Virus record (IMG/VR): IMGVR_UViG_3300048858_000017
Coordinates: 630 to 64,629 of that record
Reading direction: 5' to 3' (one strand)
DNA from: a virus
Length of the DNA stretch: 64,000 nt
The notes under the pieces were generated by a model that was given only the letters and a program-made list of their open reading frames with translations, was not told where the DNA came from and did not search any database. Within the stretch, counting starts at the first letter, position 1, and each line of letters opens with the position of its first letter. Shown here piece by piece: positions 1 through 64,000 of this stretch. Position numbers and translations under genes: made by a program.

Positions 1-816
1 CGTGCGGACGGTGGCGGCGGGGTCGTCGACCTGGACGGCCCTCGCCGGCATCGCCTCGTCAAGCGCGTCGCGGAGGCGATCGAACGACCCTAGCCACGCC
101 CCGAACTCGCCCCCCTCGGTCAGGCTCGACCACGGCGTTACGTCGCTGATCATGCGCAGGCCGGCGACTCCCTCGCTGTTGCCGATCAGTTCGTCGATAT
201 CCTGCACGAGCGACAGGGCCAGCCCGGTCAGCGTGTCGCGCGGCGTGGTCGGGTCGGCGAGGAACGCCTCGATCCGATCAGCCATGTCGGCGTTGCGCTT
301 GACCTTCTCGACGCCGCCAGCCGGGGCGTGCCCGTGATTCGATCGCCCCTCGTCCACCTTCGCCTGATGGTGTGCCTCGTAGCGTCGGAACAGGCGCGCG
401 GCCTCGGCCAGTAGCCCGAGCGCGGACATGGCAATCGCCTGCGTCACGTCCGCCACAGCGCGCTCCGCGATGGCGCTGGCCCGGCCACCGGCAAAGGCGA
501 CCAGCATCTCCGCGGTTGTCCACATATCCTCCGGCGTGATCGGCCCGCTGTTGCGATAGCGCTCGGACAGCCAGAGCAGGGCCGGACCGTCCTCGTCGGT
601 CGCGTTCGGATAGGTCGCAACCGGGACCGGGGGCGCGTAGCGGTAGCCATTCACCGTCACCGGGGCCGTCGGGTCGAACCGCGGGTCGCCTGTCGTCAGC
701 GCGAAGGCCGACTCGTGCGTGCGCGCGTGCGCGTGGACGTGACCCATGGGCGCGTCTGTCGAAGCAGACGGCCCCGCCTGCCCGTCATCGCTCCCCGAGG
801 TGTGTTGGTCGACCAT
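1..816 (-). CDS. Hypothetical protein, 3' end runs off the window
   Basis: Manual translation: open frame from ATG at 816 (MVDQHTSG...) to position 1 with no stop; preceded by AGGAAGGA and the stop of the upstream gene. Confidence 0.7.
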   Translation of the reverse strand, partial: MVDQHTSGSDDGQAGPSASTDAPMGHVHAHARTHESAFALTTGDPRFDPTAPVTVNGYRYAPPVPVATYPNATDEDGPALLWLSERYRNSGPITPEDMWTTAEMLVAFAGGRASAIAERAVADVTQAIAMSALGLLAEAARLFRRYEAHHQAKVDEGRSNHGHAPAGGVEKVKRNADMADRIEAFLADPTTPRDTLTGLALSLVQDIDELIGNSEGVAGLRMISDVTPWSSLTEGGEFGAWLGSFDRLRDALDEAMPARAVQVDDPAATVRT

Positions 817-817
817 G

Positions 818-1351
818 TCAGTTCCTTCCTTTGGTGGTGGTGGTGTTGCCGGCTCCGGCCCGTGCCGCATCGATGATGCGCTGGGTTGCGTTGCCTATGG
901 AGGTGGAGCCTCTACGCTCCCCGGTGTCAGGCACATCGGGGCGAGCGGGCAGGCTGTCGGGGTGCGGGCGTCCTGACGCCTCGTGGCGCTCGTAGGTGGC
1001 GAGCAGGGAGCGGACGCGGGCAATGCGCCAGTGACGCATGGCGAACCCGGTGCAGAGGGCGCGCAGTTCGGCGACCGTCGGGAAAAACGTCCTGGTCTTG
1101 ATCGCTTGGCGATAGGCCTGTTCGAGCAGGTCGGGCGGAATATCGTCGAGGCCCATGACGTACTGCTCCAAGCGCACTTCGGCCTCGGCGTCGGACAGGT
1201 TCTGGCGGGGGAAGGCGATGGAGAGCTTGCCGACCATGATCTCGATGCGTTCGGGCGCGGCGGGCTGAACGGATCGTTCGAGGCCAGCGAGCGCGGTGCG
1301 TAGGGCCGACGCCTCCTCTGCGGTGACGACGTGGTAGACGCCGGAGTACAT
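818..1351 (-). CDS. Replication accessory protein (helicase loader/inhibitor-like)
   Basis: Directly downstream of the initiator; LDDIPPDLLEQAY...FFPTVAELR resembles proteins found after phage initiators; start probably MYSGVYH. Confidence 0.5.
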   Translation of the reverse strand: MYSGVYHVVTAEEASALRTALAGLERSVQPAAPERIEIMVGKLSIAFPRQNLSDAEAEVRLEQYVMGLDDIPPDLLEQAYRQAIKTRTFFPTVAELRALCTGFAMRHWRIARVRSLLATYERHEASGRPHPDSLPARPDVPDTGERRGSTSIGNATQRIIDAARAGAGNTTTTKGRN

Positions 1352-1358
1352 GCTGGCG

Positions 1359-2198
1359 TCATCCACCTTCGCGAGCAGCTGCGGCGCGCAGGGCCGCTCG
1401 GGCGAGAGGGCTGGCATGTTCGGCTGGGTCGCTGGCACGTTGCGGGTCATTGGCGCGGTCCTTCTTGGCGGCGGCTTTGGTCATGTGGGCGTCGAAATAG
1501 GCGAGGCTGTGCCGGGTCTGGCTGGTGCGCTCGGCGTCGCGCTGCAGGATCGGGATGATCTCTGTTTCGGGATCAAGGCCGAGGGCGAGCCAGCGGGCGG
1601 TGGCGCTGATCTGGTCGGCGAAGTGCTGCGGCCGGGACGGGAACACCGGGACCCCTGCGGCCTGACCGAAGCGGTTGACCCAGACCATCGCGTCCTTGCG
1701 ATCGTCAGGGGCAAGCGGTGCTGCTGCCGGGACGGCAACGGCCTCGGGCGCGCGCGCAACATCGACCTGTTCTTTTCCTTGATTCCCTTCTTTATCGTTT
1801 GCGGTGCCGCCGCGGCGATGCTGCGGTGCTGCTGCGGCGTCAGGTGCGGTGGTGTCTGCCGGACGGGCCTGATATTTGTCGTAATTACAGACGGTTATGA
1901 CCGTTTGACCTGCGGCGGTTGCTGCGTCGATTATTTCTGCCTTCTGTAACGAAGCGATAAACCGCCGCACCTTCGACTCCTCCCACCGCCATGCCTTCGC
2001 CATGAAGCGATAGCTGTGCCCGACCTGTCCGCGGGCCAGCACGACCTCGCCGCTCGGCATCGGGACGCGGCGCTGCGAATAGGCCGCCTCCTCGATCAGC
2101 CAGACGAAGGCGTCGCGCTTTGAGAAGGCCTCGCCGCGGAACACCGGATGGTCCTGCCACCCCCTATGCATCAGGTAGAAGCCGTCACCGTTCGCCAC
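1359..2198 (-). CDS. Phage replication initiator (lambda O-like, N-terminal winged helix)
   Basis: GFYLMHRGW...LARGQVGHSYRFMAKAWRW...ITVCNYDKYQ is typical of phage initiator N-termini; contains an iteron array. Confidence 0.75.
   Translation of the reverse strand: MANGDGFYLMHRGWQDHPVFRGEAFSKRDAFVWLIEEAAYSQRRVPMPSGEVVLARGQVGHSYRFMAKAWRWEESKVRRFIASLQKAEIIDAATAAGQTVITVCNYDKYQARPADTTAPDAAAAPQHRRGGTANDKEGNQGKEQVDVARAPEAVAVPAAAPLAPDDRKDAMVWVNRFGQAAGVPVFPSRPQHFADQISATARWLALGLDPETEIIPILQRDAERTSQTRHSLAYFDAHMTKAAAKKDRANDPQRASDPAEHASPLARAALRAAAAREGG
1769..1851. repeat. Putative replication origin: pyrimidine/AT-rich tract plus five YGCGGYG iterons
   Basis: YGCGGYG at 1800, 1811, 1822, 1833, 1845 (11-12 bp spacing) beside a T-rich tract at 1769-1800, inside the initiator gene as in lambda ori. 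Confidence 0.6.
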
Positions 2199-2201
2199 GG
2201 G

Positions 2202-2888
2202 TCATCCCCTCCCGTCGCGGGCGAGCGCGCGGTCTATGGCGGCACGGAGTTGCGGCGGGTATTTCGACCCACGCTCCGGCTTCTTCCGTTCCGACTTAGT
2301 CGGGTTCGATACAGCGGCCACAGGGGCCTTCTTGCCCTTCTTTGGGGTGTCGGCCCGCTTCCGCTTCGGAGGGGGCGCAAGCACCGCGTCTAGGCCCTCG
2401 GTCTCGATGCGCTTCTCCAACCGGCGCTGACCCGGGGTGACCTCGTCGGGCAGCTGGGGAAGGGCCTCGACCGTGATCTCGGTGCGTTCCGGATAGCCGT
2501 AGCGTTTGGCGCTGTTCGGGTAGCCGCAGACCTGATTGTCGTCGATGTAAGCGATCCCCTTGAGGGCATCCTTGGCCTGTTTGACGATCTGGTCGAGGTC
2601 AGGGTCGGCGACGTGCATGACACGCGCCTCGCGCGCAGCCTTCTGTAGGGCCTTCGGCCAGCTGGGCGGGATTGCGAATATCGCCACGATCCTGACGATT
2701 ACGGGGCCGGTGAACGGCCGGCGCGACCCGAAGGCCTGCCGGGCCGCCCACGCGATCCGTTGCTTGCCCGCCTCGGCCTCCTTGTCGGTGAACCGCATGG
2801 CCTCGCCGGTGGTGGGGTTTATCCCCTGCCCCGGACGCTGCCAGCGCGACGGCTTCCCGTCGACCTTGAAGGTGACCCGGTCGGTCAC
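2202..2888 (-). CDS. rusA: RusA-family Holliday junction resolvase
   Basis: PDLDQIVKQAKDALKGIAYIDDNQV catalytic motif; GTG start overlaps the ACP stop (GTGA). Confidence 0.8.
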   Translation of the reverse strand: MTDRVTFKVDGKPSRWQRPGQGINPTTGEAMRFTDKEAEAGKQRIAWAARQAFGSRRPFTGPVIVRIVAIFAIPPSWPKALQKAAREARVMHVADPDLDQIVKQAKDALKGIAYIDDNQVCGYPNSAKRYGYPERTEITVEALPQLPDEVTPGQRRLEKRIETEGLDAVLAPPPKRKRADTPKKGKKAPVAAVSNPTKSERKKPERGSKYPPQLRAAIDRALARDGRG

Positions 2889-3130
2889 GCCAGCTTGCGC
2901 TCGACGAGGGCCTGCCAGTCGCCGACGGTTAAGCACTCTTCCGCCTCGACATCGCTGACGCTGATGTTGAAGGCCCCCTCTACCGCCATGGTGAGTTCGA
3001 CGCAGTCGAGGCTGTCGGCACCGAGATCGTCGGCAAGGTTCGCCGTGTCGGTGGCGTCAGCTGCGTCGACACTAAGATGGTCGACGATGATCTCGCGGAC
3101 CTGTTCGGCGCGCGCGGTGGTGTCAGGCAT
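2885..3130 (-). CDS. acpP: Acyl carrier protein (phage-encoded)
   Basis: 81 aa, acidic; VREIIVDHL...DDLGADSLDCVELTMAVEGAFNISVSD matches ACP with an intact phosphopantetheine Ser (DSL); SD GGAGGA. Confidence 0.9.
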   Translation of the reverse strand: MPDTTARAEQVREIIVDHLSVDAADATDTANLADDLGADSLDCVELTMAVEGAFNISVSDVEAEECLTVGDWQALVERKLA

Positions 3131-3179
3131 CAGTTCCTCCGTGGTGGGGGGCGGGCTGGTTCGACCCGCCCCGGGTTGA

Positions 3180-3890
3180 TCAGTCGTCCGTTTCAGCATC
3201 GTCCGAGCCGGCTTCGAAACCGAGGCCGGGCTGGTCCGGGTCGGTATCGGCCTCGCGGGCGTTGCCGCTGTAGTCTTCGACCGACGCCACGGTCAGCATG
3301 ACGTGCTTGCCGCGGGCGCTGTGGAGCAGGCTGACGGCCTGATCCTCCTCGTCCTCGCCGAGGACCTTGACCTTGCCGGCGATGACGATGTCGTCGCCTA
3401 GCGTGACCTTGGTCAGCAGCACCCGCACCGGGTCCTTGCCGTTGGCGGCGATGGCCTCGACGATCTTGCGGACCAGTTCACGGCCGGCATGTTCACAGGC
3501 CGCGGCGACGTCGCGCTGCTCCTGATTGGAGGTTGCCGACCACGGCTTCGGGCGGGACTTGATCTGATCGAGCAGGAAGTCCCGGGCGTCGAACACCAGC
3601 GACTTGTCGTTCAGCACCGCCTCGGAGGCGAGGTTCTCCATGCGGTCGATCGCAGCGGTGTGGGCACCCTCGGTCAGGTCGAGGCCGTCGGTGGCAGCAC
3701 CCTCCTGGGCGCGAACCGCTTCGCCAAGGCTGGACAGGGCGTCGCCCAGCGTGCCCTCTTCCTCCGTCTCGCCGCCGAGGTGGGCCTTGCTGGCGTCGAG
3801 CGCGGCGGCCCCGCCCTTCTTCCGACGAGCCGCTTTCGCGTCCTCGTTCAGTCCGGTCGCCAAGGCGGCGATCCCGTCATCATCTGCCAT
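3180..3890 (-). CDS. Hypothetical protein
   Basis: 236-aa ORF tightly packed in the operon. Confidence 0.75.
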   Translation of the reverse strand: MADDDGIAALATGLNEDAKAARRKKGGAAALDASKAHLGGETEEEGTLGDALSSLGEAVRAQEGAATDGLDLTEGAHTAAIDRMENLASEAVLNDKSLVFDARDFLLDQIKSRPKPWSATSNQEQRDVAAACEHAGRELVRKIVEAIAANGKDPVRVLLTKVTLGDDIVIAGKVKVLGEDEEDQAVSLLHSARGKHVMLTVASVEDYSGNAREADTDPDQPGLGFEAGSDDAETDD

Positions 3891-3891
3891 G

Positions 3892-4560
3892 TCATTCTCC
3901 GTTTCTGCCCGGCCGTTGCGGCGGGGCGGGGTAGCTGCCGGGCGCGAGCCAGACAGTTTCGGTGCGCCAGCGGTGCGGCCGGGTGAACACGACGACGCAA
4001 TAGTCCGCCATGCCGCCGTCGAAGGGCCGCTCCATCTGGTCGATCAGGTGCCCCGGGGGCATGGTGTGCCGCTCCCGGTAGATGCAGGTCTGGGACGGCT
4101 TGAACCGGCCGACGAACTTGTTGTCGCGCCAGCGATCCTGCGATGCGAGGAAGGCGATCGGCAGGATGAACGCGGCGCGGCGCACCGGGAAGGTGTCGAG
4201 GATGCGGGTCATGATCCGCTCCGCGATATCCGCCTCGTAGCTGTAGGGCGGGTTGCAGATCACCGATGTCTCCTTCCCCTCGACGCGCGGCATCTTGGAG
4301 ACGCCAGTCAGGATGTTCCCGCGCTGAAAGGGGTGGCGACAGTGGCGGTCGACGATGTCGGAGCCGAAGGTCCTGTGGCCGTAGCGCTTCGCCACGTCGA
4401 GCGTGTTGCCGATGCCGCAGCACGGGTCCCAGATCAGATCGTCCCAGAAGTCGACGCCATGCATCAGCTGCTCGACCACGCGAGGCGACTCACGATACCA
4501 GTCATAGGGCGCGCGGTCCCACTTCTTGGAGCGGGCACCACCGGCGGGGCGGTTGACCAT
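3892..4560 (-). CDS. Amino-DNA methyltransferase (N6-adenine/N4-cytosine type)
   Basis: SAM motif IWDPCCGIGN and catalytic ICNPPY; start MVNRP overlaps the upstream stop (TAATG). Confidence 0.8.
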   Translation of the reverse strand: MVNRPAGGARSKKWDRAPYDWYRESPRVVEQLMHGVDFWDDLIWDPCCGIGNTLDVAKRYGHRTFGSDIVDRHCRHPFQRGNILTGVSKMPRVEGKETSVICNPPYSYEADIAERIMTRILDTFPVRRAAFILPIAFLASQDRWRDNKFVGRFKPSQTCIYRERHTMPPGHLIDQMERPFDGGMADYCVVVFTRPHRWRTETVWLAPGSYPAPPQRPGRNGE

Positions 4561-4862
4561 TACAGCTTCCCTATCGACGGCGAGTTCAGAAGATCGCGGC
4601 CGGCGCGGCGGGCGGCCCTGATCCACGCCAATTCACGGCGGCACGGCCAGTTCTGGCTCTCGACGCGCTCGATCACCCTGACCCTCACGCCCCCTGCGCG
4701 AACGAAGTCCCCGACGGGCGTTCGCGCATAGCGATGCTGCTTCATGCGGCGATCGGTTGTCGAAGCGCCGGTGCGGCCGATGTAACGCACCCGGCCATCG
4801 GGGCCGATCAGGGCGTAAATCGATGATAGCCAGTCGCGGTCGCCGCGACGCCACACGCTCAT
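4560..4862 (-). CDS. Small GIY-YIG nuclease-domain protein
   Basis: SIYALIGPDGRVRYIGRT...RRMKQH motif. Confidence 0.7.
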   Translation of the reverse strand: MSVWRRGDRDWLSSIYALIGPDGRVRYIGRTGASTTDRRMKQHRYARTPVGDFVRAGGVRVRVIERVESQNWPCRRELAWIRAARRAGRDLLNSPSIGKL

Positions 4863-5059
4863 GCGGTAGCCTGCTGTGCTTCCAGCCGATCCAGCTGCGT
4901 CTCCAAGCGACGCACCATGCTGGTACGGACCCGACCACGGGTCTTAGCGCGCGACCAAGACGAGTGGTGCACGCCGGCGAGTTCGCAGAGTTCAGCCATC
5001 GTCAGACGGACGCCCCCCGCGCGGCGTTCGACAGCCGCTATGTCATCTGTGCCTAGCAT
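4859..5059 (-). CDS. Cro/CI-like small HTH regulator
   Basis: LTMAELCELAGVHHSSWSRAK helix-turn-helix; first gene of the leftward operon. Confidence 0.75.
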   Translation of the reverse strand: MLGTDDIAAVERRAGGVRLTMAELCELAGVHHSSWSRAKTRGRVRTSMVRRLETQLDRLEAQQATA

Positions 5060-5140
5060 AGGCGGCGGGTTTAAGCGCAAAGCAAATGCTAATCAACGGG
5101 CAAAACCGCCTTGCCACCGCGGCAGGGCGCGACTAAGCCG
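5060..5140. promoter_or_regulatory. Divergent early promoter region with operator-like palindrome
   Basis: Minus strand TTGATT-N16-TTAAAC ends 9 nt before the HTH ATG; plus strand TTGCCA-N16-CTAAGC overlaps TTGCCACCGCGGCAG (5111-5125). Confidence 0.5.
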
Positions 5141-5190
5141 GTGCCTCGCAGCGCGTCGATACGGCGGCTGCCCCACCACCGGAGACGCTC

Positions 5191-5493
5191 ATGAGCGACC
5201 GTCAGAAACCTGCCCCTGTCCTGCCCGGGGACCTTGTGCAGATCATCGCCCCGGGACACCTGCACCGCGCCGCTATCGCTATGGTCCGCGAGGTCCATAA
5301 CTGGGGCATCGGGGTCGCCATCCCGGCGATCATCGATGGCCGCAGCGCCGAGGCCTATGAACGCCTCAAGGCCCCCCGCGGCAAGAAGCCCGGCGAGTTC
5401 GTCCAGGTCGGCACCGCTTACCTGATGCCGCCCGAGGTCCTCCGCGCCCGAACCGACGCGATCGAGACGGCGCGTCTGGCGGCACAGTCATGA
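5191..5493 (+). CDS. Hypothetical protein
   Basis: First ORF of the rightward operon; SD GGAG. Confidence 0.7.
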   Translation: MSDRQKPAPVLPGDLVQIIAPGHLHRAAIAMVREVHNWGIGVAIPAIIDGRSAEAYERLKAPRGKKPGEFVQVGTAYLMPPEVLRARTDAIETARLAAQS

Positions 5494-5654
5494 AGGCCCG
5501 TATCGCCTGCTTGTTCGCCGAACGCGACAAGGCAGCCGCCCGCCTCGCCCGCATCGACCGGCTGCTGTCGCGCGCCGGGTCCAGCTACAGCCGCAAGGCC
5601 GGCTATCGCGCCAACCTCCGTCAGGAGGCGCTGCGGCGCGAGGTCGGGGCGTGA
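5490..5654 (+). CDS. Small basic hypothetical protein
   Basis: Manual ORF MKARIACLF...EVGA; ATGA and GTGA overlaps on both sides. Confidence 0.65.
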   Translation: MKARIACLFAERDKAAARLARIDRLLSRAGSSYSRKAGYRANLRQEALRREVGA

Positions 5655-6586
5655 TCACCGACGATCTGCCGCTCCCGTTCCTGTCGCCGGGACCCGCACG
5701 GGGGCAGGTGTCCGACTGCCGGGACGGCAAGATGCTGATCAGCGATATCGCGCGCGCGGCCGGCGTCACCTCGAAGCAGGCGAAGCGCGACGTCGAGGCC
5801 TATTGCGACCAGCAGGACGACCGCAGCCACCGCGCGGCGCATGGGGCAACGCTGGAGATCGGCGACCTCGTGTCTGACCCGTCGGTGATGACGCGCGCCG
5901 AGATGGCACGGGTCATCGCGGAGAAGATCGGCATCGGGCACTTCGGCATTCGGCAACGCGCCGCCAGACGTGCCGCGGCGCGGCCCCAGTCACCACAGGA
6001 GGACCCTTTGACAGCACACACCCACCCGTGGCGCGTCGGCACCGGCGGGCGCGCGATCCGTACCGTCGAGCGCGGCCACCAGATCGCCACCCTGACCTGC
6101 GGGTGCGGGGCGACCAAGGATATCCGGTTCCGCGAACTCGCCGGGGCCGATCAGATCGACCAGAAGTTCCGTCGCGCCGGATGGCTCCTCGACCCGTCGA
6201 AGTGCCAGACCTGCGCCCACCCGCCCCGCTCCAAGGAGACCGCTACCGTGTCCACTGCCCCCTCCCCCGCCGCGATCCGGTCGCAGGCGACGATGTTCCG
6301 CCTGCTCGACGCCCAGTTCGACGCCGATGCCGGCCGTTACGCCGATGGGTGGTCTGACGAGCGGGTCGCCAAGGAGACGAGCCTTTCCGCCCAGACCGTG
6401 GCGGCGTTCCGCACCGAGGCGTTCGGGGCCATAAAGGAGCCGGCCGAGGTCGCCGCGCTGGCCGCCGATCTCGCGACGTTCGACACGATGCTGATCGAGG
6501 CCGCCACGTCCGTCGAGACGCTCAAGGCGACGCAGCGCGAGATGAAGCAGCGGCTCGACGCCCTGCGGAGGAAGTTCGGGGCCTGA
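5651..6586 (+). CDS. Hypothetical protein with HTH-like and Cys-rich segments
   Basis: ISDIARAAGVT and WSDERVAKET HTH-like segments; CGCG...CQTC motif. Confidence 0.65.
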   Translation: MITDDLPLPFLSPGPARGQVSDCRDGKMLISDIARAAGVTSKQAKRDVEAYCDQQDDRSHRAAHGATLEIGDLVSDPSVMTRAEMARVIAEKIGIGHFGIRQRAARRAAARPQSPQEDPLTAHTHPWRVGTGGRAIRTVERGHQIATLTCGCGATKDIRFRELAGADQIDQKFRRAGWLLDPSKCQTCAHPPRSKETATVSTAPSPAAIRSQATMFRLLDAQFDADAGRYADGWSDERVAKETSLSAQTVAAFRTEAFGAIKEPAEVAALAADLATFDTMLIEAATSVETLKATQREMKQRLDALRRKFGA

Positions 6587-6846
6587 TGCCCCCAACAGAG
6601 GAGACGAAGATGGGTATTTTCAAGATGACGCTCGCGGGCCGGAAGGACCCGGTACTGGTCAAGGCGGCAGGTGTCCGCGAGGCCAAGGACCGGGTCATCA
6701 CGTCCTGCGAATCGCTGAACGCCGACGAGATGGAGGCGGCGCTGACGAACGGGGAGACGGTCTGGCGCGAAGGCGATGACTTCCCGGCCGACGGGATCGA
6801 GGAGCAGGAGACCGCCGCCGGCGACCCGGCAGAGTCCGGGGACTGA
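6586..6846 (+). CDS. Hypothetical protein
   Basis: Packed ORF. Confidence 0.65.
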   Translation: MPPTEETKMGIFKMTLAGRKDPVLVKAAGVREAKDRVITSCESLNADEMEAALTNGETVWREGDDFPADGIEEQETAAGDPAESGD

Positions 6847-6898
6847 TCAACCCGGGGCGGCTGGTCCGCCCCACCCCCACCACAGAAGGAACAGCACC

Positions 6899-8332
6899 AT
6901 GCGCGTCAACGGACTTCGCATCGAGAATTACAAGCGGATCAAGGTCGTCGATATCACGCCCGAGGGCGGGGTCGTCACGATCGGGGGCAAGAACGACCAG
7001 GGCAAGTCGTCCCTGCTCGACGCGATCTTCACCGCCATCAAGGGCCGCAGCGCCAACGCGCCGGTGCCGGTTCGCGCTGGCGAGGAGAAGGCGACGATCC
7101 GGCTTGACCTCGGCGAACTGATCATCACCCGGTCGTTCATCGTCAAGGAGGGCAAGCCCTACACCGACACCCTCAAAGTCGAGCGCGCCAACGGCGACCG
7201 GCCCGGCAATCCGCAGGCGATCCTCGACGCCCTGCTGGGCGAGATCGGGTTCGACCCTTTCGAGTGGGCGCAGAAGAAGCCCAAGGATCAGGTTGCCCGC
7301 ATCCTCGAGATGGTCCCGCTGTCGGTCGATCTGGACGAACTCGCGGAGCAGGACACCAGCGACATCGCCAACCGCCGCGACGTGAACCGCGAGATCGCGG
7401 CGCTGCAGGGCCAGCTGCAGGGCATCCCCAAGGAGGACGTGCCGGCTGACTCCCCCGACCGCGACGCCTTGACCCAGCGTCTGGCGTCGGCGTCGGAGAC
7501 GAACACCGCCATCGCGACGGAGCGGGCGGCACGCGAGAGCCGCCGGGTGCAGATCGATGGTGCGATCGGCCGCCGGGACGAGAAGCGCGGCGAAGCCGAG
7601 GCGCTGCGTAATCGCGCGGCGGCTCTGGACGCCGAAGCCGACGACCTGAACACCAAAATCGTGGCCGCCGAGGAAGCGCTATCGGCGCTGCCCCCGCTCG
7701 ACGAGCCGGTCGACGCTACTGCGATCCAGACCGAACTCCGCGAGGCCGACGCGGTGCTGGCCCGGATCGAGCGCCAGAAGCGCCGCGCCGCGATCGAGGC
7801 GTCCCTGACCTCCAAGCAGGCCGAGTCCGAGGCGTTCACCACCGCCATCGCGGCCCGCGCGAAGAAGCGCACCGACGCGCTGGTCAAGGCCCCGATGCCG
7901 ATCGAAGGGCTGGGTATCAGCATCAACGACAAGGGCGAACCGTTCCTGACGTGGCAGGGCCTCCCCTTCGACAAGGACCAGATCAGCACGGCGGTGCAGC
8001 TGCGCGTCAGCACGGCGATCGGCATGGCCGCGAACCCGACCCTTCGGGTGCTGTCGATCAAGGACGGCTCCCTGCTCGACGAGGACTCGATGGCGATGCT
8101 GGCCCAGATGGCCGACACCGAGGACTTCCAGCTGTTCGTCGAGGTGGTCGGCACCGGCGGCGTCGGCATCATCATGGAGGACGGGCAAATCCGGGCCACA
8201 GAGGCCGCCACTGGCGCTGAGGCCCCGTCGGCCCAGGCAGAGGGCGGTGACGCTGTTGGAGACGAACAGGGGAACCCGACTAAGTCGAAGAAGGCGAAGG
8301 GTGCCGCCAAGCCGGAGGGGTCGCTGCTGTGA
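6899..8332 (+). CDS. SMC/Rad50-like AAA ATPase with coiled coil
   Basis: IENYKRIK, Walker A GKNDQGKSS, central coiled coil, C-terminal ISTAVQLR and IKDGSLLD. Confidence 0.8.
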   Translation: MRVNGLRIENYKRIKVVDITPEGGVVTIGGKNDQGKSSLLDAIFTAIKGRSANAPVPVRAGEEKATIRLDLGELIITRSFIVKEGKPYTDTLKVERANGDRPGNPQAILDALLGEIGFDPFEWAQKKPKDQVARILEMVPLSVDLDELAEQDTSDIANRRDVNREIAALQGQLQGIPKEDVPADSPDRDALTQRLASASETNTAIATERAARESRRVQIDGAIGRRDEKRGEAEALRNRAAALDAEADDLNTKIVAAEEALSALPPLDEPVDATAIQTELREADAVLARIERQKRRAAIEASLTSKQAESEAFTTAIAARAKKRTDALVKAPMPIEGLGISINDKGEPFLTWQGLPFDKDQISTAVQLRVSTAIGMAANPTLRVLSIKDGSLLDEDSMAMLAQMADTEDFQLFVEVVGTGGVGIIMEDGQIRATEAATGAEAPSAQAEGGDAVGDEQGNPTKSKKAKGAAKPEGSLL

Positions 8333-8616
8333 GCCGCCTGCTCGGCGAAGCGACAGAGCAGGCCCTGCGGGCGTGCCTTGAGCCGGACGCCTGCTGCGCC
8401 CTGCCCTACACCGACGGGACGCTGTTCGCCGCCAGCACGGCGGTCAGCGCGAAGCGTCAGGCGGACGCACTGGATCGTATCGCGCGGGCACTGACCGGGG
8501 AGGGGCCGTCGATCCTGACGGCCCCGATCAACAGCTACGGCGAGGGCATCGGCGACGCCAATCAGGGGCAGCTGATCCGGGGCAACCGTGGCATCAATCA
8601 ATACGAGGGACGGTGA
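8329..8616 (+). CDS. Hypothetical protein
   Basis: Overlapping start and stop codons with neighbours. Confidence 0.6.
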   Translation: MSRLLGEATEQALRACLEPDACCALPYTDGTLFAASTAVSAKRQADALDRIARALTGEGPSILTAPINSYGEGIGDANQGQLIRGNRGINQYEGR

Positions 8617-10325
8617 TGAGCAAGGAATACGAGAAGGCAATCGGGGCCGAGGTCCAGCACTGGCCCGGCGTCCAGGTCGAGTTCGTCACGGGGGGGAAGC
8701 ACCCCAAGGCGAAGTTCACCTTCACCCCGCCCGGCGATGATGCCGAGCCGCTGACCATGTCGCGGCCCTACGCCGGCACGCCGAGCGATGCAGTGTTCGG
8801 CATCCACCGGATGCTGGGCGACATGCGGCGCGCGATGAAGTCGTTGGGTGCGGCACGCGATAAGCCGGAGCCGACCAAGGAGGAGGACGAGGCCCCGTAC
8901 CGGAAGCCGAACGATGGCGCTGCGAAGCGAGACACCCTCGCCCATGTCGAGAAGGCCACCCCGAAGCCCGACGTCATCGACCAGCTGGTCGGGGCCGGGG
9001 TGGTCAGCGAGGTCGACGGCGAGGTCGCGCGCGAACTGGAACGGCGCGACCTGATCACGATCGGCGGCCTGACCCCCGAGGGCCAGCGGGCTGTCGACAC
9101 CTTCGTGGTCGGGTCGGCTGACGTGGTGGGTGATCAGGCCCCGACCCGGCAGAGCCGCGACGAGGTGCTGGCAGAGGCGAAGGCGCGCGTCGACGCGATC
9201 GTGGACGGGGTCTATTTCGACTTGCCGGACGAGATTTACCATGCCGTCCCGCGCCTGTCGGCGTCCGGTCTGCAGAAACTGTGCGTCAGCCCGGCGACGT
9301 TCTGGCGCGGCAGCTGGCTCGATCCCGACCGGCCCGCGCTCGACGAGGAGCAGACCGAGGCGCAGCTGCTGGGCAAGGCCTATCACAAGGCCCGGCTGGA
9401 ACCCGACCTGTTCGCGTCGACCTACTTCCGCAAGCTGGACAAGACCGAGTTCCCCGACGCCCTGTTCACCGCCGACCAGATGAAGGCGGTGTGCGAGGAT
9501 ATCGGCCTATCGAAGTCGGGAACGAAGGACGTGCTGGCCGACCGGCTCGTCGACCACGGCTATGACGAACGGCCGGTCTGGACGGTCATGGAGCGGGAGT
9601 GGGAGATCGAGCGTAACGGCCGCATCGCCCTCGACGCGAAGCACTTCGACCAGATGATGCGCGACATGCAGAATGTCCGCGAGAACGGCGAGGTCGCCGA
9701 ACTGCTGCAGGGCGGGTTCGCCGAGGTCTCGATCTTCTACACCGACCAGCACGGGATCAAGATGAAGTCGCGCGTCGACTATCTGGCCCTGACGCACTGG
9801 GCGGACTTCAAGACGTTCGAGAACAGTCGCGGCAAGGAACTGGATCAGGCCCTCGCCGACGCCATGCGCTACAACCGTTACTACGTGCAGGCGGTCGCCT
9901 ATCGCGACGCGATCGAGGCGGTGCGGGTCGGCGGCCTCGACATCATCGGCGACGCCACCGACGCCCAGCGCGAGTTTGTCGCCAAGCTGCGGCTGAACCC
10001 GAGCGAGTTGGAGTGCCACTACGTCTTTCAGGAGAAGAAGGGCGTCCCGAACCTGCTCGCCTATGAGTTTCCGTTCTACATGGTGCCCTACACCACCATC
10101 ATGAGCGAGATCGGTGCCGCGGAGGACCGCGTTGCCCGGATGCGCGAACTGACTCGCAACCGGACCCGGTTGTTCATGAAGGGGGCGCACGAGATCGTCG
10201 AGGCGAAGAAGCAGTTCGTCCTCTACAGCCAGGTCTATCCCGCCGGGACGCCGTGGTTCCCCCTGAAGTCACGCCGCCGCTTCGATGACGAGATGTTCCA
10301 CCCCTACTGGCTGGAGGGACAATGA
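8613..10325 (+). CDS. RecE/ExoVIII-like PD-(D/E)XK nuclease with N-terminal HicA-like domain and SAP insert
   Basis: YHAVPRLSASGLQKL and KSRVDYL...ADFKT nuclease motifs; GGKHPK...GTPSD N-terminus; QMKAVCEDIGLSKSGTKDVLADRL. Confidence 0.75.
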   Translation: MMSKEYEKAIGAEVQHWPGVQVEFVTGGKHPKAKFTFTPPGDDAEPLTMSRPYAGTPSDAVFGIHRMLGDMRRAMKSLGAARDKPEPTKEEDEAPYRKPNDGAAKRDTLAHVEKATPKPDVIDQLVGAGVVSEVDGEVARELERRDLITIGGLTPEGQRAVDTFVVGSADVVGDQAPTRQSRDEVLAEAKARVDAIVDGVYFDLPDEIYHAVPRLSASGLQKLCVSPATFWRGSWLDPDRPALDEEQTEAQLLGKAYHKARLEPDLFASTYFRKLDKTEFPDALFTADQMKAVCEDIGLSKSGTKDVLADRLVDHGYDERPVWTVMEREWEIERNGRIALDAKHFDQMMRDMQNVRENGEVAELLQGGFAEVSIFYTDQHGIKMKSRVDYLALTHWADFKTFENSRGKELDQALADAMRYNRYYVQAVAYRDAIEAVRVGGLDIIGDATDAQREFVAKLRLNPSELECHYVFQEKKGVPNLLAYEFPFYMVPYTTIMSEIGAAEDRVARMRELTRNRTRLFMKGAHEIVEAKKQFVLYSQVYPAGTPWFPLKSRRRFDDEMFHPYWLEGQ

Positions 10326-10531
10326 TGGCCGCCGCTTTGATCAAGGTCAGGGACGCCGGCAGCCGCCGGTTTGCATTCATGACGAGCCGTGGGGGGACCA
10401 ATCCTCTTCGCATTCATGCCGCTCGATTCGAGGACAAGGACGGCCAGCCCGGCGAGGAGCGGGCACAGCGTTTCATCAACGACATGGCCGCGGCGAACCC
10501 GGGCGTCGAGTTTAAGGTCGTGGCGGCATGA
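10322..10531 (+). CDS. Hypothetical protein
   Basis: Packed ORF. Confidence 0.6.
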   Translation: MMAAALIKVRDAGSRRFAFMTSRGGTNPLRIHAARFEDKDGQPGEERAQRFINDMAAANPGVEFKVVAA

Positions 10532-11229
10532 TCCGCGTCATCGACTTCGAAGCGACGACCGGCGAGGAAGGCGGGCAGGTAATCGAGGTGGGCTGGTGCG
10601 ACCTCGATCCCGCCACTGGCACGATCGGGGCCGACGGGGGCTACCTCTGCGGCATCGATGACGAGACGCCGCTGCCGCCTGACGCCCGGGCCGTCCACCA
10701 TATCCGCCGGCATCAGCTGGCCGGCCTGCCGCGCTATGACGCCCGGCTGGTCTACGAGGACGCGATGCGGGCCGGGGCGGTCTGCCTCGCCGCGCACGGG
10801 GCCGACTTCGAAGGCCGGCACATCATGGGGTCGCTGCCCCTGATCTGCACCTACAAGGCGAGTCTGCGGGTCTGGCCCGAGGCCCCGGCGCACAAGAACT
10901 TCGCGCTCCTCTACATGCTTGAGGACGCCGGGGTCAGTATCGACCTGGACAGGGCGTGGCCCCCGCACCGCGCCCGGGCCGACGCCTACGCCACCGCCAT
11001 CCTGCTCCGCGAGATCATGGCTACCGGGGCGACAGGGGCGGACCTGTTCGAATGGACGCGCCAGCCGGCGCTGCTGCCCCGGTGCCCGATCGGGGTCTGG
11101 CGCGGCCGGCGCTGGTCGGAGGTCGATTACGGGTTTCTCGAATGGATACTGCGCACGATCAGGGACCGCGAGGACCTGACCTACTGTGCAGCACTGGAAT
11201 TGGATCGAAGGGAAGGGACGGACGAATGA
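10528..11229 (+). CDS. DEDDh 3'-5' exonuclease (ExoX-like)
   Basis: VIDFEATT, AHGADFE, HRARADA motifs; C-terminal PIGVWRGRRWSEVDYGFLEWI. Confidence 0.85.
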   Translation: MIRVIDFEATTGEEGGQVIEVGWCDLDPATGTIGADGGYLCGIDDETPLPPDARAVHHIRRHQLAGLPRYDARLVYEDAMRAGAVCLAAHGADFEGRHIMGSLPLICTYKASLRVWPEAPAHKNFALLYMLEDAGVSIDLDRAWPPHRARADAYATAILLREIMATGATGADLFEWTRQPALLPRCPIGVWRGRRWSEVDYGFLEWILRTIRDREDLTYCAALELDRREGTDE

Positions 11230-12263
11230 GTGACAGCACGGCAATCGCCACCACGCAGGCCGGTGGCGCAATGGTGGAGGCGCAAAGTGAGTCGGCGATG
11301 CGCTTCCAGCAGACCCTCGCGATGATCCGCGAGGCGATGTTCAACCCCGACGTCGATGCCGCCAAGGCGAAGGTGATGGCGGACCTGATGAACGGGCAGG
11401 AGGACCGGCTGCTCCTGACCGAGTTCAACCGCGATCTGAATGCGGCGATCATGGACATGCCGGTGATCACCAAGGCGGGGATCATCACCATCCCGGCCAA
11501 AGACGGCAAGCCGGAGCGGACGCAGGGTCGGTTTGCACGATTCGAGGATATCGACCGGGTCGTGCGCCCGATCCTCGACAGACACCGCCTCTCGATCCGG
11601 TTCGATATCGGCGAGGTTGGCGGCAAGGTCAGCGTCCGCCCGATCATCGGCCACCGCAACGGACAGACGTGGATCGGCGAGGCGATGACGGCTCCGCTGG
11701 ACACGTCCGGGGCGAAGAATAACGTGCAGGGGGCCGGCTCCACCGTCAGCTACCTCAAGCGCTACACGATGTGCGCGGCGCTCAATATCGTCACCGAGGG
11801 CACCGACGATGACGGCAGCCTCGGCAAGTTCGCGATCGGCATGACGCACGAGCGCGAGGTGACGGTCTTGGAGGAGGCCGAGGAGGCGCACGCCAACGGG
11901 CGCTATACGGACTGGTTCAAGGAGCAGTCGCACAAGGATCGCGGCTGGATGGTCAGCAGCGGCCACCACAGCCGCCTCGGCGGTGCCCCAGCCCTGCCGG
12001 ACGCCTCGCGGGCTGACGGCGCTGACAGCGGCCCGCAGCCGCAGCAGGAGGCATCCCAGCGCGACACCCTGACCGCGAAGGGCTGGACCGACAAGTACGT
12101 CGCCGAGTGTGAGGAGGCTGGATCGCTTGAGGAGTTGCAGCGCATCCAGGTCGAAGGGGCCGACAGCCTCGCCCGGCTCAAGGAAGCGGCCCCCCGCCAC
12201 CACCAGCGCGCGGTGCAGGCCGGCACGACCGCCCTCGCGCGCCTGACCGGGGGTGACCTGTAA
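11226..12263 (+). CDS. ERF-family ssDNA annealing protein
   Basis: [30 protein letters not shown]. Confidence 0.85.
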
Positions 12264-12799
12264 TGGCCGGCTCCCTGAACAAGGTCTGCCTGATCGGCAT
12301 GCTGGGACGCGACCCCGAGTCCAAGTCGTTTCAGAACGGCGGCAAGGTGGTCAATCTCCGCATCGCCACGTCGGAAACATGGAAGGACCGCAACAGCGGC
12401 GAGCGCAAGGAAAAGACCGAGTGGCATAGCGTCGCCATCTTTGCGAGCGGCAACGGAGACGGCCTCGCCGGGATCGCTGAACGCTACCTCCGCAAGGGGT
12501 CGCAGGTCTACATCGAGGGCAAGCTGCAGACCCGGAAGTGGCAGGACCAGCAGGGCAACGACCGCTACACCACCGAGATCGTGCTGCAGGGCTACGGGGC
12601 TGTCCTGACCATGATCGGCAAGGCCCCCGAGGGCGGCGGCGGGGGCGGCGGCTCGCGCGGCGGCGACGACTGGGGCGGCGAGGACAGCCGTGGCCGGTCC
12701 GGCAGCAGCAGCGGTGGCGGCGGCTTCAACGGCGGCGGTCAGCGTGGCGGTTTCGGCGGCGGCTTCACCGACGACCTGGACGACGATGTCCCATTTTGA
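12263..12799 (+). CDS. ssb: Single-stranded DNA-binding protein
   Basis: MAGSLNKV...KTEWH...[16 protein letters not shown]; Gly-rich linker; DDDVPF tail. Confidence 0.97.
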
Positions 12800-12843
12800 G
12801 CGGCTCCGGCCGCCCTACCCCCTCCCCACCACACGAGGACACC

Positions 12844-13770
12844 ATGACCGACTTTCCCGAAAAGGTGCTGGCGCTGCTCAAGCGCGAGGGCACGAACATC
12901 AGTTGGGCGCATCTGACCTTCAACCCGTGGATCGGGTGCCAGAAGGTCGGCCCGGCGTGCGACCACTGCTATGCCGAGACGCTGGCGACCCAACGCCTCG
13001 GCGTCATGTGGGGGCCGGGGGCTGAACGCCGGCCCACCGCTGACTCGACGTGGGCGAAGCCGTGGCGCTGGGATCGCGTCGCCGGCGAGGCGGACGTCAA
13101 GCTGCGCGTGTTTTGCGCCAGCCTCGCCGACTGGGCTGACAATGCCGTCCCCGACGCATGGCGAACCCGGCTCGCGAACATGATCAGCGGAACGCCGAAC
13201 CTGATCTGGATGCTGCTGACCAAGCGGATCGGCAACGCCCGTGCCATGCTCGAGAAGATGTTCCCGGCTGGCGTTCCGGCGAACGTCTGGCTCGGGATCA
13301 CGGTCGCCAACCAGCAGGAGGCCGACCGCGATATCCCGCGCGCTCTGTCCGTCAAGGCCGGCCTCGGCATCCGCCGGCTGTTCCTCTCGATCGAGCCGAT
13401 GCTGGGGCCGATCGACCTGACGCGCTGGCTGGCGACGGGCGGCATCGACATGGTGATCGTCGGCGGGGAGAGCGGCAAGGACGCGCGGCCGATGCACCCG
13501 GACTGGCCGTGGATCGTCCAGGTCGATTGCGAGGAGGCCGGGGTCGCCTTCCACTTCAAGCAATGGGGCGAGTGGAAGCCTTGGGCACCCGGCGATCGTG
13601 GCCGCGTCCGTCACATCAGCCTGCGCGACGGGGCCTGCGGCGACGAGCCGGGTCATGTCGACGGGGAGCGCGGGATCAGGGCGGACACGCGCCCCGTGGC
13701 CCGCGTCGGCACCAGCGCGGCGGGACGCACCCTGCGCGGCAAGGAATATCAGGAGATGGCGGCATGTTGA
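12844..13770 (+). CDS. DUF5131 (gp37/gp68-like) protein
   Basis: TFNPWIGCQKVGPACDHCYAE, LLTKR, SIEPMLG, IVGGESG, FHFKQWG. Confidence 0.9.
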   Translation: MTDFPEKVLALLKREGTNISWAHLTFNPWIGCQKVGPACDHCYAETLATQRLGVMWGPGAERRPTADSTWAKPWRWDRVAGEADVKLRVFCASLADWADNAVPDAWRTRLANMISGTPNLIWMLLTKRIGNARAMLEKMFPAGVPANVWLGITVANQQEADRDIPRALSVKAGLGIRRLFLSIEPMLGPIDLTRWLATGGIDMVIVGGESGKDARPMHPDWPWIVQVDCEEAGVAFHFKQWGEWKPWAPGDRGRVRHISLRDGACGDEPGHVDGERGIRADTRPVARVGTSAAGRTLRGKEYQEMAAC

Positions 13771-14393
13771 GCGAGGCGACGCGGCAGGAGGCCGCCAAGC
13801 ACAGCAAGGGCGCGACGATCAAGGTGTTCAGCGGCGGGGTCTACGACCTCGCGGACCCGGACCCCTCGGTGATCAGCCTCGACGACCTAGCCTACGGGCT
13901 GGCCTATACCGTCCGGTTCCGGGGCCAGTGCCGGGTCGACGGCCGGCGGGTGTTCTACGGTGTCGCCGAGCATAACGTCCGGGGGGCCGAGTGGCTTCTG
14001 GTCGAGGGCTACAGCGCGGCCGACGCGCTGGCCTTCCTGCACCACGAGGACGGGGAACTGCCGTTCGGCGATCTGCCCGGCCCGGGCAAGTCGCTGTTCC
14101 CGGGATGGCGCGAGCGCGAGAAGGATCACTGCGCCAAGATCAGCGCCCGGTTCGACGTCGAGACGCCGGACCCCGACCTGATCAAGCGGTGGGATATCCG
14201 CATGTATTGCACCGAGCGTCGCGACCTGATGGGCGAGGCGACCGAGGACGAGCCGCTGCCCGGCTACGGCCCGTTCCCCGGCAGGATCGTCCCCTTCCCC
14301 CACCCCGATCAGGCTGCCGACCGGTTCCTGACGCTCGAACGAACCCTTCGCCAAATGCTGGCGACCACCAACACCGCGGGGACCGTCGCATGA
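13764..14393 (+). CDS. HD-superfamily phosphohydrolase (YfbR-like)
   Basis: DLAYGLA...RF.G...YGVAEH...LHHEDGE...GDLPGPGK; HD motif is variant. Confidence 0.7.
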   Translation: MLSEATRQEAAKHSKGATIKVFSGGVYDLADPDPSVISLDDLAYGLAYTVRFRGQCRVDGRRVFYGVAEHNVRGAEWLLVEGYSAADALAFLHHEDGELPFGDLPGPGKSLFPGWREREKDHCAKISARFDVETPDPDLIKRWDIRMYCTERRDLMGEATEDEPLPGYGPFPGRIVPFPHPDQAADRFLTLERTLRQMLATTNTAGTVA

Positions 14394-16522
14394 GATTGCA
14401 ACCAGCTGTTCAGACCTACCGGGTCGGCCATCTCTTCTGCGGGATCGGGGCCGGTGCCGCCGGGTTCAATGACGCCAACCCGCGCGTGCACGGAATGTCG
14501 GGGCGCTTCGTCTGTGCCGGCGGCGTCGACGTTGACCCCGGCGCGATCCAGAACTTCGACCAGATCGCCGGTGCGAAGGGCACGGTCATGGACCTGTTCG
14601 ATCGCGAGCAGTACGCCGCCTTCCACGGCAAGGAACCGCCGGCGGGATGGCGCGAGGCGACCCCGGCCGATATCCGCCGCGCCCACGGCGACGCCCCGCT
14701 CGACGTCATGTTCTTGTCGGCCCCGTGCAAAGGCTTCTCCGGCCTGCTGTCCGCCAAGGCCTCGGGGCATGACAAATATCAGGCGCTGAACGCCCTGACG
14801 GTGCGCGGGGTCTGGCTGACGTTGGAGGCGTACAAGGATCGGCCGATCCGCATTATCCTGTTCGAGAACGTGCCTCGCATCCTGACGCGCGGCCGGGCGC
14901 TGCTCGACAAGATACAGGCCCTGCTCCGGGCCTACGGCTACGTCTTTGCCGAGACGACCCACAACTGCGGCGAGATCGGCGAACTGGCGCAGAGCCGGAA
15001 CCGGATGCTGATGGTCGCACGCCACGCCGAGTCCGTGCCGCCGTTCCTCTACCAGCCGGCCAAGCACCGCCTGCGCGGCGTCGGCGAGGTGATCGGCCTG
15101 CTGCCCCTCCCCGGCGATCCGATCGCTGGCGAGATGCACCGTGTCCCGCGCCTGCAGTGGAAGACGTGGGTCCGCCTCGCCTTCGTGCCCGCCGGCAAGG
15201 ACTGGCGCGCGCTGAACGATCTAGCGGTCGAGAACGGTCACCTCCGCGACTTCGGGATCGTCCCCGACCTCGCCATGCGCGACAACCAATTGGGCGTGCT
15301 GGGGTGGGGCGACACCGCGCCGGTCCTGACGGGCCAGCGGTCGCCCGCACAGGGCCGGTTCAGTGTCGCCGATATCCGGGTCGGCGATGCCCATAACGAG
15401 ATGCTGGGCGTCCGTGACTGGACCGATCCCGCCCGGGTCGTGGCCGGGGCGAGCCGGCCCGCCAACGGGGCGCACAGTGTCGCGGACCCGCGTCCGGTGC
15501 AGACCAACCAGACCTTCGGGCAGTACGGCGTCCGGCCGTGGCAGGAGACGGCAGGCACGGTGACGGGGCAGGCGGCTCCAGGTGGCGGCCCGAACTCGAT
15601 CGCGGACCCCCGCCTCGGCCGCGTCGCCCACTCCAACGTCTACCGGGTCGTCCCCTATGATCAGTCGGCCGTCGCCGTCACGTCGAGCCGGGACACCGCC
15701 GTCGCAGACCCGCGCGCCTCGACCGGGTTTCAGGGGGCCGGCAAGTATCGCGTCACCGCGTTTGACGAGGCGGCCGGGACGATCATCGCCGGATCGACCA
15801 CCGGACAGGGGGCGTTCGCGCTCGCCGACCCGCGGCCGACGCACGGGCCGAACGCCCACCAGAACAAGCACAAGGTCGTCGCCTATGAGGACGCCGCCCC
15901 GGTCGTCACCGGGTCCGATCGCGTCGGCTCGGGCGCGCTGTCGGTGGCGGACCCCCGGCCCGTCGGCCTGAACGCGGAGGGGCGCGAGGGCTACGCGACG
16001 CAGGGCCACTACGGCGTCCTCGGCTGGACGGACAGCAGCAATGCCGTCCCGGGCTATGCCAAGTATGATCGGGGGAACTGGTCGGTGGCGGACCCGCGCG
16101 ACCTGGACGGCGAAGCCGCCCCGGTGCCGGCGCTGCCGAAGCCAGACGATCGCCTCGTCGCCCGCATCATCGCGCGCGACGGGACGTGGCATCGGCCGTT
16201 CACGACACTCGAACTAGCGGCGCTACAGTCCATCTTCGACCCCGAGGAGGTGTTCGGGTTCGACCCCGAACTGGCGGCGTGGCAGCGGCGCGCCGACTTT
16301 GCGCTGACCGGCGGGTCCGATCAGGTCAAGCGCGAGTGGATCGGCAACGCCGTCCCGCGCAAGGCCGCGCGCGGCATGGCCCAGACGATCGGCGAAACGC
16401 TGCTGCTCGCTGACATGGGCGAGACATTCGTGCTGTCGAGCCGAGCGATCTGGACGAAGCCGCTGGCGCTGGCCCTGTCCGTTGATCCCCGCCAGACCGT
16501 TGCCGGCGAGGTGATTCTGTGA
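14390..16522 (+). CDS. DNA (cytosine-5) methyltransferase with repeat-expanded variable region
   Basis: Motif I LFCGIG, catalytic APCKGFS, ENV, QSRNR, C-terminal IGNAVP; seven (S/A)(V/I/L)ADPR-type repeats. Confidence 0.9.
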   Translation: MRLQPAVQTYRVGHLFCGIGAGAAGFNDANPRVHGMSGRFVCAGGVDVDPGAIQNFDQIAGAKGTVMDLFDREQYAAFHGKEPPAGWREATPADIRRAHGDAPLDVMFLSAPCKGFSGLLSAKASGHDKYQALNALTVRGVWLTLEAYKDRPIRIILFENVPRILTRGRALLDKIQALLRAYGYVFAETTHNCGEIGELAQSRNRMLMVARHAESVPPFLYQPAKHRLRGVGEVIGLLPLPGDPIAGEMHRVPRLQWKTWVRLAFVPAGKDWRALNDLAVENGHLRDFGIVPDLAMRDNQLGVLGWGDTAPVLTGQRSPAQGRFSVADIRVGDAHNEMLGVRDWTDPARVVAGASRPANGAHSVADPRPVQTNQTFGQYGVRPWQETAGTVTGQAAPGGGPNSIADPRLGRVAHSNVYRVVPYDQSAVAVTSSRDTAVADPRASTGFQGAGKYRVTAFDEAAGTIIAGSTTGQGAFALADPRPTHGPNAHQNKHKVVAYEDAAPVVTGSDRVGSGALSVADPRPVGLNAEGREGYATQGHYGVLGWTDSSNAVPGYAKYDRGNWSVADPRDLDGEAAPVPALPKPDDRLVARIIARDGTWHRPFTTLELAALQSIFDPEEVFGFDPELAAWQRRADFALTGGSDQVKREWIGNAVPRKAARGMAQTIGETLLLADMGETFVLSSRAIWTKPLALALSVDPRQTVAGEVIL

Positions 16523-16692
16523 GGGTGGCGCGAGAGTATGTGATCCGGCGGAACACCCGGCAGGGCGGCTTCACGCTGTCCCTGCGCGGGCATTGGGGAA
16601 ACCTGCCCCACCCCGACATCGAGTCCGCGCGCGCGGCGGCTAGGGCTGACGCCGGGGCGCTGACCCATACGATCGAGCGGGAGGGGTGCTGA
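16519..16692 (+). CDS. Hypothetical protein
   Basis: Manual ORF, GTGA overlap with the methyltransferase stop. Confidence 0.5.
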   Translation: MRVAREYVIRRNTRQGGFTLSLRGHWGNLPHPDIESARAAARADAGALTHTIEREGC

Positions 16693-16711
16693 TGATCGGG
16701 GCGGCGAATCA

Positions 16712-16900
16712 GTGATCGAGGTGATCCCCGCGGGCAACCGCTGGACGTGGCGCATGATCGATGCGGAGGGCCGGGTGATCGTCTACACCGACGACAGCTG
16801 GCCCTCCGACTTCGAGGCCTTTGACGCCGCCAAGGCCTACCGCGCGGCGTTCTGGGCGGCGGCCTGCGCGATCGACCACCGGATGGGGGCCTGTATATGA
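16712..16900 (+). CDS. Hypothetical protein
   Basis: Packed ORF. Confidence 0.6.
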   Translation: MIEVIPAGNRWTWRMIDAEGRVIVYTDDSWPSDFEAFDAAKAYRAAFWAAACAIDHRMGACI

Positions 16901-17637
16901 ACGACCTGTTCAAGACCGAGGCCGAGATGGTCGCCAGCTGGCTCAAGCACGAGTTCGGCCGCGCCAACCATCGCGGCGACTGGTTGGTCTATCCCGAGAC
17001 CGCCGGGTGGGACCTGCTCCTCGTCCACGCCGACGGCTATCAGATCGGCGTCGAGGCGAAGCTGTCGCTGAACGCGAAGGTTCTAGACCAGGCCCTCGTC
17101 GGTCAGCACACAAGTTATGGCTGCGACGGCCCGGACTATCGGGCCGTCTTGGTGCCCGAGGGCAGGGTCCAGCTGCATCTCGGCAACATCGCCGCCGCGA
17201 TCGGCATCCGTGTCCTAACGGTCCACAAGCCCGAGCGCGGCATCTGGCGCTCGGTCGACCTGCCCGACGAGAACAGCGCCTATCGGCAGTGGCCGAACTG
17301 GATGCCGTCGGAGCGATGCCCGCTCCCTGAATATGTGCCTGACGTAGCGGCCGGGATGGCTGCCCCGGTGCAGCTGACGCCATGGAAGGTGAAGGCTATC
17401 CGGCTGATGATCGTGCTGGAGCGGCGCGGCTTCGTCACCCGAGCCGACATGAAGGCCCTCGGTATCAGCCCGACCCGCTGGTGCGACCACTTCCACGGGT
17501 TCCTCGACCCCGGCCCTGCCCGGAACTACGTGCGCGGCAAGCGGACCCCCGACCTCAAGGCCCAGCACCCGACGAACTGGGCGCAGATCGAGGCCGACTT
17601 CGACAAATGGACGGCCGAGGCCAAGCTGTCGGTTTAG
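16897..17637 (+). CDS. Putative PD-(D/E)XK (MmcB-like) nuclease-fold protein
   Basis: PETAGWDLLLVH...GVEAK spacing. Confidence 0.5.
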   Translation: MNDLFKTEAEMVASWLKHEFGRANHRGDWLVYPETAGWDLLLVHADGYQIGVEAKLSLNAKVLDQALVGQHTSYGCDGPDYRAVLVPEGRVQLHLGNIAAAIGIRVLTVHKPERGIWRSVDLPDENSAYRQWPNWMPSERCPLPEYVPDVAAGMAAPVQLTPWKVKAIRLMIVLERRGFVTRADMKALGISPTRWCDHFHGFLDPGPARNYVRGKRTPDLKAQHPTNWAQIEADFDKWTAEAKLSV

Positions 17638-18050
17638 CGGAAAGCGGTCACGCGCGCCGTGATCGAGTAGCTGACGCCCACCCCCAGCTGGGGCAGGAGC
17701 AGCTTCGCGACTGCCGACCCCCCGGCGCTTGAGCAGCGGATATCCCCAAGCATGAAGCCAGCCGGGGGCGGAGAGGTCTCGGTGGGCGTCATAATCAGGC
17801 GGTCTCCGGGGAGGCAAGCCACGCTGACGATGAAGTCGCGAACCCCGGAAAGCTGAACCGACAGGAGGCCGGACTGCGCCAAGGTGACGTCGGCGAGCAG
17901 GACCGGCTGATGCGACTGCAACGTGGCGATCGTGACGTCCGCCTCCGCGCGCGTCATCAGGGTCGAGGCGTCGACCGGTGGGTAGCTGATCGTCTGGGCC
18001 GCCGCCGGGGCGGCGCAAAGCAATGCGGCGAGCAGGATCAAGCGGCGCAT
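17634..18050 (-). CDS. Secreted hypothetical protein
   Basis: Sec signal MRRLILLAALLCAAPAAA-Q. Confidence 0.75.
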   Translation of the reverse strand: MRRLILLAALLCAAPAAAQTISYPPVDASTLMTRAEADVTIATLQSHQPVLLADVTLAQSGLLSVQLSGVRDFIVSVACLPGDRLIMTPTETSPPPAGFMLGDIRCSSAGGSAVAKLLLPQLGVGVSYSITARVTAFR

Positions 18051-18051
18051 G

Positions 18052-19347
18052 TCAGTACATCTCCACGTAAGCGATCGTCATGCCGGACGCCCCGCGCGCG
18101 TAGATCGCTGCCGATGTAGGCAAGGTGACGATCGCGCCGTTGCCAAGCGGGGCCGGGTTCGCCGGGAAGGTGGCCGACGAGGCGATAAAGTAGGTCGTAT
18201 TGCTCGTCGGGTAGAGTGTGATCGAGCGACGACCGGCGCGGGCGGGCGCGACTAGCGTCGCGGTCGTGCCGACAGCAACCGAATTGGTGGCGAAGTTGCT
18301 GACACCGACGTCCGTCACCGCCTGGACAGCGGGGAGGTTCGATACACTGACGGTCGGCGTTCCGGCGATAGCGACGGACCCTGACACCGGCTGGGTCGCT
18401 GGGAAGTTGCCAACGCTGACCGTTGGCGTGCCGGTGATGCCGACCGACCACTGACCAGATTGAGTAGCCGCCACCGACCCCGTGATGGCCTGCGTTGCCG
18501 GGAGGTTCGACACCGCGACCGACCCGATCGCATTTGTGCCCGCCGGAATAGCGGGCAGGCTCGACACGCCGACCGTTCCGCTGATTGCCTGAGAAGCCGG
18601 GAAGTTGCTGACTGTGACAGCCCCTGAGACCGGCTGGGTGGCCGGCCAGAACGTGCCGCTGACCGGGACCGTCCCGGTCACGCTGACGGAGCCGCTAACC
18701 GGCTGGGTGGCCGGCAGATTGGAGACTGTGACCGACGGTGATCCCGTGATCGAGACGGCCCCGCCCTGCTGCAGCGGCGAGCCGAGGGCCGTCAGGATCG
18801 ACTGCTGCAGGGCGCTCGTCGCGGCCCCGTCCGGCAGGATCGTCTTGCCGATGGTCAGGTTGCCGGCCGGGAGGGAGGTTCCGAACTGGATCACGGAGGA
18901 GTTGGCGGTCGCCGCGGCCGAGATGCGCGCCGTCCCGCTCCCCGCCGCCGAGACACGGAACCGGATGGCGCGGCTGCCGACGGTGTTGAGCGTGAAGGAC
19001 GCATCCTGCGTGACCGACGGGGCGAAGGCACCGGCGCTTCCCGTGACCAGGAGGTTCCGCGCTGTCCAGATCGCCCCCACGGTGCGCTCGACGACGATCG
19101 TCGCCCCTGAGCCGGTGAGGCCGGTGATATCCGCGGCCACGACGCCTTGCCCGTTTCCGATCGGCATTTCGATGACCGACCCGTCCGGGCACTGCGCGGT
19201 GGCGGTGCCCGTCGGGCAGGCCCGCGACAGATCGAGCGATGTCGCGGCCACCGCGTCGGACTGGCCGGACCCTCCCTGAACCTGCGCCGTAACAGGGCTG
19301 GCGAAGAGGAGCGCGGCGATGGCGAGTAAGTTGCGCATGTGGGTCAT
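18052..19347 (-). CDS. Secreted beta-repeat (fibre-like) protein
   Basis: Signal MRNLLAIAALLFASPVTA-Q; repeated VSNLPATQPVSGSV units; C-terminal beta domain. Confidence 0.8.
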   Translation of the reverse strand: MTHMRNLLAIAALLFASPVTAQVQGGSGQSDAVAATSLDLSRACPTGTATAQCPDGSVIEMPIGNGQGVVAADITGLTGSGATIVVERTVGAIWTARNLLVTGSAGAFAPSVTQDASFTLNTVGSRAIRFRVSAAGSGTARISAAATANSSVIQFGTSLPAGNLTIGKTILPDGAATSALQQSILTALGSPLQQGGAVSITGSPSVTVSNLPATQPVSGSVSVTGTVPVSGTFWPATQPVSGAVTVSNFPASQAISGTVGVSSLPAIPAGTNAIGSVAVSNLPATQAITGSVAATQSGQWSVGITGTPTVSVGNFPATQPVSGSVAIAGTPTVSVSNLPAVQAVTDVGVSNFATNSVAVGTTATLVAPARAGRRSITLYPTSNTTYFIASSATFPANPAPLGNGAIVTLPTSAAIYARGASGMTIAYVEMY

Positions 19348-19790
19348 CCCTGCTTGCAGATGAAGCGGTGCCCGGCGGTCGCGGAAGTGACGAACACCGC
19401 CCCCGTCAGCGACACCCCAGACGGGTTCGTGAACAGCTGCCCCGGCCCAAGTTCCCACGACCCGCCCGCGACAGAGGCCGGGCTGCCGACACTGATGAAC
19501 AGGGTCTCGGTCGAGGAGATCGGGTTCTGGCAGGACAGCAGCACGCGAGACGGGTTGGCTGCAAAGACCTGCTGCGAGGCGGACCCGACGGCAACGGTTC
19601 CCGACCCGTCGACGGGATTCGTCACGATCGGGGCTGAGGAAGCCGGCGTGGGGCCGGGAATGGCGACTGGTAACGGATGGGTTTGATCGACCGGCACCGG
19701 CTTGCGGTCGGACCCGACGTACCGAATCACCTCCTGCGCGGAGGCCGGCGTTGCGAGGGTCAAGAGCGCGAGGGCCACCAGATAACGCAT
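19344..19790 (-). CDS. Secreted beta-sandwich protein
   Basis: Signal MRYLVALALLTLATPASA-Q; ATGA-coupled to the next gene. Confidence 0.75.
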   Translation of the reverse strand: MRYLVALALLTLATPASAQEVIRYVGSDRKPVPVDQTHPLPVAIPGPTPASSAPIVTNPVDGSGTVAVGSASQQVFAANPSRVLLSCQNPISSTETLFISVGSPASVAGGSWELGPGQLFTNPSGVSLTGAVFVTSATAGHRFICKQG

Positions 19791-19831
19791 CGGCGTTGCT
19801 CCAATATGCTGGGGGGCACACGGCCCGCCTT

Positions 19832-19861
19832 GATATGCGACGGGTAACTGACGCCTGTCCA
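19832..19861 (-). promoter_or_regulatory. Putative sigma70 promoter of the secreted cassette
   Basis: TGGACA-N17-GCATATC, similar to the alphaproteobacterial housekeeping consensus. Confidence 0.45.
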
Positions 19862-19918
19862 CCCCCTGCCGCCTGTTGGAGGCCTTCGCGGCTTTCCGAC
19901 TTATGCAAAAAGTGCTGG

Positions 19919-19933
19919 CTGCCACCGCGGCAG
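19919..19933. promoter_or_regulatory. Operator-like palindrome CTGCC-N5-GGCAG
   Basis: Identical copy at 21108; variants at 21133 and 5111. Confidence 0.6.
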
Positions 19934-19994
19934 CGGAGCAACACGGATGCACAGGCCGACTCGGACACCGAGCGGACCCACCACGGAGCAGACG

Positions 19995-20402
19995 ATGACC
20001 GACACCACCGCCACCGCCAAGGCCAAGAAGGCCAAGCCGACCGTCAGCGAACGCGCCCGCGAGCGCATCTGCCCGGAGTGCAGCGGGGCGGTCGTCCGTC
20101 GCAGCGCCAAGGGGCCGATGCCGACCTTCTGCTCGCCGGAGTGCAAGAAGTCGCACGGCAACCGCCACATCGTCGAGGGCCGGGCGGTGATCGCGCTTCT
20201 CAAGGCTTGGCGCATCGACCGGGCGCAGGGCGAGATCGCACAGTGCTCCTTCGCGCAGGTCTGCCAGATCGTCGACCAGTTCAACGCGCAGGACCTCGCT
20301 TACCGCGGCCCGAACGGCGAGCGCCGGACCCGCGCTGACCTCTACGCCGCCAAGCTGCTGGTCGACGGCACTCAGTTCTTCGACCGCCAGCCCACCCGCT
20401 GA
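19995..20402 (+). CDS. Zn-binding hypothetical protein
   Basis: CPEC...FCSPEC; SD GGAG. Confidence 0.7.
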   Translation: MTDTTATAKAKKAKPTVSERARERICPECSGAVVRRSAKGPMPTFCSPECKKSHGNRHIVEGRAVIALLKAWRIDRAQGEIAQCSFAQVCQIVDQFNAQDLAYRGPNGERRTRADLYAAKLLVDGTQFFDRQPTR

Positions 20403-20425
20403 TCCCCACCGCAGGAGCAAGACCC

Positions 20426-20704
20426 ATGATGAATAGATGGCAGGAGGAGGCGCTGATCGAGCGCATCCGCGAGACCCGCGCCCGCAATTACGCCGGCAAA
20501 CTGACGAACCCGCGCCTTGAGGCGCTGATGGTCGAGGCGCAGCGGCGCGCGGCCGAGTTCGAGGGCGCGGCCGACACCCACGTTACCCCGCTCGACACGG
20601 TCAGCTGCCAGTTCCGGCGCGAGTGGTCGCCCGAGTTCTATTTCTTCCACAACGGTGTCGCGATCGAGCAGGACCGCGCGTTCGAACTGACCTGCGGGGG
20701 CTGA
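20426..20704 (+). CDS. Hypothetical protein
   Basis: SD AGGAG. Confidence 0.65.
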   Translation: MMNRWQEEALIERIRETRARNYAGKLTNPRLEALMVEAQRRAAEFEGAADTHVTPLDTVSCQFRREWSPEFYFFHNGVAIEQDRAFELTCGG

Positions 20705-20705
20705 C

Positions 20706-21104
20706 GTGGGTGTCGTCGCCCATACCCGCTGCCAGATTTGCGGCAGGCGCAAGCACCTCAAGAAGGGGGGCGTCATCGCCCACCACCACGTCAAGGGCGT
20801 CCCCTGCACCGGGACAGGCCAGCTGCCGATCGACCAGGACGACGCCTTCCTCGCGTCCGAGGCCAGACGCCTCCGCGACGAGCAGCGCCGGCACAGCGCC
20901 ACGATCCGCGCGCTGATCGAGCGTCGGGCGAACTATATCGACCCGGCGATCGAGAAGGCGCGCGACGCGGCGTGGGCGGCGGCCGACAGACTGGAACGCC
21001 GGCTCAAGCGCCACCGGGACTGGCCGGAGCGGTTCAAGCGCGAGATGGAGAAATACGGGTGGGGAATGCCCCCGCCCGACTATCTGGTTTGCCGCGCGCG
21101 CTGA
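20706..21104 (+). CDS. Zn-binding hypothetical protein
   Basis: CQIC...HH...C motif. Confidence 0.65.
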   Translation: MGVVAHTRCQICGRRKHLKKGGVIAHHHVKGVPCTGTGQLPIDQDDAFLASEARRLRDEQRRHSATIRALIERRANYIDPAIEKARDAAWAAADRLERRLKRHRDWPERFKREMEKYGWGMPPPDYLVCRAR

Positions 21105-21107
21105 CCG

Positions 21108-21147
21108 CTGCCACCGCGGCAGGTTTCGCTTGCTGCCACGGCGGCAG
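21108..21147. promoter_or_regulatory. Tandem operator-like palindromes
   Basis: CTGCCACCGCGGCAG (21108-21122) and CTGCCACGGCGGCAG (21133-21147). Confidence 0.6.
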
Positions 21148-21210
21148 GGGAGCAACACGATCACAGGCCGATTCGGGAAACCCGAGGGGCCGCCCACCAC
21201 GGAGACGACC

Positions 21211-21513
21211 ATGACCCAGACCACCGCCACCGTCACGCTGCTCGCTGCGATCGGCCAGTTGGCCCATCAGGGCAAGTTCGCGCCCCTGACCGCCTCCGAC
21301 CGCCACGCCTTTTGCGAGGCCGCTGACGACGCGCAGATCGCGAGCGCCAGCCACACCGTCGCCTCGGCACTGTGCGATCTGACCGGCCGCTCGATCCTGA
21401 CCGAGGGCGATGCCGTCACGGTGATCGTCAGCGACCAGCGCGTCGAGGTCCACGCCGAGACCCCAGAGGGCGACAGCGTCTCGATCGCGTTCGACCTGCA
21501 GGTGGAGTGCTGA
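21211..21513 (+). CDS. Hypothetical protein
   Basis: SD GGAG; leader similar to that of 19995. Confidence 0.65.
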   Translation: MTQTTATVTLLAAIGQLAHQGKFAPLTASDRHAFCEAADDAQIASASHTVASALCDLTGRSILTEGDAVTVIVSDQRVEVHAETPEGDSVSIAFDLQVEC

Positions 21514-21722
21514 TCGGTGGCCCGCCTGACCGCAATCACCCGCCTCGCCATCGTGCTTGAAGCCGCCCGTCAAGATGGCGACCACCGCCGCGCCCAGCGC
21601 TGCCGCCGCGCCCTCCGCGCTCTCGGGGCCGCCTGACTGCCGCCACCTGACGGGCCGCGAGCCGACCCGTCTAGCGGCGACAGCCGGGGGCACCCGCCCC
21701 GCCACCACGAAGGAACACCACG

Positions 21723-22853
21723 ATGACCACGATCATGAAGGCCTCGCACCAGTGGGCCACCCGTCCCGACGATCAGCGTTTCACCAGCCTGGACGAACTC
21801 GTCGCCCACACCCGCAACATGCGCGAGATCAGCAAGGCCGCCGTCATCCCTAGCCGCCGCATCGAGGCGGTCGCAATCGAGGACGACACGACGCAGCGTG
21901 GCCTTGCAATCATGGCAGGCGGCAACCCGACCACTCCGACGCACTGGGCCTTCGGCCAGCTGGCCGGTCAGGTCGGTGCTCCCGCCGGCTACCTCCGCAG
22001 CCTGCCCGCCCCGATCGCGGCTGCGGCCCTGAATTACGGCGTGTTCCGCCGCCCGGTTGAGGACACCGGCGTGCTGGTCCGCGAGCGCGACGGCATCGAA
22101 CTCGCCGCTGTCACCGGCCCGCGCTACGGCCGTATCTGGAACGCTGACGTGGCGCAGCAGCTGCGCAACCGCTTCGGCGACGGCGTCACCGGCGACTTCA
22201 CCGTGCCCGGCGAGTTCGGCGAGGCGGTCGATGTGAACAGGTCGAACACCACGATCTACGCCTCCGACCGCGATATGTTCGTGTTCCTCGCTGACGAGAA
22301 GAATCGGATCGAGGTGCCGGGCCGGCGCAACATGCGCGGTGGCAGCACCGGCGAGATGGCCCGTGGCTTCTTCGTCTGGAACAGCGAGGTCGGGTCCGCG
22401 ACCCTCGGGATCGCGACGTTCCTGTTCGACTATGTCTGCTCGAACCGGATCGTCTGGGGCGCGCAGGGCTACGAGGAGATTAAGGTCATGCACTACGCCT
22501 CGGCCCCGGAGCGGTTCGCCGAGGAGGTCGCGCCCGCGATCGAAGCCTATGCCCGCAAGTCGACCGACAGCATCACGAAGGCGATCGAGGACGCCAAGCG
22601 CGCGCGGGTCGAGGGAGACAACCTCGACGCGTTCCTGAAGAAGATTAAGCTGCCGGGTCAGGGCAAGACCCTGACGAAGGCGCAGATCGAGGGCGTCAAG
22701 ACCGCGCACTTCGCCGAGGAGGACCGGCCGATCGAGAACGTCTGGGACGTGACCGTCGGGATGACTGCCTTCGCCAAGGGCATCAAGCATCAGGACGAGC
22801 GGGTGCGGTTTGAGAAGGCCGCCGGGTCGGTCATGGCCGCTGCAGGCCGCTGA
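21723..22853 (+). CDS. DUF932-family protein
   Basis: ASDRDMFVFL and FFVWNSEVG...FLFDYVCSNRIVWG. Confidence 0.8.
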   Translation: MTTIMKASHQWATRPDDQRFTSLDELVAHTRNMREISKAAVIPSRRIEAVAIEDDTTQRGLAIMAGGNPTTPTHWAFGQLAGQVGAPAGYLRSLPAPIAAAALNYGVFRRPVEDTGVLVRERDGIELAAVTGPRYGRIWNADVAQQLRNRFGDGVTGDFTVPGEFGEAVDVNRSNTTIYASDRDMFVFLADEKNRIEVPGRRNMRGGSTGEMARGFFVWNSEVGSATLGIATFLFDYVCSNRIVWGAQGYEEIKVMHYASAPERFAEEVAPAIEAYARKSTDSITKAIEDAKRARVEGDNLDAFLKKIKLPGQGKTLTKAQIEGVKTAHFAEEDRPIENVWDVTVGMTAFAKGIKHQDERVRFEKAAGSVMAAAGR

Positions 22854-22934
22854 CAGCGTCCCCCTGACCCCGGGGCGGGCAACCGCTCCGGGGCGCGGAT
22901 GGGCGCTGTTGCCCTGATCAGAGGAGTAATCTCG

Positions 22935-23120
22935 ATGCACCTGACGAATTGGAGCGCCAAGCGCGCCGGAGCGACCATGACGGTAAACGGCACCGGCCCT
23001 GACGGGCTGGCCGCGAAGATCACCAACGTCGGCGTCATCCGCCCCAGCGCGGATGGCTCGGCTCTGATCGAAGCGGTTGACCGCAACGGCGACACCCACA
23101 CCCTCGGCCCCAAGGGCTGA
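22935..23120 (+). CDS. Hypothetical protein
   Basis: SD GAGGAG. Confidence 0.6.
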   Translation: MHLTNWSAKRAGATMTVNGTGPDGLAAKITNVGVIRPSADGSALIEAVDRNGDTHTLGPKG

Positions 23121-23168
23121 CCCACCCCGGGCGGGGCCTCGCGCCCCGCCCCATTCTTGGAGGCCGAC

Positions 23169-23690
23169 ATGGCTGACGAAGCCCAGACCGAGCAGCCGAC
23201 GATCGAGGTGGTCTACCTCGGCGCGCGCTGTACCCATGACCAGAAGGCGCACGCCGGGTTCATCACCGTCGAGGAGGCGCAGCGCCTGTCCGAGCGCGGC
23301 AATGAACTCGCCCCCGCCTTCGCCCTCGCACTCAAGCGGTGCAGCTATTTCGTCGACAGCAAGGAGACCCGGCGCATGGTGGTCGGCGCGATCTACCGCG
23401 CGACTGGCACCAGCGAGGGCGGCCGGATCAAGACCCTCGCCGTCTCCGGAGCAAAGTTCACCGGGCGGCGCTATGCCGACTCGGCGATGCTGATGGACGC
23501 GGAGTTCGCCGACCGTGCCGCGCGCGGTGAGATCGCCGGCCTCGCCAGACTGGCGAAGATGAAGAAGGAGCCGGCGATGCTCGACGAGTTGCGAGGTCTG
23601 CGCCGTGCCTATCAGGGCACCAACGGGGCCGGCCGGGTCGCGATGGAGATTGCTATCCTCGCCGCCCTCCGCACGCCGGTGCGGCTGTGA
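23169..23690 (+). CDS. Hypothetical protein
   Basis: SD GGAGG. Confidence 0.7.
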   Translation: MADEAQTEQPTIEVVYLGARCTHDQKAHAGFITVEEAQRLSERGNELAPAFALALKRCSYFVDSKETRRMVVGAIYRATGTSEGGRIKTLAVSGAKFTGRRYADSAMLMDAEFADRAARGEIAGLARLAKMKKEPAMLDELRGLRRAYQGTNGAGRVAMEIAILAALRTPVRL

Positions 23691-24634
23691 TGGATGACGG
23701 CCAGCTGTGGGAGGATATGACCTTCCGGGGCGCGCCTGTCGCCCATTGCCGCGCCAAGATCGCGCACGACGAAAAGGCCGTTCGCGATCGGAGGCACGAG
23801 GCCGACCGCCGCGCCATCCTGCGCAGGTTCCGGTGACTGCGCCCGAACTCTTGGCGCTGCGGGCGCTGCGCGACTGCGGGGTGGTTCGCGCCCGCCTGTT
23901 CGACCAGGGCTACGCCGGGCTGGCGGCACGCCGCCTCGTCGACGCCCGTCCCTTCTCCCAGCATGAGGACGACCCCCACCCCCGCCGCGACTTCCGCCTG
24001 AACGACCGTGGCCGCATCGTCGCCGATGCGGTCCTGACGATAGGACCCTGACCCATGATCTATTACCTGCTCGCGCTCGCAGCGGCCTACCCCTTGTTCC
24101 GCTGGCTCGCGCCGCCGCGTGCGGTTGCCGCCCTCGATCGTGCCACGCCCGCGGATTGGGCGGCCTGCGGCCTCCTCGCTGGGGCTTTGGGCCTGATGGT
24201 GGCGCTATGAAGCACCCGGACACCGCGGCCCTCGCCGAGCGCGCCTATAAGGCCTCCGGCAAGGCCACCCACCCCGAGTTCGTCGCGCTGTTCGGTGGCG
24301 CGGTTGGCCTCCGCACCTTTCGAGGCTGGCTGGCCGGGGAGCAGCCCGCCGCCCCGATCGCGCAGCTGATGCTCCGCGAGTTCGTCGCCGGATGGAGGCC
24401 CACGCTATGAGCCGTCGACCGAAACACTATGACCGCCCGGGCAAGCGCCCCGGCCCTCCTCGCGTCCGCGCCAGCGGCAGTGGCGGATCGGTCACCGACC
24501 AGCGCGCGCCCGCCATCGACGACGAGGACGACGAGGAGGCCATGTGGTTCGCCGAGGGTCAGCGTCTTGCCTTCGGCGAAATGAGCGACGGGGCCTATTT
24601 CGCGGCCTGTGACGATGCGGGGATCGAGCCTTGA
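23690..24634 (+). other. Chain of five small coupled ORFs (23690-23836, 23833-24051, 24055-24210 membrane, 24207-24410 HTH-like, 24407-24634 acidic)
   Basis: Manual translation; ATGA/GTGA overlaps. Confidence 0.6.
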
Positions 24635-25215
24635 ACGCCGGCACCGGGTTCCTCGCCTTCCAGTCGTGCATCGCTGGGATCACCGACGCGCTGGGCGAGC
24701 CGAAGCTGCAGCCGGCCGTAGCGCAGCACGCCATCGCCTGCCTTGAGGCCGAGGTGCGGATTGCGCGCAACCTGTCCTCGTGGTCGAGCCTTAGCTGGGG
24801 GACGTGGTGGACGACCGCGACCACGCCGGAGTTCGAGGCCGGTGTCCGGCGCACCGAGGCCACGCTGGCGCTGCCGCGCTCCACGCTGGGGCCGAACGCC
24901 CGGCCGATCGCGGAGGGGCGCTGGCGCAATACCGTGATGCGTCTGCGGGGCAACGACGTCCAGGTCGAAGGGGGCGGCTACCGTCTCCGGGTCGCGTCCT
25001 GTTTCGAGGGCGGATATCGCTATGACCGGGCGAAGCGCATGGACGTGAAGCAGTGGCAGGTCAGCCTTAGCGACGACTTCCTGCGCGCGGCACGCGGCGG
25101 CTACAGCAGCGAGACGCAGGCCAAGACCACCCACGCCCAGACCGAGGCCGCAGGGATCAAGGCAATGCGCCGGATGGTGCGCGACTTCTTCGAAGTGACG
25201 CTGGTGGACCTGTGA
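24631..25215 (+). CDS. Hypothetical protein
   Basis: Packed ORF. Confidence 0.6.
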   Translation: MNAGTGFLAFQSCIAGITDALGEPKLQPAVAQHAIACLEAEVRIARNLSSWSSLSWGTWWTTATTPEFEAGVRRTEATLALPRSTLGPNARPIAEGRWRNTVMRLRGNDVQVEGGGYRLRVASCFEGGYRYDRAKRMDVKQWQVSLSDDFLRAARGGYSSETQAKTTHAQTEAAGIKAMRRMVRDFFEVTLVDL

Positions 25216-25403
25216 CGCTGATCCCGGCCCCGGACGACTGTATCTATTGCGGGTGCCCGGATCACTGGGTCTGGGAGCCGACGCCTACGTCAAAGGCTAT
25301 CGCGTGCAGCAACGGCCTCTGCGCCTCGACAGGCCCTCTCCGGTCCACGGTCGGGGAGGCGGCGCAGGCATGGAATAAGCCGCGCCGGGACCGCGGGGAC
25401 TGA
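25212..25403 (+). CDS. Lar-like restriction-alleviation Zn protein
   Basis: CIYCG...IACSNGLC...AAQAWN. Confidence 0.55.
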   Translation: MTLIPAPDDCIYCGCPDHWVWEPTPTSKAIACSNGLCASTGPLRSTVGEAAQAWNKPRRDRGD

Positions 25404-25430
25404 CAAGGGCCGGCAGGCCCGCTATATCAG

Positions 25431-25502
25431 CGGCGTTTCTCGTGGTGGGGAAACACCGGGCGAAAGCCTAGACTGGCCTCGGGGGAACCCGGGGCCTTTT
25501 TT
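25431..25502 (+). ncRNA. Candidate small structured RNA
   Basis: CTGACA-N16-CTATAT promoter (25400-25427), then hairpins and an intrinsic terminator, with no ORF or SD inside. Confidence 0.5.
25475..25502 (+). terminator. Rho-independent terminator
   Basis: GGCCTCGGG/CCCGGGGCC stem followed by TTTTTT. Confidence 0.8.
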
Positions 25503-25608
25503 GCATAAGTCGATAAGCCGGGAAGGGCCGCTACAGCGCCGTTTTGGTGATTACGCGCCGACGCACCGCGATACCGGCAAAGGCCCGCTGTGGCCCGTTT
25601 GCGGGCGG

Positions 25609-25638
25609 AAAGGGCGCGCCAGCGGCAGCGGCGCGCCC
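25609..25638 (-). terminator. Probable terminator of the late operon
   Basis: 9-bp stem GGGCGCGCC followed by TTT on the minus strand. Confidence 0.5.
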
Positions 25639-25649
25639 CCCGGGATAGG

Positions 25650-25832
25650 TCAGAGCGCCTGCGCGGCCTCGTGCGCCGACTTCGCATCAGCGAGAGCGGC
25701 GGCGTAGCTGGTCTTGAGCGTCTCCTGATCCGCCGGTTCGAAGAGGTCGATGACCTGGTCGAGGAGGGCCTTGTAGGCGGGCAGGTTCGACCCGATCAGG
25801 GCCATGGTCTTCAGGATGGTGTCGAGGTTCAA
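25650..25832 (-). CDS. Small hypothetical protein (lysis region)
   Basis: Last gene of the late operon. Confidence 0.7.
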   Translation of the reverse strand: MNLDTILKTMALIGSNLPAYKALLDQVIDLFEPADQETLKTSYAAALADAKSAHEAAQAL

Positions 25833-25841
25833 GGCAGCCTC

Positions 25842-26219
25842 CTATCGGACGAGGGTGTTGATGCCGGCGACCGCGGCGTTCACCCGGTCGATCGCGGCGG
25901 CATAGCTGGCGGCGTTGCTAGCGTCATAGGCCGCCTTCACCGCGAGGACAGCCGCATAGCCCTGCGCGTCGAGCGCCTTGAACCGGGCCTTGTCGATCAA
26001 GCCGGCGCTGGCGAGCGCGGTGCCGAGGCGGGACGCCGCGGTGTAGGACACCGTCGCGCCGGTAGCGAGGCGCTCGTCGAGCGTGGTCTTGTCAGCGACA
26101 TCGACCGGCTTGGTCGGCACCGTCGCATCGAGGACGGGACCAGCCATTCCCGCGCCGGTGGTAACGCCACAGGCAGGCAGCGTCAGCAGGAGCGCAGACA
26201 TCAGAATAAGGCGGCGCAT
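25842..26219 (-). CDS. Lipoprotein (o-spanin candidate)
   Basis: Signal with lipobox LPAC, downstream of the endolysin. Confidence 0.6.
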   Translation of the reverse strand: MRRLILMSALLLTLPACGVTTGAGMAGPVLDATVPTKPVDVADKTTLDERLATGATVSYTAASRLGTALASAGLIDKARFKALDAQGYAAVLAVKAAYDASNAASYAAAIDRVNAAVAGINTLVR

Positions 26220-26548
26220 CAGCTTTTCTCCGGGGCCGGGGTAGCGGGGACTTCGACTTCGGTCGCGGCCTCGACCTTGTCGGTGATCGGGGGTGTCAGC
26301 AGGGCGGCCTTCGCCACGTCGGTGACGGTGACGCCGGAAGTAACGCGATTGGCGACCTCGACACCGAGGATCGCGGCGGACTGGCGCACGAAGCCCCAGA
26401 ACCCGGTCGCGTCGCTTGGAATGCGGCGCGCGATGGCGCGGCCACCGATGTTCAGCGCGACAATCCAGAACAGCAGGGTCGATGGCTGGACGTGAAGGAA
26501 GCCGGCGATCGTCGGCAGGATCGTGGTTGGGTCGAGCAGCTGTTCCAT
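26219..26548 (-). CDS. Membrane protein (holin/spanin candidate)
   Basis: Hydrophobic segments; next to the endolysin. Confidence 0.55.
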   Translation of the reverse strand: MEQLLDPTTILPTIAGFLHVQPSTLLFWIVALNIGGRAIARRIPSDATGFWGFVRQSAAILGVEVANRVTSGVTVTDVAKAALLTPPITDKVEAATEVEVPATPAPEKS

Positions 26549-26557
26549 CGGTTCCTC

Positions 26558-27259
26558 CTACTTGCCGCCAAACTGGGCGAAGGCGGCGGCCATCTTCTCG
26601 TCGTAGCGGTTCACCTTGTAGGCGGTCCCGTTGTAGCGGCGCGCCACCTCGGCCCAGCTGTCGACCGCGCGCGTCACCTTGCGGAGTGCGGGCAGGATGC
26701 CGGCCTTGCTGACGAACGCCTCGAACGCCCGCAGCTGCGTGTCCTCGTCGCGCGCCATCGCCTCGGCGAATGCCATAGCGGTCGGGTAGCCGCAGGCCTC
26801 GTGGTTCTCGCCCATGATCTGTGGCGCGCCGTAGCTGGCGGATGCGAAGCCGGCGTCGGTGTCGAGCCGGATCATCTGCAGCAGCACGTCATAGCGGGCG
26901 TCCTGCGAGGCCGGGTAGGGACGGGTGCCCCACTTCGGGTAGCTGATCGCCGGGTTGGTCTTATCGAACCGGCCCCCGGTCGCCTTTGAGAAGCGGTGCG
27001 GCTCCGGCAGGATTTTGGGCCGTCCCGCAAAGAAGCCGGACCCGTTCGCCTCCGTCTTCCAGAAGGCCTTGATCGCTGCGGGCTGGCACAGAAGCCGGTC
27101 GCCGGCCTGCTTGAAGCTGGTCTCCGTCAGGGCGGTGTCGGGACCATCGGTCAGCATCAGGAGGATGCCGGCCTCGGTCAGGCGGCCCCAGAGGCCATCG
27201 AGCGCGCCGGCGTAGCGGCCGGTGCATCGGAGGTGCGTCTGCAGGTCTTTCAGGGTCAT
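26558..27259 (-). CDS. Endolysin, N-acetylmuramidase (DUF3380) with peptidoglycan-binding N-terminus
   Basis: LQTHL...GALDGLWG; EANGSGF...PKILPEPHRF; SYGAPQIMGENH; ARRYNG. Confidence 0.88.
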   Translation of the reverse strand: MTLKDLQTHLRCTGRYAGALDGLWGRLTEAGILLMLTDGPDTALTETSFKQAGDRLLCQPAAIKAFWKTEANGSGFFAGRPKILPEPHRFSKATGGRFDKTNPAISYPKWGTRPYPASQDARYDVLLQMIRLDTDAGFASASYGAPQIMGENHEACGYPTAMAFAEAMARDEDTQLRAFEAFVSKAGILPALRKVTRAVDSWAEVARRYNGTAYKVNRYDEKMAAAFAQFGGK

Positions 27260-27309
27260 GGCCGCCTCACGATGGGGTGGCGCTGCCTACCACGCGCACC
27301 CGGTCTCTG

Positions 27310-27717
27310 TCACGCCGGCGGCTTCGGGTCCTGCGGGATGCCGCCCAGCCCCTTGAACATCGAGACAACCCGGTCGCGCAGCAGATCATAGAGGACGATG
27401 CCGGAACCGCCGACGCCGATACCCCATGCGATGGCGACCCCGGGGCCGGGCTGCCGCTCGACGACTAGGCCGAAGAGGATCATGACCAGGACCCCCGTGA
27501 GGTAATGGCCTCCGGGGGGCGACCCCTCGCGCGCAGCACTTACACCGCGCGCCATCCCCAGCCCGATCATGGACAGGATCATGCTCGCGATTGGAATGTT
27601 GACGCCGAATAGCTCGACAGCCGTGGGTCCCCAGACGGGGATCGTTGCTGGCGCTACAGCGGGGAGAATAGGGGCGGCAGCGTTCGTGGCTACCCGGATG
27701 GCGCTATGGACGTCCAT
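27310..27717 (-). CDS. Holin-like membrane protein
   Basis: About three hydrophobic segments immediately upstream of the endolysin. Confidence 0.55.
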   Translation of the reverse strand: MDVHSAIRVATNAAAPILPAVAPATIPVWGPTAVELFGVNIPIASMILSMIGLGMARGVSAAREGSPPGGHYLTGVLVMILFGLVVERQPGPGVAIAWGIGVGGSGIVLYDLLRDRVVSMFKGLGGIPQDPKPPA

Positions 27718-28297
27718 GCTCGATCCAGAGCCAGTATTTGATGACAGTGACCATCGCGCTGCCGACCGCGCTGTAAATCATGAGCCGCAACGGGATCGCC
27801 GCGGATATCCACACCGGCCGCATATCGGAGAACACCATGTCGACACGGCGAAGGCTCTTGCGCCGCATGATCCCGATACTGAACAGCCAAGCGGTCCAAG
27901 CGGAAACTGACAAAGCCATGACGAAGGGGAACATCGTCAGGGCGTCGAGCAGGCGCGAGATCAGCAGGATCACCTGTGTCATGCTGAGCGTGACCTCGCC
28001 CCAGAACAGGTAGGTCAAAACATCGCTTAGGCTGCCAAGAACCGCGGACCACAGCAGGCAGACGATCACCAGCCGTTTCAGATACGTCGGGTCGTTGCTG
28101 GGCAGACATTCGATCTGATTACGGGCGCGGATGCGGAAAAGTGTCGCGCTTGCCAGCATCAGAACCAGCAGCCGTCCGAATAGCGCCCACCCGAACACGA
28201 GCGGATTGTTGTCAAAGCTGGGCGGGTAGGGGCTGTTGACGGCCACCAGCGCCTCTCCGACGGCGCTAGTGCCGGTGACGATTTCGACCGGACTCAT
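27704..28297 (-). CDS. Multi-pass membrane protein
   Basis: About four hydrophobic segments. Confidence 0.7.
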   Translation of the reverse strand: MSPVEIVTGTSAVGEALVAVNSPYPPSFDNNPLVFGWALFGRLLVLMLASATLFRIRARNQIECLPSNDPTYLKRLVIVCLLWSAVLGSLSDVLTYLFWGEVTLSMTQVILLISRLLDALTMFPFVMALSVSAWTAWLFSIGIMRRKSLRRVDMVFSDMRPVWISAAIPLRLMIYSAVGSAMVTVIKYWLWIEHGRP

Positions 28298-28785
28298 TCG
28301 CCTTCGCCCGCGCTGATGCGAGCATGTCCCGCAGTACCTTCACGCCCCACCACCCCGCCGGCAAAGCGACGATCGCGGCGGTCCACAACGGCATCACGCA
28401 CTCCCGGGAAGGCCACGCACAAGCACATGACCGAAAAGATCAGGTTCGTCACGGCACCGAAAGAGCCGAGCGGGGCTACCCCGGTTGCCAGCAGCACGAC
28501 GTAGGCAAGATCGCCCAAGGCCAGCGCGACAATCGCGATGCAGGCCCGGCATCCTGCGACCTTGAACCCGGTGCGCGCCGCATAGATCAGCGCTGCTGAC
28601 TGGAACGCCTCGAGAGTAACCCTTGACGGCAGGTCGGCACCGTATGCCGCAGCGCTGGTGGCCGCGCTACACAGCGCAAGCGTCAGACCAACCAGCGCGA
28701 CAGGACTGCGCCGCGACACCCAAGTGGCGAGGCAGGCAATCGTCAAATAGAACAGCGCGACAGCCCACCAGCCCAGCACGGCCAC
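28294..28785 (-). CDS. Multi-pass membrane protein
   Basis: About five hydrophobic segments; SD GGAGG. Confidence 0.7.
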   Translation of the reverse strand: MAVLGWWAVALFYLTIACLATWVSRRSPVALVGLTLALCSAATSAAAYGADLPSRVTLEAFQSAALIYAARTGFKVAGCRACIAIVALALGDLAYVVLLATGVAPLGSFGAVTNLIFSVMCLCVAFPGVRDAVVDRRDRRFAGGVVGREGTAGHARISAGEGE

Positions 28786-28849
28786 CTCCTAGATTTGACC
28801 GATCCCTACACGGCTCGATCGCCCCTGTCACTGTTGGCTATCAGACGGC

Positions 28850-28877
28850 AAAAGGCCGGGGCGTTTCGGCCCCGGCC
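28850..28877 (-). terminator. Rho-independent terminator
   Basis: GGCCGGGGC/GCCCCGGCC stem plus TTTT on the minus strand. Confidence 0.75.
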
Positions 28878-28899
28878 TCCGTTATGCCGTTACCCGGGC

Positions 28900-29121
28900 T
28901 TAGACCTGCTGGGGCGGGTTCTTCGGGCCGCCGCCACGCGCCTGCGGGCCGAAGTTGTCAATTTCGGCCACGTCGTCTGCCGAAAGCCCGAGGGTGTCGC
29001 GGTGCTTATAGAGGCCGCGACGCAGCTTATCATGCAGCGTGGTCAGCTGTTCGCTCGGTGCGGCTTGCTCGGCATCCGCCAGCGCGGCTGCGATACCCAG
29101 CACGTCTTCCTTCAAACTCAT
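28900..29121 (-). CDS. Small protein with Gly/Pro-rich tail
   Basis: MSLKEDV...ARGGGPKNPPQQV; SD GGAGG. Confidence 0.7.
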   Translation of the reverse strand: MSLKEDVLGIAAALADAEQAAPSEQLTTLHDKLRRGLYKHRDTLGLSADDVAEIDNFGPQARGGGPKNPPQQV

Positions 29122-29168
29122 GGAAACCTCCTGCCCGGGGAGCGCCGGGCGCGCTTTCAGTCCAGCCG

Positions 29169-31553
29169 TCAGCCGGCCAGCTGTGCCTCGATACGGGCTA
29201 AGCGGCGGCGGTAATAGGCCGCCTCGACCGCAAAAGCCTCGGTGTAGCGGATGCCCCACTGCTCGCCCGCCGCACGCACGAGCCGCCGGCCTGCCTTCCG
29301 TATAAGGACGCGCTCGGCAGGGGTTTTGACGATCGCGTTCCCATCGTCACCGCCGATAAGGTTGCCGGCTTCGTCGCGGGCGAACACCGCCTCCCGATCC
29401 TCGTACTCGTCCTCCCACTCGTCCCACTGATCGTCCCAGCGGTCATGGCAGAGCAGCCCGTAACGGGTGCCGTCAATGCCGTGCGCCTGCAGCGCGTCAC
29501 GCACCTGCTGCGCGACGACGCCGGTATGAATGCGGGCATCGTCACCCTTTTCGTCGACGGCGTCCGACATACGAAACTGGCTCCACTGCACATCTGCCCA
29601 GGCATCGAGCAGCGCGTCGTCGATCGGCCGAATATCGGACTTCTGTCGTTCGTCCGAGGTGCTGATGGTCGCATTGGCGGCATAGACCTGCGTGAAGCGG
29701 CGGGCGGCGGAACCCAGCCCGAACGTGTTATCCCCGCCGGGGAGGATCGCCGCCGACTGGAGCAACAGCGCCGTCAGCCAAGCCGCGCCGGCCGGGCTCC
29801 ACAGGTCGATCTGTGCCTCGCCGAAAGCCGCCGCAGTTGCACCGCTTCGTGCGGCGTACCGCGCCACATGATGCGGCGTCACCCCGTCTGCTTCGAACCC
29901 AACGTCGATCTGAAGGGCTGAACCTCGGCTGCTGCCGATGCTGCCGGTGTTGTGCAAGGTCGCCTGCGCACCTAGCCCGCTGACACCGCCCTGTGCGAGC
30001 AAGGTGGCACCCGTGAATCCGTTGCGACCGTAGAGACGCATCCCGGCACCAGACAGGTGGCCGCAATTTCCGGTGATCCCACCGTCGCCGCTCAACAGGC
30101 CGTTGATGATCCAGTTTTGCGTATCCACGGCAGTCAGGACGGCGAGCGGGCCGCTGCCGCCTTCGGTGTAGGGGTTGTTGATGACGTTCCGGGCCGTATT
30201 CGAGCCCAAGGCATAGCTGGCTCCGTGCAGATACGGCTTGCCGTTGACCCAATTGTCGGCCTGGGTCGTTGCGTCTCCCTTGAACCATGCGGTGCCGGTC
30301 CCCGGGGCCTGCGTCGATGCCGTCGTGGGATCGAGGCACCACCACCGGAAGCCGCCGTAGTACACCATGCCATCACGGCCGGCGTTGGCGGTCTGCGGGC
30401 TGTCGTGAACGTTGCCGAGGAAGCTGAACTCCCCGATGCAGGGGCCGCCGTGCATTGCGCCGTTCACGCCGGTTGAGCGCGAGGCGTTCATGTCGGCACC
30501 TTCCCACCATAGCGGCGATCCGGTGAGCTGCTCGGCGCGGATGACGTGCACAGTCGTACCGTTGGCGTTGCCGGCCGTAAATGGATCGGTGCTGACGGCG
30601 GTTGCTCGGCCGTAGACCGCATGGCCCATCACGCCGCGAATCCGCAGGTACTGCATGATGCCTCGGCATTTGTGCCAGATCGCGTGCTCGGTGAGGTTGG
30701 AGCCGTCGTAGGGAAGGCGGTCGCCCTGCCCCATGACAATCTCCATATTGGCGATCATGAAGCCATCCGCCGATGCCGTGCTGGCGCGGGCGAGGATGAA
30801 GGGGTTTTTGCCGGTATCGTCGGCATTGGTGTTGAAGCGGTGAAAGAACCAGCCGACGCAGCCACGATCGAAGCGGACGCGGGTGGTGTAGTTGCCGGCC
30901 TCTGCCCCGGCGCGGCCCATGATAACGACCGTCCGCAGCACGTTGATGCACTTGCTGGACCGATACTTGCCGGGGAGCCGGATGAAATTGAAGTAGTCCA
31001 CCGCCTTCTTGAGATAAACCCAATCGTCGGTACCCTTGTTCGCGCTGTTGAAGGCGTATTGCCCATCGTCGGCATAAGCACCCAGCATTTCTGGGGTGCC
31101 CTCGTCAGGAGGGATGAACCAGGACTTGGCCCCGCCGTTCGTGGTGATCCACCAGTAACCCTTGCCGGCCGGGTCGAGCGCGGGCATCGATGCGTCCCAG
31201 AGGAACATCTGATGCGCGCCCTGCCCGTTCTTGCGGAAGCCCGAGAACTGGATCACACCGACGCCGTCCGGGATCGCGGTCTGATCACCGACCAGCACGC
31301 GCGTCCCGACGGACATAACATTTCCGCCCGGATCACCCTTATTGTTGAAGGTCAGGCCGGCAGACGTGAAGGCACCGATCCAAGCCGGGGGCGGGGCATA
31401 GATGATGTCTTGAATGACGCGCTTGATAGTCCTGACCGGGCCGCCGATACGGGTCTGAACCTGACCGGGCTGCTCCGGGCCGTTGACAATCGCGGCTAGA
31501 TCGTCGGCGTCGCGGCTCGCGTTCTCCAGCTGCTGTTCCGTGATCACCGCCAT
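29169..31553 (-). CDS. Tailspike/fibre with C-terminal intramolecular chaperone (peptidase S74)
   Basis: beta-helix-like core; TISTSDERQK...HTGVVAQ...GIRY. Confidence 0.88.
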   Translation of the reverse strand: MAVITEQQLENASRDADDLAAIVNGPEQPGQVQTRIGGPVRTIKRVIQDIIYAPPPAWIGAFTSAGLTFNNKGDPGGNVMSVGTRVLVGDQTAIPDGVGVIQFSGFRKNGQGAHQMFLWDASMPALDPAGKGYWWITTNGGAKSWFIPPDEGTPEMLGAYADDGQYAFNSANKGTDDWVYLKKAVDYFNFIRLPGKYRSSKCINVLRTVVIMGRAGAEAGNYTTRVRFDRGCVGWFFHRFNTNADDTGKNPFILARASTASADGFMIANMEIVMGQGDRLPYDGSNLTEHAIWHKCRGIMQYLRIRGVMGHAVYGRATAVSTDPFTAGNANGTTVHVIRAEQLTGSPLWWEGADMNASRSTGVNGAMHGGPCIGEFSFLGNVHDSPQTANAGRDGMVYYGGFRWWCLDPTTASTQAPGTGTAWFKGDATTQADNWVNGKPYLHGASYALGSNTARNVINNPYTEGGSGPLAVLTAVDTQNWIINGLLSGDGGITGNCGHLSGAGMRLYGRNGFTGATLLAQGGVSGLGAQATLHNTGSIGSSRGSALQIDVGFEADGVTPHHVARYAARSGATAAAFGEAQIDLWSPAGAAWLTALLLQSAAILPGGDNTFGLGSAARRFTQVYAANATISTSDERQKSDIRPIDDALLDAWADVQWSQFRMSDAVDEKGDDARIHTGVVAQQVRDALQAHGIDGTRYGLLCHDRWDDQWDEWEDEYEDREAVFARDEAGNLIGGDDGNAIVKTPAERVLIRKAGRRLVRAAGEQWGIRYTEAFAVEAAYYRRRLARIEAQLAG

Positions 31554-31613
31554 GTCTTGCTCCCGTGCTTTGCCGGGAACGGCATATCCCAAGCGTTCGG
31601 GGCGGGATAGACC

Positions 31614-34600
31614 TTAGCGGGTCCCCATGTAGACCGCCTTCACCTCGTCCGGGGATAGCGCCCGCGGGTAGAACCGCAGTTCATCAAATCGACCGGCCAC
31701 ACCATCAAATGCCGCCAGCGCGCCGAGGCTACCACGCGCCACCCCAGCCGCCTCACCGACTAGGAGGCCGTCCAGATAGAGCGCCATGCGCGAGGTCTGC
31801 TCGTCGTAGGTAAGCGTCACCTGATGCCACTCACCGACCGGAGGTGCCGCGACCGAGACATGCGCCGCCCCGTGGCCGGCCGTCAGCCCTCCGGCCCCGT
31901 CGAAGCCGAACGTCTCTCCGGTAGAACCAGCTGCAAGGATGCCGCCCGACGACGTCGGGCCAGCGAGATTGAACCATGCCGATTTCGTATAGCTGGGGGT
32001 AGCGATCAGGCCTGCGAAGTCGAGACGCCCCCCGGCGGCCGACGTGTAGACCTTGTGCCCGCGCGCTACGTCATTGACGGTCGCTACGTCGCCGCTCTGC
32101 AGCGCCGAGCGCTGCCACGCGCTTTCGTCTCGGATCGCGCCGTCGATGAACGGCATCCAGACCAGCAGCTGATCGTGCTGATAGTAGAGGAAGGTGTAAT
32201 TAACCGCCCGCACCAGTTCCGTGAAGTCGCTGTTAGGCTCGCGCTCGCTGACGAGGAAGGCGCGGGTGGCGACATCGTTCGAGCGCGCGATCGAGTAGAC
32301 CGTCCGGGTCACGGCGTTCGGGTCCGTGATCAGCCCGAGGCGGGGCGGCGATGCCAGGGTGACACGGCGGGGGTCCGAGGGCTGCCCCGACGACGCGCTG
32401 ACAGCAATAGCCTGCACCGTCGCATCCGGCAGCTGCAGGAACATCGTGTAGTCGGTGTCCGGGTCCAGCACCGCGTCATCGGTCAGCGTCAGTTCGACGC
32501 CGTCCTGCTCGATCACTTCGCCGGAGAGGTGGTCGGGACGGGTCATGTCGGCGATCAGGACGCGCTGCTGGGGTAGCACCATTGCCGCCTCCTCCGTCGC
32601 CTCAAACTCGGTGGTGGTGTGCTGGTAGCGCATCTTGTTCCATGCCCTCTGCGCCTGCCACCAGCCCAGCATGTACGTCGAGATACCGGATAGCTCGACC
32701 GTGCGCGGGCTGGCCGGAGCCTTCCCGGCCGGCAGGGTGATCGTCAGCTGCGCTCCGTCTTTGGGAACGATGTAGGAGAGCTCGACGCCGTCCTGATCGT
32801 CAAGGATGCCGAACCGCGTGGTCCGCGTCTGGCTGTCAGGCAGGACGTTGCGGTGGTTGAACAGCAGCGCCGAGTCCTCGGTCGCGCGCTCGAACTCGAT
32901 CCTGATCTTCGACCCCTGACGGTATGCCTGACAGAAGCAGGCCTGCGCGATCGTCTGCAGCGTTTCCTCGAACGAGGTATTGTCGTCGTCGAATATGAAG
33001 CTGAACTCGCGCGCCAGCGTCGAGCCAAAATAGGCGGCTACCGCGTCGCTGGTGTCATAGATCAAGTCGAAGTCAACCTCGGCCGGTGTCCGGGCACCGA
33101 TGTACGGGTCAAGGGATACCCCGGCGATGATATCGGCCATGTTGTCGCTTCCGACGAGCGACTCCGAGAAGGTGCCGTCTGGGAGGCGCTGGGGCACGCG
33201 CCGGCGCGCCCGCAGATTCAGCTTCCGCTCCTTGACCGAAGTCGCGCCGGATGTGGCGTAGGTTTTCGCCATGACGGTGGTGACGTTGCCGAAGTGCGGC
33301 TGAGTGACGGCAGCCGCCCCCACCGCGTCCCGCCATTTCACGTCGTCGACCAGGGTGCCCTCATAGTCGAGGTCGGTCGGCGAGGTTCGCCGGGCGCGCA
33401 TGGTGCATGCCCCGCTGAACGTAGGCTGCCCGTCAATGGTGATGCCGACCTGATCCTTATCGGTCGCGCTACCGATCAGAGTACCCGGAAAGGTCTCTGC
33501 CGGACCACGGGGATCGTCGTTGCTATCGACCGGGGTCAGTTCGAGCAGGACGTTGACCTGCAGGGCGCTCTGCTTGCCCTTCTTGTTGATTGCGTAAAGC
33601 CCCGACAGCCCGACGAAGTTGGTGATCACCCGAGTCAGGTCCGCGAGGTCGACCTTGAACGGGCCTACCCACCGCTCCCCACTGGTCGACAGCGAGGGGC
33701 TGCCATAGGCGGTCGCGCCCCCATCAAGGCCCTGCAGATTGTCCCATGCCGCATTGATGTTCCGCGGGTTACTGAGCGTGATGGCCTTGGCCGCCACGTT
33801 CAAGACCGGATAGACGCCGGCGAGGTTGATTGCGGTAGTGGGCGTCGGAACGGAAAACTGCGACGACCTGTAGCCGGTCGCGTCGCCGTCAAGCTCATCG
33901 AGGCGATCCCAGTCGTCGTTGATGTCGCCGGGCGCCGAAAGCGTCACCGTGCGGGCGGGGCCATCAACCGAGGCGATCGGGTAGCTTCCGCCCAGATCGA
34001 CGTAGATGGTGCTGCTCAGGCCGTTGCTTTCAGCCCATCCCGCATTCGATATAGCCAGCGTCTGCCCCGCGCTGAAAACGGTGCTGGGATCGAATGACTC
34101 GAAGCGGACCACACCCCCATCCTCGAATCGGGACGCCACCTGGACGGTTGTGGTGCCCGCCCCCCCGCTGTTGCTGAAGTCAGCACCGGAGACGCTCAGC
34201 TGATCGCCATCGTCGAACAGCTTCGTGAAGTCGATATCGTTCGACTTGGTCTCGATGCGATCGGGATAGACGAACCTGATATCGTCATCCCCCCGGGCGT
34301 GGTTAGCGTTGGGCGGGCGCAGAAGCTGGCCGTTGACGCCCGACACCGGCACGATGGTCAGGAGGGGGGCACCCACCGGGCCGCCGATCCGCAGCTGGGG
34401 TTCGTCTCCGCTGTTCGGACTGGTGTTGGGGCCGTAGAACTCCACCGCCGCGCCGGCCACTTGGGACATCAGGGTATCGCCATCGCGCACGTCGCTGAGG
34501 TCATACTGCCCGCGCCCGACGCAAAGCGACGCGATCTCGACCTCCAGCCCGTTCTCGAATCGACGGTACGGCACCGACAGCAAGGATGGCACCGCCCGAA

Positions 34601-35045
34601 CCGTGCCGAAGGGGTCCTCGATGCGCTGGCCCGGGCGCGGCTTGTTCGATCGGTCGGAGAGCGACTTCGACGCGGAGGGGGTGTTATCCGGCGTCGGGGG
34701 CTTCGGCATCAGGAACAGGCCGATAGCGACCGCGGCGAGGGTCACCGCAACGGTGATAGCCGCCGTCAGGGGATCGGCCGGGGGAACGGTCACGAGCAGC
34801 GGCCCAGCTGCGCGCTCCAAGCGGCTGGTATCGCCGTCAGCCGGGGTCACGTCGCGCGCGGCGAGGGACTGGGACGCGATCAGGGCCGGTGCCCGGTCGA
34901 TATCGCCGATGCCGTCCAGGTCGTAGATGCGGCCGGTGCTGGGCCACGTCGGGAACGCCTCGCGCAGCGTCCGCGCCAGATCATCGGTGTCGTAGCGCTG
35001 CCACGTTCCCGGCTCCATCGGGTTATGCACGACGAGGACGATCAT
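31614..35045 (-). CDS. Tail tip/host-specificity protein (J-like) with C-terminal LamG-like domain
   Basis: PGQRIEDPFGTVRAVPSL; late position; SYTKSAWF...WHQVTLTYD...LYLDG...FDELRFY. Confidence 0.85.
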   Translation of the reverse strand: MIVLVVHNPMEPGTWQRYDTDDLARTLREAFPTWPSTGRIYDLDGIGDIDRAPALIASQSLAARDVTPADGDTSRLERAAGPLLVTVPPADPLTAAITVAVTLAAVAIGLFLMPKPPTPDNTPSASKSLSDRSNKPRPGQRIEDPFGTVRAVPSLLSVPYRRFENGLEVEIASLCVGRGQYDLSDVRDGDTLMSQVAGAAVEFYGPNTSPNSGDEPQLRIGGPVGAPLLTIVPVSGVNGQLLRPPNANHARGDDDIRFVYPDRIETKSNDIDFTKLFDDGDQLSVSGADFSNSGGAGTTTVQVASRFEDGGVVRFESFDPSTVFSAGQTLAISNAGWAESNGLSSTIYVDLGGSYPIASVDGPARTVTLSAPGDINDDWDRLDELDGDATGYRSSQFSVPTPTTAINLAGVYPVLNVAAKAITLSNPRNINAAWDNLQGLDGGATAYGSPSLSTSGERWVGPFKVDLADLTRVITNFVGLSGLYAINKKGKQSALQVNVLLELTPVDSNDDPRGPAETFPGTLIGSATDKDQVGITIDGQPTFSGACTMRARRTSPTDLDYEGTLVDDVKWRDAVGAAAVTQPHFGNVTTVMAKTYATSGATSVKERKLNLRARRRVPQRLPDGTFSESLVGSDNMADIIAGVSLDPYIGARTPAEVDFDLIYDTSDAVAAYFGSTLAREFSFIFDDDNTSFEETLQTIAQACFCQAYRQGSKIRIEFERATEDSALLFNHRNVLPDSQTRTTRFGILDDQDGVELSYIVPKDGAQLTITLPAGKAPASPRTVELSGISTYMLGWWQAQRAWNKMRYQHTTTEFEATEEAAMVLPQQRVLIADMTRPDHLSGEVIEQDGVELTLTDDAVLDPDTDYTMFLQLPDATVQAIAVSASSGQPSDPRRVTLASPPRLGLITDPNAVTRTVYSIARSNDVATRAFLVSEREPNSDFTELVRAVNYTFLYYQHDQLLVWMPFIDGAIRDESAWQRSALQSGDVATVNDVARGHKVYTSAAGGRLDFAGLIATPSYTKSAWFNLAGPTSSGGILAAGSTGETFGFDGAGGLTAGHGAAHVSVAAPPVGEWHQVTLTYDEQTSRMALYLDGLLVGEAAGVARGSLGALAAFDGVAGRFDELRFYPRALSPDEVKAVYMGTR

Positions 35046-35386
35046 CTGTAGAACTCCACCTTGTCCCAGCCCGCTCGGGCCGTCGGCAGCGGCAGGAAGG
35101 TGTATCGCCCCCCCCACAGCTGCAACACCTTGCCGCGCACAAAAACGCCGACGTGCGGCACCGCCCCGGGCGACTGCATCAGCACGATAGACGGGTCAAC
35201 TGGCCCACGCTGACGGGTGAAGCCGGGCACGTCGGATGCGAAGCGACCGATCAGCGCCTCCTTTGCCATGCGCTCCGGGGTGCGGTCGCCGAGATCAATG
35301 CCGGTCAGTTCCAACCAGATAGCCTGCACGGCCTGCCAGCAGTTCTCGCCGCGGGGCTGCTTGGTCAGCCACGCGTCGATGTTCAC
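35042..35386 (-). CDS. Tail assembly protein (NlpC/P60-like)
   Basis: NCW...HVGVF dyad. Confidence 0.75.
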   Translation of the reverse strand: MNIDAWLTKQPRGENCWQAVQAIWLELTGIDLGDRTPERMAKEALIGRFASDVPGFTRQRGPVDPSIVLMQSPGAVPHVGVFVRGKVLQLWGGRYTFLPLPTARAGWDKVEFYR

Positions 35387-35904
35387 TTCAGGAACCCGCG
35401 CAGCATCGGAAAGCGCTCGACGGTGTAGCGCTCGCCGGTCTTGGTGGTGTTGAGGGTCGGCGCCCGGGCATCAATTGACGAAACCGTTCCGTCGCTATTG
35501 ATGCTCGGCGCTTCCAGCAGGATCGGCCCGAGGATCGGAGATGTGAGGTTGTCCGAACGGAACACGTAATAGCGCACCGCCGGCTTGGTCATGAACCCAC
35601 CAGCCGCAGCGACCGCATCAATCTCGTTCGGCAGCACGTCCCCGACATCGCCGAGGTCGATCGTGATCTGATAGTCCAGGTCGTCGCGCGCGCCGCGGCC
35701 GGAGAAGCGGGCCGGCCAGTACTCGAAGCGGACCTCCGGCTGGTCCGGCGACAGGGCAACGGTCACGCCATCGGGATCGAGAGGGTCAACGGTGTTGCGA
35801 ACAATGCGATAGGGCCGGGTGAAGTCGGGGTGGGTGATCTCCACCATCTCAAGCCCGGCAACATCGCGACTGCTCGCAAAGAAATAGTCGGCAAGGTCGG
35901 CCAT
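35383..35904 (-). CDS. Minor tail protein (L/DUF1833-like)
   Basis: LEMVEITHPDF; position in the tail module. Confidence 0.75.
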   Translation of the reverse strand: MADLADYFFASSRDVAGLEMVEITHPDFTRPYRIVRNTVDPLDPDGVTVALSPDQPEVRFEYWPARFSGRGARDDLDYQITIDLGDVGDVLPNEIDAVAAAGGFMTKPAVRYYVFRSDNLTSPILGPILLEAPSINSDGTVSSIDARAPTLNTTKTGERYTVERFPMLRGFLK

Positions 35905-36383
35905 CAGCCGGTTCTCGCCAGATCGTCGTTGACCAACTTCGCCAGCAGGTCAAACACCATCGGACCCCTCTCCCCATAGTTGTTGTAGGCAAACACGATC
36001 CCGGCGTCCGCCACCGCGTTGACAGGCTGAAGCACCACCTCGACCTGCGCCTTGGCCGTGTAGCGCATGCCCTGAACCCCGGACAGCCCGAAGCTGCCCG
36101 GCAGAAGATGGACCTCATACTCCTGAACGAGCGCGTCGTCGAAGATCAGGTCGCACATGAAATGCAGCGACCCCCGAACCAGCGTCGTGCGGACGAAGGC
36201 CTGCAGGTACTGCCACTGGACCGGTCCCAGAACCCACTGCACGCTCGCGATAGCGGGGGCATTGGCATCATCGAGGCGGAACCGCGACCGCCCGCCCCCC
36301 AGCTGGGCCTGACGGAACGTCGCGCCTTGGGCGACCCCATAGCCGGCCTGTGCCGGCGGCAGCTGTAGCTTCGGCAGTGCCAT
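35904..36383 (-). CDS. Distal tail protein (M-like)
   Basis: Follows the tape measure gene. Confidence 0.7.
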   Translation of the reverse strand: MALPKLQLPPAQAGYGVAQGATFRQAQLGGGRSRFRLDDANAPAIASVQWVLGPVQWQYLQAFVRTTLVRGSLHFMCDLIFDDALVQEYEVHLLPGSFGLSGVQGMRYTAKAQVEVVLQPVNAVADAGIVFAYNNYGERGPMVFDLLAKLVNDDLARTG

Positions 36384-39300
36384 TATGAGCGCCTCCGGCC
36401 TGCAAGGGTGTTGCGACCCATCGACTTTGACAGGCGCGAGTTCGGGTTGCCCAGGTCACGCGCCGCGGCGGGGCCGGCCTCCTGACGCGCCACCCTCCTC
36501 GCGATCACCCAGACATCGCCGCTCGTCAGGTCCTCGCGGGTTTCGATATCGGTGCCCGGGAACTGCTGGACGCTGACGCGGCTCCCGCGCGCCGCAACTG
36601 CGCCGGCCCCGTTGTCGTTGCTGGCGCGCCGGGTATGCGCCGACAGGGTGTTGTTGTTGATCGCCTCGATCAGCGGCAGGTTCTTTGCCGTCGACTCCGA
36701 ATTGATCACATACTCCCCGTTCGAAAGATTGGCCGGAACCTTGTCGTCACGGGCACCGCCCGGACCCAACACCCGACCGCCATCGGCGAGGTTGAGGCTG
36801 ACCGCCTGAATGTTCGACACGATCGATGCCGCCTGCGCCGCGACAGTTGCCACGGCTCCGAGATTGGCCGGGAATGGCAGGGCGATGGCGTTAGCGACGC
36901 CCTGCTGGATTTTGATGATCGCGTCGGCAATGGCGAACGCCTTGGAGACGACGAACATCCCCTTGTAGATCGCGCTCTGCCTGCCGACACTGTCCTCGGC
37001 GATCCCGAGCAGGCTGTCGGCCGTCGACTGCGCCGCGCCCAGCGCAACATCGCGTCGGGCGTTGTCGATCTTGCGGAGATTGTCGGCGTGACGTCGGGCC
37101 GCGGCCTCGACAAGCCCGTTGTAGCTGATGCCCAGCTGCAGCAGCTGATCACGGTTCGTCTCGTAGGCGGAAAGCTCCTGCGCGTAGCGGGCGTCCTCGT
37201 CGCTGCGATCGGCGAGGTTGCCATAGGTCTCCCCGGTGCCGGCGTCGCGGCCGGGCAGGTCTCGGATGCTGTCGCGGGCGCCCTGCCCCAGCTTCGCCAC
37301 CTCGGCGTTGTAGCCGTTCTGGCTGATCTGCCCCTCGGCAAGCAGCGCGTTCAACGCGGCGATGCGACTGGCGTAGTCCTGCTGCGGCTGACGGATACTC
37401 TCGAGGACGGCCTGCTGGCGCTGCAGCGCATCGCCCTGGCGGATGCCGCGGTCGATCGCTGCGTTCTCCTCCGGGGTCAGGGCGCGGCCCTGACGGATGC
37501 TCTCGTCCAGCTGGGCGTTCAGGACCTGCCGGTCGAGGCCCACCTTCCCCTGCAGGTCCTTGAGGCGCTGCAGCGGGCGGTTGTATGCCTCGTCGAACCG
37601 ATTGGCGGTCTCCCGTGCCTCCGCATCGGTGAGGGCCTTGGTGACCGACTGTAGCTGCCCGTCGGTCATGTCCGTGTTGAACCGGCGCTTGAAGTCGTCC
37701 TTCGCCTTTTCGATCTGCGCCGTCAGCTGCTGGGCGGCACCGCCGGCTACGCCGCGGGTAGCTGCCTGGTCGACGATGTTCTGAACGAAATCGCCCTGCT
37801 GATCGGCGACCTTCGCCGCGCTGTTCTCCTCGCGCTGCGCCTGCGACTCGGTCGACGCCTGCGTCGCCTTTCCGACGATCGACCCGGGGGCCTCGACGTG
37901 CATGTGGTCGTAGTGCTGGTGCTGACCGCCGGGGATGCGGCGCGTCGGGCCTTCGCTGTTCGCCTCATAGACCCAGCCGTTCCACAGCACGCGATACCCG
38001 CGCGCCTGATAGCGCCGGGCCAACTCGTCAAAGCGCTTGCGGAGATCGGGAACGTTGGCCTCGGTGACACCGCCGGGCGCATTGACGTCGATCGCATACT
38101 TGCCATGCGACGCCATCTTGTGGCCGCCGCTGACGCCCCCGAACTGCTCATTCTCGCCGACCCGCAGGCCGTCGCGCTGCAACTCACGACCGGCGATGCC
38201 GATAGCCTGCTGCCGGCTGCGGAAGCGGCTGACACCGTCGCTGGTGCGGCGGTTGGCGTCGCGCTTTTCCTTCGCCGCGGCCTCGATAGCGTCGTCGCGC
38301 TCCTTGGTAATCCGGCGCAGTTCGGCGCTATACTGCTCGGGTGACAGGCCGTTGATCGTGCGGCGCTGGAACGATCCGTCGGCCTGCATCTCCTGAATGT
38401 TGCCGCGGCGGCCCGCCCCGATCGCCAGCTGCTGGTTCAGCCGGCCGAGTGCCTTCTCATAGCGCAAGGCGGCGTCCGCCCGCTTGTCGAGCGATGCTGC
38501 GACGTCCTGCTGGATCAGCGGGGCCTGCGCTTCGTTCACGGCGCGACTGCTGTTCGCGATCGACTGGTCGAGCGTCGTCAGCTGCCCCTGCAGCGCCTTC
38601 AGCTTCGACACTTCGTTGCCCAGCTGCTGGGCGCTGACATTGCCGGCAAGGCCCCCGGTGCCCTGCCCGGCATTTGCCGCGGCCGAAGCCCGCGCCGCCT
38701 CAACGGCACGCTGCTGGTCCGCGATCTGCTTGACGAGGTCGCCCCGGCTGACCTGCTGGTTGGCGAGGTTGGTCTGGGCTGAACGCAGCGTCTGCTGGTT
38801 CATCTGCCGCTGCGTCAGGATGCTGCGGTCGAGTTCGTCGTTCAGCTTGCGCTGCAGGGCGATCTGCCCCTCGACCGTCCGGTTGTAGGCCTCCTTGGCC
38901 TTGCGGTTCAACTCGGTCTCGCGGGCGTCGTCGCGCAGTTTCTGGATCGCATCGCCGAGGGCGTCGTTGCCCTCAAGCAGCTTTCCGACGAACGGGGCGA
39001 GCAGGATCGTGCCGACGGACAGGGCGATGCCCCACGGCCCCCCGAGGAAGGTCGCAAACTTCGACGTGCCGCCGCTCATAAGCTGGACGGCCTGCGTGAT
39101 CTGACCGATCTGGCTCCCGAAAATCTGGGCCGGCTTCGCACCCAGCGAGTACATCGTGGCGACATCGCCCAGCTGGTATCCCAGCTGCTGCATGCCCATG
39201 CGCTGCGCGCCGGTTGCAGAGGTGACGCCGTTGGCGGCGTCCGCACCCAGTTTCTGGACCTTAGCGAACTGCTCCTGGCTGATCTTGCCAGCGTCGAGCA

Positions 39301-39763
39301 GGCGCTTGGCGTCCGCCAGCAGCTGGTTCATCCGCTGCAGGGCGAGCGCCTCTGCGTCGGTTGCCTCCAAGACACGGCGTAGGGCCGCGTCGAGTTCTCG
39401 GGCACCGCCGCCCGCCCCCTTGGGGCCGTTGCCGAGGCCATCGCCGGCCCCCTTGCCGCCCTTGGCAACGCGATCGAGCGCGCCGGCAACGACGTCCAGC
39501 GACCGCGTGACCGTGGCGTTGCTGGCGTTGACCTGCGCCGACGTGCTGTTCAGGCCTTTCAGCGTCGTGTCGAGCGTGTCGATGCGCGAGACGAGGCTGC
39601 CGATCGAGCGGTCGAACTGCGTCTGGTCGAACGCCTTGTTGATGGCCTGCTTGGTGCTGTTCGCGGCGGTGTCGATGCCGCGCAGTTCCTGCTTGACCTT
39701 CGCCCCGCCGGCGCTGACGCCGGAGGGGTCTAGAACGGCGGCGACGCGATATTCGGTGCTCAC
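36383..39763 (-). CDS. Tape measure protein with embedded Zn-peptidase-like domain
   Basis: 1126 aa helical; QLGYQLGDVATM lambda-type motif; H...AIDV...HYDHMHVE insert. Confidence 0.9.
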   Translation of the reverse strand: MSTEYRVAAVLDPSGVSAGGAKVKQELRGIDTAANSTKQAINKAFDQTQFDRSIGSLVSRIDTLDTTLKGLNSTSAQVNASNATVTRSLDVVAGALDRVAKGGKGAGDGLGNGPKGAGGGARELDAALRRVLEATDAEALALQRMNQLLADAKRLLDAGKISQEQFAKVQKLGADAANGVTSATGAQRMGMQQLGYQLGDVATMYSLGAKPAQIFGSQIGQITQAVQLMSGGTSKFATFLGGPWGIALSVGTILLAPFVGKLLEGNDALGDAIQKLRDDARETELNRKAKEAYNRTVEGQIALQRKLNDELDRSILTQRQMNQQTLRSAQTNLANQQVSRGDLVKQIADQQRAVEAARASAAANAGQGTGGLAGNVSAQQLGNEVSKLKALQGQLTTLDQSIANSSRAVNEAQAPLIQQDVAASLDKRADAALRYEKALGRLNQQLAIGAGRRGNIQEMQADGSFQRRTINGLSPEQYSAELRRITKERDDAIEAAAKEKRDANRRTSDGVSRFRSRQQAIGIAGRELQRDGLRVGENEQFGGVSGGHKMASHGKYAIDVNAPGGVTEANVPDLRKRFDELARRYQARGYRVLWNGWVYEANSEGPTRRIPGGQHQHYDHMHVEAPGSIVGKATQASTESQAQREENSAAKVADQQGDFVQNIVDQAATRGVAGGAAQQLTAQIEKAKDDFKRRFNTDMTDGQLQSVTKALTDAEARETANRFDEAYNRPLQRLKDLQGKVGLDRQVLNAQLDESIRQGRALTPEENAAIDRGIRQGDALQRQQAVLESIRQPQQDYASRIAALNALLAEGQISQNGYNAEVAKLGQGARDSIRDLPGRDAGTGETYGNLADRSDEDARYAQELSAYETNRDQLLQLGISYNGLVEAAARRHADNLRKIDNARRDVALGAAQSTADSLLGIAEDSVGRQSAIYKGMFVVSKAFAIADAIIKIQQGVANAIALPFPANLGAVATVAAQAASIVSNIQAVSLNLADGGRVLGPGGARDDKVPANLSNGEYVINSESTAKNLPLIEAINNNTLSAHTRRASNDNGAGAVAARGSRVSVQQFPGTDIETREDLTSGDVWVIARRVARQEAGPAAARDLGNPNSRLSKSMGRNTLAGRRRS

Positions 39764-40104
39764 CCTTGTGCCTCCCGCTCCATCTGCTCAAGCCGCCACC
39801 GACGCTCGGCGGTGTCCATGCGCGACACGACGGTCCACAGGGCATCGGCAAGGTCGGGCTTGAGCCGCTTCCGATCGGCGTATGCCATAGCCCGGTCCCA
39901 CGGGATAGGACCGTCGGCCGGGCGGCACGTGCCGAGGTCGCGATAGGCGGTGTAGAAGAAGTCCGCGCCCGGCACCTTGGGCGGCTTGTTCAGGAACCAG
40001 TGATCTGCGGGGAGGGGTCGGCGCTTCTTCCGCGCCGACCGAACCGAAAAGCCGTCGCGCTCGTAGCGCAACTCCCACAGCAGCCTTTCGGCGATCAGTT
40101 TCCC
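39760..40104 (-). CDS. Tail assembly chaperone, -1 frameshift extension (G-T)
   Basis: Open -1 frame after the slippery site reaches the stop at 39760. Confidence 0.8.
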   Translation of the reverse strand, partial: GKLIAERLLWELRYERDGFSVRSARKKRRPLPADHWFLNKPPKVPGADFFYTAYRDLGTCRPADGPIPWDRAMAYADRKRLKPDLADALWTVVSRMDTAERRWRLEQMEREAQG

Positions 40105-40568
40105 GTCTTGTCAGCGTCGACCGCGGGCTGCTCGACGAAATTGTAGAGGTTGCCGGCGAAGTTGCGGAACGGGTCGAAAATCCACGCCGGCAAGGCCTTG
40201 AAGAAGGCGTAGCAGTTATCCGCGCTGAACGGCGGCGTGGTGCCGTCAACCGCCACTGGCGGGGTCCCCCATGCCCGGGCGCAGGTCCGCGCGATCAGGT
40301 CACGGTCGACCTCGCGGTCATCCTCGATCTGCTTCTTCAGGCCCTCCGGCGTCAGCTTGTCGTCACCCTTGCCGCGGGGTGCCTGCACCAGTTGCTCGCT
40401 CTGGGCGATAGACCGGCGCAGGCGCGCGTCGAGGAAGTCGGGATTGCTGTCATGCGCCGGCGACAGGATGACGCTCGGCCGGCCCGGGATCATGTCGAAG
40501 AAATACTCCTTCGTCGTCTCCTCGGTGACCTGCTGGGCGGTGAAGTCGAACGATGCGGTGGCAGTCAT
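40095..40568 (-). CDS. Tail assembly chaperone (G)
   Basis: Lies between tail tube and tape measure; ends in G GGA AAC TGA. Confidence 0.8.
   Translation of the reverse strand: MTATASFDFTAQQVTEETTKEYFFDMIPGRPSVILSPAHDSNPDFLDARLRRSIAQSEQLVQAPRGKGDDKLTPEGLKKQIEDDREVDRDLIARTCARAWGTPPVAVDGTTPPFSADNCYAFFKALPAWIFDPFRNFAGNLYNFVEQPAVDADKTGN
40098..40104 (-). other. Programmed -1 frameshift heptamer GGGAAAC
   Basis: X XXY YYZ pattern in frame just before the stop. Confidence 0.85.
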
Positions 40569-40585
40569 GTGGTGGTTGCTTTCGT

Positions 40586-42103
40586 TTAGGCGCAGGGCTG
40601 CGCGGGCAGGATCGGGAAGAAGGAGACGCCGGCCGTGTATCCGGGCGCGGTGTCCTCCTGGTGGGCGCGGAACGTGGTGTTCATCGTGACCGACTGGTTG
40701 GCGGGCATCTCGCGGCCCCCGCCCTCCAGTGTGCCGGTCGGGAGGTCGAAGGCGATGCCGCCGTCACCATTCCGCAGCACCCAGTCGAAGCCGACGGTCT
40801 TGTTGCAGCGGATGCGCTCGATCACGTCGGCGTTCGTGAACAGCATCTGGTTCTCGACGTCGACCTCGATGTCGCCGGCGTTCAGATACTTCGGCCCGAG
40901 GCGGCCCAGCACCTTCTCGCCCGCGACGTTGTTGGTCAGGGTGAAGGTCGCCGACTTGAAGTCGGTCGTCAGGCCCTCCTCGTCGACGTCCTGCGCCCGG
41001 AGGCGGGCGATATCGGAGGCGGTGCCGAAGGCCCCGGTCAGACCGCCGACCTTTGCCACGTCCGCGTTCAGCGCGCGGGCACCGGCCGGGTTGGTCGTGT
41101 TGATGCCGACGAAGCCGAGTGTGATGGTCGCCTTGCCCGTCAGCGGGATCGCGATCGAGATGCTGTCGGCCCAGTTGCCGAGCGAATATTCGAACCCGGT
41201 CAGGCCGCCCGGCAAGAGGTTCGGGCTTGCAAGCTCGAACTGCGCGCTGGGCTGGATGAAGTCGGGGTGGTCGATATCGACGTTGCGGACGAAGGCCCCG
41301 TAGAGCAGGTCGATCGCGAGGCCGGTGCCGGCATCAGCCACGAACGGCTGATCGCGCTTGGCGAGCGTCAGCTTGTGGGCGGCGATACCCTCGACCCGGG
41401 CGAACCCGATATCGTCCTCGCTGGCGAACTGATTCAGGACATCGACGCCGCCGAGGTGAATCGTCTGACCAAGGCCGATGCCGAGCGTGGTGAAGTCGAG
41501 CGCTGCGCTGACGAGATTGCCATCGGCATCGATCGACAGGTCGCCGGCAGCGGCGCGGACGCCGGCGATCGACACCTCGACCATATCGTCGAGGCTGACA
41601 ACCTCGGTCACGTTGCCCGCCACCGGGAGCAGAGCCGCGCCTGCCGCCGGGGCGGCACCGAGGACCTTGAGGCCGTTGTTGCGGTCATCGGTGAAGCCAT
41701 AGGCGTAGAGCAGCGTCTTGGCCCCATCGGCGCTATAGGTCATCCGGCTCGCCTGCGCCGCGGAGAGAGCCGGAACGGTATAGCCGGCGTCGGTCGCGGC
41801 TACCGTCAAGTAGCTGTCACCCCCGATCGCGCGCGAGAACATGAACTGCTCGATGAACAGCCGCAGGTGCGTCATCGTCAGATCGGCCTCGAGCTCGACC
41901 GCGCTGTCCAGGTCGGTCACGACGCCCTTGCGACGGGCGCGGGCCTTGCTGATCGGTGACCGCGTGGTCTTGCCGATGGTGGTGCCCCAGCTGTTGATGC
42001 TGTTCGGCTCCAGTTCGAACCACTGCGGCGTTGCCGGCAGCACGCCGAGGGACGCCTCCCGCGCGAACGACAGCGACATTCCCTGCGTCAATACCCGGCC
42101 CAT
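40586..42103 (-). CDS. Major tail (tube) protein
   Basis: 505 aa upstream of the chaperones; tube-like N-terminus. Confidence 0.8.
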   Translation of the reverse strand: MGRVLTQGMSLSFAREASLGVLPATPQWFELEPNSINSWGTTIGKTTRSPISKARARRKGVVTDLDSAVELEADLTMTHLRLFIEQFMFSRAIGGDSYLTVAATDAGYTVPALSAAQASRMTYSADGAKTLLYAYGFTDDRNNGLKVLGAAPAAGAALLPVAGNVTEVVSLDDMVEVSIAGVRAAAGDLSIDADGNLVSAALDFTTLGIGLGQTIHLGGVDVLNQFASEDDIGFARVEGIAAHKLTLAKRDQPFVADAGTGLAIDLLYGAFVRNVDIDHPDFIQPSAQFELASPNLLPGGLTGFEYSLGNWADSISIAIPLTGKATITLGFVGINTTNPAGARALNADVAKVGGLTGAFGTASDIARLRAQDVDEEGLTTDFKSATFTLTNNVAGEKVLGRLGPKYLNAGDIEVDVENQMLFTNADVIERIRCNKTVGFDWVLRNGDGGIAFDLPTGTLEGGGREMPANQSVTMNTTFRAHQEDTAPGYTAGVSFFPILPAQPCA

Positions 42104-42115
42104 TTGCGCCTCCTC

Positions 42116-42544
42116 TTAGCGGATTTCTTCATAGTCGAACCTGCCCTCGACCGATACACCCCAGTAACGCCCCTTGTCGACGTCACCGGACGGCCCCGGC
42201 TCGACCTCGCCGAACCGGATATCGTGCGGGTCGAACCGGCAGTTCTCGTAGACCCTGCAGGCGCGGTCGGCATAGTCGGACAGGTCGCCGATGCCGTCGC
42301 CGGGCCTGACCCGCAGCAGGACGAACACCGCCCCGGCGCGGTCCATCTTGCGGTTTCCGGGCTTGCCGATCGTACCCGGGCCACCGGCGCGGCGCTGCAC
42401 CAGCAGCTGCACCCATGGCCCGTCGGGCGGGTCGAAGGTCTCATTCTCCAGCTGGATCGGGGTCAGGGCGTCGCCCCCGGGGGTGACCCACGCATCGATA
42501 AAGCGCTGGTAGAGCGCCTCCTGCACTTCGCGCCAGACGGTCAT
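42116..42544 (-). CDS. Tail terminator
   Basis: Position; LENETFDPPDGPWV. Confidence 0.7.
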   Translation of the reverse strand: MTVWREVQEALYQRFIDAWVTPGGDALTPIQLENETFDPPDGPWVQLLVQRRAGGPGTIGKPGNRKMDRAGAVFVLLRVRPGDGIGDLSDYADRACRVYENCRFDPHDIRFGEVEPGPSGDVDKGRYWGVSVEGRFDYEEIR

Positions 42545-43020
42545 CGTTTCGGCCTCGCCTTGCGCGATGCGGCAGCAGCACCACGCCGCGCCCGAGACGC
42601 CTGCGAGGCCCCACGGCTATAGGTCTGACGGATGGCCTTCTCGATAGCGCGCTGGACGAAGCCGGGCTGCGCCTGCTGCGGGCTGTGGCCGGCGTTCAGC
42701 GGGCCGATGTACGGGACGTTGTTCGTCGAGAAGATCGCCCCGTCTGACGGCTTCCACGCCAGAACGGAGTTCAGCCCGTCGGTGGCTACCTGACTGCGTG
42801 CCGCGATCATGGCGGGGGTGACCTCCTTCTCGTCAGCCTTGAGGTTGGACGCCTCGCCCACCGTCGGGACCCAGTTCGCGCTCGCCCATCCTGTGTCGAA
42901 CGGGGTGCCGATAGGCGGGTTCTCGCGCAGGTTCGCGTTGATGTTGAGGGCGAGGGCGACGATCTCCCCGCGCGTGAAGCGGTCCAGATCGGCGATGATG
43001 ATGTCGATCTGGTCCGCCAT
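42541..43020 (-). CDS. HK97 gp10-like tail completion protein
   Basis: TPFDTGWASANW...NNVPYI.PLN.GHSPQ.AQPGFV. Confidence 0.75.
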   Translation of the reverse strand: MADQIDIIIADLDRFTRGEIVALALNINANLRENPPIGTPFDTGWASANWVPTVGEASNLKADEKEVTPAMIAARSQVATDGLNSVLAWKPSDGAIFSTNNVPYIGPLNAGHSPQQAQPGFVQRAIEKAIRQTYSRGASQASRARRGAAAASRKARPKR

Positions 43021-43023
43021 CGA

Positions 43024-43623
43024 TCACGCGCCCTGCTCTTCCTCGATCTGCTCGGTGGGGCCAGCGGCCTCGCCGCGCAGTTCTGCCAGACGCTGCTCCG
43101 CGTTGGCCCGGCCGCGTACCCGCTCCGGCTCGATGCCGGGTCCCGTGATCTCGTAATAACCGTTGGACCCCGCCTCGGTCATCACGAACCCGTCGGTATT
43201 GCCGAGCGCGGCGGCGGCGGCCCCTGACCCGGCGACCTCGGTGGTGTTGCGGTGCAGGTCGATGCCGGCCTGGACGATCTCGGCCCGGCGCTTGTCGGCG
43301 GCCTCACGGCCCTGCACGCGCTCGCCCTCGCCCAGCCACGGTGCGCGGATCAGGAACAGGCCCGGCTCCAGCGGCTCCATGACAGTCAGGCGGTCAGCGG
43401 CGTCCTCGGCGCTCTCGACCGGGGTGGGTCGGGCCTCCGCGGCATAGACGAGCCGGCCGCCGTTCCACAGTAGTTCAGCCTCTGCCTCGGTCACCTCCCC
43501 GCGGCCCTCCGGCTTGGCGGCGATCGTGACCGGAGCGCCGGCATTCAGGGCGTGGCCCCGCAGGGTGCCGAAGCGCGCCATGACGAGCGGCTTGGCCTTG
43601 TCGAAGGTGTCGGTGGTCGTCAT
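43024..43623 (-). CDS. Virion-module protein with two APWL-type repeats
   Basis: Paralog of the upstream gene. Confidence 0.7.
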   Translation of the reverse strand: MTTTDTFDKAKPLVMARFGTLRGHALNAGAPVTIAAKPEGRGEVTEAEAELLWNGGRLVYAAEARPTPVESAEDAADRLTVMEPLEPGLFLIRAPWLGEGERVQGREAADKRRAEIVQAGIDLHRNTTEVAGSGAAAAALGNTDGFVMTEAGSNGYYEITGPGIEPERVRGRANAEQRLAELRGEAAGPTEQIEEEQGA

Positions 43624-43718
43624 CGCAGGGGTCCTCCTCGTCAGTGCTTGGCCCCTGATACACCAACGCCGCGCCCCCGGGATAGAGGACGCGGCGTCAG
43701 GGGAAAGGGCCGGGGTGG

Positions 43719-44564
43719 TTACTCCGTGGGGGCCTCGGCCGGAGGTTCCGCGGGCGGAGCAGCCGGTGCCTCCCACCCCTCGGGCGGGCCGGCCTCGCGC
43801 ACGGCGGCCTGATCTGCCTCGGCGGCCTCGACGGAGGTGAAGCGATGCGGTTCGTCGAGCCACGGTGCTGTCACCATCCAGACCTCATCGTTCTCCTGCG
43901 TGACCAGAACCTGCCCGGCCGGGCCTTCGACCGGCTCGATCTCGGCAGGCGCGCCCTCGGCGCGCAGTTCGGCGGCACGATCGCGCGCCGCCTCCTCGCC
44001 GTGGACCTTCTCGGCCTCGTCGGCCCAGTCGGCCTTGACCTCGAACCAGCCGTTATCGCCGGCGGTCAGGGTGACGCCGTGGTGGCTGTCAGGCTCACCG
44101 GCGGCATGGAGTTCGCGCTGGCGGGCCTCGGCGGCCTCGCGGCCCTGCACCTTCTCCGGCTCGTCAAGCCACGGTGCGGTGACCTCATACCAGCCGCCTT
44201 CGCCGCCGCTGACGGTGGTCTGGGTGCCGCCGGCGATCCAGCCCAGCGGGGGACCGTCTGCGCGCAGCTGCGCGGCGGCCTCCTCCATCTTGGCCTTGCC
44301 CCGGGCACGGATCGGCTCGTCGAGCCATGGCGCACTGACGTTGTAGTAGCCGCCGCTGACCTGGACGACCTGCACCGGATCGGCGGGCTTGGTGTCCTCG
44401 GGGGCGAAGTTGATCATGCGGCTCTCGTAGAGCATCGCGAGACGGCTCGGGGTGGCCGCCGCCTTATCAAAGGGGTCGCCGGACCCGTGAGTGGTGCCGG
44501 CGAAGGTGAAGCCCCGGGCCGCGACGAACTCGCGGCTGGGATCGAAGCGAGGACGGACGGCCAC
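43719..44564 (-). CDS. Virion-module protein with four APWLDEP repeats
   Basis: Repeats visible; directly after the major capsid gene. Confidence 0.75.
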   Translation of the reverse strand: MAVRPRFDPSREFVAARGFTFAGTTHGSGDPFDKAAATPSRLAMLYESRMINFAPEDTKPADPVQVVQVSGGYYNVSAPWLDEPIRARGKAKMEEAAAQLRADGPPLGWIAGGTQTTVSGGEGGWYEVTAPWLDEPEKVQGREAAEARQRELHAAGEPDSHHGVTLTAGDNGWFEVKADWADEAEKVHGEEAARDRAAELRAEGAPAEIEPVEGPAGQVLVTQENDEVWMVTAPWLDEPHRFTSVEAAEADQAAVREAGPPEGWEAPAAPPAEPPAEAPTE

Positions 44565-44585
44565 GGGGCTTCCTTTCTATGCCGA

Positions 44586-45599
44586 TCAGCGAACGGCGTT
44601 GCGGATGAACACGGCCATGTCGTCGGCGACCTTCTTGAAGCCGAAGGCCTGACGGCTGTGGAAATAGTCGCTGTAGGCGCGACCGTCGCGACCGCGCGAG
44701 ATGACCCCGCCCATGTCGTTGGTCTGGCCCGGGACGAGGCTATCCCACGCGAACATCGCGATCGAGGTCGGGCTGTTCAGCGACGGGTTCGGGTCGATGT
44801 AGCCGAGCCACGCCGAGTTCGGGTCGACGATGAACTGCAGGTCCTTGCCGCCCATGTTCTGCTTGTCCGCGGGATCGGGCATGCGCTCGGCCGCGGTGTT
44901 GTAGAGGGCGCGGGCTACGCGGACCTGGTCGACCTCGAACAGCGCCGCCATGATCGCGTTCGTGATCGCGGCGGACGACGTGTACTTCGTGCGGTCGATG
45001 AACTCCGGGTGGTTCTTGAGGGTCTTGCGGACCTTCGAACCCAGCACGAGGACGTTCGGCTCCATGCCGGTGGCGGCGCGGATCAGTTCCTTCCAGTCCT
45101 CGATATCGCTGATCGGGGTGGACGCGGCGTCGTCCCAGTAGAGGAACTCGTCCTCGCCCGGGTCGGCCGCGGCACCGTCGACCTGCATCGACCAGACACC
45201 GTCCTTGAAGAACGAGGTCGCCCACAGACGATCGGCGCGGATCATCTGCTTGCCGGTCAGCAGGCGGGTCGCGTTCTCGTCGATGCGGCCCTGCTGGCGG
45301 CTGTTCTGGCGCGTGCGGTCGTCGACCACATGCTCCAGCGCCCACTCCTCGGCGTTGTAGGTGTCCTCGGTCATCCCGTAGGTGACCTGGACCGGCCGGC
45401 CGCCGAGCGGGCGAACCTGCGCCTCGTCGCGCCAGAAGTAGCCGGGCGGGTAGACGTCGAACTTGCCGCTCTCCTGCGTCACGGCGATGCGCGACGAGGC
45501 CGCACCTGCGACGAAGGTCGTGTCGTCGGCCTGCAGAGCGTAGCTGAAGTTCGTCAGGTAGGCGTCGGGGTTCGTGTCCCCGGAGATTGCCTTCGGCAT
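44586..45599 (-). CDS. Major capsid protein
   Basis: 337 aa; position after decoration and scaffold genes; capsid-E-like features. Confidence 0.85.
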   Translation of the reverse strand: MPKAISGDTNPDAYLTNFSYALQADDTTFVAGAASSRIAVTQESGKFDVYPPGYFWRDEAQVRPLGGRPVQVTYGMTEDTYNAEEWALEHVVDDRTRQNSRQQGRIDENATRLLTGKQMIRADRLWATSFFKDGVWSMQVDGAAADPGEDEFLYWDDAASTPISDIEDWKELIRAATGMEPNVLVLGSKVRKTLKNHPEFIDRTKYTSSAAITNAIMAALFEVDQVRVARALYNTAAERMPDPADKQNMGGKDLQFIVDPNSAWLGYIDPNPSLNSPTSIAMFAWDSLVPGQTNDMGGVISRGRDGRAYSDYFHSRQAFGFKKVADDMAVFIRNAVR

Positions 45600-45662
45600 G
45601 TTCCGTTCCTTCTTCTCTAGGTCACGAGGCCCCGAGGCCCCCGTTGATCCCCGGCGGGGGAA

Positions 45663-46046
45663 TTACGCCGCCGCGTTGCCCGTCTTGGTCATGTCGATCT
45701 CGACCAGCTCATTCGCGGCTGCCGCGCTGATGGCCTGACCGGCGACGACATGGGTGGCCGCGGCGACGCGCGCGGCACCGTTCGCATCCGACGAGATGAA
45801 CTGACCGGGCGTGATGGCGGCCGAGGCAACCACCTTCAGCTGGTTGCCGGTGTCGACCGACGTGTGCAGGCCGACGGCCTTGCCCTCGCTGATCACGCCG
45901 GCGACCTGCTCGCCGAGACCGGCGAGCGCGAACTTGCTCTCGCCGCCATCGTTGACCCGCTTGGCAAAGCGGAACTCCTTGCCGGTCAGATCGACCGCAG
46001 AGGCCTTGGCGTCGGTCTGCGAACCGACCTGCCGAGTAACTGCCAT
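45663..46046 (-). CDS. Head decoration/cement protein
   Basis: Small Ala/Gly-rich protein before the capsid gene; VVASAAITPGQFISSDANG. Confidence 0.75.
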   Translation of the reverse strand: MAVTRQVGSQTDAKASAVDLTGKEFRFAKRVNDGGESKFALAGLGEQVAGVISEGKAVGLHTSVDTGNQLKVVASAAITPGQFISSDANGAARVAAATHVVAGQAISAAAANELVEIDMTKTGNAAA

Positions 46047-46084
46047 GACTATGTTCCTTCTGGCTTGAGGGCGTCAGGGGAGGC

Positions 46085-47350
46085 TTACGCCTCCTCCTCG
46101 GCGGGTGCGGGATAGGCCTCGGTGTAGAGGTCGGCGAACTCGGTGCGGGCCTTCGACATCGCGTCGGCGCGGCCGATGTTGTCGCGCTTGGCGATCTCGG
46201 TGACCTTGCCGTCGAACGTCGAGCGCGCCTTCTGCAGGTCGCCCCCGGCCTGACCGCTGTCACCGCCCTCGGTCGTGCCGAGCGGCTTGAACAGGGCGGA
46301 CTGGCCCTTGTTCATGGTTTCGAGCGACTTCGTGATCGCCTTGCCGGCCTCGCTGTCGGCACCGACCTGATCGAGCGACTTGAGGAGGTCGGTGGCGACC
46401 GCCTTGGCGACGTTCGGATAGGCCGCGGCGCGCTTCTCGATCGAGGTGGCGGTGCCCTCCTCGCGGAGGCCCTTGATCACCTTGTCCTGCGCGTCGAGGC
46501 GCTTCGCCATCATCAGTGCCGCCGTACCGTCCGACTTGCGGATCAGGGTGCCGTCCTCGCAGGTATAGACGACGGGGTCGCCCTTCTCGATCGCGTCGAC
46601 TTCGGCCTGACGGCCTGCGGCGTCCTTGGCGATGAAGGCGGTCTGGCCGGCTTCGTCCAGGCTGTCGTAGTGCTTGCGGATGGCCGGGGCCATCTCGGCG
46701 ACGTCGAGGCGGCGCTTGAGGACCGGCAGTTCGGGATCGGCGGTCGTGACGGTGATCGCCAGCACGCCGGTCGCCGGCAGCACGCCGGTCTCGTTCAGCG
46801 CAACGGCGCTGTCCTTGATGTCGGCCACGTCCTGCGCGGTTGCCTTGGTCACGTCGAACTTCGTGATAGCCGCCTGCAGGGCGGCCTTGGTGATGAACTT
46901 GTGCATGGTCTGCTCCTGCTGGGTCGGCTGTTCGTTCAGCCACTTCGAGATGGCAGATTCGACCGCCGCCTCCAAGTCCGGTTCGGCGGTGCCGGCCGCT
47001 TCGCGTGCGGCCTCGGCCGCCAGCACCGCAATCTGCTGCATCGCTGTCGAGAACCCGGAAACGGCGTCCGTGCCGTCCCCACCCTCGGCGATCTCGTCGG
47101 TCAGGGCGGTGCGGAAGGCGTCACGCACGGCCCACTGGTTTTCAAAGGCGCGCCAGAACGTGTCGCTGATCTTCTCGCTGACCAGCTGGGCACGCAGCGC
47201 CTCATCGAACGTCTTCTTCGCGATGGCGGGAGGAACCGGCCCGGCGGGTGCCCGCTTCACGATCGCGACGACGGCGTGTTCCTGACAGGGCTTGTCGACC
47301 GCGGCGATCTTGTCGAGGCGGATCGAGGTCAGCTTCCGACGAACAGCCAT
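46085..47350 (-). CDS. Scaffold/prohead assembly protein
   Basis: IRLDKIAAVDKPCQ N-terminus; acidic helical body. Confidence 0.65.
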   Translation of the reverse strand: MAVRRKLTSIRLDKIAAVDKPCQEHAVVAIVKRAPAGPVPPAIAKKTFDEALRAQLVSEKISDTFWRAFENQWAVRDAFRTALTDEIAEGGDGTDAVSGFSTAMQQIAVLAAEAAREAAGTAEPDLEAAVESAISKWLNEQPTQQEQTMHKFITKAALQAAITKFDVTKATAQDVADIKDSAVALNETGVLPATGVLAITVTTADPELPVLKRRLDVAEMAPAIRKHYDSLDEAGQTAFIAKDAAGRQAEVDAIEKGDPVVYTCEDGTLIRKSDGTAALMMAKRLDAQDKVIKGLREEGTATSIEKRAAAYPNVAKAVATDLLKSLDQVGADSEAGKAITKSLETMNKGQSALFKPLGTTEGGDSGQAGGDLQKARSTFDGKVTEIAKRDNIGRADAMSKARTEFADLYTEAYPAPAEEEA

Positions 47351-47820
47351 CAGACTTCCTCCTCCTCAAAGGCGACCCGGCCGCCGGTCATCGAGAACCC
47401 GGTGTAGGTGCCGTCTTGAAACTTCTTCAGCACCTCGGGGTCGGGGCGATAACCGACCAGGAGGCCCAGCTTGGGGGCGTCGACGCCGAGCGCCTTGGCG
47501 ATGTCCTCGGTCAGCGGGAACATGAACGGGTAGGTGCCGGTGTCGGGACCGTCATGCATCTCGTCGCCGACGAGGTGGGTGCCCGGCTCGGTTGCGTCGA
47601 CCACGGCTTTCAGGATGGCGTCGTCAGTGATCGCCTCCGGCACGCGCTTGCCCTTGTGGACTCCATCGGTGTCGATGTTCAGGTCGTAATAGTCCTCGTA
47701 GGCGCCCTCGGCGTTCCGCACCTTGGACACGATCGCGAATCCGAAGACGATCCCGTGCGCGGCGTCGACCTGTACGTCGTCCTGCACCTTCATGATCTTG
47801 GGGGTGGTCTGTGTCGACAC
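47350..47820 (-). CDS. XkdF-like putative prohead protease
   Basis: GIVFGFAIV...GDEMH...GFSMTG. Confidence 0.75.
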   Translation of the reverse strand: MSTQTTPKIMKVQDDVQVDAAHGIVFGFAIVSKVRNAEGAYEDYYDLNIDTDGVHKGKRVPEAITDDAILKAVVDATEPGTHLVGDEMHDGPDTGTYPFMFPLTEDIAKALGVDAPKLGLLVGYRPDPEVLKKFQDGTYTGFSMTGGRVAFEEEEV

Positions 47821-47941
47821 GGCTGCTCCTGTGCCCCGGGGGGCTTTGGCGCTTCCGAGGTGGGGCAGGCCTGCGCCTTGCCGGCGTCAATCCCTGATGC
47901 CGTCTCTTATCGCGACTCGCCCCGCGTGCATAGTGGCGGCG

Positions 47942-48910
47942 TCAGGCCTGCTTGATCCGCGTCGTCAAGGCGCAACGGCACTGGATCGTCTCGCTGGCGG
48001 GAGCGTCCGGGTCGCCCGGGTAGGCGATCACGCCGTTCTCGGTGATCCAGTTCTCGCCCCATCCCCGCTTCTGGTTGTTCAGCAGGAGGTGGGTCTTGCG
48101 CTCGCGACCATCGAGGCGGGTGACCCACTTCCGCTCGATCCGATCGGCGTCGAGCGTGCCGTCCTCGATCGCCTGACGATAGGCCTCCTCGTTCCCCTGA
48201 TGGACCGCGCGCAACGCCTCGGTGCGCCCGATCACCTCGGCCCGGTGCTTCACGTAACGGGCGGTGTAGCGCTCGACGAGCCAGTCGATCTTTTCCGGCT
48301 TGAGCGCGGTGGCGTCCCGGGCGGCGCGCCTGACCTGTGAGTCGCCGCGGCCATCGCGCAGCGCCCGGCCGACCGCGTCCGAGGCGGCGGCGGGATCGAC
48401 GTGGACCCGTTCGAGGCTGGCGCGATAGTTCGCTACCGCCTGCCACTGCCGCTCGGTCAGGCCGATGCTGTCGCGGAAGTTGCGCGCCTGTGCCCGCGGG
48501 TTGATCCCGGCCTCAACGCCGCTGATCAGCGCGGCCGAGGTGGCGCGCCGCTGCTCGTTGGTGAACTCGCGGATGATGGACAGGTTGTTCCGCTGCATCG
48601 CGGCCACCGCGCCGTAATTGACTTGGCTGAACACGATCCTGCCGACGTTCGCCCCGGTCAGGAAGTCGGCGGTGGACTGGCCGGAGGTGACGAAGGCGAC
48701 GTTGCTGGCGGCCCCTAGCGCGTCAGCTGCGTGCTGCAGGCGGTCGAGCGCGTCGGCGATCCGGCCCTGCGCGATTAGGTCCGAGAGTTCGTCCAGGTCG
48801 ATCTCGTCCTTGAGCGCTTCGACCGCGGTGCGAAAGATCGTGGCGATTCGCACCTCCTGCTGGTCGAGCAGGTCATTCAGGCGCTGCGCCGGGTCGTTGA
48901 TATCCGCCAC
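47942..48910 (-). CDS. Head morphogenesis protein (Mu gpF-like)
   Basis: RAEVIGRTE; KWVTRLDGRERKTH; YPGDP...IQCRC. Confidence 0.88.
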   Translation of the reverse strand: MADINDPAQRLNDLLDQQEVRIATIFRTAVEALKDEIDLDELSDLIAQGRIADALDRLQHAADALGAASNVAFVTSGQSTADFLTGANVGRIVFSQVNYGAVAAMQRNNLSIIREFTNEQRRATSAALISGVEAGINPRAQARNFRDSIGLTERQWQAVANYRASLERVHVDPAAASDAVGRALRDGRGDSQVRRAARDATALKPEKIDWLVERYTARYVKHRAEVIGRTEALRAVHQGNEEAYRQAIEDGTLDADRIERKWVTRLDGRERKTHLLLNNQKRGWGENWITENGVIAYPGDPDAPASETIQCRCALTTRIKQA

Positions 48911-48912
48911 GT

Positions 48913-49323
48913 CTATTCCTTGTCGGGGCCTTTGCGGTCGCGGCAGAGGTAGCTGTAGACCGCCGCGGCCGGGTCGCGCGAGAGGGGCTGGACGCAATAC
49001 AGCGTGATCGGGCCGTCCTCTTCATGGACGGTGCAGGCATCGTTCCGCATCGGGAAGCCGCCAACGGGCACGGTGTCGCCGATCAGCACCAGCCTGCGGT
49101 CGGTGACCTCCAGTACCGTCCCGGCCGGAACCGATGCCGGATTGATATCGTCCCAGAACCCGACGCAGTCGAAGCTGGCTGGTGCCGACGCCCGCCCTCC
49201 CGTCAGATTGCCCGGCGTTCTGGCACCGCGGACGTCGCGGACGATCGTCACCGGAAGGAGACCGTCTCCCATGGCGTCGGCGATGATCCCGGCGATATCG
49301 ACGCCGAACAGGGTGTTGCCCAT
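48913..49323 (-). CDS. Probable head-closure protein
   Basis: Size and motif resemble head-tail joining proteins. Confidence 0.55.
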   Translation of the reverse strand: MGNTLFGVDIAGIIADAMGDGLLPVTIVRDVRGARTPGNLTGGRASAPASFDCVGFWDDINPASVPAGTVLEVTDRRLVLIGDTVPVGGFPMRNDACTVHEEDGPITLYCVQPLSRDPAAAVYSYLCRDRKGPDKE

Positions 49324-49865
49324 TAGTCCCGGTCCTCGGCCAGCCAGCCCTCGCGGCAATAGTCCGCATAGCGCCCGTCGAGCGGCCGGCAGTCTCCGCT
49401 GATGCCGCTGACATACGCCCCGGCCGACCCGCCGTCATCGTCAGCGCCGGTGCAGACCAGCCCGGCCCCGAGCAGCTTGCGCCACAGCGCCATCGGGATC
49501 AGGGGACCGCCGTCAACCGGGGCGAAGAACTCGACCTGCGCCGATCCGGCCTTCGCGATCTTGACGTTGCTGCTTCCGCTGGCGTCGGCGAACAGGCGCG
49601 GCTTCGCCAGCAGGTCGGCCGCCAGCATGGCAGCGACCTCCTCAACCGCCGCCGGCAGTTCATCAGCCGCGGGATCGGGGACCTTGCCCTCACACCACGG
49701 CAGGTCGAGCATCAGCCGGGTCGCCGACACGATGCCGCGGCCCTTTGCGTCGGGCTGCCGCAGCGCCCAGCCGGCCGAACGAGCAACATCGCCGGCGAGA
49801 TAGATATCGGCGTTCTCCACCGTGGTCAGCGCGTCGAACTCGCGCTCCCCGATCGTCACCTTCAT
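49323..49865 (-). CDS. Head-tail adaptor (DnaT-like family)
   Basis: TVENADIYL...ATRLM...KAGSAQVEF. Confidence 0.65.
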   Translation of the reverse strand: MKVTIGEREFDALTTVENADIYLAGDVARSAGWALRQPDAKGRGIVSATRLMLDLPWCEGKVPDPAADELPAAVEEVAAMLAADLLAKPRLFADASGSSNVKIAKAGSAQVEFFAPVDGGPLIPMALWRKLLGAGLVCTGADDDGGSAGAYVSGISGDCRPLDGRYADYCREGWLAEDRD

Positions 49866-51418
49866 CGACGTGCCCTCCGCTTGGCGATCTTCGCCATGTT
49901 CCGCCGCGACCGCAGCACCTTGGCGACCTGCCTCACATCGGCATTGCCCTCGACGCTGCCGGCGGGGTCCGGCTTGTTGCCGGGCTGGTTGCGGTCGGGG
50001 TTCAGAGACAGGTCCATGTCGTCCTGCCGCTCCGGCGGCCGGGTCAGGCCGAGCAGGTCATACACCTCCCCGACGGCGGGATCGTCGGGCATCATCGGCG
50101 CGCCGGCGGTCGCGAGGTCCCTGAGCGCGGTCAGGACCTGCTCGATGTCGCGGTCGCTGATTTCGTTGACGCCCATCTCGGGCCGGAGGTGGTCGGGCCA
50201 CCCGTTCAGATCGGCGATCGGGGCGATGACATCGCGGTCGAGGACCTCGACCAGATCGAGCAGGGTGGAGGTGACCGTCAGGTAGAACGTCCCGACCTTC
50301 GACCGCGCCAGCGCAAGCGACCCGGCCCCATCGGCGCCCAGCAGCAGATGCTCGACGCCGAGGACGCGGGCGAGTTCTTGGTTCATGCGGTTCACCGCGT
50401 TCGCCATCGAGTCGAAGCTGGTCGACTCCCCGTTCAGCAGCTCCAGCGCCCACTTCGGGGTCGACGACACGGTGGTGCCCTTGTCGGAGGTCGTGCCGCT
50501 GAACGTGTCCGAGGGCAGCATCAGCCCGGTTTTCTTGTTGCGGACGTGCTTGTCGATGAAGTCGCGCAGGGGCCGCAGCATTGCACCGCGACGGGCCTCA
50601 GCCTTCTTGCGCTCCTCCGACCCGGCAACGCCGGCGTCCTCGACCTCCTTCTTCATTTCGCCCAGGGGAGCCCGCGCGACCGGGATGCCGCGCAGGTCGG
50701 TCGTGAACCCGACCTCCTCCAACTCGAGGAAAAGGCGCAGGCGGTCGGCGGTCTCGGCGAGGTGGCGATAGAGACCCATGCCCTCCGGGCTGTCGGTCAG
50801 GGTGTCGTCGACCGCATAGACGATCTTGGCCCGGGGCAGGGTGGCGTCCTGCAGGCCGGGGATGCGCTGCATGACGGCGATCACGGTGCCCGACGGATCA
50901 CGAAGCCAGCGTGCGATTGAGCGCTGGGGCCGATGCTCGATATCGAGCAGCCCGATCGCGCCGTCCTCCCGCTTCTTCGCGGTCCACTCCATGATCGAGA
51001 AGCCCTGCATCCGGTACATGGCGATCTTGCGGATCACCGACGACCACGGCGTCGTCATGTCGAAGAGCATGTCGTAGACCTGGTCGGCATAGGCCTGCGC
51101 GATCGGCTCCTCGTTTCCGTTCAGGCCCTCGGGCGGGTTCACCGTCCAGACGGCGTTCGCGATCAGGTTCAGGAAGAGGCGGACGCCGGCGGCGATGATC
51201 GAGGTGTCGCGCACCATGCGGTCGAACTCGTCGAATCGCGCCTGCCCGATCAGGTTCAGCTTCCGCTCCGGCGCGCCTGCGCTGTAGCCCTGCAGGTCGG
51301 ACGCGCTGCTGACGCTGGACCCGATGGTCTGCGTCGAGCCGTCGGCCTTTTCGATGACGTCGTCTTCCTCGCCGAGGATGGCGTCGCCTACGCGCGCCCA
51401 GAAGGTCTTGTCGGCCAA
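49862..51418 (-). CDS. Portal protein (DUF935-like)
   Basis: 518 aa after terL; YRMQGFSIMEW; GMGLYR. Confidence 0.85.
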   Translation of the reverse strand: MADKTFWARVGDAILGEEDDVIEKADGSTQTIGSSVSSASDLQGYSAGAPERKLNLIGQARFDEFDRMVRDTSIIAAGVRLFLNLIANAVWTVNPPEGLNGNEEPIAQAYADQVYDMLFDMTTPWSSVIRKIAMYRMQGFSIMEWTAKKREDGAIGLLDIEHRPQRSIARWLRDPSGTVIAVMQRIPGLQDATLPRAKIVYAVDDTLTDSPEGMGLYRHLAETADRLRLFLELEEVGFTTDLRGIPVARAPLGEMKKEVEDAGVAGSEERKKAEARRGAMLRPLRDFIDKHVRNKKTGLMLPSDTFSGTTSDKGTTVSSTPKWALELLNGESTSFDSMANAVNRMNQELARVLGVEHLLLGADGAGSLALARSKVGTFYLTVTSTLLDLVEVLDRDVIAPIADLNGWPDHLRPEMGVNEISDRDIEQVLTALRDLATAGAPMMPDDPAVGEVYDLLGLTRPPERQDDMDLSLNPDRNQPGNKPDPAGSVEGNADVRQVAKVLRSRRNMAKIAKRRARR

Positions 51419-51482
51419 CGCCCGGCTCCCTGTGCTGATCGGGGCCTGTCATATCGCAGGGGCGTGAAGCGGTCGAGTGAGG

Positions 51483-51559
51483 TGGTTGCGGGTGCCGGAT
51501 TCGAACCGGCGACCTAGAGGTTATGAGCCGCTCGCGCTACCAGACTGCGCCAACCCGCA
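51483..51559 (-). tRNA. tRNA with CAT anticodon (fMet-like scaffold, atypical identity elements)
   Basis: 77-nt cloverleaf, T-loop TTCGAAT, encoded CCA, anticodon loop CTCATAA. Confidence 0.93.
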
Positions 51560-51679
51560 GGGCCTGAATGGCAAACGGCCCGCCCCCGGTCAAGGGGACG
51601 GGCCGTACGGCCGGGGGAAGCGGGCTCCCCGGTCTACTTCCACCGCGTGCGGGTTGCCCCGGGCGCGGCAGCTATCCGG

Positions 51680-51934
51680 TCAGGTATTGCGCGCGGACGA
51701 GTAGCGCGGGACGCCGGCTTCGTGTCGGAGGCCCTGCTGGACATCGCGGGCTAGCGCGGTGCCGTCGATCGCGAGCGGGGTGTCGAAGCCATCGGCGGCG
51801 AGGCGCATCGGTTCGGGGGTGAACAGAGCGAAGGCGTCCCGCATGAAACCGCCGGCGAGACGGGCGAACGCGAGAATGGGCATCGCGAACAGCGACAGGA
51901 CGGTGAGGACGAGGGCGAAGCGGGAACGGCGCAT
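51680..51934 (-). CDS. Small protein with hydrophobic N-terminus
   Basis: SD GGAG; possible promoter TTGCCA upstream at about 51967-51973. Confidence 0.6.
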   Translation of the reverse strand: MRRSRFALVLTVLSLFAMPILAFARLAGGFMRDAFALFTPEPMRLAADGFDTPLAIDGTALARDVQQGLRHEAGVPRYSSARNT

Positions 51935-51997
51935 GACGATCTCCTATGCAGCGTGGCGAGGTGCCGGTGGCAAACCTGCGTCAGCGCGCCGGCCCGG

Positions 51998-53659
51998 TCA
52001 AGACGCTCCCCAAGGGTCCTCCTCTAGCCCGGCGTCCGCCTGCATGTCGGACAGGCGCTGCTCGTCACTGCCCGGCTCGACGACCTCGGGGCCGGCGTTC
52101 ATCGGGGCATCGACGCCACCGACCAGTTCGCCGAAGGCGCGCGAGGAGGCGTCGACCTGGTCCTTGAACGACCCCGCCGGGAAGTTCCGCAGTTCCTCCC
52201 GGTAGGCAGCGTTCCAGTCGCCCCTGACGAGGAACACCTTGCCGGCCCCGACCATGGCGGCGAACGGCTCCGCGCGCGTCTCCTTGTCGCCGCTCTCCGG
52301 CGTGATCGAGAAGTTCAGCCCAGCCAGCAGGTCGGCCCACGTCCACTTCACCACCTTGCCGGTCGCGCCGGGGTCCTGCGGCAGGCTGTGCACCATCGAT
52401 GCCCGGCCATAGTCGGCGGCATCAGCGTGCGTGACCGAGTCGACCATCGCGTTCAGTTCGGTCGGGTTGGTGCGGCGACGATCGACGTGCAGGATGTAGA
52501 AGTTGCCGTTGACCCGCTTCATCAGCACCCGGACGGTGTAGGGGCTGTTCTTCCGCTTGGACCCGGCAATATCCCAGCCGCCGACGACCTTGCCACCGCC
52601 CGGGGCCGCCTCGACCGTCTCGATCAGGTCGACCTTGAACATGCCGCCCTCGCGCGGGGCCGGGCGCTGCTGGTACTGACCGGCCCAGACATAGTCGCCG
52701 GCCTTCTTCTGGCGCGCGATGGCCGTGGGCGGCATCCGCACCGGGTCCATCAGTTCGCCCTCGTAGGAGCGTGGATCGGTCCAGTCGCGCTTGCTGCCGG
52801 TGCCGTCGTCGACCTGCAGCGGCGTGACGCAACGGCGCTCCTCCTCGAACTCCATCGGGATGCAGAGGTGGACGAAGCCCAGATCGCGGGCGAGTAGCGC
52901 GCCGGTCAGATCGTCCTGGTGGATGCGCTGCATGACGATGACCATGGCCGAGGTCTCGGCATCGTTCGTGCGGTTCAGGCCGCCCTCGACGAACTTGCGG
53001 ACGGTGGCGGTGCGCTGCTCCTCGCTCTCGGCACCGTCGACGCTGTGCGGATCGTCGATAATCACGACGTCGCCGCGCTTACCCGTGATCGAGGCGAAGG
53101 CGACACCCTCGCGGAAGCCGAAGTCCTTGTTCTCGAAACTGGTCTCGCCGGCACGCTTCAGCTTGCCCTCGTCATCGAACACCTCGGGCCAGAGTTCGCG
53201 ATACCAGTCCGACTGGATCAGATCGCGGGTCTTGCGGGTGTCGCGGGTGACGTTCTTCAAATCGAAGGAGGACGACACGAACCGGCTGGCGGTGTTCCCG
53301 TGCGGCCCCCAGACCCATGCCTGCCACATCACCGAGACGATCATCGACTTCGACGACCCGGGGGGCACGTTGATGATCAGCCAGGGCGTCAGCTGCCCGC
53401 GGGTGATCGCCTCCAAGTGATCACACATCGCCTGCAGATGCCACGACCATTTGAGCGGGTTCTTCGGTTCGAGGACGTGCCACGCCTCCTTCACGAACCC
53501 GGCGAGCGTGCGGCAGCGGGCGCGGATCGCGTCGGCCTGTTCCCGGGTACGCTGCAGGTCGGACGCGGCGATATCGTTCCGAAGCTGGGCACGAAGCGCG
53601 CGCAGCGCCCCGCGGTCCAGCGTCGCGATATCCGGCAGTTCAGTCGTCAGCGCCGGCAT
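51998..53659 (-). CDS. terL: Terminase large subunit
   Basis: Walker A INVPPGSSKS, Walker B VVIIDDPH, nuclease GWDIA and DQVDA. Confidence 0.95.
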   Translation of the reverse strand: MPALTTELPDIATLDRGALRALRAQLRNDIAASDLQRTREQADAIRARCRTLAGFVKEAWHVLEPKNPLKWSWHLQAMCDHLEAITRGQLTPWLIINVPPGSSKSMIVSVMWQAWVWGPHGNTASRFVSSSFDLKNVTRDTRKTRDLIQSDWYRELWPEVFDDEGKLKRAGETSFENKDFGFREGVAFASITGKRGDVVIIDDPHSVDGAESEEQRTATVRKFVEGGLNRTNDAETSAMVIVMQRIHQDDLTGALLARDLGFVHLCIPMEFEEERRCVTPLQVDDGTGSKRDWTDPRSYEGELMDPVRMPPTAIARQKKAGDYVWAGQYQQRPAPREGGMFKVDLIETVEAAPGGGKVVGGWDIAGSKRKNSPYTVRVLMKRVNGNFYILHVDRRRTNPTELNAMVDSVTHADAADYGRASMVHSLPQDPGATGKVVKWTWADLLAGLNFSITPESGDKETRAEPFAAMVGAGKVFLVRGDWNAAYREELRNFPAGSFKDQVDASSRAFGELVGGVDAPMNAGPEVVEPGSDEQRLSDMQADAGLEEDPWGAS

Positions 53660-54209
53660 CGTCCTCGCCGCTTTCGATCAGCTGGTCGAGGACGGGCAGC
53701 AGCGCCCGCTTCTCGTCCTCCGACAGCTTGGACAGGTCGAAGCTGGCGTGCCGGATCGGGCCGCCGTCCTTGCCGGTCATCTCGACCTTGGTCGTCCAGC
53801 CGCCGAGCCGGGCGAGGATGAACTTCTGGGCGTCGAGGTCGCCCTTCGCCAGCGGCTTGCCGTCAGGGCCGGCGGCCTCCGCGTTCATCGCCCGGTTGAC
53901 GACCTGCGCGCCGACGGCGGCCAGCATCTCGGCGCGGCCGAGGTCCATCTCCTCGCGGAGGTGGCGCTGCAGGGTGCGGGTGCTGACGCCGATCAGGCGC
54001 GCGATCATGTGTTCGGCGTGGGGCGGGAAGACCTTGGCGTATTCCCTGACCTTCTTCCGTTGCTCGTCGGTGGCCTCGAACGGCGGGTTGCCGATCCGGC
54101 CCCCGTGGGGGGGCGTGATGACGCCGGCCCCCTTGGGGGTCCCCCGGGCGTCATCGTCCCGGGTTTTGGCGTTCGGCGCTGTGGCGGTCTGTTGGGGCTC
54201 TTCCGGCAT
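53640..54209 (-). CDS. terS: Terminase small subunit
   Basis: HTH IARLIGVSTRTL; FILARLGGW; KVEMTGKDGGPI; precedes terL. Confidence 0.85.
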   Translation of the reverse strand: MPEEPQQTATAPNAKTRDDDARGTPKGAGVITPPHGGRIGNPPFEATDEQRKKVREYAKVFPPHAEHMIARLIGVSTRTLQRHLREEMDLGRAEMLAAVGAQVVNRAMNAEAAGPDGKPLAKGDLDAQKFILARLGGWTTKVEMTGKDGGPIRHASFDLSKLSEDEKRALLPVLDQLIESGEDDAGADD

Positions 54210-54273
54210 CCCACCATAATAGGGGGCCGCCAGAGGGCGGTCGAGTCCTGTGGCGGCCCTGTGGCAATCCGAC

Positions 54274-54711
54274 TTATGCGCGAAGCGCTTCGGTCGCCTC
54301 GGCAAGGACGGCGGGGGTCGGCGTCCAGAACAGCGGCGCGACAGTGCCGGCGCACGCGATGAAGGGGATCGGCCGGGGATTGCGGAGGACGAGGCCGCAG
54401 GGACCCATCCACCATGGACTGTCGCTTTCGCGCACGGCGTCGACGATCTCGACAGCACCGACGATACCGCCGCGCTGCATCTCCTCGAACGACGGGAACG
54501 GCACGTAGCGAGCATCGGTCTTGCCGACCGCCATCGTGATGAACGAGTGGGCGTGCCGATACTCTTCCTGCGTCAGCCCGGCCGAAGCGTGGATCAGCGT
54601 CAGACCGCGGTGACCGAGTCGGCGCGTCCGGTTCTCGATGTCCTTGCCGAGGTGGGTGATCGCGAACGCCCATGGCTGGCGGACGGAGAGGGCGAGGAGA
54701 GGCGCGGTCAT
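54274..54711 (-). CDS. ASCH-domain protein
   Basis: ALSVRQPWA...GKDIENR...LIHAS signature. Confidence 0.9.
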   Translation of the reverse strand: MTAPLLALSVRQPWAFAITHLGKDIENRTRRLGHRGLTLIHASAGLTQEEYRHAHSFITMAVGKTDARYVPFPSFEEMQRGGIVGAVEIVDAVRESDSPWWMGPCGLVLRNPRPIPFIACAGTVAPLFWTPTPAVLAEATEALRA

Positions 54712-54720
54712 GTCGCGGCC

Positions 54721-55386
54721 CTACTCCCCGCCCCGGGAGGTGACAATCTTGAACCGTTCCGCGATCCGGTCGGCCCCGGCCGTCAGCTGTGGCAGATCGG
54801 GACGGTCGGCCGGTGGGCGATCCCACGATGGCTCCCATGTGGCGCAGGCCTCGTCCTGCGGCACCCGGACCAGCCGGCCCGCGTCCAGGTCGGCGAGCGC
54901 GGCGACGAGGAGGCGGACCCCCATCGGGAACAGGCTGTCGCGCCAGAGGTCCGAGGCCGTGGTGCCCGGCCGAACATGCAACCAGTCGGCCGCCGCGATC
55001 GGGCCGCCGTCAACGCGCGGGCCGAGCCAGTAGATCGAGCCGCCGGCGATCGGGTCGCCCATGTGCACGGTCCACTTCACCGCGTCCCGGCCCCTGTGAC
55101 GGGGCAGCAGGGACGGGTGGTAGCCGATGCCCCCTAGCAGGGTGCGCGACAGGGCGCGGTCGCTGACGATGACGTGGGCGTGGGCGCAGACGATCAGGTC
55201 CAGCCCCTCGGGCAGATCATCGGCTGTCAGGCGGGCGGCGCTGGTCGGGATATCGAGGCGGCGGGCCTCCCAGTCGAGGCGGTCGCCGAGCGGGGCGAAC
55301 ACCGCGACCACATCGTGCCCGGCCTCCACGATCGCGCGCAGCGCCGCGGCCCCGAAACTCCGCTGCCCCACCAGTGCAATCCTCAT
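54721..55386 (-). CDS. 10-formyl-THF-dependent formyltransferase-fold protein (ALDH1L1 N-domain-like)
   Basis: RIALVGQ...GHDVVAVF; YHPSLLPRHRG; VDGGPI; LFPMG; ATGA-coupled to the GNAT gene. Confidence 0.9.
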   Translation of the reverse strand: MRIALVGQRSFGAAALRAIVEAGHDVVAVFAPLGDRLDWEARRLDIPTSAARLTADDLPEGLDLIVCAHAHVIVSDRALSRTLLGGIGYHPSLLPRHRGRDAVKWTVHMGDPIAGGSIYWLGPRVDGGPIAAADWLHVRPGTTASDLWRDSLFPMGVRLLVAALADLDAGRLVRVPQDEACATWEPSWDRPPADRPDLPQLTAGADRIAERFKIVTSRGGE

Positions 55387-56582
55387 GCCGGTGCCTTCTC
55401 CGCTGCCTTGCGGGCGGCCCACGCCTCCCCGCGATATTTAAACCCTTGGACGGCCCTGAAATGCCCCCCGTACCCTGCAACCCCCGTCTCGAAATTGCCC
55501 TCGATCAAGCGGGCGCTGTCCGTGGTGCGGGCCGACTTTTTGAGCGACTTCACCGAGGTGGCGCGCCGGTTGCCATGCAGGACCGCGCTGACCTGCTCCC
55601 ACCGGGGGTCACGGCGCAACGCGGCGCAGAGGCCCGGGTGGGAGGTGTGGAAGAACCCGCACTTGACCCGGTCGCCGAACTGCCCCTGACCGCTGACCTC
55701 GCGCTCCATGACCCAGTTCAGGAACTTCATGCCGACGCCCGCCCCCTGCCACTCCGGCATGATGACCATGCGGCAGCCGCGGACGCCGCCGGTGTTGAGG
55801 CGGGGCGCGATCCCGAGGTGGGCCACCGGCTCCCCGTCGACGAACGCGACGAAGTAGCGGCAGGCCACCATGCGGGGCAGCTTCAGATAGTGATGCGGCT
55901 CAAAGAGGTCCCAGTAGGAGCCGTCGACCTGCCGAATTTCAAGTTCGATAGGAGGGCGTCGTCGAAGACGCCTCCCTGCGGCATCCCGCTCGAACACGCC
56001 CGTAGCCGTGTCAAAAATCCAGTCCGGTTCCAGCCAGTCGAGGACGTCGTAATGGCAGGACAGCAGCACGGCCTTCCCGCTGGTGCGCCGCCACGCCTTC
56101 TGGAACGCGAGCGCCCCGATCTTGGCGATCTGGCGGTCGACGACGGACGTGAACTCGTCGATGACCACTGCGGCCGGCTCCTCAGCGACGATGCGGGCCA
56201 GTTCGGCGCGGAACTTCTCGCCGTTCGACAGGACCCCATAGGGGCGCAGCCACGACGGGACCGACCCCAGCCCGACCGCTGACAGCGCGGCGGTGACGGC
56301 GTTGAAGTCGCCCCCGGGCGCGATGGCGTCCACGATCGGGGCGTCGTCGGGCCACTCCCCACCCGTCCACAGCGCGCCTTCCCCGAGGATCGACTTGCCG
56401 AGCGATGTCTTGCCAGAGCCGGAGGGTCCGACGACGACCCCGACCTTCCAGCCGTCGTCATCGATGTCAAGGTCGGCGTCCAGATCGAACGCCTGCCCCG
56501 ACTCGGCGTTGAACAGGCTCTGCACCCGGGCAGCGCGATAGCTGGCGTAGTGCGGGCAACGGTTACGGATTTCGATATGCAT
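55383..56582 (-). CDS. ABC-type ATPase fused to Mom-like GNAT acyltransferase
   Basis: Walker A GPSGSGKT, signature LSNGE, Walker B VVIDEF; FEPHHYL and RMVIMPEWQGAGVG (GNAT motif A). Confidence 0.88.
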   Translation of the reverse strand: MHIEIRNRCPHYASYRAARVQSLFNAESGQAFDLDADLDIDDDGWKVGVVVGPSGSGKTSLGKSILGEGALWTGGEWPDDAPIVDAIAPGGDFNAVTAALSAVGLGSVPSWLRPYGVLSNGEKFRAELARIVAEEPAAVVIDEFTSVVDRQIAKIGALAFQKAWRRTSGKAVLLSCHYDVLDWLEPDWIFDTATGVFERDAAGRRLRRRPPIELEIRQVDGSYWDLFEPHHYLKLPRMVACRYFVAFVDGEPVAHLGIAPRLNTGGVRGCRMVIMPEWQGAGVGMKFLNWVMEREVSGQGQFGDRVKCGFFHTSHPGLCAALRRDPRWEQVSAVLHGNRRATSVKSLKKSARTTDSARLIEGNFETGVAGYGGHFRAVQGFKYRGEAWAARKAAEKAPA

Positions 56583-56616
56583 GCGGCCTCCGGGTCGGCG
56601 ACATACCCCAGATGCG

Positions 56617-56651
56617 AAAGACCCGCCAGCCCGGGGCGGGGCTGGCGGGTC
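56617..56651 (-). terminator. Perfect 12-bp hairpin (attenuator/terminator-like) upstream of the GNAT gene
   Basis: GACCCGCCAGCC/GGCTGGCGGGTC followed by TTT on the minus strand. Confidence 0.5.
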
Positions 56652-56713
56652 CATCAGGGAGGTGCCTGACGTCGGGGGGGTGACGCCGGGCGACTCGTGT
56701 CATAGCACCGGGG

Positions 56714-57355
56714 TCAGACGACCACCACCTTGACGTTGTCGGCCCCATAGGTCTGGCGCAGGGCGTTGAAGCAGGCCTCCTGTGCCGCCTCGTCGGCGCA
56801 GCGGACGATGACGGCGAACTGGTCGACATGCTCATAGGTGCTGTCGGCATCGGTGCCCTGCCCGCGGGCCTTTGCCGGGGCCTCCCCTTCCTCGGGGGTG
56901 CCGATCAGCTGCTCGATCGCGTCGGCACCGAACCCGAGCGGGGCCATGTCGAAGTCGACGCCGGCGAGCGCGTCCAGTTCCCCAGTCAGGATGCCGATAT
57001 CCCACCCGGCGTTCTCGGCGATGCGGTTGTCGGCGAGCGCATAGGCCCGGCGCTCCTCCTCGGTCCAGCCGGTGCAGTCGATCACCGGCATCGTGCCGTC
57101 GGGGATCATGTGGCCGCCGCGCTCCTTGCCGGGGGCCATGTAGATGCGCTCGCCCGCGGCGTAGATCAGCTGCGCGGCGCGCTGCCTGCCATGCCCGGCG
57201 CGGATCAGTTCGTCGGCGAGAGCAGGGGCGGTCCAGCCGAAGCGGCGGATCGAAGTAGCGATCTCCTCGACCTGCGCGTCGCTATGCGTCCGGGCATTGC
57301 GGGGGTCGGGGACCAGGTCGTCGACCTTGCGGAACTGAATGGTGGGCTTCGGCAT
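56714..57355 (-). CDS. ParB/Srx-like N-terminal domain protein
   Basis: DLVPDPRNARTHSDAQVEEIATSIRRFGW...AGHGR...YALADNRIAE. Confidence 0.88.
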   Translation of the reverse strand: MPKPTIQFRKVDDLVPDPRNARTHSDAQVEEIATSIRRFGWTAPALADELIRAGHGRQRAAQLIYAAGERIYMAPGKERGGHMIPDGTMPVIDCTGWTEEERRAYALADNRIAENAGWDIGILTGELDALAGVDFDMAPLGFGADAIEQLIGTPEEGEAPAKARGQGTDADSTYEHVDQFAVIVRCADEAAQEACFNALRQTYGADNVKVVVV

Positions 57356-60300
57356 CAGGTCGGCGTCCTCTCGGCGATGTATGCGGCCAGCCGTTCCCCG
57401 GCGTCAGGAACGCGGAGGAAGGCGAGCAGGTGGGTGTTCAGTTCGAGGTCGTGGGCGTCGCATAGCGCGTACCAGCCGAGCCGGCCGATAGCACAGGGCC
57501 GGAGCGACCACTGCGCCGTCGCCGGGGCACCGCAGTGCACGCAGCTGACGCGGCGCAGTCCCGCGACGGTGTAGGGCTTCGTCCTCACCGGACCCAGCCC
57601 TCCCGCCGGGCCAGATCATCGCAGCGCTCGATGCAGGCCGCGATCACGGTGGCGAAGCTGTCATCGTTCAGAACGGCCTCGCAGTAGCAGCGGCGACCGC
57701 CCCCGTGTGGATAGATCGCGTCGACGCGGGCGGCCGGCTTGCCGGAGGCATCAGTGATCCGGCGAGCGGCATAGACCGGCTCGGCGTCCTCCGGCGGGGC
57801 CTCGGCCTGCAGATGGACGACGGGGTGTTCGTGCCCGGCGATGCCGAGGACCAGCTTGCCCCCGCCCAGTTGCAGCAGGGCCTCGGTCTGGTCGAGTTCC
57901 CATGCCGACCGCATGTAGTGGATGCCGCCCATGATCTCGCGGCGAATGAAGAGGCCGCCGCAGTGGCCGTGCTTTTCGGGGTCCCAGTCGCGGGGCGCAC
58001 CCAGAGGCTTGGGGTCTGCCCCCTCGATCCTGACGGTTCTCATGAGACGCCGGCATACCGCCGCGCCGGCCCGCGCGCTAGAGGACGGCGCGTCCGATCG
58101 GGCCGACGGCACTGTCGAGGAGGCGGGCCAGCGCCCGGAGCGTCAGGATCGGGTTCGCCCCGAAATGCCGCTGGACCTGACCGTAGGGGTCGGGGTCGCC
58201 CGTCATCAGCCAGCGCTGCAACCGGTTGACCAGATGCTCCTCGTCCTGTTGCTCCTGCGGGGCATCGCACAGCGGCACGTCGCCGTTGCCGTCGTGGATT
58301 GCGTAGCTGAACGGCTGGCCGATCGCATCAGCGACGAAGTGGTGGGTCAGGTCATGCTCGGTGATGTAGCGCCACCAGTCGGAGCCGTAACCCATCTCGC
58401 GCGCGGCGGCCCCGCCATCGCTGGGGTCATGGACCCACATCTGGTTCGTGACGCCGTCGGCGAATACGGAGGTGTTCACCCCCTGCCCCAGCACCATCAC
58501 GGCGGTGCTGAACTGAACCGCGCGCGGGGTCATCGCCGTCCCCGCCGGCCAGCCCGGCGCAGGCCCCGCGGGATGCGGTATGTAATCACCGAGCCGTCCC
58601 CGCATCGCATCACCATGTCGTCAGGAATCGGGATCGGGTCGTTGCGCAGCGCCTCGATCTCGTCGGCCTCTCGCTTGGCGCGAAAGCAGGGGCCGCAGAA
58701 GTCGCCGGGCTTCCACCGGGCCGCGACCCTGTGGCCGGCCTCGCAGACTTTGACCGCGGTCTTGGGGATGGTGCGGGGCTTAGGTCCCGCCGTCTTCGTC
58801 GTCGCCATCAGCGGAGAGCAGCACGAGCGGCTCTAGCGCGTCAAGCGCGGTGGTGATCCAGATGTTCTCGTAGCCGGTGCGAACAGACCAGGCGGTATTC
58901 GCCCAGGCTGATCCTTTTCGGTCGAGTTGGCGGGCAAAGGCCTCGCGGGCCAGTTCTCGGGCGCGTGTCACGGCCGGCGCTCTACCACTGGGTCGATATC
59001 CCCGTCGAGGCCGAGGTCGCGCATCAGGTTCCGCATCGGCGTCGCCCGCAGGCGCGCCTCTTCCGGCGTCAGCAGGCCCCGGTTCCACTGGTCGATCAGC
59101 ATCCCGCGCTCGTCGACGAACTCGCGGATGCGGGCGGTCTGCTCCGGTGTGGCCGGCCAGTAGCCTTGCGGGGCCAGACCGCGGATCGGGTAGCCGATCT
59201 TCGTCCCTGTCATGCCGTTGCCGGTGATCCAGCGCAGGCCGACCATGTCACCCTTGATCGGGTCGGTCTGGCCCGCGACCGGGTCAAACCAGCGGTCGGT
59301 GCACAGCGCCAGCGTGACGTAGCGCCGGGTGGTGACCACCTCGCGGGTGTCGTCGTTCGCCACCGGGGGCAGGCCGGCAAGGCGCAGCGGCTGTTCATAG
59401 CGAACGCTGTGCGACTTGCCCTTGAGGATCAGGCCGTCGCCCACCTTGAGGTCGGGGAAGCGGAGGGCGCGAGCCGGCTTGCGCTTCGGCTTTCGCTCGG
59501 CCTGGACGAACCGCGTGCCCTCGGCGTCATGGATGACCGTCCACCCGGGCTGACCGTAGCGGGGGTCGCGCTCCCACCACCACGTCATAGCAGCGATCCC
59601 TGCTTCTGTGGTGCCTGATCCCGGGCGGCCGGTGCCGGCGAGGCCAGTAAGGTGTCATCCGGCAGAGGCGAGGCAAGCTTGTCGCAGGGGCCGCACCTCC
59701 ACGGGGTGCCGGGCTTGCCGCCGTCTTGGCTGAACGTTGGATGCCGCTTGCCGCAGTCGGCGCAACGGGCCGGTTTCCACGACTTCATACGGGGTGCCGG
59801 CATCACGCCTGCTCGACATCATGCCAGCGTCCCCGGCGGTCGATGTCACGGATCGCCCACCCCGGGAACTCGGTCGTTATGACCACGCTGACGCCATCAA
59901 TCTCCGGGTTGGTCTCGTCTCGAAGTGACTTCTGATCGGCATATATCGCGACCAGAGCGGAGGCACCGACCAGGACCGCACGCTCGCGCCCTCGGGGCGG
60001 TGGACAGGCAGCATTGAGCGCGGCGCGTATCTCGGTCATTGCGGTCACAGGCCTGCCCTCCTCAGTTCCTCTTCCAGCCCCGGCGGCAGCCCGGGGCTAT
60101 CGCCGATCCGGTCCCCGGCAGCAATGCGGACGCATCGCACCCAGATCAGCTGCAGCAGCCGTTCCGTCCTGACGATCGCGATGCGCTGTGGCGAGCCGGG
60201 CGGCAGTTCCCAGAACGACTGCACCCGGGCCTTGCGGAGGCGGCGCTTCCACAGCCGGGTCACCGCGGAGCGCCGGGTCTTGAGGGCGCGAGGCACCCGA

Positions 60301-62760
60301 GGCCAGTGGGTGCCGCAGAGCCAGCCCGGGTCGTTCGTGCCGGTGTTCAGCCAGCGCCATTCCGGGCGGTTCTCGATCGTGGTGGTGCTCCTGTGGCAGC
60401 CGGCGACGGCGCAGCTGACGCGGGGGTGGCCGCTACCCACGGGCCGCACCACAAGCCGGACACTTCGGCACCGTGAGACGCGCATGATCGAGCGTGCAGC
60501 GGTGCGCCTCGGCCATCCGCACCGCCTCGGCGCGGTCGGCATCCTCCATCATCTCGGCCGCCTCGGTGTAGGCCTCGGCAAGGCAGGTCAGGACGCCGGT
60601 AGGGTCGCCCATCTGCTCGGCCCGGTTGCCGATCGTCTCGCCGAGGATGCGGGCCGCCCGGGCATGGTCGGTCAGGGCCATCACCGATCCCAGTCGGTCA
60701 GGGCTTGTCGGCCGAGGTCGGTTATCACCCATCGGGAGGGGTCCGGCTGCTTAGACGCGACCCGGATCAGGCGGGCACGCAGGGCGGCGGCGCGGACGGG
60801 GGTGTCGACAGCGGTGATAGGTTCCCCGGCTTCCTCGCCGAGGCTGACCTCGCGAAGCAGCAGGCCGACGTCATGTGCGATCATGCGGCGTCCTCGCCAT
60901 GCGCACCCCGGGCGGCTGCAAAAGCCTCGAGAAAAGTCAGGCCATAGCCGAGCGCGTCCTTGGTCTCGTCGGGCGGGCGCAGGTCGAGGGCTCCCCGGGG
61001 CAGCCGGACGAGGTAGGGCTTGGGGCAGTTCGGGTTGTGCTGCACGGCATAGGTGAGCCCGTCGGCGACGCTGCTGTCGCGCAGGCCCCTGTCATAGCCG
61101 ACCTGCTCGGCCGCGATCAGTGCCGCGGCATGCCGCGACCCGACCGCCTGCCACGTCCGCAGGGCCTCCGCGTTCTCGTCGTGCAGGGCGCAGGTCGCCT
61201 TGAACAGCGCCTCCTCGGTATCGCGCAGCGCCTTGAGCAGTCCGCCCTCGGCACCCTTGATCCGGCAGGCCGGCTCGCAGTCCTCGTCGACTCCGAAGTG
61301 GGCGGCGGCGGCGCGGCGGTCGGTGAACGTCTCGTCGCAGAAGTAGCACCGCCACTCCGGGGGCCGTTCAGCATTGACCTTGCCTGCGTCGAGCAGGGCC
61401 TCCCCGATGCGGTCGATGTTGAACGTGCCGTCGAGCGTGACGCGATCGGTGCCGAGGTCGGTGTCGACCCACCCGATATCGCCCTTGTTGTCGTCGCTGT
61501 TCAGCTGCGCGCGCATCTCGGTCACGATGACCGCCGCGATCTGTTCCTGTGGGGTCATATCCAGTTCTCCCGTTCGGCTTGAGCGATCAGCCGGTCTCGT
61601 ATGGTGGCGGTCGACGCGCCTTTTTCCAGCGCCTCCAAGGTGCGCGAGACGGATGCTATCAGATCGTCGAGGCGGGCAGCCAGGTCGGCCGGAACCTCAG
61701 CCGTGCTTGCAGTCAGCACCGGCGCGATACGCCTAGCGGCATCCCCGATAGCGTCAGGCCGGCGCATGTAAGGCGACAGCATAGCCAGCACCTCGTCCGG
61801 GGTAGGCCTAAGCCAGAACGCCGACGGCACGTCATGCCAGAGCCGGCGATGCTCCCGCTCCCAGATGCTCACAGCGCTCTGCGCTCAAGGGCACGCCGCA
61901 GGGCCGCGGCATGGGCGAAAGACGGGGACCAGCTGCGCATCGCCGCCCGCAGTTGTGCCTCCCGGCGGGGGACACTCCGCATAGCGTCACCGTAGGACTG
62001 CAGGGCGGCGAAAGCGTCAGGCCGAAAGGTCATCACGCCCGGGGCGGTGTAGCCGCCATCCCTGACGCCCCACCCGAAGCGGTTGAGCAGCTTGCGGATC
62101 ACGGACAGCACCTTGGGGAGCCACCGCAATAGGCCATGTCCTGGTCGAAGTCCTCCGGCTCGCACTCGGCCGGCATTGCGCGCTCGCATACGCGGCACTC
62201 ACACATGAGCACGCCGTCGCGCTCCCATAGGCCCTCGGGAAGTTCCGGCGGGGGCGGGACGTATATTACCGGCCGGCCGCGCATGACGGGAGCGGGCACG
62301 GTCACGTCTGCCGGCCAGCACCCAAGCGTGGCGCAACGCGGGCACTTGGCGGCCTTGAGCGTCGGACCCCGCCCGGTCCATCCATGTCGAACAAACACGC
62401 TGGCGGCATCCTCGTCGCTGATCTGATCCCACGGCTCGATCGCCGATCCGGCAATGACCTGCGACTGGGGGCAACGGGTACATTCAAGCCAGATACCCCG
62501 AGGGCCTCCGAAGGCGTTGCCTGCGGTGGCGACGGCGTAGGACTGGCGGGCGAGCGTGGCGGCGGCGAGCGTGGCCGTGATCTGCTCCGGCGTGATCATG
62601 ACCGGCTGTCCCACCAGCGGCTGACTCGGGTCGACAGGACGGCCAACACATCATCCGCGATGCCGCGGCCGAGGCCCCAGCCGAAGCCGACCGCGCCCGC
62701 GATCCACGCGATGTTCGCGGTCTGGTGCCATGTCAGGTGTTCAAGCATCGCGCCCCTCCC
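57355..62760 (-). other. Dense cluster of about 15 small hypothetical ORFs, several Cys/Zn-rich
   Basis: Chain of overlapping minus-strand ORFs, e.g. 57355-57588, 58530-58808, 58968-59588, 59803-60048, 60881-61558, 61555-61872. Confidence 0.65.
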
Positions 62761-63433
62761 GTGCGGGCTGGAGGGCGGCGTAGGCGTCGCACGCCGATTG
62801 TTCCTGCTCTGCAAAGTCTCCCTTGGCGTACCCATCAGGATATCCAGCCGTTAGGATGCCTGCCTTGAACCCAGCCCTAAAGGCCTCCCGCCCCGCCTGT
62901 TGCGAGGCGCGCGGCATCGCGGCGAGGGCGGACACCACATCTCGAAAGAGAAAGCGATGCCCGGAAAGCCAAGCGCTGATCCCACGGTTGGCGAGTGCCT
63001 CGCCGATCAAACGATCAACCTCTTGGTCAGGCCCGCTGAGTTCGTCATACGGCAAGAGCCAGCTCGGCTTGCAATTTGGCTGAGCAGCGGCCCACTTGAC
63101 CCAAACCTCGCGCACCAGTCGGCCGAGGCTGTCACGGCTGGATCGACGATCCCGCGGATCATCAAGGGCGGCTTGTAGCGCCTCGCGCAGCCGCTCGACA
63201 TCCCCCGCCCCCTGCGCCTCTGCGGGCTGGGTGGCGCGGGTGTTCCACGCCTTAGCCGCATCTCCGGTCAGGCCGAAGGCGGTTTGATACTCTCCCGCGC
63301 TCGTATCGCATTCTTGGCAAAAGACTTGGCCGACCGACGATCCGGCCTCGCAAGGCACGAACGCAGCCTGCCCGCCACAAAACGGGCACGGCTTCAGCAC
63401 TTCCACCGCGCTTTCGGGTTGTTCGGAGGTCAT
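62741..63433 (-). CDS. Lar-family restriction-alleviation domain protein with C-terminal extension
   Basis: LKPCPFCGG...VFCQEC...AAKAWNTRA. Confidence 0.7.
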   Translation of the reverse strand: MTSEQPESAVEVLKPCPFCGGQAAFVPCEAGSSVGQVFCQECDTSAGEYQTAFGLTGDAAKAWNTRATQPAEAQGAGDVERLREALQAALDDPRDRRSSRDSLGRLVREVWVKWAAAQPNCKPSWLLPYDELSGPDQEVDRLIGEALANRGISAWLSGHRFLFRDVVSALAAMPRASQQAGREAFRAGFKAGILTAGYPDGYAKGDFAEQEQSACDAYAALQPAREGRDA

Positions 63434-63588
63434 CGTGCGGGGTCCTCATCTGGGGAGTGCAGAAGCTGAGCCCGCAACTCCGGATTGCAGGGTTCGCCGT
63501 TGCAGCAGGTGGTGCAATGCTCGGCGTAGATGCCGATTGCGATCAGGCCGAGGATGATCGCGAGGCCAGCGCAGACGAATGCTTTCAT
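63430..63588 (-). CDS. Small membrane protein with Cys-rich tail
   Basis: Manual ORF MKAFVCAGLAIILGLIAIGIYAEHCTTCCNGEPC; flanked by 17-bp direct repeats. Confidence 0.6.
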   Translation of the reverse strand: MKAFVCAGLAIILGLIAIGIYAEHCTTCCNGEPCNPELRAQLLHSPDEDPAR

Positions 63589-63833
63589 CGTGCGGGGTCC
63601 TTGGGTTGGAGGTGGGCGCGGACCTGAAGGCCGAGATTGGAAAGATAGCTGCTCGTGATACAGGCGGTCTTTCGCTCGGTAAGAAGCCCTGCGTCCTCAA
63701 GCTCTTTCCAGACGGGCTGGGCGGTCATGAACGAAACCCTAGTCCCGCCTGAAACCATCTTTGTGCTGCTGCGGACTGCATCGGCTGCTGGGGCGCTGAG
63801 AGTGTCCGCGATCTTCTCGACCTCGCTCATTGC
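63585..63833 (-). CDS. Hypothetical protein
   Basis: Packed ORF; ATGA overlap with the next gene. Confidence 0.55.
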   Translation of the reverse strand, partial: AMSEVEKIADTLSAPAADAVRSSTKMVSGGTRVSFMTAQPVWKELEDAGLLTERKTACITSSYLSNLGLQVRAHLQPKDPAR

Positions 63834-64000
63834 GGGCATCAACCACACCCCGATTCGAAGGCCTCGCGCGGCGACATCGGCTGCCCGGTCGCAGAATTGC
63901 GGGGCGGCTGCGCCTGCTGGAGCGAGAACTCACCAGATGCGATCCGGGCGGCCCCGGCAGCGACACGGCGTTCGTTGTGCGGGCCGTCCGCCATGCTGTT

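What the first reader, a model, noticed from the sequence alone, without database searches (positions are those of the whole stretch)
17634..19861. Three-gene cassette of signal-peptide, beta-repeat fibre-like proteins with its own promoter
Seen: three coupled genes in opposite orientation to the surrounding early genes. Each has an MR-hydrophobic-AxA/Q Sec signal. The middle protein has about six VSNLPATQPVSG-type repeats. Its C-terminal domain (APARAGRRSITLY) resembles the domain of the first gene (AANPSRVLLSCQN). A TGGACA-N17-GCATATC promoter lies upstream. Established: cytoplasmically assembled virion fibres normally lack signal peptides. Inference: a moron-like cassette that builds an exported fibre or surface layer, for receptor masking, superinfection exclusion or adhesion, or a periplasm-assembled virion appendage.
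Basis: partly seen in the sequence, partly recalled or inferred. Interest (0 to 1): 0.68.

Follow-up and report, generated by a model that had tools for sequence, protein, structure and literature searches.

The report
Exported phage spike gene cassette
A soil phage carries a mobile three-gene module built from parts that other phages use as particle spikes, but every gene has a bacterial export signal, which suggests the spike matures in the periplasm and meets the particle only when the cell bursts, something not described for tailed phages.

Summary
In detail: three coupled minus-strand genes (A 148 aa, B 428 aa, C 138 aa), each with an 18-residue Sec-type signal, six to seven NFPATQPVSG-type repeats in B, and a domain shared by A and the end of B. 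The promoter motif is present but unproven. The host is a complete 67.6-kb siphophage without integrase; its closest isolate (Erythrobacter phage R6L) lacks the cassette. The same signal-bearing A-B-C order recurs in five other phage contigs, always on the late strand, beside capsid, terminase or lysis genes. The parts are virion-spike parts: A is 35% identical to phiM5 gp13, a signal-less protein encoded behind the capsid gene and listed in the particle proteome; B is a jelly-roll/shaft/jelly-roll dumbbell (XepA/YomS-like and NO16-penton-like ends). Export looks real: a cysteine pair occurs almost only in signal-bearing homologues, in two separate domain families. Best reading (0.45): a periplasm-matured spike added to particles at lysis. 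Main rival (0.3): an off-virion, XepA-like envelope or decoy role. A lysogen surface moron is unlikely. Binding to virions is not shown. The scan noted exported phage fibres before on other DNA, but not this family.

The parts
19344..19790 (-). Gene A, 148 aa: signal peptide 1-18, variable linker, single jelly-roll domain 60-148 with the pair Cys87/Cys145; putative spike base or penton-like subunit
   Evidence: 35% identical to virion protein phiM5 gp13; phrog_22789
18052..19338 (-). Gene B, 428 aa: signal peptide 1-18, N-terminal jelly roll, repeat shaft, C-terminal A-like jelly roll (dumbbell)
18892..19275 (-). B N-terminal domain (about residues 22-149), XepA C-domain/YomS-like jelly roll
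   Evidence: VIA Z 12.2, rmsd 2.4, 106 aligned (XepA); Z 11.4, rmsd 3.1, 107 aligned (YomS); Foldseek E 2e-5
18310..18729 (-). B repeat shaft (about residues 204-343), six to seven NFPATQPVSG-type units; unfolded in the monomer model, probably oligomeric
   Evidence: copy number varies from 0-1 to over 7 among homologues
18055..18294 (-). B C-terminal domain (349-428), homologous to A and to the distal domain of NO16 penton base GP14
   Evidence: profile E 2.6e-5 to 9t9r_A; VIA Z 8.8, rmsd 2.4, 78 aligned to PM2 spike P1
17634..18050 (-). Gene C, 138 aa: signal peptide 1-18, conserved SYPPVD motif, helix, beta-sandwich with Cys79/Cys106; putative fibre tip
19832..19861 (-). TGGACA-N17-GCATATC promoter-like motif (function unproven)
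19873..19911 (.). One arm of a 39-nt inverted repeat (other arm 25498-25536) that brackets the early block between the cassette and the lysis genes

Best explanation
The cassette is a virion spike module that has been rerouted through the Sec pathway. Late in infection A, B and C are exported, lose their 18-residue signals, fold and form disulfides in the periplasm (export: strongly inferred). A and the two ends of B form five-fold jelly-roll rings, the repeats form a shaft, and C is a helical-stalk plus beta-sandwich tip (folds: predicted; oligomers: inferred from solved relatives). When holin and endolysin open the inner membrane, the finished spike docks on the particle, most likely at capsid vertices, and serves as an accessory attachment organ for capsule or surface glycans (inferred, not shown). 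Export would keep a sticky appendage away from head assembly and packaging until release.
For: A is 35% identical (E 5e-9; profile 3e-21) to Sinorhizobium phage phiM5 gp13, which has no signal and no cysteine pair, lies right behind the major capsid gene and is annotated as detected in the particle proteome with its SGNH neighbour gp14. The shared domain matches the distal domain of the pentameric NO16 penton base (PMC13552765) and PM2 spike P1, and it or the repeats follow a PRD1 P5 spike domain in signal-less homologues. Signal-bearing and signal-less versions occupy the same site behind the coat gene: L005, L013, L041 versus L006, L038. Other copies lie between terminase and portal (L001, L002, L039). 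Cleavage before Gln19 gives C the same N-terminus as its signal-less homologues (motif at +5 versus residue 6). Cysteine pair: 57 of 72 signal-bearing versus 1 of 48 signal-less A homologues; 15 of 37 versus 1 of 110 in the C family. Signal-bearing A sits beside signal-less GDSL/SGNH genes in L002 and L014, the phiM5 pairing; such partners could meet only after the inner membrane opens.
Against: No signal-bearing member is known from an isolated phage or a virion proteome. Nearly the same A occurs in sipho-, myo- and P22-like podophages with different capsid proteins, which is hard to square with a specific capsid dock. In B the signal replaces an N-terminal segment that the signal-less, coat-linked forms carry and that may be their anchor. 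Some copies sit at the end of lysis clusters (L003, L014, L015) or alone (L040, this window). The best fold match, XepA, is exported and reported absent from mature particles (PMC6834076). The signal-plus-cysteine A proteins form largely one clade on a poorly resolved tree, so the counts are not independent events, and virion disulfides occur without export (Milano, PMC10491603). Where gp13 sits on the phiM5 particle is unknown to me; from memory its capsid was described as smooth (paper not held).
Confidence: 0.45

Rival explanations
1. Exported but off-virion during the lytic cycle: the spike parts were repurposed, like XepA, as a periplasmic or released particle that helps lysis, blocks superinfection, or covers receptors on the dying cell so progeny are not lost on debris.
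For: B's N-domain matches XepA and YomS well above other rows and B has the same two-domain dumbbell plan; XepA is exported and not in particles. A is conserved across unrelated capsid types and also lies at the end of lysis clusters. Here the cassette is 6 kb from the lysis genes on the same strand.
Against: The nearest characterised relative of A is a particle protein; most mapped copies lie among head genes; no catalytic or membrane-spanning part beyond the signals; XepA has a 30-residue linker and no repeat shaft.
Confidence: 0.3
2. A moron for a carrier or lysogenic state that builds a host surface fibre or layer for adhesion, receptor masking or exclusion.
For: Inserted relative to R6L, separate unit with a promoter-like motif. 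A signal-bearing repeat plus A-domain gene sits in a bacterial chromosome with no prophage genes nearby (L044). R6L may persist in its host (PMC5463345).
Against: No integrase or resolvase in a complete genome; no usher, secretin, autotransporter or lipid anchor to pass the outer membrane; GC not foreign; homologous cassettes are embedded in late operons; two scans of bacterial genomes found no close relative.
Confidence: 0.12
3. The N-termini are not used for export (or only as transient membrane tethers) and the three proteins are ordinary cytoplasmic head-spike parts.
For: Domain homology and gene position are those of virion spikes; no export experiment exists; disulfides can form in virions without export.
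Against: Full n/h/c anatomy with invariant Ala-Gln junction on all three genes in six phages and in over 70 A homologues; cysteine pairs track the signal in two unrelated domains; predicted cleavage restores the ancestral N-terminus of C.
Confidence: 0.1

Closest known systems
Sinorhizobium phage phiM5 gp13/gp14 (MF074189.1)
   Same: gp13 is the bare A domain (35% identity), encoded behind the capsid gene, in the particle proteome, next to an SGNH protein as in L002 and L014.
   Different: No signal peptide, no cysteine pair, no B or C; podovirus; position on the particle unknown.
RcGTA head spike, Rcc01079 base plus Rcc01080 fibre (PMC7296036)
   Same: Small jelly-roll base on an HK97-type capsid plus a fibre, encoded outside the main structural cluster (from memory), binding capsule. 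The functional model proposed here.
   Different: No sequence or listed structural match to Rcc01079 was found; two genes, no export signals, fibre docks by an Ile/Leu-Gly repeat that the cassette lacks.
Vertex proteins of double-jelly-roll viruses: NO16 GP14 (9t9r), PM2 P1 (2vve), PRD1 P31/P5 (PF08948)
   Same: The A/B-terminal domain is homologous to the GP14 distal domain and resembles a PM2 P1 domain; homologues fuse it or the repeats to PF08948; GP14 holds spike N-termini as C might be held.
   Different: The window phage is a tailed HK97-type phage; the cassette has no PF08948 domain; all three proteins have Sec signals.
Bacillus subtilis XepA (PBSX) and YomS (SPbeta) (6i56, 6i5o; PMC6834076)
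   Same: Best fold match for B's N-domain; two jelly rolls joined by a stalk; phage-encoded, late, XepA exported.
   Different: About 12% identity; stalk of about 200 residues with repeats versus 30; Gram-negative host; not in the lysis cassette here; two partner genes.
Phage morons and periplasmic exclusion proteins (lambda Lom/Bor, T4 Spackle, P1 Sim; from memory)
   Same: Accessory, inserted, exported.
   Different: Those are not derived from virion spikes; no lysogeny module here; no GC contrast.

Membership tests
Sec/SPase I substrates | Basic n-region, hydrophobic h-region, A-x-A type site, conserved across homologues | tested here: met
   (heuristic, not SignalP)
Sec/SPase I substrates | Cleavage and periplasmic location shown | not testable with these tools
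   indirect only: cysteine-pair association and restored N-terminus of C
RcGTA-type head spike | Small single jelly-roll base protein | tested here: met
   B C-domain model, eight strands, pLDDT over 90; homologous to A
RcGTA-type head spike | Homology to Rcc01079 | tested here: inconclusive
   not listed; whole-model search can miss single domains
RcGTA-type head spike | Base pentamer bound by N-terminal arms to capsid pentamers; present in particles | not testable with these tools
   only the signal-less relative phiM5 gp13 is listed as a particle protein
RcGTA-type head spike | Made in the cytoplasm without export signal; fibre with N-terminal Leu-Gly repeat | tested here: not met
   versus PMC7296036
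Double-jelly-roll virus penton/spike (PRD1 P31/P5, NO16 GP14, PM2 P1) | Distal single jelly roll homologous to the penton's protruding domain | tested here: met
   E 2.6e-5 to 9t9r_A; Z 8.8 to 2vve
Double-jelly-roll virus penton/spike (PRD1 P31/P5, NO16 GP14, PM2 P1) | Shell-inserted PF08948-type domain and double-jelly-roll capsid | tested here: not met
   no PF08948 in A, B, C; capsid is a tailed-phage major head protein
XepA/YomS | XepA C-domain/YomS fold | tested here: met
   Z 12.2 and 11.4, well above the next N-domain rows near 7.6
XepA/YomS | Pentameric dumbbell, cytotoxic on Bacillus | not testable with these tools
   oligomer of B not modelled
XepA/YomS | Encoded in the lytic cassette | tested here: not met
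   6 kb from the lysis genes here; met by homologues in L003, L014, L015
Moron | Inserted unit absent from related phages | tested here: met
   absent from R6L at the syntenic site
Moron | Own promoter and terminator | tested here: inconclusive
   motif present at chance level, no terminator called
Moron | Carried by a temperate phage and expressed from the prophage | tested here: not met
   no PF00589 or PF00239 in a complete genome; a plasmid-like carrier state is not excluded

The most novel reading that the evidence does not exclude
A widespread family of tailed phages of soil Alphaproteobacteria builds part of its particle in the host periplasm: a Sec-exported, disulfide-stabilised penton-like spike, descended from cytoplasmic head spikes, that self-assembles outside the cytoplasm and is fitted to capsids only at lysis, and that moves between sipho-, myo- and podophages as a plug-in cassette.
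Probability: 0.4. Interest if true: 0.85.

Novelty: new variant of a known kind. Interest (0 to 1): 0.66.

Why it matters
Tailed-phage particles are taken to be completed in the cytoplasm, and proteins with signal peptides are routinely excluded from structural annotation. This cassette gives a small, testable case with a natural control: the same domain exists as a signal-less particle protein in an isolated phage (phiM5 gp13) and as an exported, disulfide-bearing form at the same genomic site in other phages. If exported parts join the particle, there is a post-lysis assembly step and a route to display oxidatively folded proteins on phages. If they do not, it is a repeated conversion of virion spikes into envelope-acting proteins, which would also bear on the unexplained XepA/YomS proteins.

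Tried and rejected
Pfam gave nothing for A, B, C; PHROGs only an unknown family for A. Sequence searches of the PDB with A and C profiles found nothing; the PsbY and toxin A rows for B are compositional. C's fold search gave only Z 5-6 rows (lectin-like, tailspike C-domains), a lead and not an assignment. The Atlas link of A to PF08948 is due to a fused N-terminal domain, not the A domain itself. Scans of bacterial genomes with A and B alignments found no locus. No isolated phage matches A or a signal-bearing A homologue. No RNA holder listed; the only run is a soil metagenome that may be the source; it shows the region in one contig with no inversion joint. R6L gp54, a lone minus-strand gene near the syntenic site, is a shadow frame over a methylase gene, not a cassette remnant. 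The UniRef name 'C-type lysozyme inhibitor' on a Sphingomonas A homologue has no support from Pfam or fold and was rejected. Ena pilin and BclA fold rows (Z 6-7.6) reflect the common jelly roll. Literature searches found no report of Sec-exported head spikes in tailed phages; subscription papers were not searched and the phiM5 paper was not held. The careful tree did not finish; the quick tree is poorly resolved.

Full report
Setting. The window is most of a complete 67,605-bp phage with terminal repeats. Terminase, portal, capsid, tape measure, tail and endolysin genes run on the minus strand from 57 to 25.6 kb; early genes run on the plus strand from 5.2 to 25.4 kb. The capsid protein is 78% identical to that of Erythrobacter phages R6L and ZS04 and the only run holding the DNA is a soil metagenome, so a Sphingomonadales host is likely (inference). 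No tyrosine or serine recombinase was found.

Observation. Genes A (19790-19344), B (19338-18052) and C (18050-17634) are coupled with gaps of 0-5 nt and end tail to tail with an early gene. Each has an 18-residue signal ending before Gln19; the same heuristic marks only one lipoprotein and one false positive among 45 other genes. B has six clear and one or two degenerate repeats. A and the end of B share a domain (profile E 2e-12; weak in a single-sequence comparison). GC (0.684) equals the genome's; four-fold-site GC (0.85) lies between core genes (0.90) and tail-tip genes (0.82). R6L is syntenic on both sides and has no cassette, so it is an accessory insertion. It is opposite to its neighbours but on the late strand.

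The cassette is conserved and mobile. A-B-C with signals on all three recurs in five other phage contigs: between terminase and gpW/portal (L001), inside a split terminase (L002), behind a holin-like gene in a myophage (L003), at the head of an operon with a fourth signal-bearing A-like gene (L004), and behind the capsid genes (L005). Reduced forms, A plus a C-like gene with signals, sit between coat and head-completion genes in P22-like phages (L013, L041), before the large terminase in a Sphingomonas prophage (L039), and after lysis genes (L014, L015); A stands alone in L040. Signal-less B plus C lie at the same post-coat site in other P22-like phages (L006, L038), and signal-less A flanks terminase genes in many contigs.

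The parts are virion-spike parts. The model of B has two confident beta domains and an unfolded repeat region. The N-domain matches XepA (Z 12.2, rmsd 2.4, 106 residues) and YomS (Z 11.4), both pentamers. The C-domain resembles PM2 spike P1 (Z 8.8) and matches by sequence the distal domain of the NO16 penton base GP14 (E 2.6e-5), a pentamer that grips the N-terminal stalks of trimeric spikes (PMC13552765). Signal-less homologues fuse the A domain or the repeats to the PRD1 P5 spike domain. The strongest link is phiM5 gp13: the bare A domain, 35% identical, behind the capsid gene, annotated as detected in the particle proteome together with the SGNH protein gp14. C is a short motif, a helix and a beta-sandwich (pLDDT 91) with only weak lectin-like and tailspike-domain matches; the domain ends collagen and coiled-coil fibres and a Xanthomonas phage protein annotated as putative tail fibre.

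Export is probably real. Among 120 A homologues a cysteine pair is present in 57 of 72 with a signal and 1 of 48 without (that one looks truncated), and the two cysteines almost always occur together. By standard jelly-roll topology they lie on neighbouring strands (inference). The unrelated C domain shows the same pattern with its own pair, 15 of 37 versus 1 of 110. The A counts are mostly one clade, and signals without cysteines appear at several other places on a weak tree, hinting at repeated gain. Cleavage before Gln19 leaves C's SYPP motif where signal-less homologues have it. Disulfides alone do not prove export (Milano), but their tie to the signal in two families is best explained by periplasmic folding.

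Mechanism. Shown: anatomy, conservation, late-strand position, homology to particle proteins. Strongly inferred: export, cleavage, disulfide formation. Inferred: five-fold rings of A and B with C as tip, on the plan of the RcGTA head spike (PMC7296036) or the NO16 vertex; docking on particles once the inner membrane fails; accessory attachment to surface glycans. The pairing of exported A with signal-less SGNH genes (L002, L014), as in phiM5, fits meeting after lysis. Against: no exported member has been seen on a particle, A is similar across unrelated capsid types, B's signal replaces a possible anchor segment, and XepA is exported yet absent from particles. I give 0.45 to the periplasm-matured virion spike, 0.3 to an off-virion lytic-cycle role, 0.12 to a carrier-state surface fibre (a chromosomal signal-bearing relative exists, L044), and 0.1 to unused signals.

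Comparison and novelty. It works like a head spike but fails membership of the RcGTA spike (export signals, no Leu-Gly docking repeat), of the double-jelly-roll pentons (no shell-inserted domain, tailed phage) and of morons in the strict sense (no lysogeny module). No paper on Sec-exported head spikes of tailed phages was found. Earlier notes of this scan describe exported fibre or tailspike genes in other phage genomes, unchecked by me; none matches this sequence. I class it as a new variant of a known kind, interest 0.66: its value is the direct bridge between an exported family and a proteomically listed, signal-less particle protein.

Noticed in passing
window 19873-19911 and 25498-25536: A 39-nt inverted repeat (82%, exact 15-nt core) brackets the early block between the cassette and the lysis genes; the core of the right arm is conserved in R6L; no inversion joint in the one run laid.
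   Followed up: partly
window 5112, 19920, 21109, 21134: Palindromic motif TGCCACCGCGGCAG, four copies against 0.06 expected, ahead of early gene blocks: likely operator or early promoter element.
   Followed up: partly
L002:3760-9681: The cassette, a GDSL gene and an HNH gene lie between the N-half and the C-half of one large terminase; no Rfam intron match. A naturally split terminase or an unrecognised intron.
   Followed up: partly
L017-L037, e.g. L026:3454-6500, L036:7881-10900: A signal-less A gene directly behind the large terminase is followed by a gene of about 850 aa that appears to carry a signal peptide and looks like a tailspike or pectin-lyase-type protein.
   Followed up: no
L044:10001-13818: In a 4.5-Mb bacterial chromosome, between uvrA and ssb, a signal-bearing 703-aa protein with many of the same repeats and an A-like end, followed by a 568-aa esterase-like gene: a possibly domesticated copy with no prophage nearby.
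   Followed up: partly
window 2885-3130: Acyl carrier protein gene, also present in R6L.
   Followed up: no
window 54721-56582: Formyltransferase-like gene and an ABC-ATPase/acetyltransferase fusion (phrog_11143) just upstream of the terminase genes.
   Followed up: no
window 29169-31553: Tail spike with a Peptidase_S74 chaperone domain and no signal peptide: the phage has an ordinary cytoplasmic receptor-binding protein besides the cassette; it also has its own cement-like gene at 45663-46046.
   Followed up: partly
L042:27873-28238: R6L gp54 as annotated is a reverse-strand shadow frame over an unannotated cytosine methyltransferase start.
   Followed up: yes
L047:5368-7076: Rhizobium phage IC12 carries a signal-less A-domain fibre gene plus a partner as an oppositely oriented pair among small genes, the same orphan placement as the window's cassette.
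   Followed up: no

Follow-up and report, generated by a model that had tools for sequence, protein, structure and literature searches.

What does the only tRNA gene of a complete virus genome contribute to infection? The gene, with a CAT anticodon, lies at positions 51483-51559 of the window, as we call the whole 64-kb stretch of DNA analyzed here; the record it comes from is a complete 67.6-kb virus genome with direct terminal repeats, and this is the sole tRNA of that record. Bacterial tRNAs with this anticodon are initiators, elongator Met tRNAs or Ile2 tRNAs, and a first-pass annotation of the window had placed the gene on an initiator scaffold while proposing an elongator Met, Ile2 or dual-use function. 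The sequence comparisons described below suggest that it is probably a phage initiator-type Met tRNA, which would supplement initiation late in infection.

Gene neighborhood

The tRNA gene is flanked by the portal gene on one side and, on the other, by an 84-aa ORF located after the large terminase gene, all co-directional. The features of this locus are as follows.

51483..51559, minus strand: tRNA(CAU) on an initiator-type scaffold with U1-A72, C11:G24, C29xU41 and a templated CCA (ARAGORN, Rfam, sequence, class comparison)
49862..51418, minus strand: portal gene with a TTG start, directly downstream of the tRNA (Pfam Portal_Mu, 4.7e-19; start-region alignment)
51680..51934, minus strand: 84-aa ORF upstream of the tRNA, homologue of R6L gp99 (BLASTP, 5e-08)
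51998..53659, minus strand: large terminase (Pfam Terminase_6C, 1.7e-14)
51575..51606, minus strand: 13-bp GC-rich hairpin directly 5′ of the tRNA (fold; alignment with L019)
51565..51593, minus strand: weak promoter-like TTGACC-N17-CATTCA, ending 5 nt before U1 (read by eye from the sequence)

In L019, the closest of the relatives by terminase (83% identity), the 13-bp hairpin is retained with G.U compensation; it would be a processing element or resemble a terminator of the small ORF upstream. The promoter-like sequence overlaps the loop and 3′ arm of this hairpin, and its L019 version reads TTGACC-N17-CATTCC. Since a sigma-70 consensus scan found no promoter near the tRNA gene, a sigma-70 promoter was rejected; the hairpin/TTGACC region (51565-51606) could be a small-ORF terminator, a tRNA promoter, or both. 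The portal gene starts with TTG in the window (51418) and with GTG in L019 (~9100), with a GGAG-type ribosome-binding site before each.

No tyrosine or serine integrase is encoded in the complete genome, and a role of the tRNA as attP or integration companion was rejected for this reason. In Sphingobium herbicidovorans pMSHV (L030:300-676), the native initiator tRNA gene is followed by an integrase gene within 200 nt, which marks the initiator tRNA as an integration site in Sphingomonadales.

Structure and identity of the tRNA

ARAGORN placed a tRNA-Met(cat) gene on the minus strand at 51483-51559, and Rfam RF00005 matched it with 60.9 bits (E 9.8e-11; gathering score 29). The acceptor stem consists of U1-A72, G2-C71, C3-G70, G4-C69, G5-C68, G6-C67, and U7-A66. 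The D stem reads GCGC/GCGC, hence C11:G24 and G12:C23, with a D loop of 9 nt. In the anticodon stem, AGCGG/CCUCU, the pairs A27-U43, G28-C42, G30-C40, and G31-C39 surround a C29xU41 mismatch; all other stems are perfect. The anticodon loop is CUCAUAA, the discriminator is A73, the CCA end is templated, and further initiator marks are U8-G9 and the variable loop AGGUC. The three deviations listed in the first-pass annotation, U1-A72, C11:G24, and C29xU41, are thus all present on the minus-strand cloverleaf.

The tRNA shares ~80% identity with the initiators of E. coli (metY) and Sphingobium, the latter being a single S. herbicidovorans chromid copy that we found via PLSDB and used as the Sphingomonadales reference. 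Its identity to elongator Met and Ile2 tRNAs, for which the comparison sequences were from E. coli only, is 60.5% and 66.7%, respectively. BLAST against PLSDB (plasmids and chromids) matched initiator genes only, at four places per enterobacterial chromosome, which is the number of named E. coli initiator genes. Together, the ~80% initiator identity and the initiator-only matches identify the tRNA as an initiator derivative and bear out the scaffold proposed for it earlier.

Several features expected of tRNA-fMet are present: a CAU anticodon with A73; no strong 1:72 pair, where a mismatch or a rare weak U:A is expected and the window has U1-A72; the formyltransferase (Fmt) determinants G2:C71 and C3:G70 (PMC5389676, PMC7949028); and G12:C23, which is given as fMet-specific (PMC1635315). 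The templated CCA is also more frequent in initiators than in other common tRNA classes (PMC5143459). Two features depart from the canonical definition, namely C11:G24 in place of A11:U24 and CxU at 29:41 in place of full R29-G30-G31/Y39-C40-Y41 pairing, of which G30-C40 and G31-C39 are present; we therefore file the tRNA as a variant rather than a plain member. The resulting CGG,CCU stem is not among the bacterial initiator stems tabulated in PMC5143459.

An exact 49-nt scan of metagenome contigs found no independent copy of the tRNA, and a relaxed scan matched only the source contig of another phage tRNA, L012. The two single-base deviations, U1 and C29xU41, may be assembly errors.

Frequency of each deviation

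To judge how unusual each deviation is, we used published class tables of 9917 bacterial CAU tRNAs (PMC5143459). In these tables, U:A at 1:72 occurs in 63 of 4438 initiators (1.4%), 2 of 2762 Met tRNAs, and 1 of 2717 Ile2 tRNAs, that is, in 3 of 5479 elongators together, so that U1:A72 points to an initiator (PMC5143459). Silva et al. 2006 judged U:A at this position as "probably not affecting formylation" (PMC1635315). Viral contigs have U1:A72 more often than bacteria, namely in 15 of 120 distinct tRNAs.

C11:G24 is, by these counts, the truly unusual feature of the tRNA. C:G at 11:24 is found in only 3 of 4438 bacterial initiators, as against 2759 of 2762 Met and 2706 of 2717 Ile2 tRNAs, while 4430 of the 4438 initiators have A:U (PMC5143459). 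The conservation of A11:U24 in bacterial initiators has been put at 100% (Silva 2006, PMC1635315) or 99.8% (Ardell and Hou 2016, PMC5143459).

To our knowledge, a C29xU41 mismatch has never been tested in any initiator. It violates the R29:Y41 rule, and nearest-neighbor energies predict that the anticodon stem of the tRNA forms with a probability of 2-6%, compared with 90-98% in canonical initiators. Pair 29:41 is A-U in all alphaproteobacterial initiators (PMC5389676), including the Sphingobium initiator whose sequence we fetched, and a single substitution separates the CxU stem from alphaproteobacterial AGG/CCU, as it does from the CGG/CCG of phage R6L. E. coli lives with a 1st-AU, 1st-CG, or 1st-UA initiator as its sole initiator, and only G30-C40 is essential (PMC5389676). 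The baseline that the first-pass annotation called established, C1:A72, A11-U24, and three G-C anticodon-stem pairs, therefore turns out to be E. coli-centric, given U1:A72 in 63 of 4438 initiators and A29-U41 as the norm in all alphaproteobacteria. We infer that two lineage-specific changes, U1-A72 and C29xU41, hit the two initiator positions that are most tolerant of change.

Phage tRNAs with C11:G24

We scanned IMG/VR contigs with the pattern GGCGCAG-N3-GGTAGCGC-N6-CTCATAACC and obtained C11:G24 matches in 60 contigs; by sequence, this feature is common to at least that many. The A11:U24 counterpart pattern matched at least 119 IMG/VR contigs, many of them at contig ends, and these matches are therefore probably host genes beside prophages. 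A narrower C11:G24 pattern was present in 12 viral contigs versus 1 of 185,579 bacterial species genomes. The contigs with C11:G24 tRNAs range from 38 to 71% GC, and the tRNA is mostly alone in the stretch fetched. In 14 of the 15 multi-tRNA loci, which are parts of contigs, the class member is the only CAU tRNA.

We parsed 43 distinct C11:G24 tRNAs, bearing in mind that the scan pattern itself fixed C39 and C40. Of these, 35 have a mismatch at 1:72 and the remaining 8 an A-U or U-A pair, never G-C, C-G, or G-U; the other acceptor pairs are formed in 95-100%. G30-C40 is found in 43 of 43 (with C40 fixed by the pattern), and pairs 27:43 to 29:41 covary freely. Across the class, 94.6% of cells are paired, and the observed covariation values were reached in 0 of 500 shuffles. 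Anticodon-stem mismatches occur in 9 of the 43 C11:G24 tRNAs versus 4 of 77 A11:U24 tRNAs from viral contigs (Fisher p 0.013, relatedness ignored).

The tRNA of the window has the features that define this class, that is, initiator acceptor and T arms, a GCGC/GCGC D stem, a 9-nt loop, a weak 1:72 position, and G30-C40/G31-C39. On these comparisons, it is a genuine phage tRNA, under structural constraint and derived from an initiator, and belongs to what appears as a largely phage-specific subclass, in which C11:G24 replaces the near-universal bacterial A11:U24. Our literature search did not find a paper describing such a class of phage initiator-type tRNAs.

Some CAU tRNAs met in these searches have peculiarities of their own. 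U1-A72 occurs together with C11:G24 in the viral tRNA(CAT) genes of L006, L008, L013, L015, and L017, which are identical, and of L009; all have an apparent extra base in the acceptor 3′ strand, UCUCCGCA opposite UGCGGGA, giving a bulge or a shifted stem. The best PLSDB match is a plasmid-borne tRNA(CAT) of Bosea sp. RAC05 (pBSY19_1, L031:301-376) with A1xA72, C11:G24, a 10-nt D loop, and the stem CGAGC/GCUCG, in which G30-C40 is kept and 31:39 is C-G; it resembles the phage class, yet resides on a bacterial replicon. In L010 (12680-12837), two tRNA(CAT) genes adjoin each other in one viral contig, the first with A11:U24, C1xC72, and an anticodon stem without G31 and the second with C11:G24, A1xC72, and AGA/UCU at 29-31/39-41.

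tRNAs of related phages

The packaging and head genes of the virus, whose GC content is 67.9%, share ~70% DNA identity with those of the Erythrobacter phages vB_EliS_R6L and ZS04, a relatedness that would point to an Erythrobacter-type host. R6L and ZS04 each have one tRNA(CAT) between the terminase and portal genes, with C1xA72, C11:G24, and an A28xA42 mismatch. The two unannotated genes are as follows.

L002:5951-6027 (KY006853.1, 61555-61631): tRNA-Met(CAT) of R6L (Rfam, 60.1 bits)
L003:5953-6029: tRNA-Met(CAT) of ZS04 (Rfam, 60.1 bits)

The R6L paper reported no tRNAs by tRNAscan-SE 1.3.1 and used their absence in its discussion of host range (PMC5463345). The tRNA-Met(CAT) described here corrects the published statement that R6L is a tRNA-less phage. 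In R6L, the tRNA is on the opposite side of the gp99 homologue gene compared with the window. Compensatory changes separate the two tRNAs, with G4-C69, U7-A66, and C51-G63 in the window and A4-U69, G7-C66, and G51-C63 in R6L.

Among the other relatives, L019 has a tRNA with C1xA72, C11:G24, and A29xC41; that of L021 has U1xC72 and a perfect anticodon stem; and that of L023 combines U1-A72 with A11:U24. The L023 tRNA (4753-4829) is also initiator-type, and C33 replaces the near-universal U33 in its anticodon loop, CCCAUAA. In L020 and L022, the 6-kb neighborhood of the terminase gene is devoid of tRNAs, so the tRNA gene would be dispensable. The most similar tRNA (92%) is that of L012, an unrelated 48.6-kb phage, with C1xA72 and A28xC42. 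Apart from position 1, all its differences from the tRNA of the window fall in the upper anticodon stem, with 5 of 6 positions changed there versus 1 of 68 elsewhere. The classical C1xA72 mismatch is thus found in the tRNAs of R6L, ZS04, L019, and L012, and four related phage tRNAs have four different stem mismatches: C29xU41 in the window, A28xC42 in L012, A28xA42 in R6L/ZS04, and A29xC41 in L019. From the sequences, this diversity would fit relaxed constraint, transient compensatory turnover, and selection for escape from a stem-reading toxin alike.

AUA decoding and the neighboring enzyme genes

Upstream of the terminase gene lies a cassette of genes, and for the products of the first three listed here the first-pass annotation had proposed the tRNA as a candidate substrate.

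54274-54711: ASCH-like, weak (E 0.015 to ASC-1 ASCH structures)
54721-55422, minus strand: formyltransferase (233 aa, N domain only)
55383-56654, minus strand: ABC-type ATPase and GNAT fusion (Pfam, PDB matches, PHROG 11143, function unknown)
56714-57355: ParB-like (PHROG)

That the tRNA is a lysidine-modified, AUA-reading Ile2, or a substrate of the ABC-ATPase/GNAT, formyltransferase, and ASCH gene products, is in our estimation highly improbable. The CAU anticodon, C11:G24, and the position of the formyltransferase and ABC-ATPase/GNAT genes 3-5 kb upstream on the same strand speak for these two ideas. Ile2 tRNAs typically have G1:C72, often C4-G69/C5-G68, and in E. coli U12:A23 (PMC5143459, PMC1635315). 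The tRNA of the window lacks G1:C72 and an Ile2-type acceptor stem and has instead U1:A72, C3-G70, G4:C69, G5:C68, and G12:C23. There is also little demand for AUA decoding, AUA accounting for 30 of ~18,000 codons (1.67 per 1000; 4% of Ile codons). We rejected an Ile2 identity, and with it the earlier Ile2 proposal, on the acceptor stem, G12:C23, U1:A72, and the rarity of AUA.

The enzymes do not have the domain content of Fmt or TmcA. Fmt combines Formyl_trans_N with a C-terminal tRNA-binding domain in ~315 aa, whereas the 233-aa phage protein has the N domain only; its best PDB matches are FDH N-domains (3e-23, versus 6e-14 for Fmt), and it appears closest to the hydrolase domain of 10-formyl-THF dehydrogenase. 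TmcA consists of a RecD-like helicase, GNAT_acetyltr_2, and tRNA_bind_2; the ATPase-GNAT protein has only ABC_tran/AAA and Acetyltransf_1/7 domains in Pfam, its PDB matches are ABC ATPases, and no TmcA family or structure matched it in Pfam or PDB. TmcA and Fmt identities were rejected on these grounds. As for the genes themselves, the formyltransferase and ATPase-GNAT named in the first-pass annotation are indeed present, while the ASCH call is weak, with E 0.015 and no Pfam match for ASCH at 54274-54711.

The tRNA and the cassette do not co-occur elsewhere. The complete tRNA-bearing genomes R6L, G001, and G002 are without the ABC-ATPase/GNAT and formyltransferase genes, and phiE255, Gordonia phage Ligma, and Nonlabens P12024S, in which the cassette lies beside terminase or ParB, are without the tRNA; two cassette-bearing phages gave Rfam tRNA matches of 45.4 and 24.2 bits that ARAGORN did not call. 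We therefore regard the two as independent features, and the substrate proposal fails on co-occurrence, on a GNAT protein that is not TmcA, and on a formyltransferase without the Fmt C-domain. In Ligma (L204:1-4172), the ParB-like, ABC-ATPase/GNAT, and formyltransferase-position genes directly precede terminase in the same order as in the window (54721-57355); the same order before terminase in an actinophage suggests that the cassette travels with the packaging module.

Comparison with known initiator tRNAs

The E. coli metY and Sphingobium (L030) initiators share with the tRNA of the window the CAU anticodon, G2:C71, C3:G70, G4:C69, A73, G12:C23, the 9-nt D loop, G30-C40, G31-C39, and the templated CCA. 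They differ in having C1xA72 rather than U1-A72, A11:U24 rather than C11:G24, and, at 29:41, G-C (E. coli) or A-U (alphaproteobacteria) rather than CxU. Natural bacterial initiators with U1:A72 keep A11:U24 and a fully paired R29-G30-G31 (PMC5143459, PMC1635315), unlike the tRNA of the window. Laboratory-made 1:72 base-pair mutants of the E. coli initiator, as cited in PMC6393288 and PMC7949028, likewise have a closed 1:72 pair on an initiator body, but in an A11:U24, three-G-C background; according to these citing papers, the mutants of Varshney et al. 1991 and Seong and RajBhandary 1987 both initiate and elongate.

The consequences of C11:G24 can be approached by analogy with an engineered tRNA. 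Katoh and Suga 2023 (PMC10450175) pointed out that position 11:24 alone distinguishes the D arm of the E. coli initiator from that of tRNA-Pro1, and that the motif recognized by EF-P is a 9-nt D loop on a 4-bp, GC-rich stem. In the same study, tRNA-iniG1/C11/G24 increased full-length product 14-fold with EF-P and ~6-fold without it. Like the tRNA of the window, this construct is an initiator body with C11:G24, its D arm thereby becoming that of tRNA-Pro1, and the D arm of the window is one D-loop base away from it (U16 for C16); it differs in being man-made, pre-charged with a non-natural amino acid, and used in vitro with no involvement of formylation. The EF-P-type D arm may thus serve as a lead to function.

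The E. coli initiator with C11/G24 initiates in vitro (PMC10450175), and elongators given C1xA72 and the three G-C pairs initiate in E. coli (PMC7949028). By analogy with these systems, A11:U24 would in principle be dispensable for initiation. It is a secondary Fmt determinant that assists formylation (PMC7949028), and with C11:G24 in its place formylation may therefore be reduced.

Discussion

In the reading that we consider probable, a phage initiator-type Met tRNA, the tRNA would be transcribed together with the late packaging/head operon or as part of it, either using its own weak promoter or being processed from a long transcript. Its CCA end being already templated, it would be charged by host MetRS via the CAU anticodon and A73 and formylated by host Fmt via the weak U1-A72, G2:C71, C3:G70, and A73, and it would enter the ribosomal P site through G30-C40 and G31-C39. 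The host initiator pool would thereby be enlarged while phage structural proteins are made. Points against initiation include the closed U1-A72 pair, which should improve EF-Tu binding, C11:G24, which is, in the bacterial tables, the elongator state, and the mismatched anticodon stem with its low predicted stability. The rules applied here are largely E. coli-based and may not transfer to the inferred host.

The main rival, which we hold to be unlikely though not negligible, is a tRNA that serves both initiation and elongation. The weaker Fmt determinants (C11:G24) and the closed U1-A72 would leave the charged pool partly unformylated; a still tentative extension of this idea is that IF2 would direct the formylated fraction to initiation and EF-Tu would carry the unformylated fraction to internal AUG codons, much as animal mitochondria manage with one tRNA-Met. 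When formylation is slow, even a 1x72-mismatched initiator binds EF-Tu and acts in elongation, and with a Watson-Crick pair at 1:72 the initiator is a less good substrate for Fmt and becomes able to elongate (PMC6393288). The title of Seong and RajBhandary 1987, cited in the same paper, reports that a single base change lets an initiator act as an elongator in vitro. Dual use would also fit class members being the only CAU tRNA in 14 of 15 multi-tRNA loci and an internal AUG frequency of 18.5 per 1000 codons, but these loci are parts of contigs, so further Met tRNAs may lie outside them, and the host already supplies elongator Met tRNA. The single base change of the 1987 study was reportedly C1 to U1. 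Among bacterial U1:A72 tRNAs, initiators outnumber elongators 63 to 3, and a true 1:72 mismatch, which disfavors EF-Tu, is kept in 35 of 43 class members. Elongator Met tRNAs have C11:G24, as does the tRNA of the window, and a strong 1:72 pair (G:C or G.U in 96%), which it lacks. The earlier proposal of an elongator Met or dual-use tRNA thus survives in its dual-use part, at the low probability given above, while U1:A72 in only 2 of 2762 Met tRNAs counts against a plain elongator.

Rather less probable is a spare initiator whose altered anticodon and D stems block a host VapC-type nuclease or AtaT-type acetyltransferase, a reading that is compatible with initiator function and does not exclude it. 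The initiator tRNA is a cleavage target of enteric and leptospiral VapCs, and evasion of anticodon nucleases has been proposed for phage tRNAs (van den Berg et al. 2023, PMC10264068); like those tRNAs, that of the window is a phage copy of a toxin-targeted species. The four different stem mismatches in four related phages, the concentration of window/L012 differences in the upper stem (5/6 versus 1/68), and the excess of stem mismatches in the C11:G24 class (9/43 versus 4/77, p 0.013 with relatedness ignored) would be expected from such selection. The published signature of evasion, however, is a mutated anticodon loop (PMC10264068), whereas here the host-type loop CUCAUAA and A38/C39 site are unaltered and only the anticodon and D stems differ. 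Pairs 27:43 to 29:41 are moreover the least constrained in all initiators, so that fast neutral turnover with transient mismatches also explains the stem data. We give still less credence to a decaying or near-neutral passenger, an initiator copy from a host or another phage whose deviations are the damage of drift. An anticodon stem predicted to form at only 2-6%, the absence of the tRNA near terminase in L020 and L022, its different position relative to the small ORF in R6L, and the negative tRNAscan-SE 1.3.1 result for R6L (PMC5463345) would agree with decay. Against it stand a normal tRNA score (60.9 bits), the perfect remaining stems, the compensatory changes between the window and R6L tRNAs, the strong covariation across the C11:G24 class, and the 5′ flank conserved with L019.

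Phage Met and initiator tRNAs are common, and the tRNA of the window is probably ordinary in function. A more speculative view, which we advance only tentatively, is that the C11:G24 initiator-like tRNAs are a phage-evolved functional class rather than drifted copies. C11:G24 could give a GC-rich, tRNA-Pro-type D arm that is read by EF-P, with a faster first peptide bond and less initiator drop-off, in effect a "super-initiator"; another possibility is that C11:G24 makes Fmt recognition weaker and thereby allows a single tRNA to both initiate and elongate. Among the R6L-like phages, repeated, independent upper-stem mismatches could have been selected for escape from initiator-targeting host toxins. 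In either case, a sizeable set of phage initiator-type tRNAs is systematically without A11:U24, yet these tRNAs keep the weak 1:72 position and G30-C40, the features that define initiation. The class would be a natural counterpart of the engineered C11/G24 initiator with better in vitro performance and offers a natural test set for the role of A11:U24, be it in Fmt recognition or in EF-P recognition.

Follow-up and report, generated by a model that had tools for sequence, protein, structure and literature searches.

A conserved phage cassette of adaptor domain, ABC-ATPase::GNAT fusion and formyltransferase: a candidate module for acylation of phage DNA

INTRODUCTION

Phage Mu Mom is a GNAT-fold enzyme that modifies adenine N6 in dsDNA, under the translational control of Com. 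In RNA, N4-acetylcytidine is made by TmcA and NAT10, which combine an ATPase with a GNAT. The donor used by Mom for DNA modification is Gly-tRNAGly (PMC13219725). ParB homologues activate phage DNA-modifying dioxygenases experimentally, as documented for the ParB-dependent thymine dioxygenases (5mYOX + ParB, PNAS 2026, PMC13229309), and ParB N-terminal domains (ParB-N) also occur fused to DNA methyltransferases (phrog_498; gp7 of Erythrobacter phage ZS04). Finally, a phage system composed of an ABC-ATPase and a GNAT was predicted computationally by Iyer, Zhang, Burroughs and Aravind, as cited in Iyer et al. 2021 (Viruses 13:63, PMC7824862); we found no experimental test of it in the literature.

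The locus analysed here lies in a 64,000-nucleotide stretch (the window) of a complete phage genome of 67.6 kb, whose DNA was found in its source metagenome alone, in the form of contigs. As far as the citing paper describes the predicted ABC-ATPase and GNAT system, its fused protein (phrog_11143, E 6e-143) and its phage setting are the same as those found here. The original prediction, that no characterised system of this kind is known, stands on the experimental side and not on the computational one. The locus shares with Mom the GNAT fold, late expression and a presumed anti-restriction role, but Mom is a single enzyme, and the cassette described below also comprises an ABC ATPase, an adaptor and a formyltransferase (FT). 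With TmcA and NAT10 the common logic would be that a GNAT joined to an NTPase uses acetyl-CoA to acylate the exocyclic amine of a base. As in the ParB-dependent systems, a ParB-N domain is the presumed partner of a DNA-modifying enzyme, the proposed catalytic partner being here an ATP-dependent acyltransferase with an FT instead of a dioxygenase or a methylase.

RESULTS

Four co-oriented genes upstream of the terminase genes

Four consecutive genes, all on the minus strand, lie directly upstream of the terminase genes, as originally proposed. They encode a ParB-N::adaptor protein of 213 aa (56714–57355; phrog_620, phrog_498), an ABC-ATPase::GNAT fusion (ABC-GNAT) of 399 aa (55383–56582; phrog_11143, ABC_tran, Acetyltransf_1), a short FT of 221 aa limited to the N-domain (54721–55386; PF00551) and an ASCH-fold protein of 145 aa (54274–54711). 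On the same strand follow terS (53640–54209, start ATG at 54209; phrog_309 terminase small subunit, E 1.8e-7) and terL (51998–53659; Terminase_6C, E 1.7e-14).

An ATGA at 55383–55386 holds both the stop codon of ABC-GNAT and the start codon of FT, in agreement with the translational coupling claimed earlier. The ABC-GNAT start is conserved as MHIEI, which gives the 399-aa call; a longer ORF starting at 56654 finds no support among homologues. All motifs quoted in the original prediction were recovered (GPSGSGKT, LSNGE, IDEF, HHYL, PEWQGAGVG, YHPSLLPRHRG and QPWA...GKDIENR). The Pfam families matched by the cassette genes are ABC_tran, Acetyltransf_1 and Formyl_trans_N, and PHROG matches include, beside phrog_11143, phrog_9240 (E 6e-49), the ParB phrogs (1e-37) and phrog_3193 (1e-36).

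The conserved unit has three parts

To place this locus among its relatives, we compared 80 genomic loci (at least 10 phyla) and 80 viral contigs. The order adaptor, ABC-GNAT, FT recurs across these 160 loci of unrelated phages. FT comes next after ABC-GNAT in 65/80 genomic loci and in 63 of the 66 viral loci with enough downstream sequence, which, together with the translational coupling, supports the view that the two act together. This arrangement of adaptor/ParB-like, ABC-GNAT and FT genes, from which ASCH is excluded, is far beyond chance. The locus analysed here belongs to this cassette (PHROG 11143), with a fused ABC::GNAT carrying full motifs, an adaptor upstream and an FT downstream. 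FT is absent from 15/80 genomic loci and from the Streptococcus prophage 315.4, and formyl therefore cannot be the sole chemistry.

Relatives of ABC-GNAT number more than 7,000 at E <= 1e-10. The protein is 54–65% identical across phages of at least 10 bacterial phyla, including Proteobacteria, Firmicutes, Actinobacteria, Bacteroidota, Planctomycetota and Chloroflexi. The cassette is also present in cultured phages: Burkholderia phiE255, the Gordonia Sourvirus phage Sisko, other Gordonia phages and Pseudomonas Komp_PAO1_1.

An adaptor mini-domain rather than ParB accompanies ABC-GNAT

In the ParB-like protein, residues 1 to ~170 form a ParB/Srx-type N-terminal domain and residues ~175–213 the adaptor (56717–56833, minus strand). 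The first part matches phrog_498 (E 5e-38), phrog_620 (1.8e-37) and phrog_15396 (3.9e-30), its match to Pfam ParB_N being weak (E 0.24). The second, of ~35 residues, has the consensus Y..QYGVIV.C.DE..Q..VY..L....G....KVV.V.

Using an HMM seeded by residues ~175–213 of this phage, the adaptor was detected at 153/160 loci (77/80 genomic, 76/80 viral), in the ORF that immediately precedes ABC-GNAT. Within the genomic set, 51 loci encode it as a lone protein of ~50–70 aa and 26 as a fusion with ParB-N. Its ORF runs up to the ABC-GNAT start at most of the genomic loci; the spacing is 131 nt here. The universal partner of ABC-GNAT is thus the adaptor domain and not ParB, the adaptor standing alone in most loci. 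Judged from these gene architectures, the ParB domain would be dispensable in most cassettes, only the adaptor tail being retained.

ABC-GNAT combines an ABC ATPase with a CoA-type GNAT

The ABC domain covers residues ~1–200 and the GNAT domain ~200–399, and the phrog_11143 match spans residues 25–411 of the long ORF. In 24 homologues, Walker A, the LSNGE signature, the Walker B DE, the D-loop, the H-loop His and GNAT motif A (QGAGVG) are invariant; within the family this holds for GPSGSGKT, LSNGE, IDEF, HHYL and PEWQGAGVG. The ABC fold matches solved structures at E 5e-8 (Foldseek). The GNAT domain was modelled with a pLDDT of 82 and matches acyl-CoA GNATs at Z 11–13; in this model it adopts the canonical acyl-CoA GNAT fold, with QxxGxG at the beta4-alpha3 position.

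This motif, QGAGVG, is one that CoA users typically have, and Mom lacks it at the corresponding place. Further, hhalign against Mu Mom gave a probability of 0.1 (E 0.64) and there was no Mom Pfam match at E <= 0.01, so that by sequence the GNAT is not 'Mom-like'. The parallel with TmcA did not hold either. TmcA and NAT10 have a RecD-like helicase ATPase, whereas that of the cassette is of the ABC type, and for this reason the GNAT is not TmcA-like. Pfam assigned only ABC_tran, AAA_16, AAA_22 and Acetyltransf_1/7 to ABC-GNAT, and neither DUF1726, GNAT_acetyltr_2 nor the tRNA-binding domain.

The closest solved GNATs are the spermidine acetyltransferase SpeG, the protein acetyltransferase HP0935, RimI and Naa enzymes. 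That these neighbours belong to generic types of acetyltransferase, acting on polyamines, proteins and small molecules, counts against DNA acylation, and they would suit a cassette acting on a protein (of the virion, the packaging apparatus or the host; compare the acetylation of RNA polymerase by phiKMV Rac) or on a small molecule such as a polyamine co-packaged with DNA. Such a target would also agree with the many loci where the cassette immediately precedes the terminase genes, and conservation across phyla fits any universal substrate. We nevertheless find this explanation improbable: the fold matches are generic, many families being tied at Z 11–13, and it accounts neither for the fusion of the adaptor to a ParB-N domain shared with methylases, nor for Com-controlled expression in the mom slot (see below), nor for an ABC ATPase module without a transporter partner.

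The formyltransferase is distinct from Fmt

From its domain match (PF00551, E 4.5e-16) and its catalytic His/Asp, FT is assigned to the Formyl_trans_N superfamily. His90 is kept in 65/67 family members and Asp126 in 66/67. Among solved structures, FT is closest to the N-terminal domain of 10-formyl-THF dehydrogenase (E 7.8e-23), and Fmt comes second (8.8e-14). FT resembles the N-terminal hydrolase/formyl-transfer domain of ALDH1L1 (PDB 2bw0, 1s3i) in its identical YHPSLLPRHRG and its catalytic His and Asp; both are devoid of the Asn present in PurN, Fmt and ArnA. At position 88 of FT, two residues before the His, Gly is found in 47 sequences, Ile in 7 and Asn never. Unlike ALDH1L1, FT is a stand-alone protein of 221 aa, without the Formyl_trans_C subdomain (no Pfam match), the carrier domain and the aldehyde dehydrogenase domain.

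Although TIGR00460, the fmt equivalog model, is the top NCBIfam match, the score of FT, 55 bits, is far below its cutoff of 201.5 bits. This, with the missing C-terminal tRNA-binding domain and catalytic Asn, sets FT apart from Fmt.

Genomic context favours DNA as the probable target

Residues 4–171 of the ParB-like protein share 62% identity (E 3e-67) with the N-terminal part of an 812-aa ParB::N6_N4-methylase::PALP protein of Erythrobacter phage ZS04. ZS04 is a sister phage, whose terL and portal show ~75% nucleotide identity to those of this phage; no cassette was found within the examined stretch upstream of its terS. In addition, a DNA methylase follows FT at one of the compared loci (L064).

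A second clue comes from Com. Immediately before the cassette, 24/80 genomic and 17/65 viral loci encode a homologue of the Com zinc ribbon (PF10122, E 1.4e-14), and phiE255 carries an unannotated one at the same place. At these 24 genomic loci and in phiE255 the cassette thus sits behind Com at the end of Mu-type tail genes, i.e. in the slot of mom. The form with Com and the form with ParB-N exclude each other, ParB-N being found in 0/24 Com-bearing genomic loci; this phage has ParB-N where the mom-slot loci have Com. A Com HMM found no Com in this phage (window positions 50001–64000). A 77-aa Cys-rich gene upstream is unrelated to Com and was found at no other cassette.

Taken together, the exchange of ParB-N with a methylase and the Com context make DNA the probable target of the cassette. 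They support the earlier proposal of a nucleic-acid modification module with ParB as the DNA-targeting partner.

The same proposal left room for tRNA as target. The cassette might act on tRNA by a TmcA-like N-acetylation driven by ATP, or transfer an aminoacyl group from charged tRNA in the manner of Mom, FT formylating the alpha-amine, possibly with the involvement of the phage's own tRNA-Met(CAT). The latter is located at 51483–51559, in the same operon as the cassette; at another locus (L061) a tRNA-Met(CAT) begins right after FT, and the tRNA donor of Mom and the kinship of FT with Fmt go in the same direction. On the other hand, a tRNA gene lies within 6 kb at only 4/60 cassette loci (2 Met, 2 Arg), and the lack of the Fmt tRNA-binding domain, the invariant CoA-type QxxGxG, the ABC-type ATPase, the ParB-methylase swap and the Com context all weigh against it. 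Links of the cassette to the tRNA-Met and to ACP were not supported, and we regard a tRNA-directed activity as improbable.

ASCH is an occasional companion

The 145-aa protein has no direct Pfam match for ASCH. Its homologues at ~50% identity carry PF04266, two of them being named ASCH by NCBI; in the Atlas, a TM of 0.87 relates it to an ASCH cluster, and its best PDB match, in the sole PDB family matched, is the ASCH domain of TRIP4/ASC-1 (E 0.015). By its homologues and its fold it is therefore a member of the ASCH family. It carries the TRIP4-like K..E.R motif (GKDIENR), and YqfB (PDB 1TE7) does not appear among PDB sequence matches at E <= 1.

The original prediction joined all four genes into one obligate system of writer and reader/eraser. 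Its appeal is clear in this phage: the ASCH gene has the orientation of FT and starts 9 nt past it, no terminator intervening, the order FT, ASCH is kept in the phage clade (L172; many contigs share both proteins), and ASCH folds are described as modified-base binders, YqfB being an N4-acylcytosine amidohydrolase (PMC12707154). Elsewhere an unrelated ASCH follows the cassette of Streptococcus prophage 315.4, and an ASCH of the same family follows it at three planctomycete/anammox loci. These three are, however, the only ones among 80 genomic loci, 77 being without ASCH, and there are none among the 80 viral loci, where the sole ASCH match is 5 kb away on the opposite strand. Homologues ~50% identical occupy cassette-free phage regions, among them a place upstream of a terS, and within the clade ASCH evolves much faster (~57–68% identity) than ABC-GNAT (80–90%). 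The expected four-gene unit is thus one of three genes. An obligate four-gene system looks quite improbable; ASCH is rather an accessory gene, its link to the cassette being uncertain.

DISCUSSION

We propose that this very widespread cassette modifies the phage's own DNA by covalent acylation of nucleobases, late in infection and before packaging, and that it likely does so to evade host restriction, a reading to which we give a probability of roughly 0.55. It starts from the gene identities, the intact catalytic motifs, the synteny, the exchange of ParB-N with a DNA methylase and the occupancy of the com-mom slot; the DNA substrate, the donor, the chemistry and the biological role are what we infer.

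In this scheme the ~35-aa adaptor would dock ABC-GNAT, and the ParB-N fused to it here would bring the complex to DNA. The ABC domain would dimerise on ATP and clamp or scan DNA, like non-transporter ABC ATPases. The GNAT, whose CoA-pyrophosphate motif QGAGVG is invariant, would then move an acyl group from acyl-CoA onto the exocyclic amine of a base. FT, with an active site of the 10-formyl-THF-dehydrogenase type, may supply or finish the group from 10-formyl-tetrahydrofolate: it could make a formyl-thioester (formyl-CoA) for the GNAT, or N-formylate an amine that the GNAT has installed. ASCH would be at most a lineage-specific reader/eraser of the mark.

A more specific version can be tentatively considered, in which the mark is an N-formyl or a formyl-capped acyl group on a DNA base, FT loading a CoA thiol from 10-formyl-THF, ABC-GNAT using the resulting formyl-CoA and ASCH serving as the clade's dedicated reader/eraser. 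We hold it to be unlikely, and no enzyme is known to us that forms formyl-CoA out of 10-formyl-THF. Were it true, both the DNA modification chemistry and the formyl-CoA route would be previously undescribed. Also to be counted against DNA acylation in general is the chemical instability reported for N-acyl groups at N6 of adenine (PMC13219725).

The conservation of ABC-GNAT across phyla is unusually strong for a phage gene whose function has not been measured, and as the cassette is present in cultured phages, the question is directly testable at the bench. The sister phages offer a natural experiment, since on a shared packaging backbone the same ParB-N has a DNA methylase as its partner in one case and the cassette in the other, and this phage clade is one of the few lineages where ASCH stays with the cassette. 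An acyl or formyl mark on DNA, if true, would be a new chemistry among phage DNA modifications, and might provide a new anti-restriction mechanism and a tool enzyme.

Organization of the locus

The window covers bases 630-64629 of the source record, a complete virus of 67,605 bp with direct terminal repeats, and its packaging genes share ~75% nucleotide identity with those of the Erythrobacter siphophages ZS04 and vB_EliS_R6L (R6L). Among public sequencing runs, DNA of the window was found only in the source soil metagenome, stored as contigs. Seven genes follow one another on the minus strand, from a ParB-like gene through the portal gene, and no terminator-like site was found on this strand inside the block. 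The ParB-like protein (56714-57355, 213 aa) matches ParB PHROGs with E ~1e-37. The second gene encodes an ABC-ATPase::GNAT fusion (ABC-GNAT; 55383-56582, 399 aa from the conserved start MHIEI) which matches phrog_11143 (E 6e-143) and Pfam ABC_tran and Acetyltransf_1. It is followed by a short formyltransferase (FT; 54721-55386, 221 aa; phrog_9240, E 6e-49; Pfam Formyl_trans_N), an ASCH protein (54274-54711, 145 aa; phrog_3193, E 1e-36), terS (53640-54209), terL (51998-53659) and the portal gene (49862-51418), all on the minus strand. The original prediction had combined the first four genes into a multi-step base modification system acting on DNA or tRNA; the motifs it quoted are all present in the window proteins and the gene names it gave agree with the Pfam and PHROG assignments.

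The stop codon of ABC-GNAT overlaps the start of FT (ATGA), and the ASCH gene starts 9 nt after FT. The ParB-like and ABC-GNAT genes are separated by a spacer of 131 nt (56583-56713, minus) carrying a GC-rich hairpin-like stretch (CCAGCC...GGCTGG) as well as a GGAGG ribosome-binding site of its own. Elsewhere on the minus strand, a 230-aa protein (62741-63433) has a Lar restriction-alleviation domain at its N-terminus (PF14354, E 8.6e-10). This protein, transcribed in the same direction as the cassette, would give the phage a second function against restriction.

The conserved unit is an adaptor domain, ABC-GNAT and FT

To examine conservation of this arrangement, 80 genomic and 80 viral loci were fetched and their ORFs searched with profiles that had the window proteins as seeds. 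More than 7,000 proteins are related to ABC-GNAT at E ≤ 1e-10. Identity is 54-65% in loci from Planctomycetota, Chloroflexi, Bacteroidota, Firmicutes, Actinobacteria, Verrucomicrobia, Spirochaetes and all classes of Proteobacteria. Cultured phages carrying it infect Burkholderia, Pseudomonas, Gordonia, Porphyromonas and Streptococcus.

What ABC-GNAT constantly has upstream is not a whole ParB protein but a small adaptor domain, formed in the window by the last ~35 residues of the ParB-like protein, with the consensus Y..QYGVIV.C.DE..Q..VY..L....G....KVV.V. It is encoded immediately before ABC-GNAT in 77/80 genomic and 76/80 viral loci. As a separate protein of ~50-70 aa it occurs in 51 of the genomic loci, and in 26 it is joined to a ParB N-domain (ParB-N); of the viral loci, 65 had sufficient upstream sequence and 42 of these have ParB-N. 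In most genomic loci the end of the adaptor ORF coincides with the start of ABC-GNAT, suggestive of an ATGA-type overlap there. A structure prediction of ABC-GNAT in complex with the adaptor segment (residues 165-213 of the ParB-like protein) scored 0.00 and carries no weight for or against binding.

FT follows ABC-GNAT in 65/80 genomic loci; among the 66 viral loci whose downstream sequence was long enough, it does so in 63. FT is missing from about one locus in five; small ORFs or terminases come right after ABC-GNAT in these loci. No replacement enzyme was found there, the sampled genes matching small terminase, peptidase or ABC transporter families of Pfam, or nothing. The cassette occurs in two settings, either 0.5-2 kb upstream of terminases of differing families or downstream of Mu-type baseplate and tail genes. 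No further gene family near it was common to more than about a dozen loci.

Individual loci carry additional genes. An N6_N4 DNA methylase gene (E 1.8e-52) lies directly 3′ of the cassette FT in a Bacteroidales locus (L064:7578-8597, plus). In a Eubacteriales prophage, the region downstream of the cassette encodes a fusion of a Mu-F-like head protein with a papain-fold glutamine deamidase toxin domain (PF15644; L039:11312-12949, plus). A related phage of ~66 kb has an Endonuclease VII gene (PF02945; L172:5229-5654, plus) between ABC-GNAT and FT, probably because a mobile element of the homing type inserted there and split the coupled pair.

ASCH is an occasional passenger

The window ASCH protein gave no direct Pfam match, and its identity therefore needed indirect support. 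Many homologues at ~50% identity carry PF04266, the Atlas model reaches a TM of 0.87 to an ASCH cluster, and the ASCH domain of TRIP4/ASC-1 is the only family match in the PDB. With a profile built from 120 homologues, ASCH was found right after FT in only three of the 80 genomic loci (L048, L054 and L056, from planctomycete or anammox bacteria), and it adjoined the cassette in none of the 80 viral loci.

The FT-ASCH order is retained in the window's own phage clade, as in L172, the phage with the Endonuclease VII gene, and both proteins are present in many contigs. Streptococcus pyogenes prophage 315.4 shows the order ParB, ABC/GNAT, ASCH, terminase, its ASCH protein having no detectable sequence similarity to that of the window. 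Homologues ~50% identical to the window ASCH also occur in cassette-free phage regions, one of them upstream of a terS. With few loci outside the clade and homologues in cassette-free regions, the association is recurring but rare, perhaps no more frequent than ASCH genes are generally in this part of phage genomes, and ASCH is an occasional passenger of the cassette. Thus the predicted four-gene synteny holds across phyla for adaptor, ABC-GNAT and FT, and ASCH, proposed as the reader or eraser of the modification, is not a fixed fourth part.

Domain features and a possible acyl transfer route

All ATPase motifs of ABC-GNAT are invariant: Walker A GPSGSGK[TS], the signature LSNGE, Walker B with the catalytic Glu, the D-loop and the H-loop His. 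The protein is thus expected to dimerise in an ATP-dependent manner and to hydrolyse ATP. For the full-length protein AF2 gave a moderate model (pLDDT 69.6), and in the fold search with it the ABC domain accounted for most of the matches. A separate model of the GNAT domain (pLDDT 82) matched dozens of acetyl-CoA enzymes with Z of 11-13, none specially close; judged by this model the domain is a canonical acyl-CoA GNAT. It carries an invariant QGAGVG at the β4-α3 position, which in acyl-CoA GNATs binds the CoA pyrophosphate.

FT is most similar to the N-terminal domain of 10-formyl-THF dehydrogenase (E 7.8e-23), with which it has an identical YHPSLLPRHRG motif in common; Fmt comes second (8.8e-14). 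FT differs from Fmt in lacking its C-terminal domain and falls below the fmt equivalog cutoff. The catalytic His is present in 65/67 family members and the catalytic Asp in 66/67, whereas the position of the catalytic Asn in PurN, Fmt and ArnA is occupied by Gly or Ile, never by Asn. In ALDH1L1, this N-terminal domain passes the formyl group to a phosphopantetheine thiol. In the most economical model, which we infer from these features, FT would load formyl onto CoA and GNAT would then use the formyl-CoA. Alternatively, GNAT might install an amine that FT would formylate. Loci without FT, about one in five, must manage with acetyl or some other acyl group.

A tRNA substrate, also envisaged in the original prediction, is attractive here because the window operon holds a tRNA-Met(CAT) gene (51483-51559, minus) between terL and portal. 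In an Oscillospiraceae locus, a tRNA-Met(CAT) gene starts right after FT (L061:7707-7782, plus), and three of the five tRNA genes near cassettes in the window and 60 further loci are CAT. However, a tRNA gene of any kind was present within 6 kb in only 4 of these 60 loci and absent from the other 56, so we rejected the tRNA-Met(CAT) link as a general feature; the domain evidence on GNAT and FT also opposes a tRNA-centred role.

Two comparative results point to DNA as the target

Over residues 4-171, the window ParB-like protein shares 62% identity (E 3e-67) with the N-terminal part of ZS04 gp7, a protein of 812 aa (L084:8718-11156, minus). In gp7 the ParB domain is followed by an N6_N4 DNA methylase domain and then by a PLP-enzyme domain (PALP). 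Such a fusion of a PLP domain to a DNA methylase is unusual, and gp7 may be another DNA hypermodification enzyme. No cassette was seen upstream of terS in the stretches of ZS04 and R6L fetched, and Erythrobacter phages were absent from the 30 ABC-GNAT matches listed and from the organisms tallied by name. The same ParB head thus joins either a DNA methylase or the adaptor with ABC-GNAT and FT. In a separate system, experiments have demonstrated that phage thymine dioxygenases are activated on DNA by ParB homologues (PMC13229309).

The same comparison bears on the acyl carrier protein with a DSLD motif encoded in the early region (2885-3130, minus), a candidate carrier of the formyl or acyl group. 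ZS04 and R6L have the same protein and no cassette was seen there, so it belongs to the lineage backbone, independent of the cassette, and was rejected; no cassette-bearing phages were found among its matches.

The second result concerns Com, the zinc-ribbon translational activator of the phage Mu modification gene mom. In 24/80 genomic and 17/65 viral loci, the gene immediately preceding the stand-alone adaptor encodes a Com homologue (Pfam PF10122, E 1.4e-14). Such loci come after tail genes of Mu type, the exact position of com-mom in Mu. In Burkholderia phage phiE255, an unannotated Com-type zinc-ribbon ORF (L001:3536-3904, record 21170-21538, plus; E 2e-4 to Mu Com by pairwise BLASTP) is located between a tail fibre assembly gene and gp28-gp29-gp30, which are adaptor, ABC-GNAT and formyltransferase, an arrangement mirroring com-mom. 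The Com and ParB-N forms never occur together (overlap of 0 in both genomic and viral sets).

ABC-GNAT itself was rejected as a Mom homologue (hhalign probability 0.1, no profile similarity). Mom, whose acyl donor was recently shown to be Gly-tRNAGly (PMC13219725), has no such motif at the place of the invariant QGAGVG. In the window, the stop of a 77-aa Cys-rich protein gene (57355-57588, minus; CxxC...C...CxxH; no Pfam or PHROG match) overlaps the ParB start (TGATG). It was rejected as a Com analogue: the Com HMM does not match it and it lies next to no other cassette.

Taken together, the ParB-methylase exchange and the com-mom position indicate that the cassette target is probably DNA. A protein or a polyamine would also be a possible target compatible with the fold data, but would leave both of these results unexplained.

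Relation to earlier work

The original prediction knew of no characterised system in which a formyltransferase is coupled to a Mom-like GNAT. We found no experimental characterisation of the cassette in the literature searched, but the ABC-GNAT family and its predicted role are already on record as a computational prediction, at least as Iyer et al. 2013 is cited in PMC7824862. The window cassette therefore adds to a known, computationally predicted kind. It contributes an exchange in which ParB-N is joined to a methylase instead in sister phages, as well as a clade that retains ASCH and negative results for the tRNA and acyl carrier protein links.

Follow-up and report, generated by a model that had tools for sequence, protein, structure and literature searches.

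Gene Order at the Packaging Locus

The window analyzed here, a stretch of 64,000 nucleotides, comprises bases 630-64629 of a 67,605-bp virus record of 68% G+C with direct terminal repeats of 127 bp, and its structural genes are similar to those of the Erythrobacter phages ZS04 and R6L. The locus of interest lies on the minus strand and begins with a 175-aa open reading frame (ORF; 57585-58112) and a 77-aa ORF (57355-57588), which precede a gene for a 213-aa protein with a ParB N-domain (56714-57355; ParB-like according to PHROGs 498 and 620). The last approximately 40 residues of this protein form a small adaptor domain (SD) of about 38 aa, delimited by HMM at the C-terminal end (56717-56836). 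Next is a gene for a fusion of an ABC-ATPase and a GNAT domain (ABC-GNAT; 55383-56582, ~399 aa; PHROG 11143, E = 6e-143), for which the ATG at 56582 is given as the start codon and whose ORF is open back to 56654. It is followed by the gene for a stand-alone, FDH_N-like formyltransferase (FT) of 221 aa (54721-55386), identified by Pfam and by PHROG 9240 (E = 8.5e-49). Further downstream on the same strand are genes for an ASCH-domain protein (54274-54711; Atlas score 0.96, TM 0.87), TerS (53640-54209), and TerL (51998-53659), and a tRNA-Met(CAT) gene (51483-51559) is located between the TerL and portal genes. The cassette stands first in the packaging operon, in the order ParB-SD, ABC-GNAT, FT, ASCH, TerS, TerL.

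The start codon of the FT gene overlaps the stop codon of ABC-GNAT as ATGA and is preceded by a GGAG-type ribosome-binding site. The ASCH (PUA-like) gene begins 9 nt downstream of FT. ASCH proteins have ties to N4-acylcytidine and to the reading of modified bases; a functional link between ASCH and FT is uncertain, and no ASCH gene occurs near FT in any of the 80 other loci (80/80).

The Formyltransferase

The FT ORF extends on the minus strand from an ATG at 55386 to a stop codon at 54721-54723, as the initial annotation had placed it, and all of the motifs quoted there are present: MRIALVGQRSFG, GHDVVAVF, GYHPSLLPRHRGRDAVKWTVHMGD, LFPMG, and PQDEACATWE. An in-frame GTG lies upstream at 55422, and homologues do not use it. 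The protein matches Pfam Formyl_trans_N (PF00551) with an E-value of 3.9e-16 and a score of 59.8 bits (gathering threshold, 26.1), and an AF2 model examined with Foldseek shows a Rossmann-like fold with the SLLP loop (pLDDT 84.7, the tail being of low confidence).

The earlier preference for the N-domain of ALDH1L1, a 10-formyl-THF dehydrogenase (FDH), over Fmt and PurN holds at three levels. Searched as a single sequence against the PDB, FT scores highest with FDH 2bw0 (84.5 bits, E = 7.8e-23), compared with 54.9 bits for the best Fmt, 36 for ArnA, and 28 for PurN. With a family profile and alignment built from 30 diverse members, the kind of comparison that the initial annotation had proposed as a check, FDH reaches 129.6 bits (E = 1e-36) vs. 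89.5 for the best Fmt, 64.6 for E. coli Fmt, 57.7 for ArnA, and 45 for PurN, and HypX/HoxX is a distant match at 23.9 bits. In the Foldseek comparison of the FT model with the PDB, FDH hydrolase domains take the first five places (E = 4.6e-17, TMq 0.78, 30-34% identity), and Fmt and ArnA come next. The solved proteins nearest to FT in sequence, profile score, and predicted fold are the hydrolase domains of ALDH1L1/FDH.

Conservation within the family is consistent with an active enzyme. His90, Ser92, and Asp126 are invariant among the 30 members and constitute the predicted catalytic triad, and Gly88 occupies the position of the Asn in the N-x-H motif, the absence of which had been pointed out previously. 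An A68-H69-x-H71 motif is invariant and specific to the FT family, and the tail carries a conserved RPDL motif in which Arg195 is invariant. The protein ends approximately 35 residues past the ATWEP motif, so that the earlier statement that it has no Fmt-type C-terminal tRNA-binding domain is correct: neither Formyl_trans_C nor the second subdomain (FDH residues ~204-310) is found, and alignments with FDH end at about residue 187 of FT and at residues 203-225 of the FDH chain. FT has no recognizable DNA- or tRNA-binding domain, and its ORF has no linked carrier (4'-PP) or ALDH domain. In the FDH hydrolase domain, the formyl acceptor is the thiol of 4'-phosphopantetheine (PMC8748788), contacts of which with the Nt-domain were not resolved in the cryo-EM structure of ALDH1L1.

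Two departures from this organization were observed among relatives. One FT subgroup (L008:10001-10735 and L013:5725-6453) has a Cys-rich C-terminal extension with the pattern CxxC ... CxWC, possibly a zinc ribbon, which the FT of the window lacks. In P0244 and P0292, the N-terminal part of ABC(-GNAT) runs directly into the C-terminal half of FT, through either natural deletion or fusion or an artefact of assembly.

Partner Genes of the Cassette

Neighboring genes were examined in 80 FT-bearing IMG/VR loci. ABC-GNAT lies directly upstream of FT on the same strand in all 67 loci with enough upstream sequence (67/67), which, with the ATGA overlap in the window, upholds the earlier suggestion that FT works with the GNAT. 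A ParB-like gene stands ahead of ABC-GNAT in 42 of 54 loci, and the HMM of the adaptor domain matches the C-terminus of the ORF before ABC-GNAT in every untruncated locus (78/78), as it does residues ~174-213 of the ParB-like protein of the window (E = 8.7e-13); it also matches FT-less versions from Streptococcus and Oenococcus phages. This domain of ~38 aa is predicted to be beta-alpha-beta, with a consensus of roughly F-x-Y-K-x-x-x-G-V-I-V-x-C-x-D-E-x-x-Q ... K-V-V-V-V. Most phages have it fused to a ParB N-domain, and Mu-like phages encode it as a mini-gene of its own: three of these (phiE255, Komp_PAO1_1, and Porphyromonas 007a) have no ParB gene and carry a 42-54-aa mini-gene matching the last ~40 residues of the window ParB-like protein (L002:4722-4886, L018:3858-4007, and L017:3876-4004), one copy of which is annotated as 'acr candidate'. 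Natural fusions of ParB, ABC, and GNAT also occur (P0358, P0351, P0363, and P0288). The trio of FT, ABC-GNAT, and adaptor is found in Gordonia, Burkholderia, Pseudomonas, and Porphyromonas phages, and it is almost certain that FT is a member of a ParB-adaptor/ABC-GNAT/FT cassette (PHROGs 11143 and 9240).

ABC-GNAT itself belongs to a family of 528 clusters (50% identity) at E < 1e-30, in which Walker A and B, an LSNGE signature, and the H-loop are invariant, as is Q279-G280-x-G282 of GNAT motif A, the CoA pyrophosphate-binding motif. Its predicted model is confident (pLDDT 90); Foldseek of the whole model matched only ABC nucleotide-binding domains and returned no solved protein of ABC-GNAT architecture. 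A GNAT-only profile matched only generic GNATs in the PDB (E >= 2e-4), with a weak match to NAT10 at motif A (E = 0.02), and the ABC domain bears a weak similarity to two translation factors of the ABC-F group, EttA and ExpZ. A Pfam scan (E <= 0.01) found no Mom-family model in ABC-GNAT, only ABC_tran, AAA, and the generic Acetyltransf_1/7. Two ABC-GNAT homologues, P0381 and P0385, are broken by inteins with Hint and LAGLIDADG homing-endonuclease domains.

Cassette Variants and Their Evolution

In a maximum-likelihood tree of 53 ABC-GNATs, 41 of them FT-linked, all of the latter (41/41) fall on one side of a branch with a stem length of 2.28 and support of 100/100. The long stem fits a functional change at the gain of FT. 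Since the FT-linked proteins all lie behind this one stem, FT joined an older two-gene system a single time and subsequently reached phages whose hosts belong to Pseudomonadota, Actinomycetota, and Bacteroidota. The FT-linked cassette was observed in phages of these three host phyla, and FT-less versions in phages of Bacillota and Spirochaetota hosts.

A sister variant provides a clue to the role of the third gene. In it, the genes after ABC-GNAT encode an aspartate 1-decarboxylase (PanD) and a CoA-transferase III-like protein instead of FT. Two loci of this type are known, L102:2282-5047 (phage Jace gp85-88) and L114:1291-4043, the latter from an independent metagenome contig; the PanD retains the GS self-cleavage site, and the CoA-transferase III-like proteins are short (227-241 aa). 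The two proteins would plausibly supply beta-alanyl-CoA, and their replacement of FT suggests that the accessory genes of these cassettes make an acyl-CoA donor. No further donor-making enzymes were found beside the FT-less ABC-GNATs of PX29, pT24, EastWest, and VmeM-32, where unannotated neighbors were examined with Pfam. A candidate divergent FT beside a sister ABC-GNAT (L107) proved not to be an FT.

FT-less versions of the cassette adjoin DNA methyltransferase and terminase genes. In ZS04, a close relative, the site that is syntenic with the cassette of the window is occupied by an 812-aa fusion of ParB and a DNA methyltransferase (ZS04_7, L001:11683-14121), and alternative DNA-modifying modules thus appear to swap at one locus between the two phages.

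A Proposed Role in DNA Acylation Before Packaging

The best explanation for the cassette, advanced tentatively and with a likelihood just short of even, is that it acylates phage DNA late, before packaging, with FT supplying the formyl group, for which formyl-CoA is the most likely form. The ParB/adaptor protein would recruit ABC-GNAT to phage DNA, where the ABC domain would bind and hydrolyze ATP and so expose a base to the GNAT, by the logic of TmcA and NAT10; the GNAT would draw on a CoA thioester to acylate an exocyclic base amine, leaving the DNA marked ahead of packaging as by Mom in phage Mu. With 10-formyl-THF as the source, FT would load formyl onto a pantetheine thiol, most likely that of free CoA, and because formyl-CoA would be the product, the mark would be N-formyl.

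The target is probably DNA, to judge from several aspects of genomic context and precedent. In phiE255, Komp_PAO1_1, and the Porphyromonas phage, all three Mu-like, the cassette follows the tail-fibre genes, and in phage Mu com-mom is likewise located after the tail-fibre genes. To this Mom slot can be added the exchange with a ParB-methyltransferase in ZS04 and the neighbors of the FT-less versions. ParB-like proteins have been shown to activate a phage DNA-modifying dioxygenase (PMC13229309), and for the ABC-ATPase+GNAT system, still called uncharacterized in 2021, acylation of a DNA base has been predicted (PMC7824862, citing Iyer et al., 2013).

CoA as the acceptor of formyl is a conjecture that we rate at somewhat less than even odds. 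A formyl-CoA role for FT is suggested by analogy with the PanD/CoA-transferase variant, known from two loci, and it fits the CoA motif of the GNAT, the likeness of FT to a subfamily with a thiol acceptor, and the precedent of HypX. It also fits the supply of the donor: to our knowledge, formyl-CoA is not a general metabolite, and most hosts do not supply it. HypX has been proposed to make formyl-CoA from 10-formyl-THF (PMC6802093). Two observations on Mom and on acylated bases temper the proposal. Since Mom uses charged tRNA rather than CoA as donor (PMC13219725), the conserved GNAT motif A is suggestive only, and adenines acylated at N6 are reportedly unstable (PMC13219725), so that a plain N-formyl group might be lost from the DNA. 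In its widest form, the proposal would be one of enzymatic N-formylation of DNA bases by a formyl-CoA synthase (FT) and an ATP-driven GNAT, with sister cassettes using other self-made acyl-CoAs, e.g., beta-alanyl-CoA, and all of them belonging to a modular, CoA-dependent family in phages of several bacterial phyla; this wider claim is possible but somewhat unlikely.

Alternative Acceptors and Targets

FT might instead be an amine formyltransferase that acts after or beside the GNAT, on the free amine of its adduct or on a base amine, an alternative that we consider rather unlikely but worth weighing. Most members of the fold, including Fmt, ArnA, PurN, the sugar N-formyltransferases, and the F-domain of LgrA, formylate amines; Mom, a DNA-directed GNAT, can use aminoacyl-tRNA and thereby leave a reactive amine (PMC13219725), and a free amine would also be present on the beta-alanyl group that the PanD variant implies. 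Against this, the GNAT retains the acyl-CoA motif A, the FT cassette includes no gene that would supply an aminoacyl donor, FT is nearest to the sole subfamily with a thiol acceptor, and no domain for binding DNA or tRNA could be recognized in it.

It is improbable that the target of the cassette is something other than phage DNA, whether an RNA or tRNA, modified through ac4C-like chemistry, or a protein, for instance a host factor or one involved in packaging. The characterized enzymes that combine an ATPase with a GNAT, TmcA and NAT10, do act on RNA, and the weak match to NAT10 motif A, the weak resemblance of the ABC domain to EttA and ExpZ, and the presence after FT in the window of a gene for an RNA-associated, PUA-like ASCH domain could be taken to point the same way. 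The ASCH gene, however, is peculiar to the window among the FT loci examined, and the fusion or adjacency of a ParB N-domain to ABC-GNAT, the position of the cassette in the Mom slot, and its replacement in ZS04 by a ParB-DNA methyltransferase all argue for DNA.

The Phage Acyl Carrier Protein

The initial annotation had proposed a split, ALDH1L1-like relay, in which an acyl carrier protein (ACP) encoded by the phage ferries formyl from FT to the GNAT. The ACP is genuine (2885-3199, minus strand; PF00550, 6e-11; NCBIfam ACP models, up to 1.8e-22) and carries the DSL attachment serine, and it is the sole PP-binding domain of the genome. It is encoded on the same strand as FT and, if the ends of the record are joined, lies ~15 kb upstream of the cassette across the 127-bp terminal repeat, with ~20 genes between. 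Together with the confirmed FDH_N likeness of FT, these features favor the relay, yet its distribution speaks against it, and we regard it as very improbable.

ACP and FT dissociate in both directions across phages. In phage databases, relatives of the ACP were confined to ZS04 and R6L, a jumbo phage of Burkholderia, and a single faecal contig. Protein searches with FT and ABC-GNAT gave no match in ZS04 or R6L, and neither gene was found in the ZS04 locus inspected; the ACP of ZS04, like that of R6L, lies within the same block of methyltransferase, hypothetical protein, ACP, RusA, and RepO genes as that of the window, a block of replication/recombination genes. Conversely, four complete genomes that bear FT, those of Burkholderia phage phiE255, Gordonia phage Sisko, Porphyromonas phage 007a, and Pseudomonas phage Komp_PAO1_1, gave no PF00550 match (4/4), and the domain was absent from eight of eight FT-bearing IMG/VR records and from 19 of a further 20 of at least 30 kb, the sole positive record of the 28 being a provirus. 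No ACP occurs within 8 kb on either side of FT in the 80 loci, and the phage has neither a PPTase gene nor an adenylating or acyl-activating enzyme. Since each occurs without the other in relatives, ACP and FT have been uncoupled in evolution, and their association in the window is a coincidence of lineage. The relay is already contradicted as a general mechanism; what survives of the earlier idea is the passage of formyl through a pantetheine thiol to the GNAT, provided that the carrier is free CoA or a host ACP.

The surrounding early block (2202-4626, minus strand) is conserved and comprises an NPPY-type methyltransferase-like ORF, a gene for a 236-aa acidic protein, ACP, and RusA. A small GIY-YIG-like ORF (4560-4862, minus strand) lies beside the methyltransferase-like gene, with a Pfam E-value of 4e-4, just under the cut-off.

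Translational and Metabolic Readings of the Formyltransferase

That FT is a true Fmt acting on Met-tRNA, perhaps on the phage tRNA-Met (51483-51559), or a PurN-/PurU-like auxiliary metabolic gene of folate metabolism is hardly credible and is largely refuted on scores, domains, and synteny, on which both the former assignment and a PurN-type one were rejected: public annotations do name relatives 'methionyl-tRNA formyltransferase' or 'phosphoribosylglycinamide formyltransferase', and the tRNA(CAT) gene is only 3.2 kb from FT, but the protein scores 55 bits with TIGR00460 (fmt) against a cut-off of 201.5 and 34.5 bits with TIGR00639 (PurN) against 150.1, lacks both the C-terminal tRNA-binding domain and the Asn of N-x-H, and has an obligate linkage to ABC-GNAT that such a function leaves unexplained. 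The tRNA-Met gene is syntenic in FT-less ZS04 (L001:7965-8041), and at 20 other loci the vicinity of FT lacks it; because its position is conserved where FT is missing, it is unrelated to FT. The public annotations of FT as 'methionyl-tRNA formyltransferase', 'tRNA-methyltransferase', or 'PurN' are accordingly wrong.

A DpdN-type 7-deazaguanine formyltransferase was also considered for FT and rejected. No queuosine or Dpd gene was found among the ORFs scanned, which were part of those in the window.

Significance and Comparison With Known Systems

If the proposed acylation of DNA from CoA thioesters is correct, a DNA chemistry not previously observed is present in many phages, one in which an acyl group, probably formyl, is placed on base amines. 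This would have a bearing on restriction evasion, sequencing artefacts, and DNA-labeling tools, and FT would offer a stand-alone microbial counterpart of the animal ALDH1L1 N-domain in which the transfer of formyl to a thiol could be studied. A full-text search of the literature for papers combining formyltransferase, GNAT, ParB, and phage returned no relevant paper.

The system to which the cassette is most directly related is the ABC-ATPase+GNAT system of Iyer, Zhang, Burroughs, and Aravind (2013), of which the gene next to FT in the window is a member, with the same domain order and the same association with ParB (PMC7824862). The passages of PMC7824862 that summarize this system mention no formyltransferase partner. 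The FT-armed cassette is a form of that predicted system, its FT-linked branch being one derived clade within the family.

Mom of phage Mu, the best known of the GNATs that acylate DNA, offers a functional parallel to the proposed cassette, being a late, GNAT-fold enzyme whose acylation of a base in double-stranded DNA serves anti-restriction. The cassette lies in a slot equivalent to that of com-mom in three Mu-like phages, again with a tiny gene upstream, but the small upstream protein lacks the zinc-finger cysteines of Com. Mom also differs in being a single enzyme with a Gly-tRNA donor and no ATPase (PMC13219725). TmcA and NAT10 resemble ABC-GNAT in that an NTPase is fused to a CoA-dependent GNAT and the acceptor is a poorly nucleophilic exocyclic base amine; their ATPase, however, is of the RecD-like helicase class rather than ABC, and their substrate is RNA.

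For FT itself, the closest counterpart is the N-domain of ALDH1L1/FDH (PDB 2bw0, 1s3i, and 4qpd), with 30-34% identity over ~200 residues, the common motifs GQxxFG, YHPSLLPRHRG, LFPxG, and PQxExxAT(Y/W)E, and a His-Ser-Asp triad without the Asn of N-x-H. Unlike ALDH1L1/FDH, FT ends after the catalytic subdomain, without Formyl_trans_C, carrier, or ALDH domains, has its own invariant AHxH motif and RPDL tail, and is encoded by phages, always behind an ABC-GNAT gene. The N-domain of HypX/HoxX has the same fold and comes closest to the reaction proposed here, as it is proposed to make formyl-CoA from 10-formyl-THF for a CoA-dependent domain farther along the protein (PMC6802093). The step that follows in HypX is a decarbonylation carried out by a crotonase-like domain, whereas in the phage cassette it would be acyl transfer by the GNAT.
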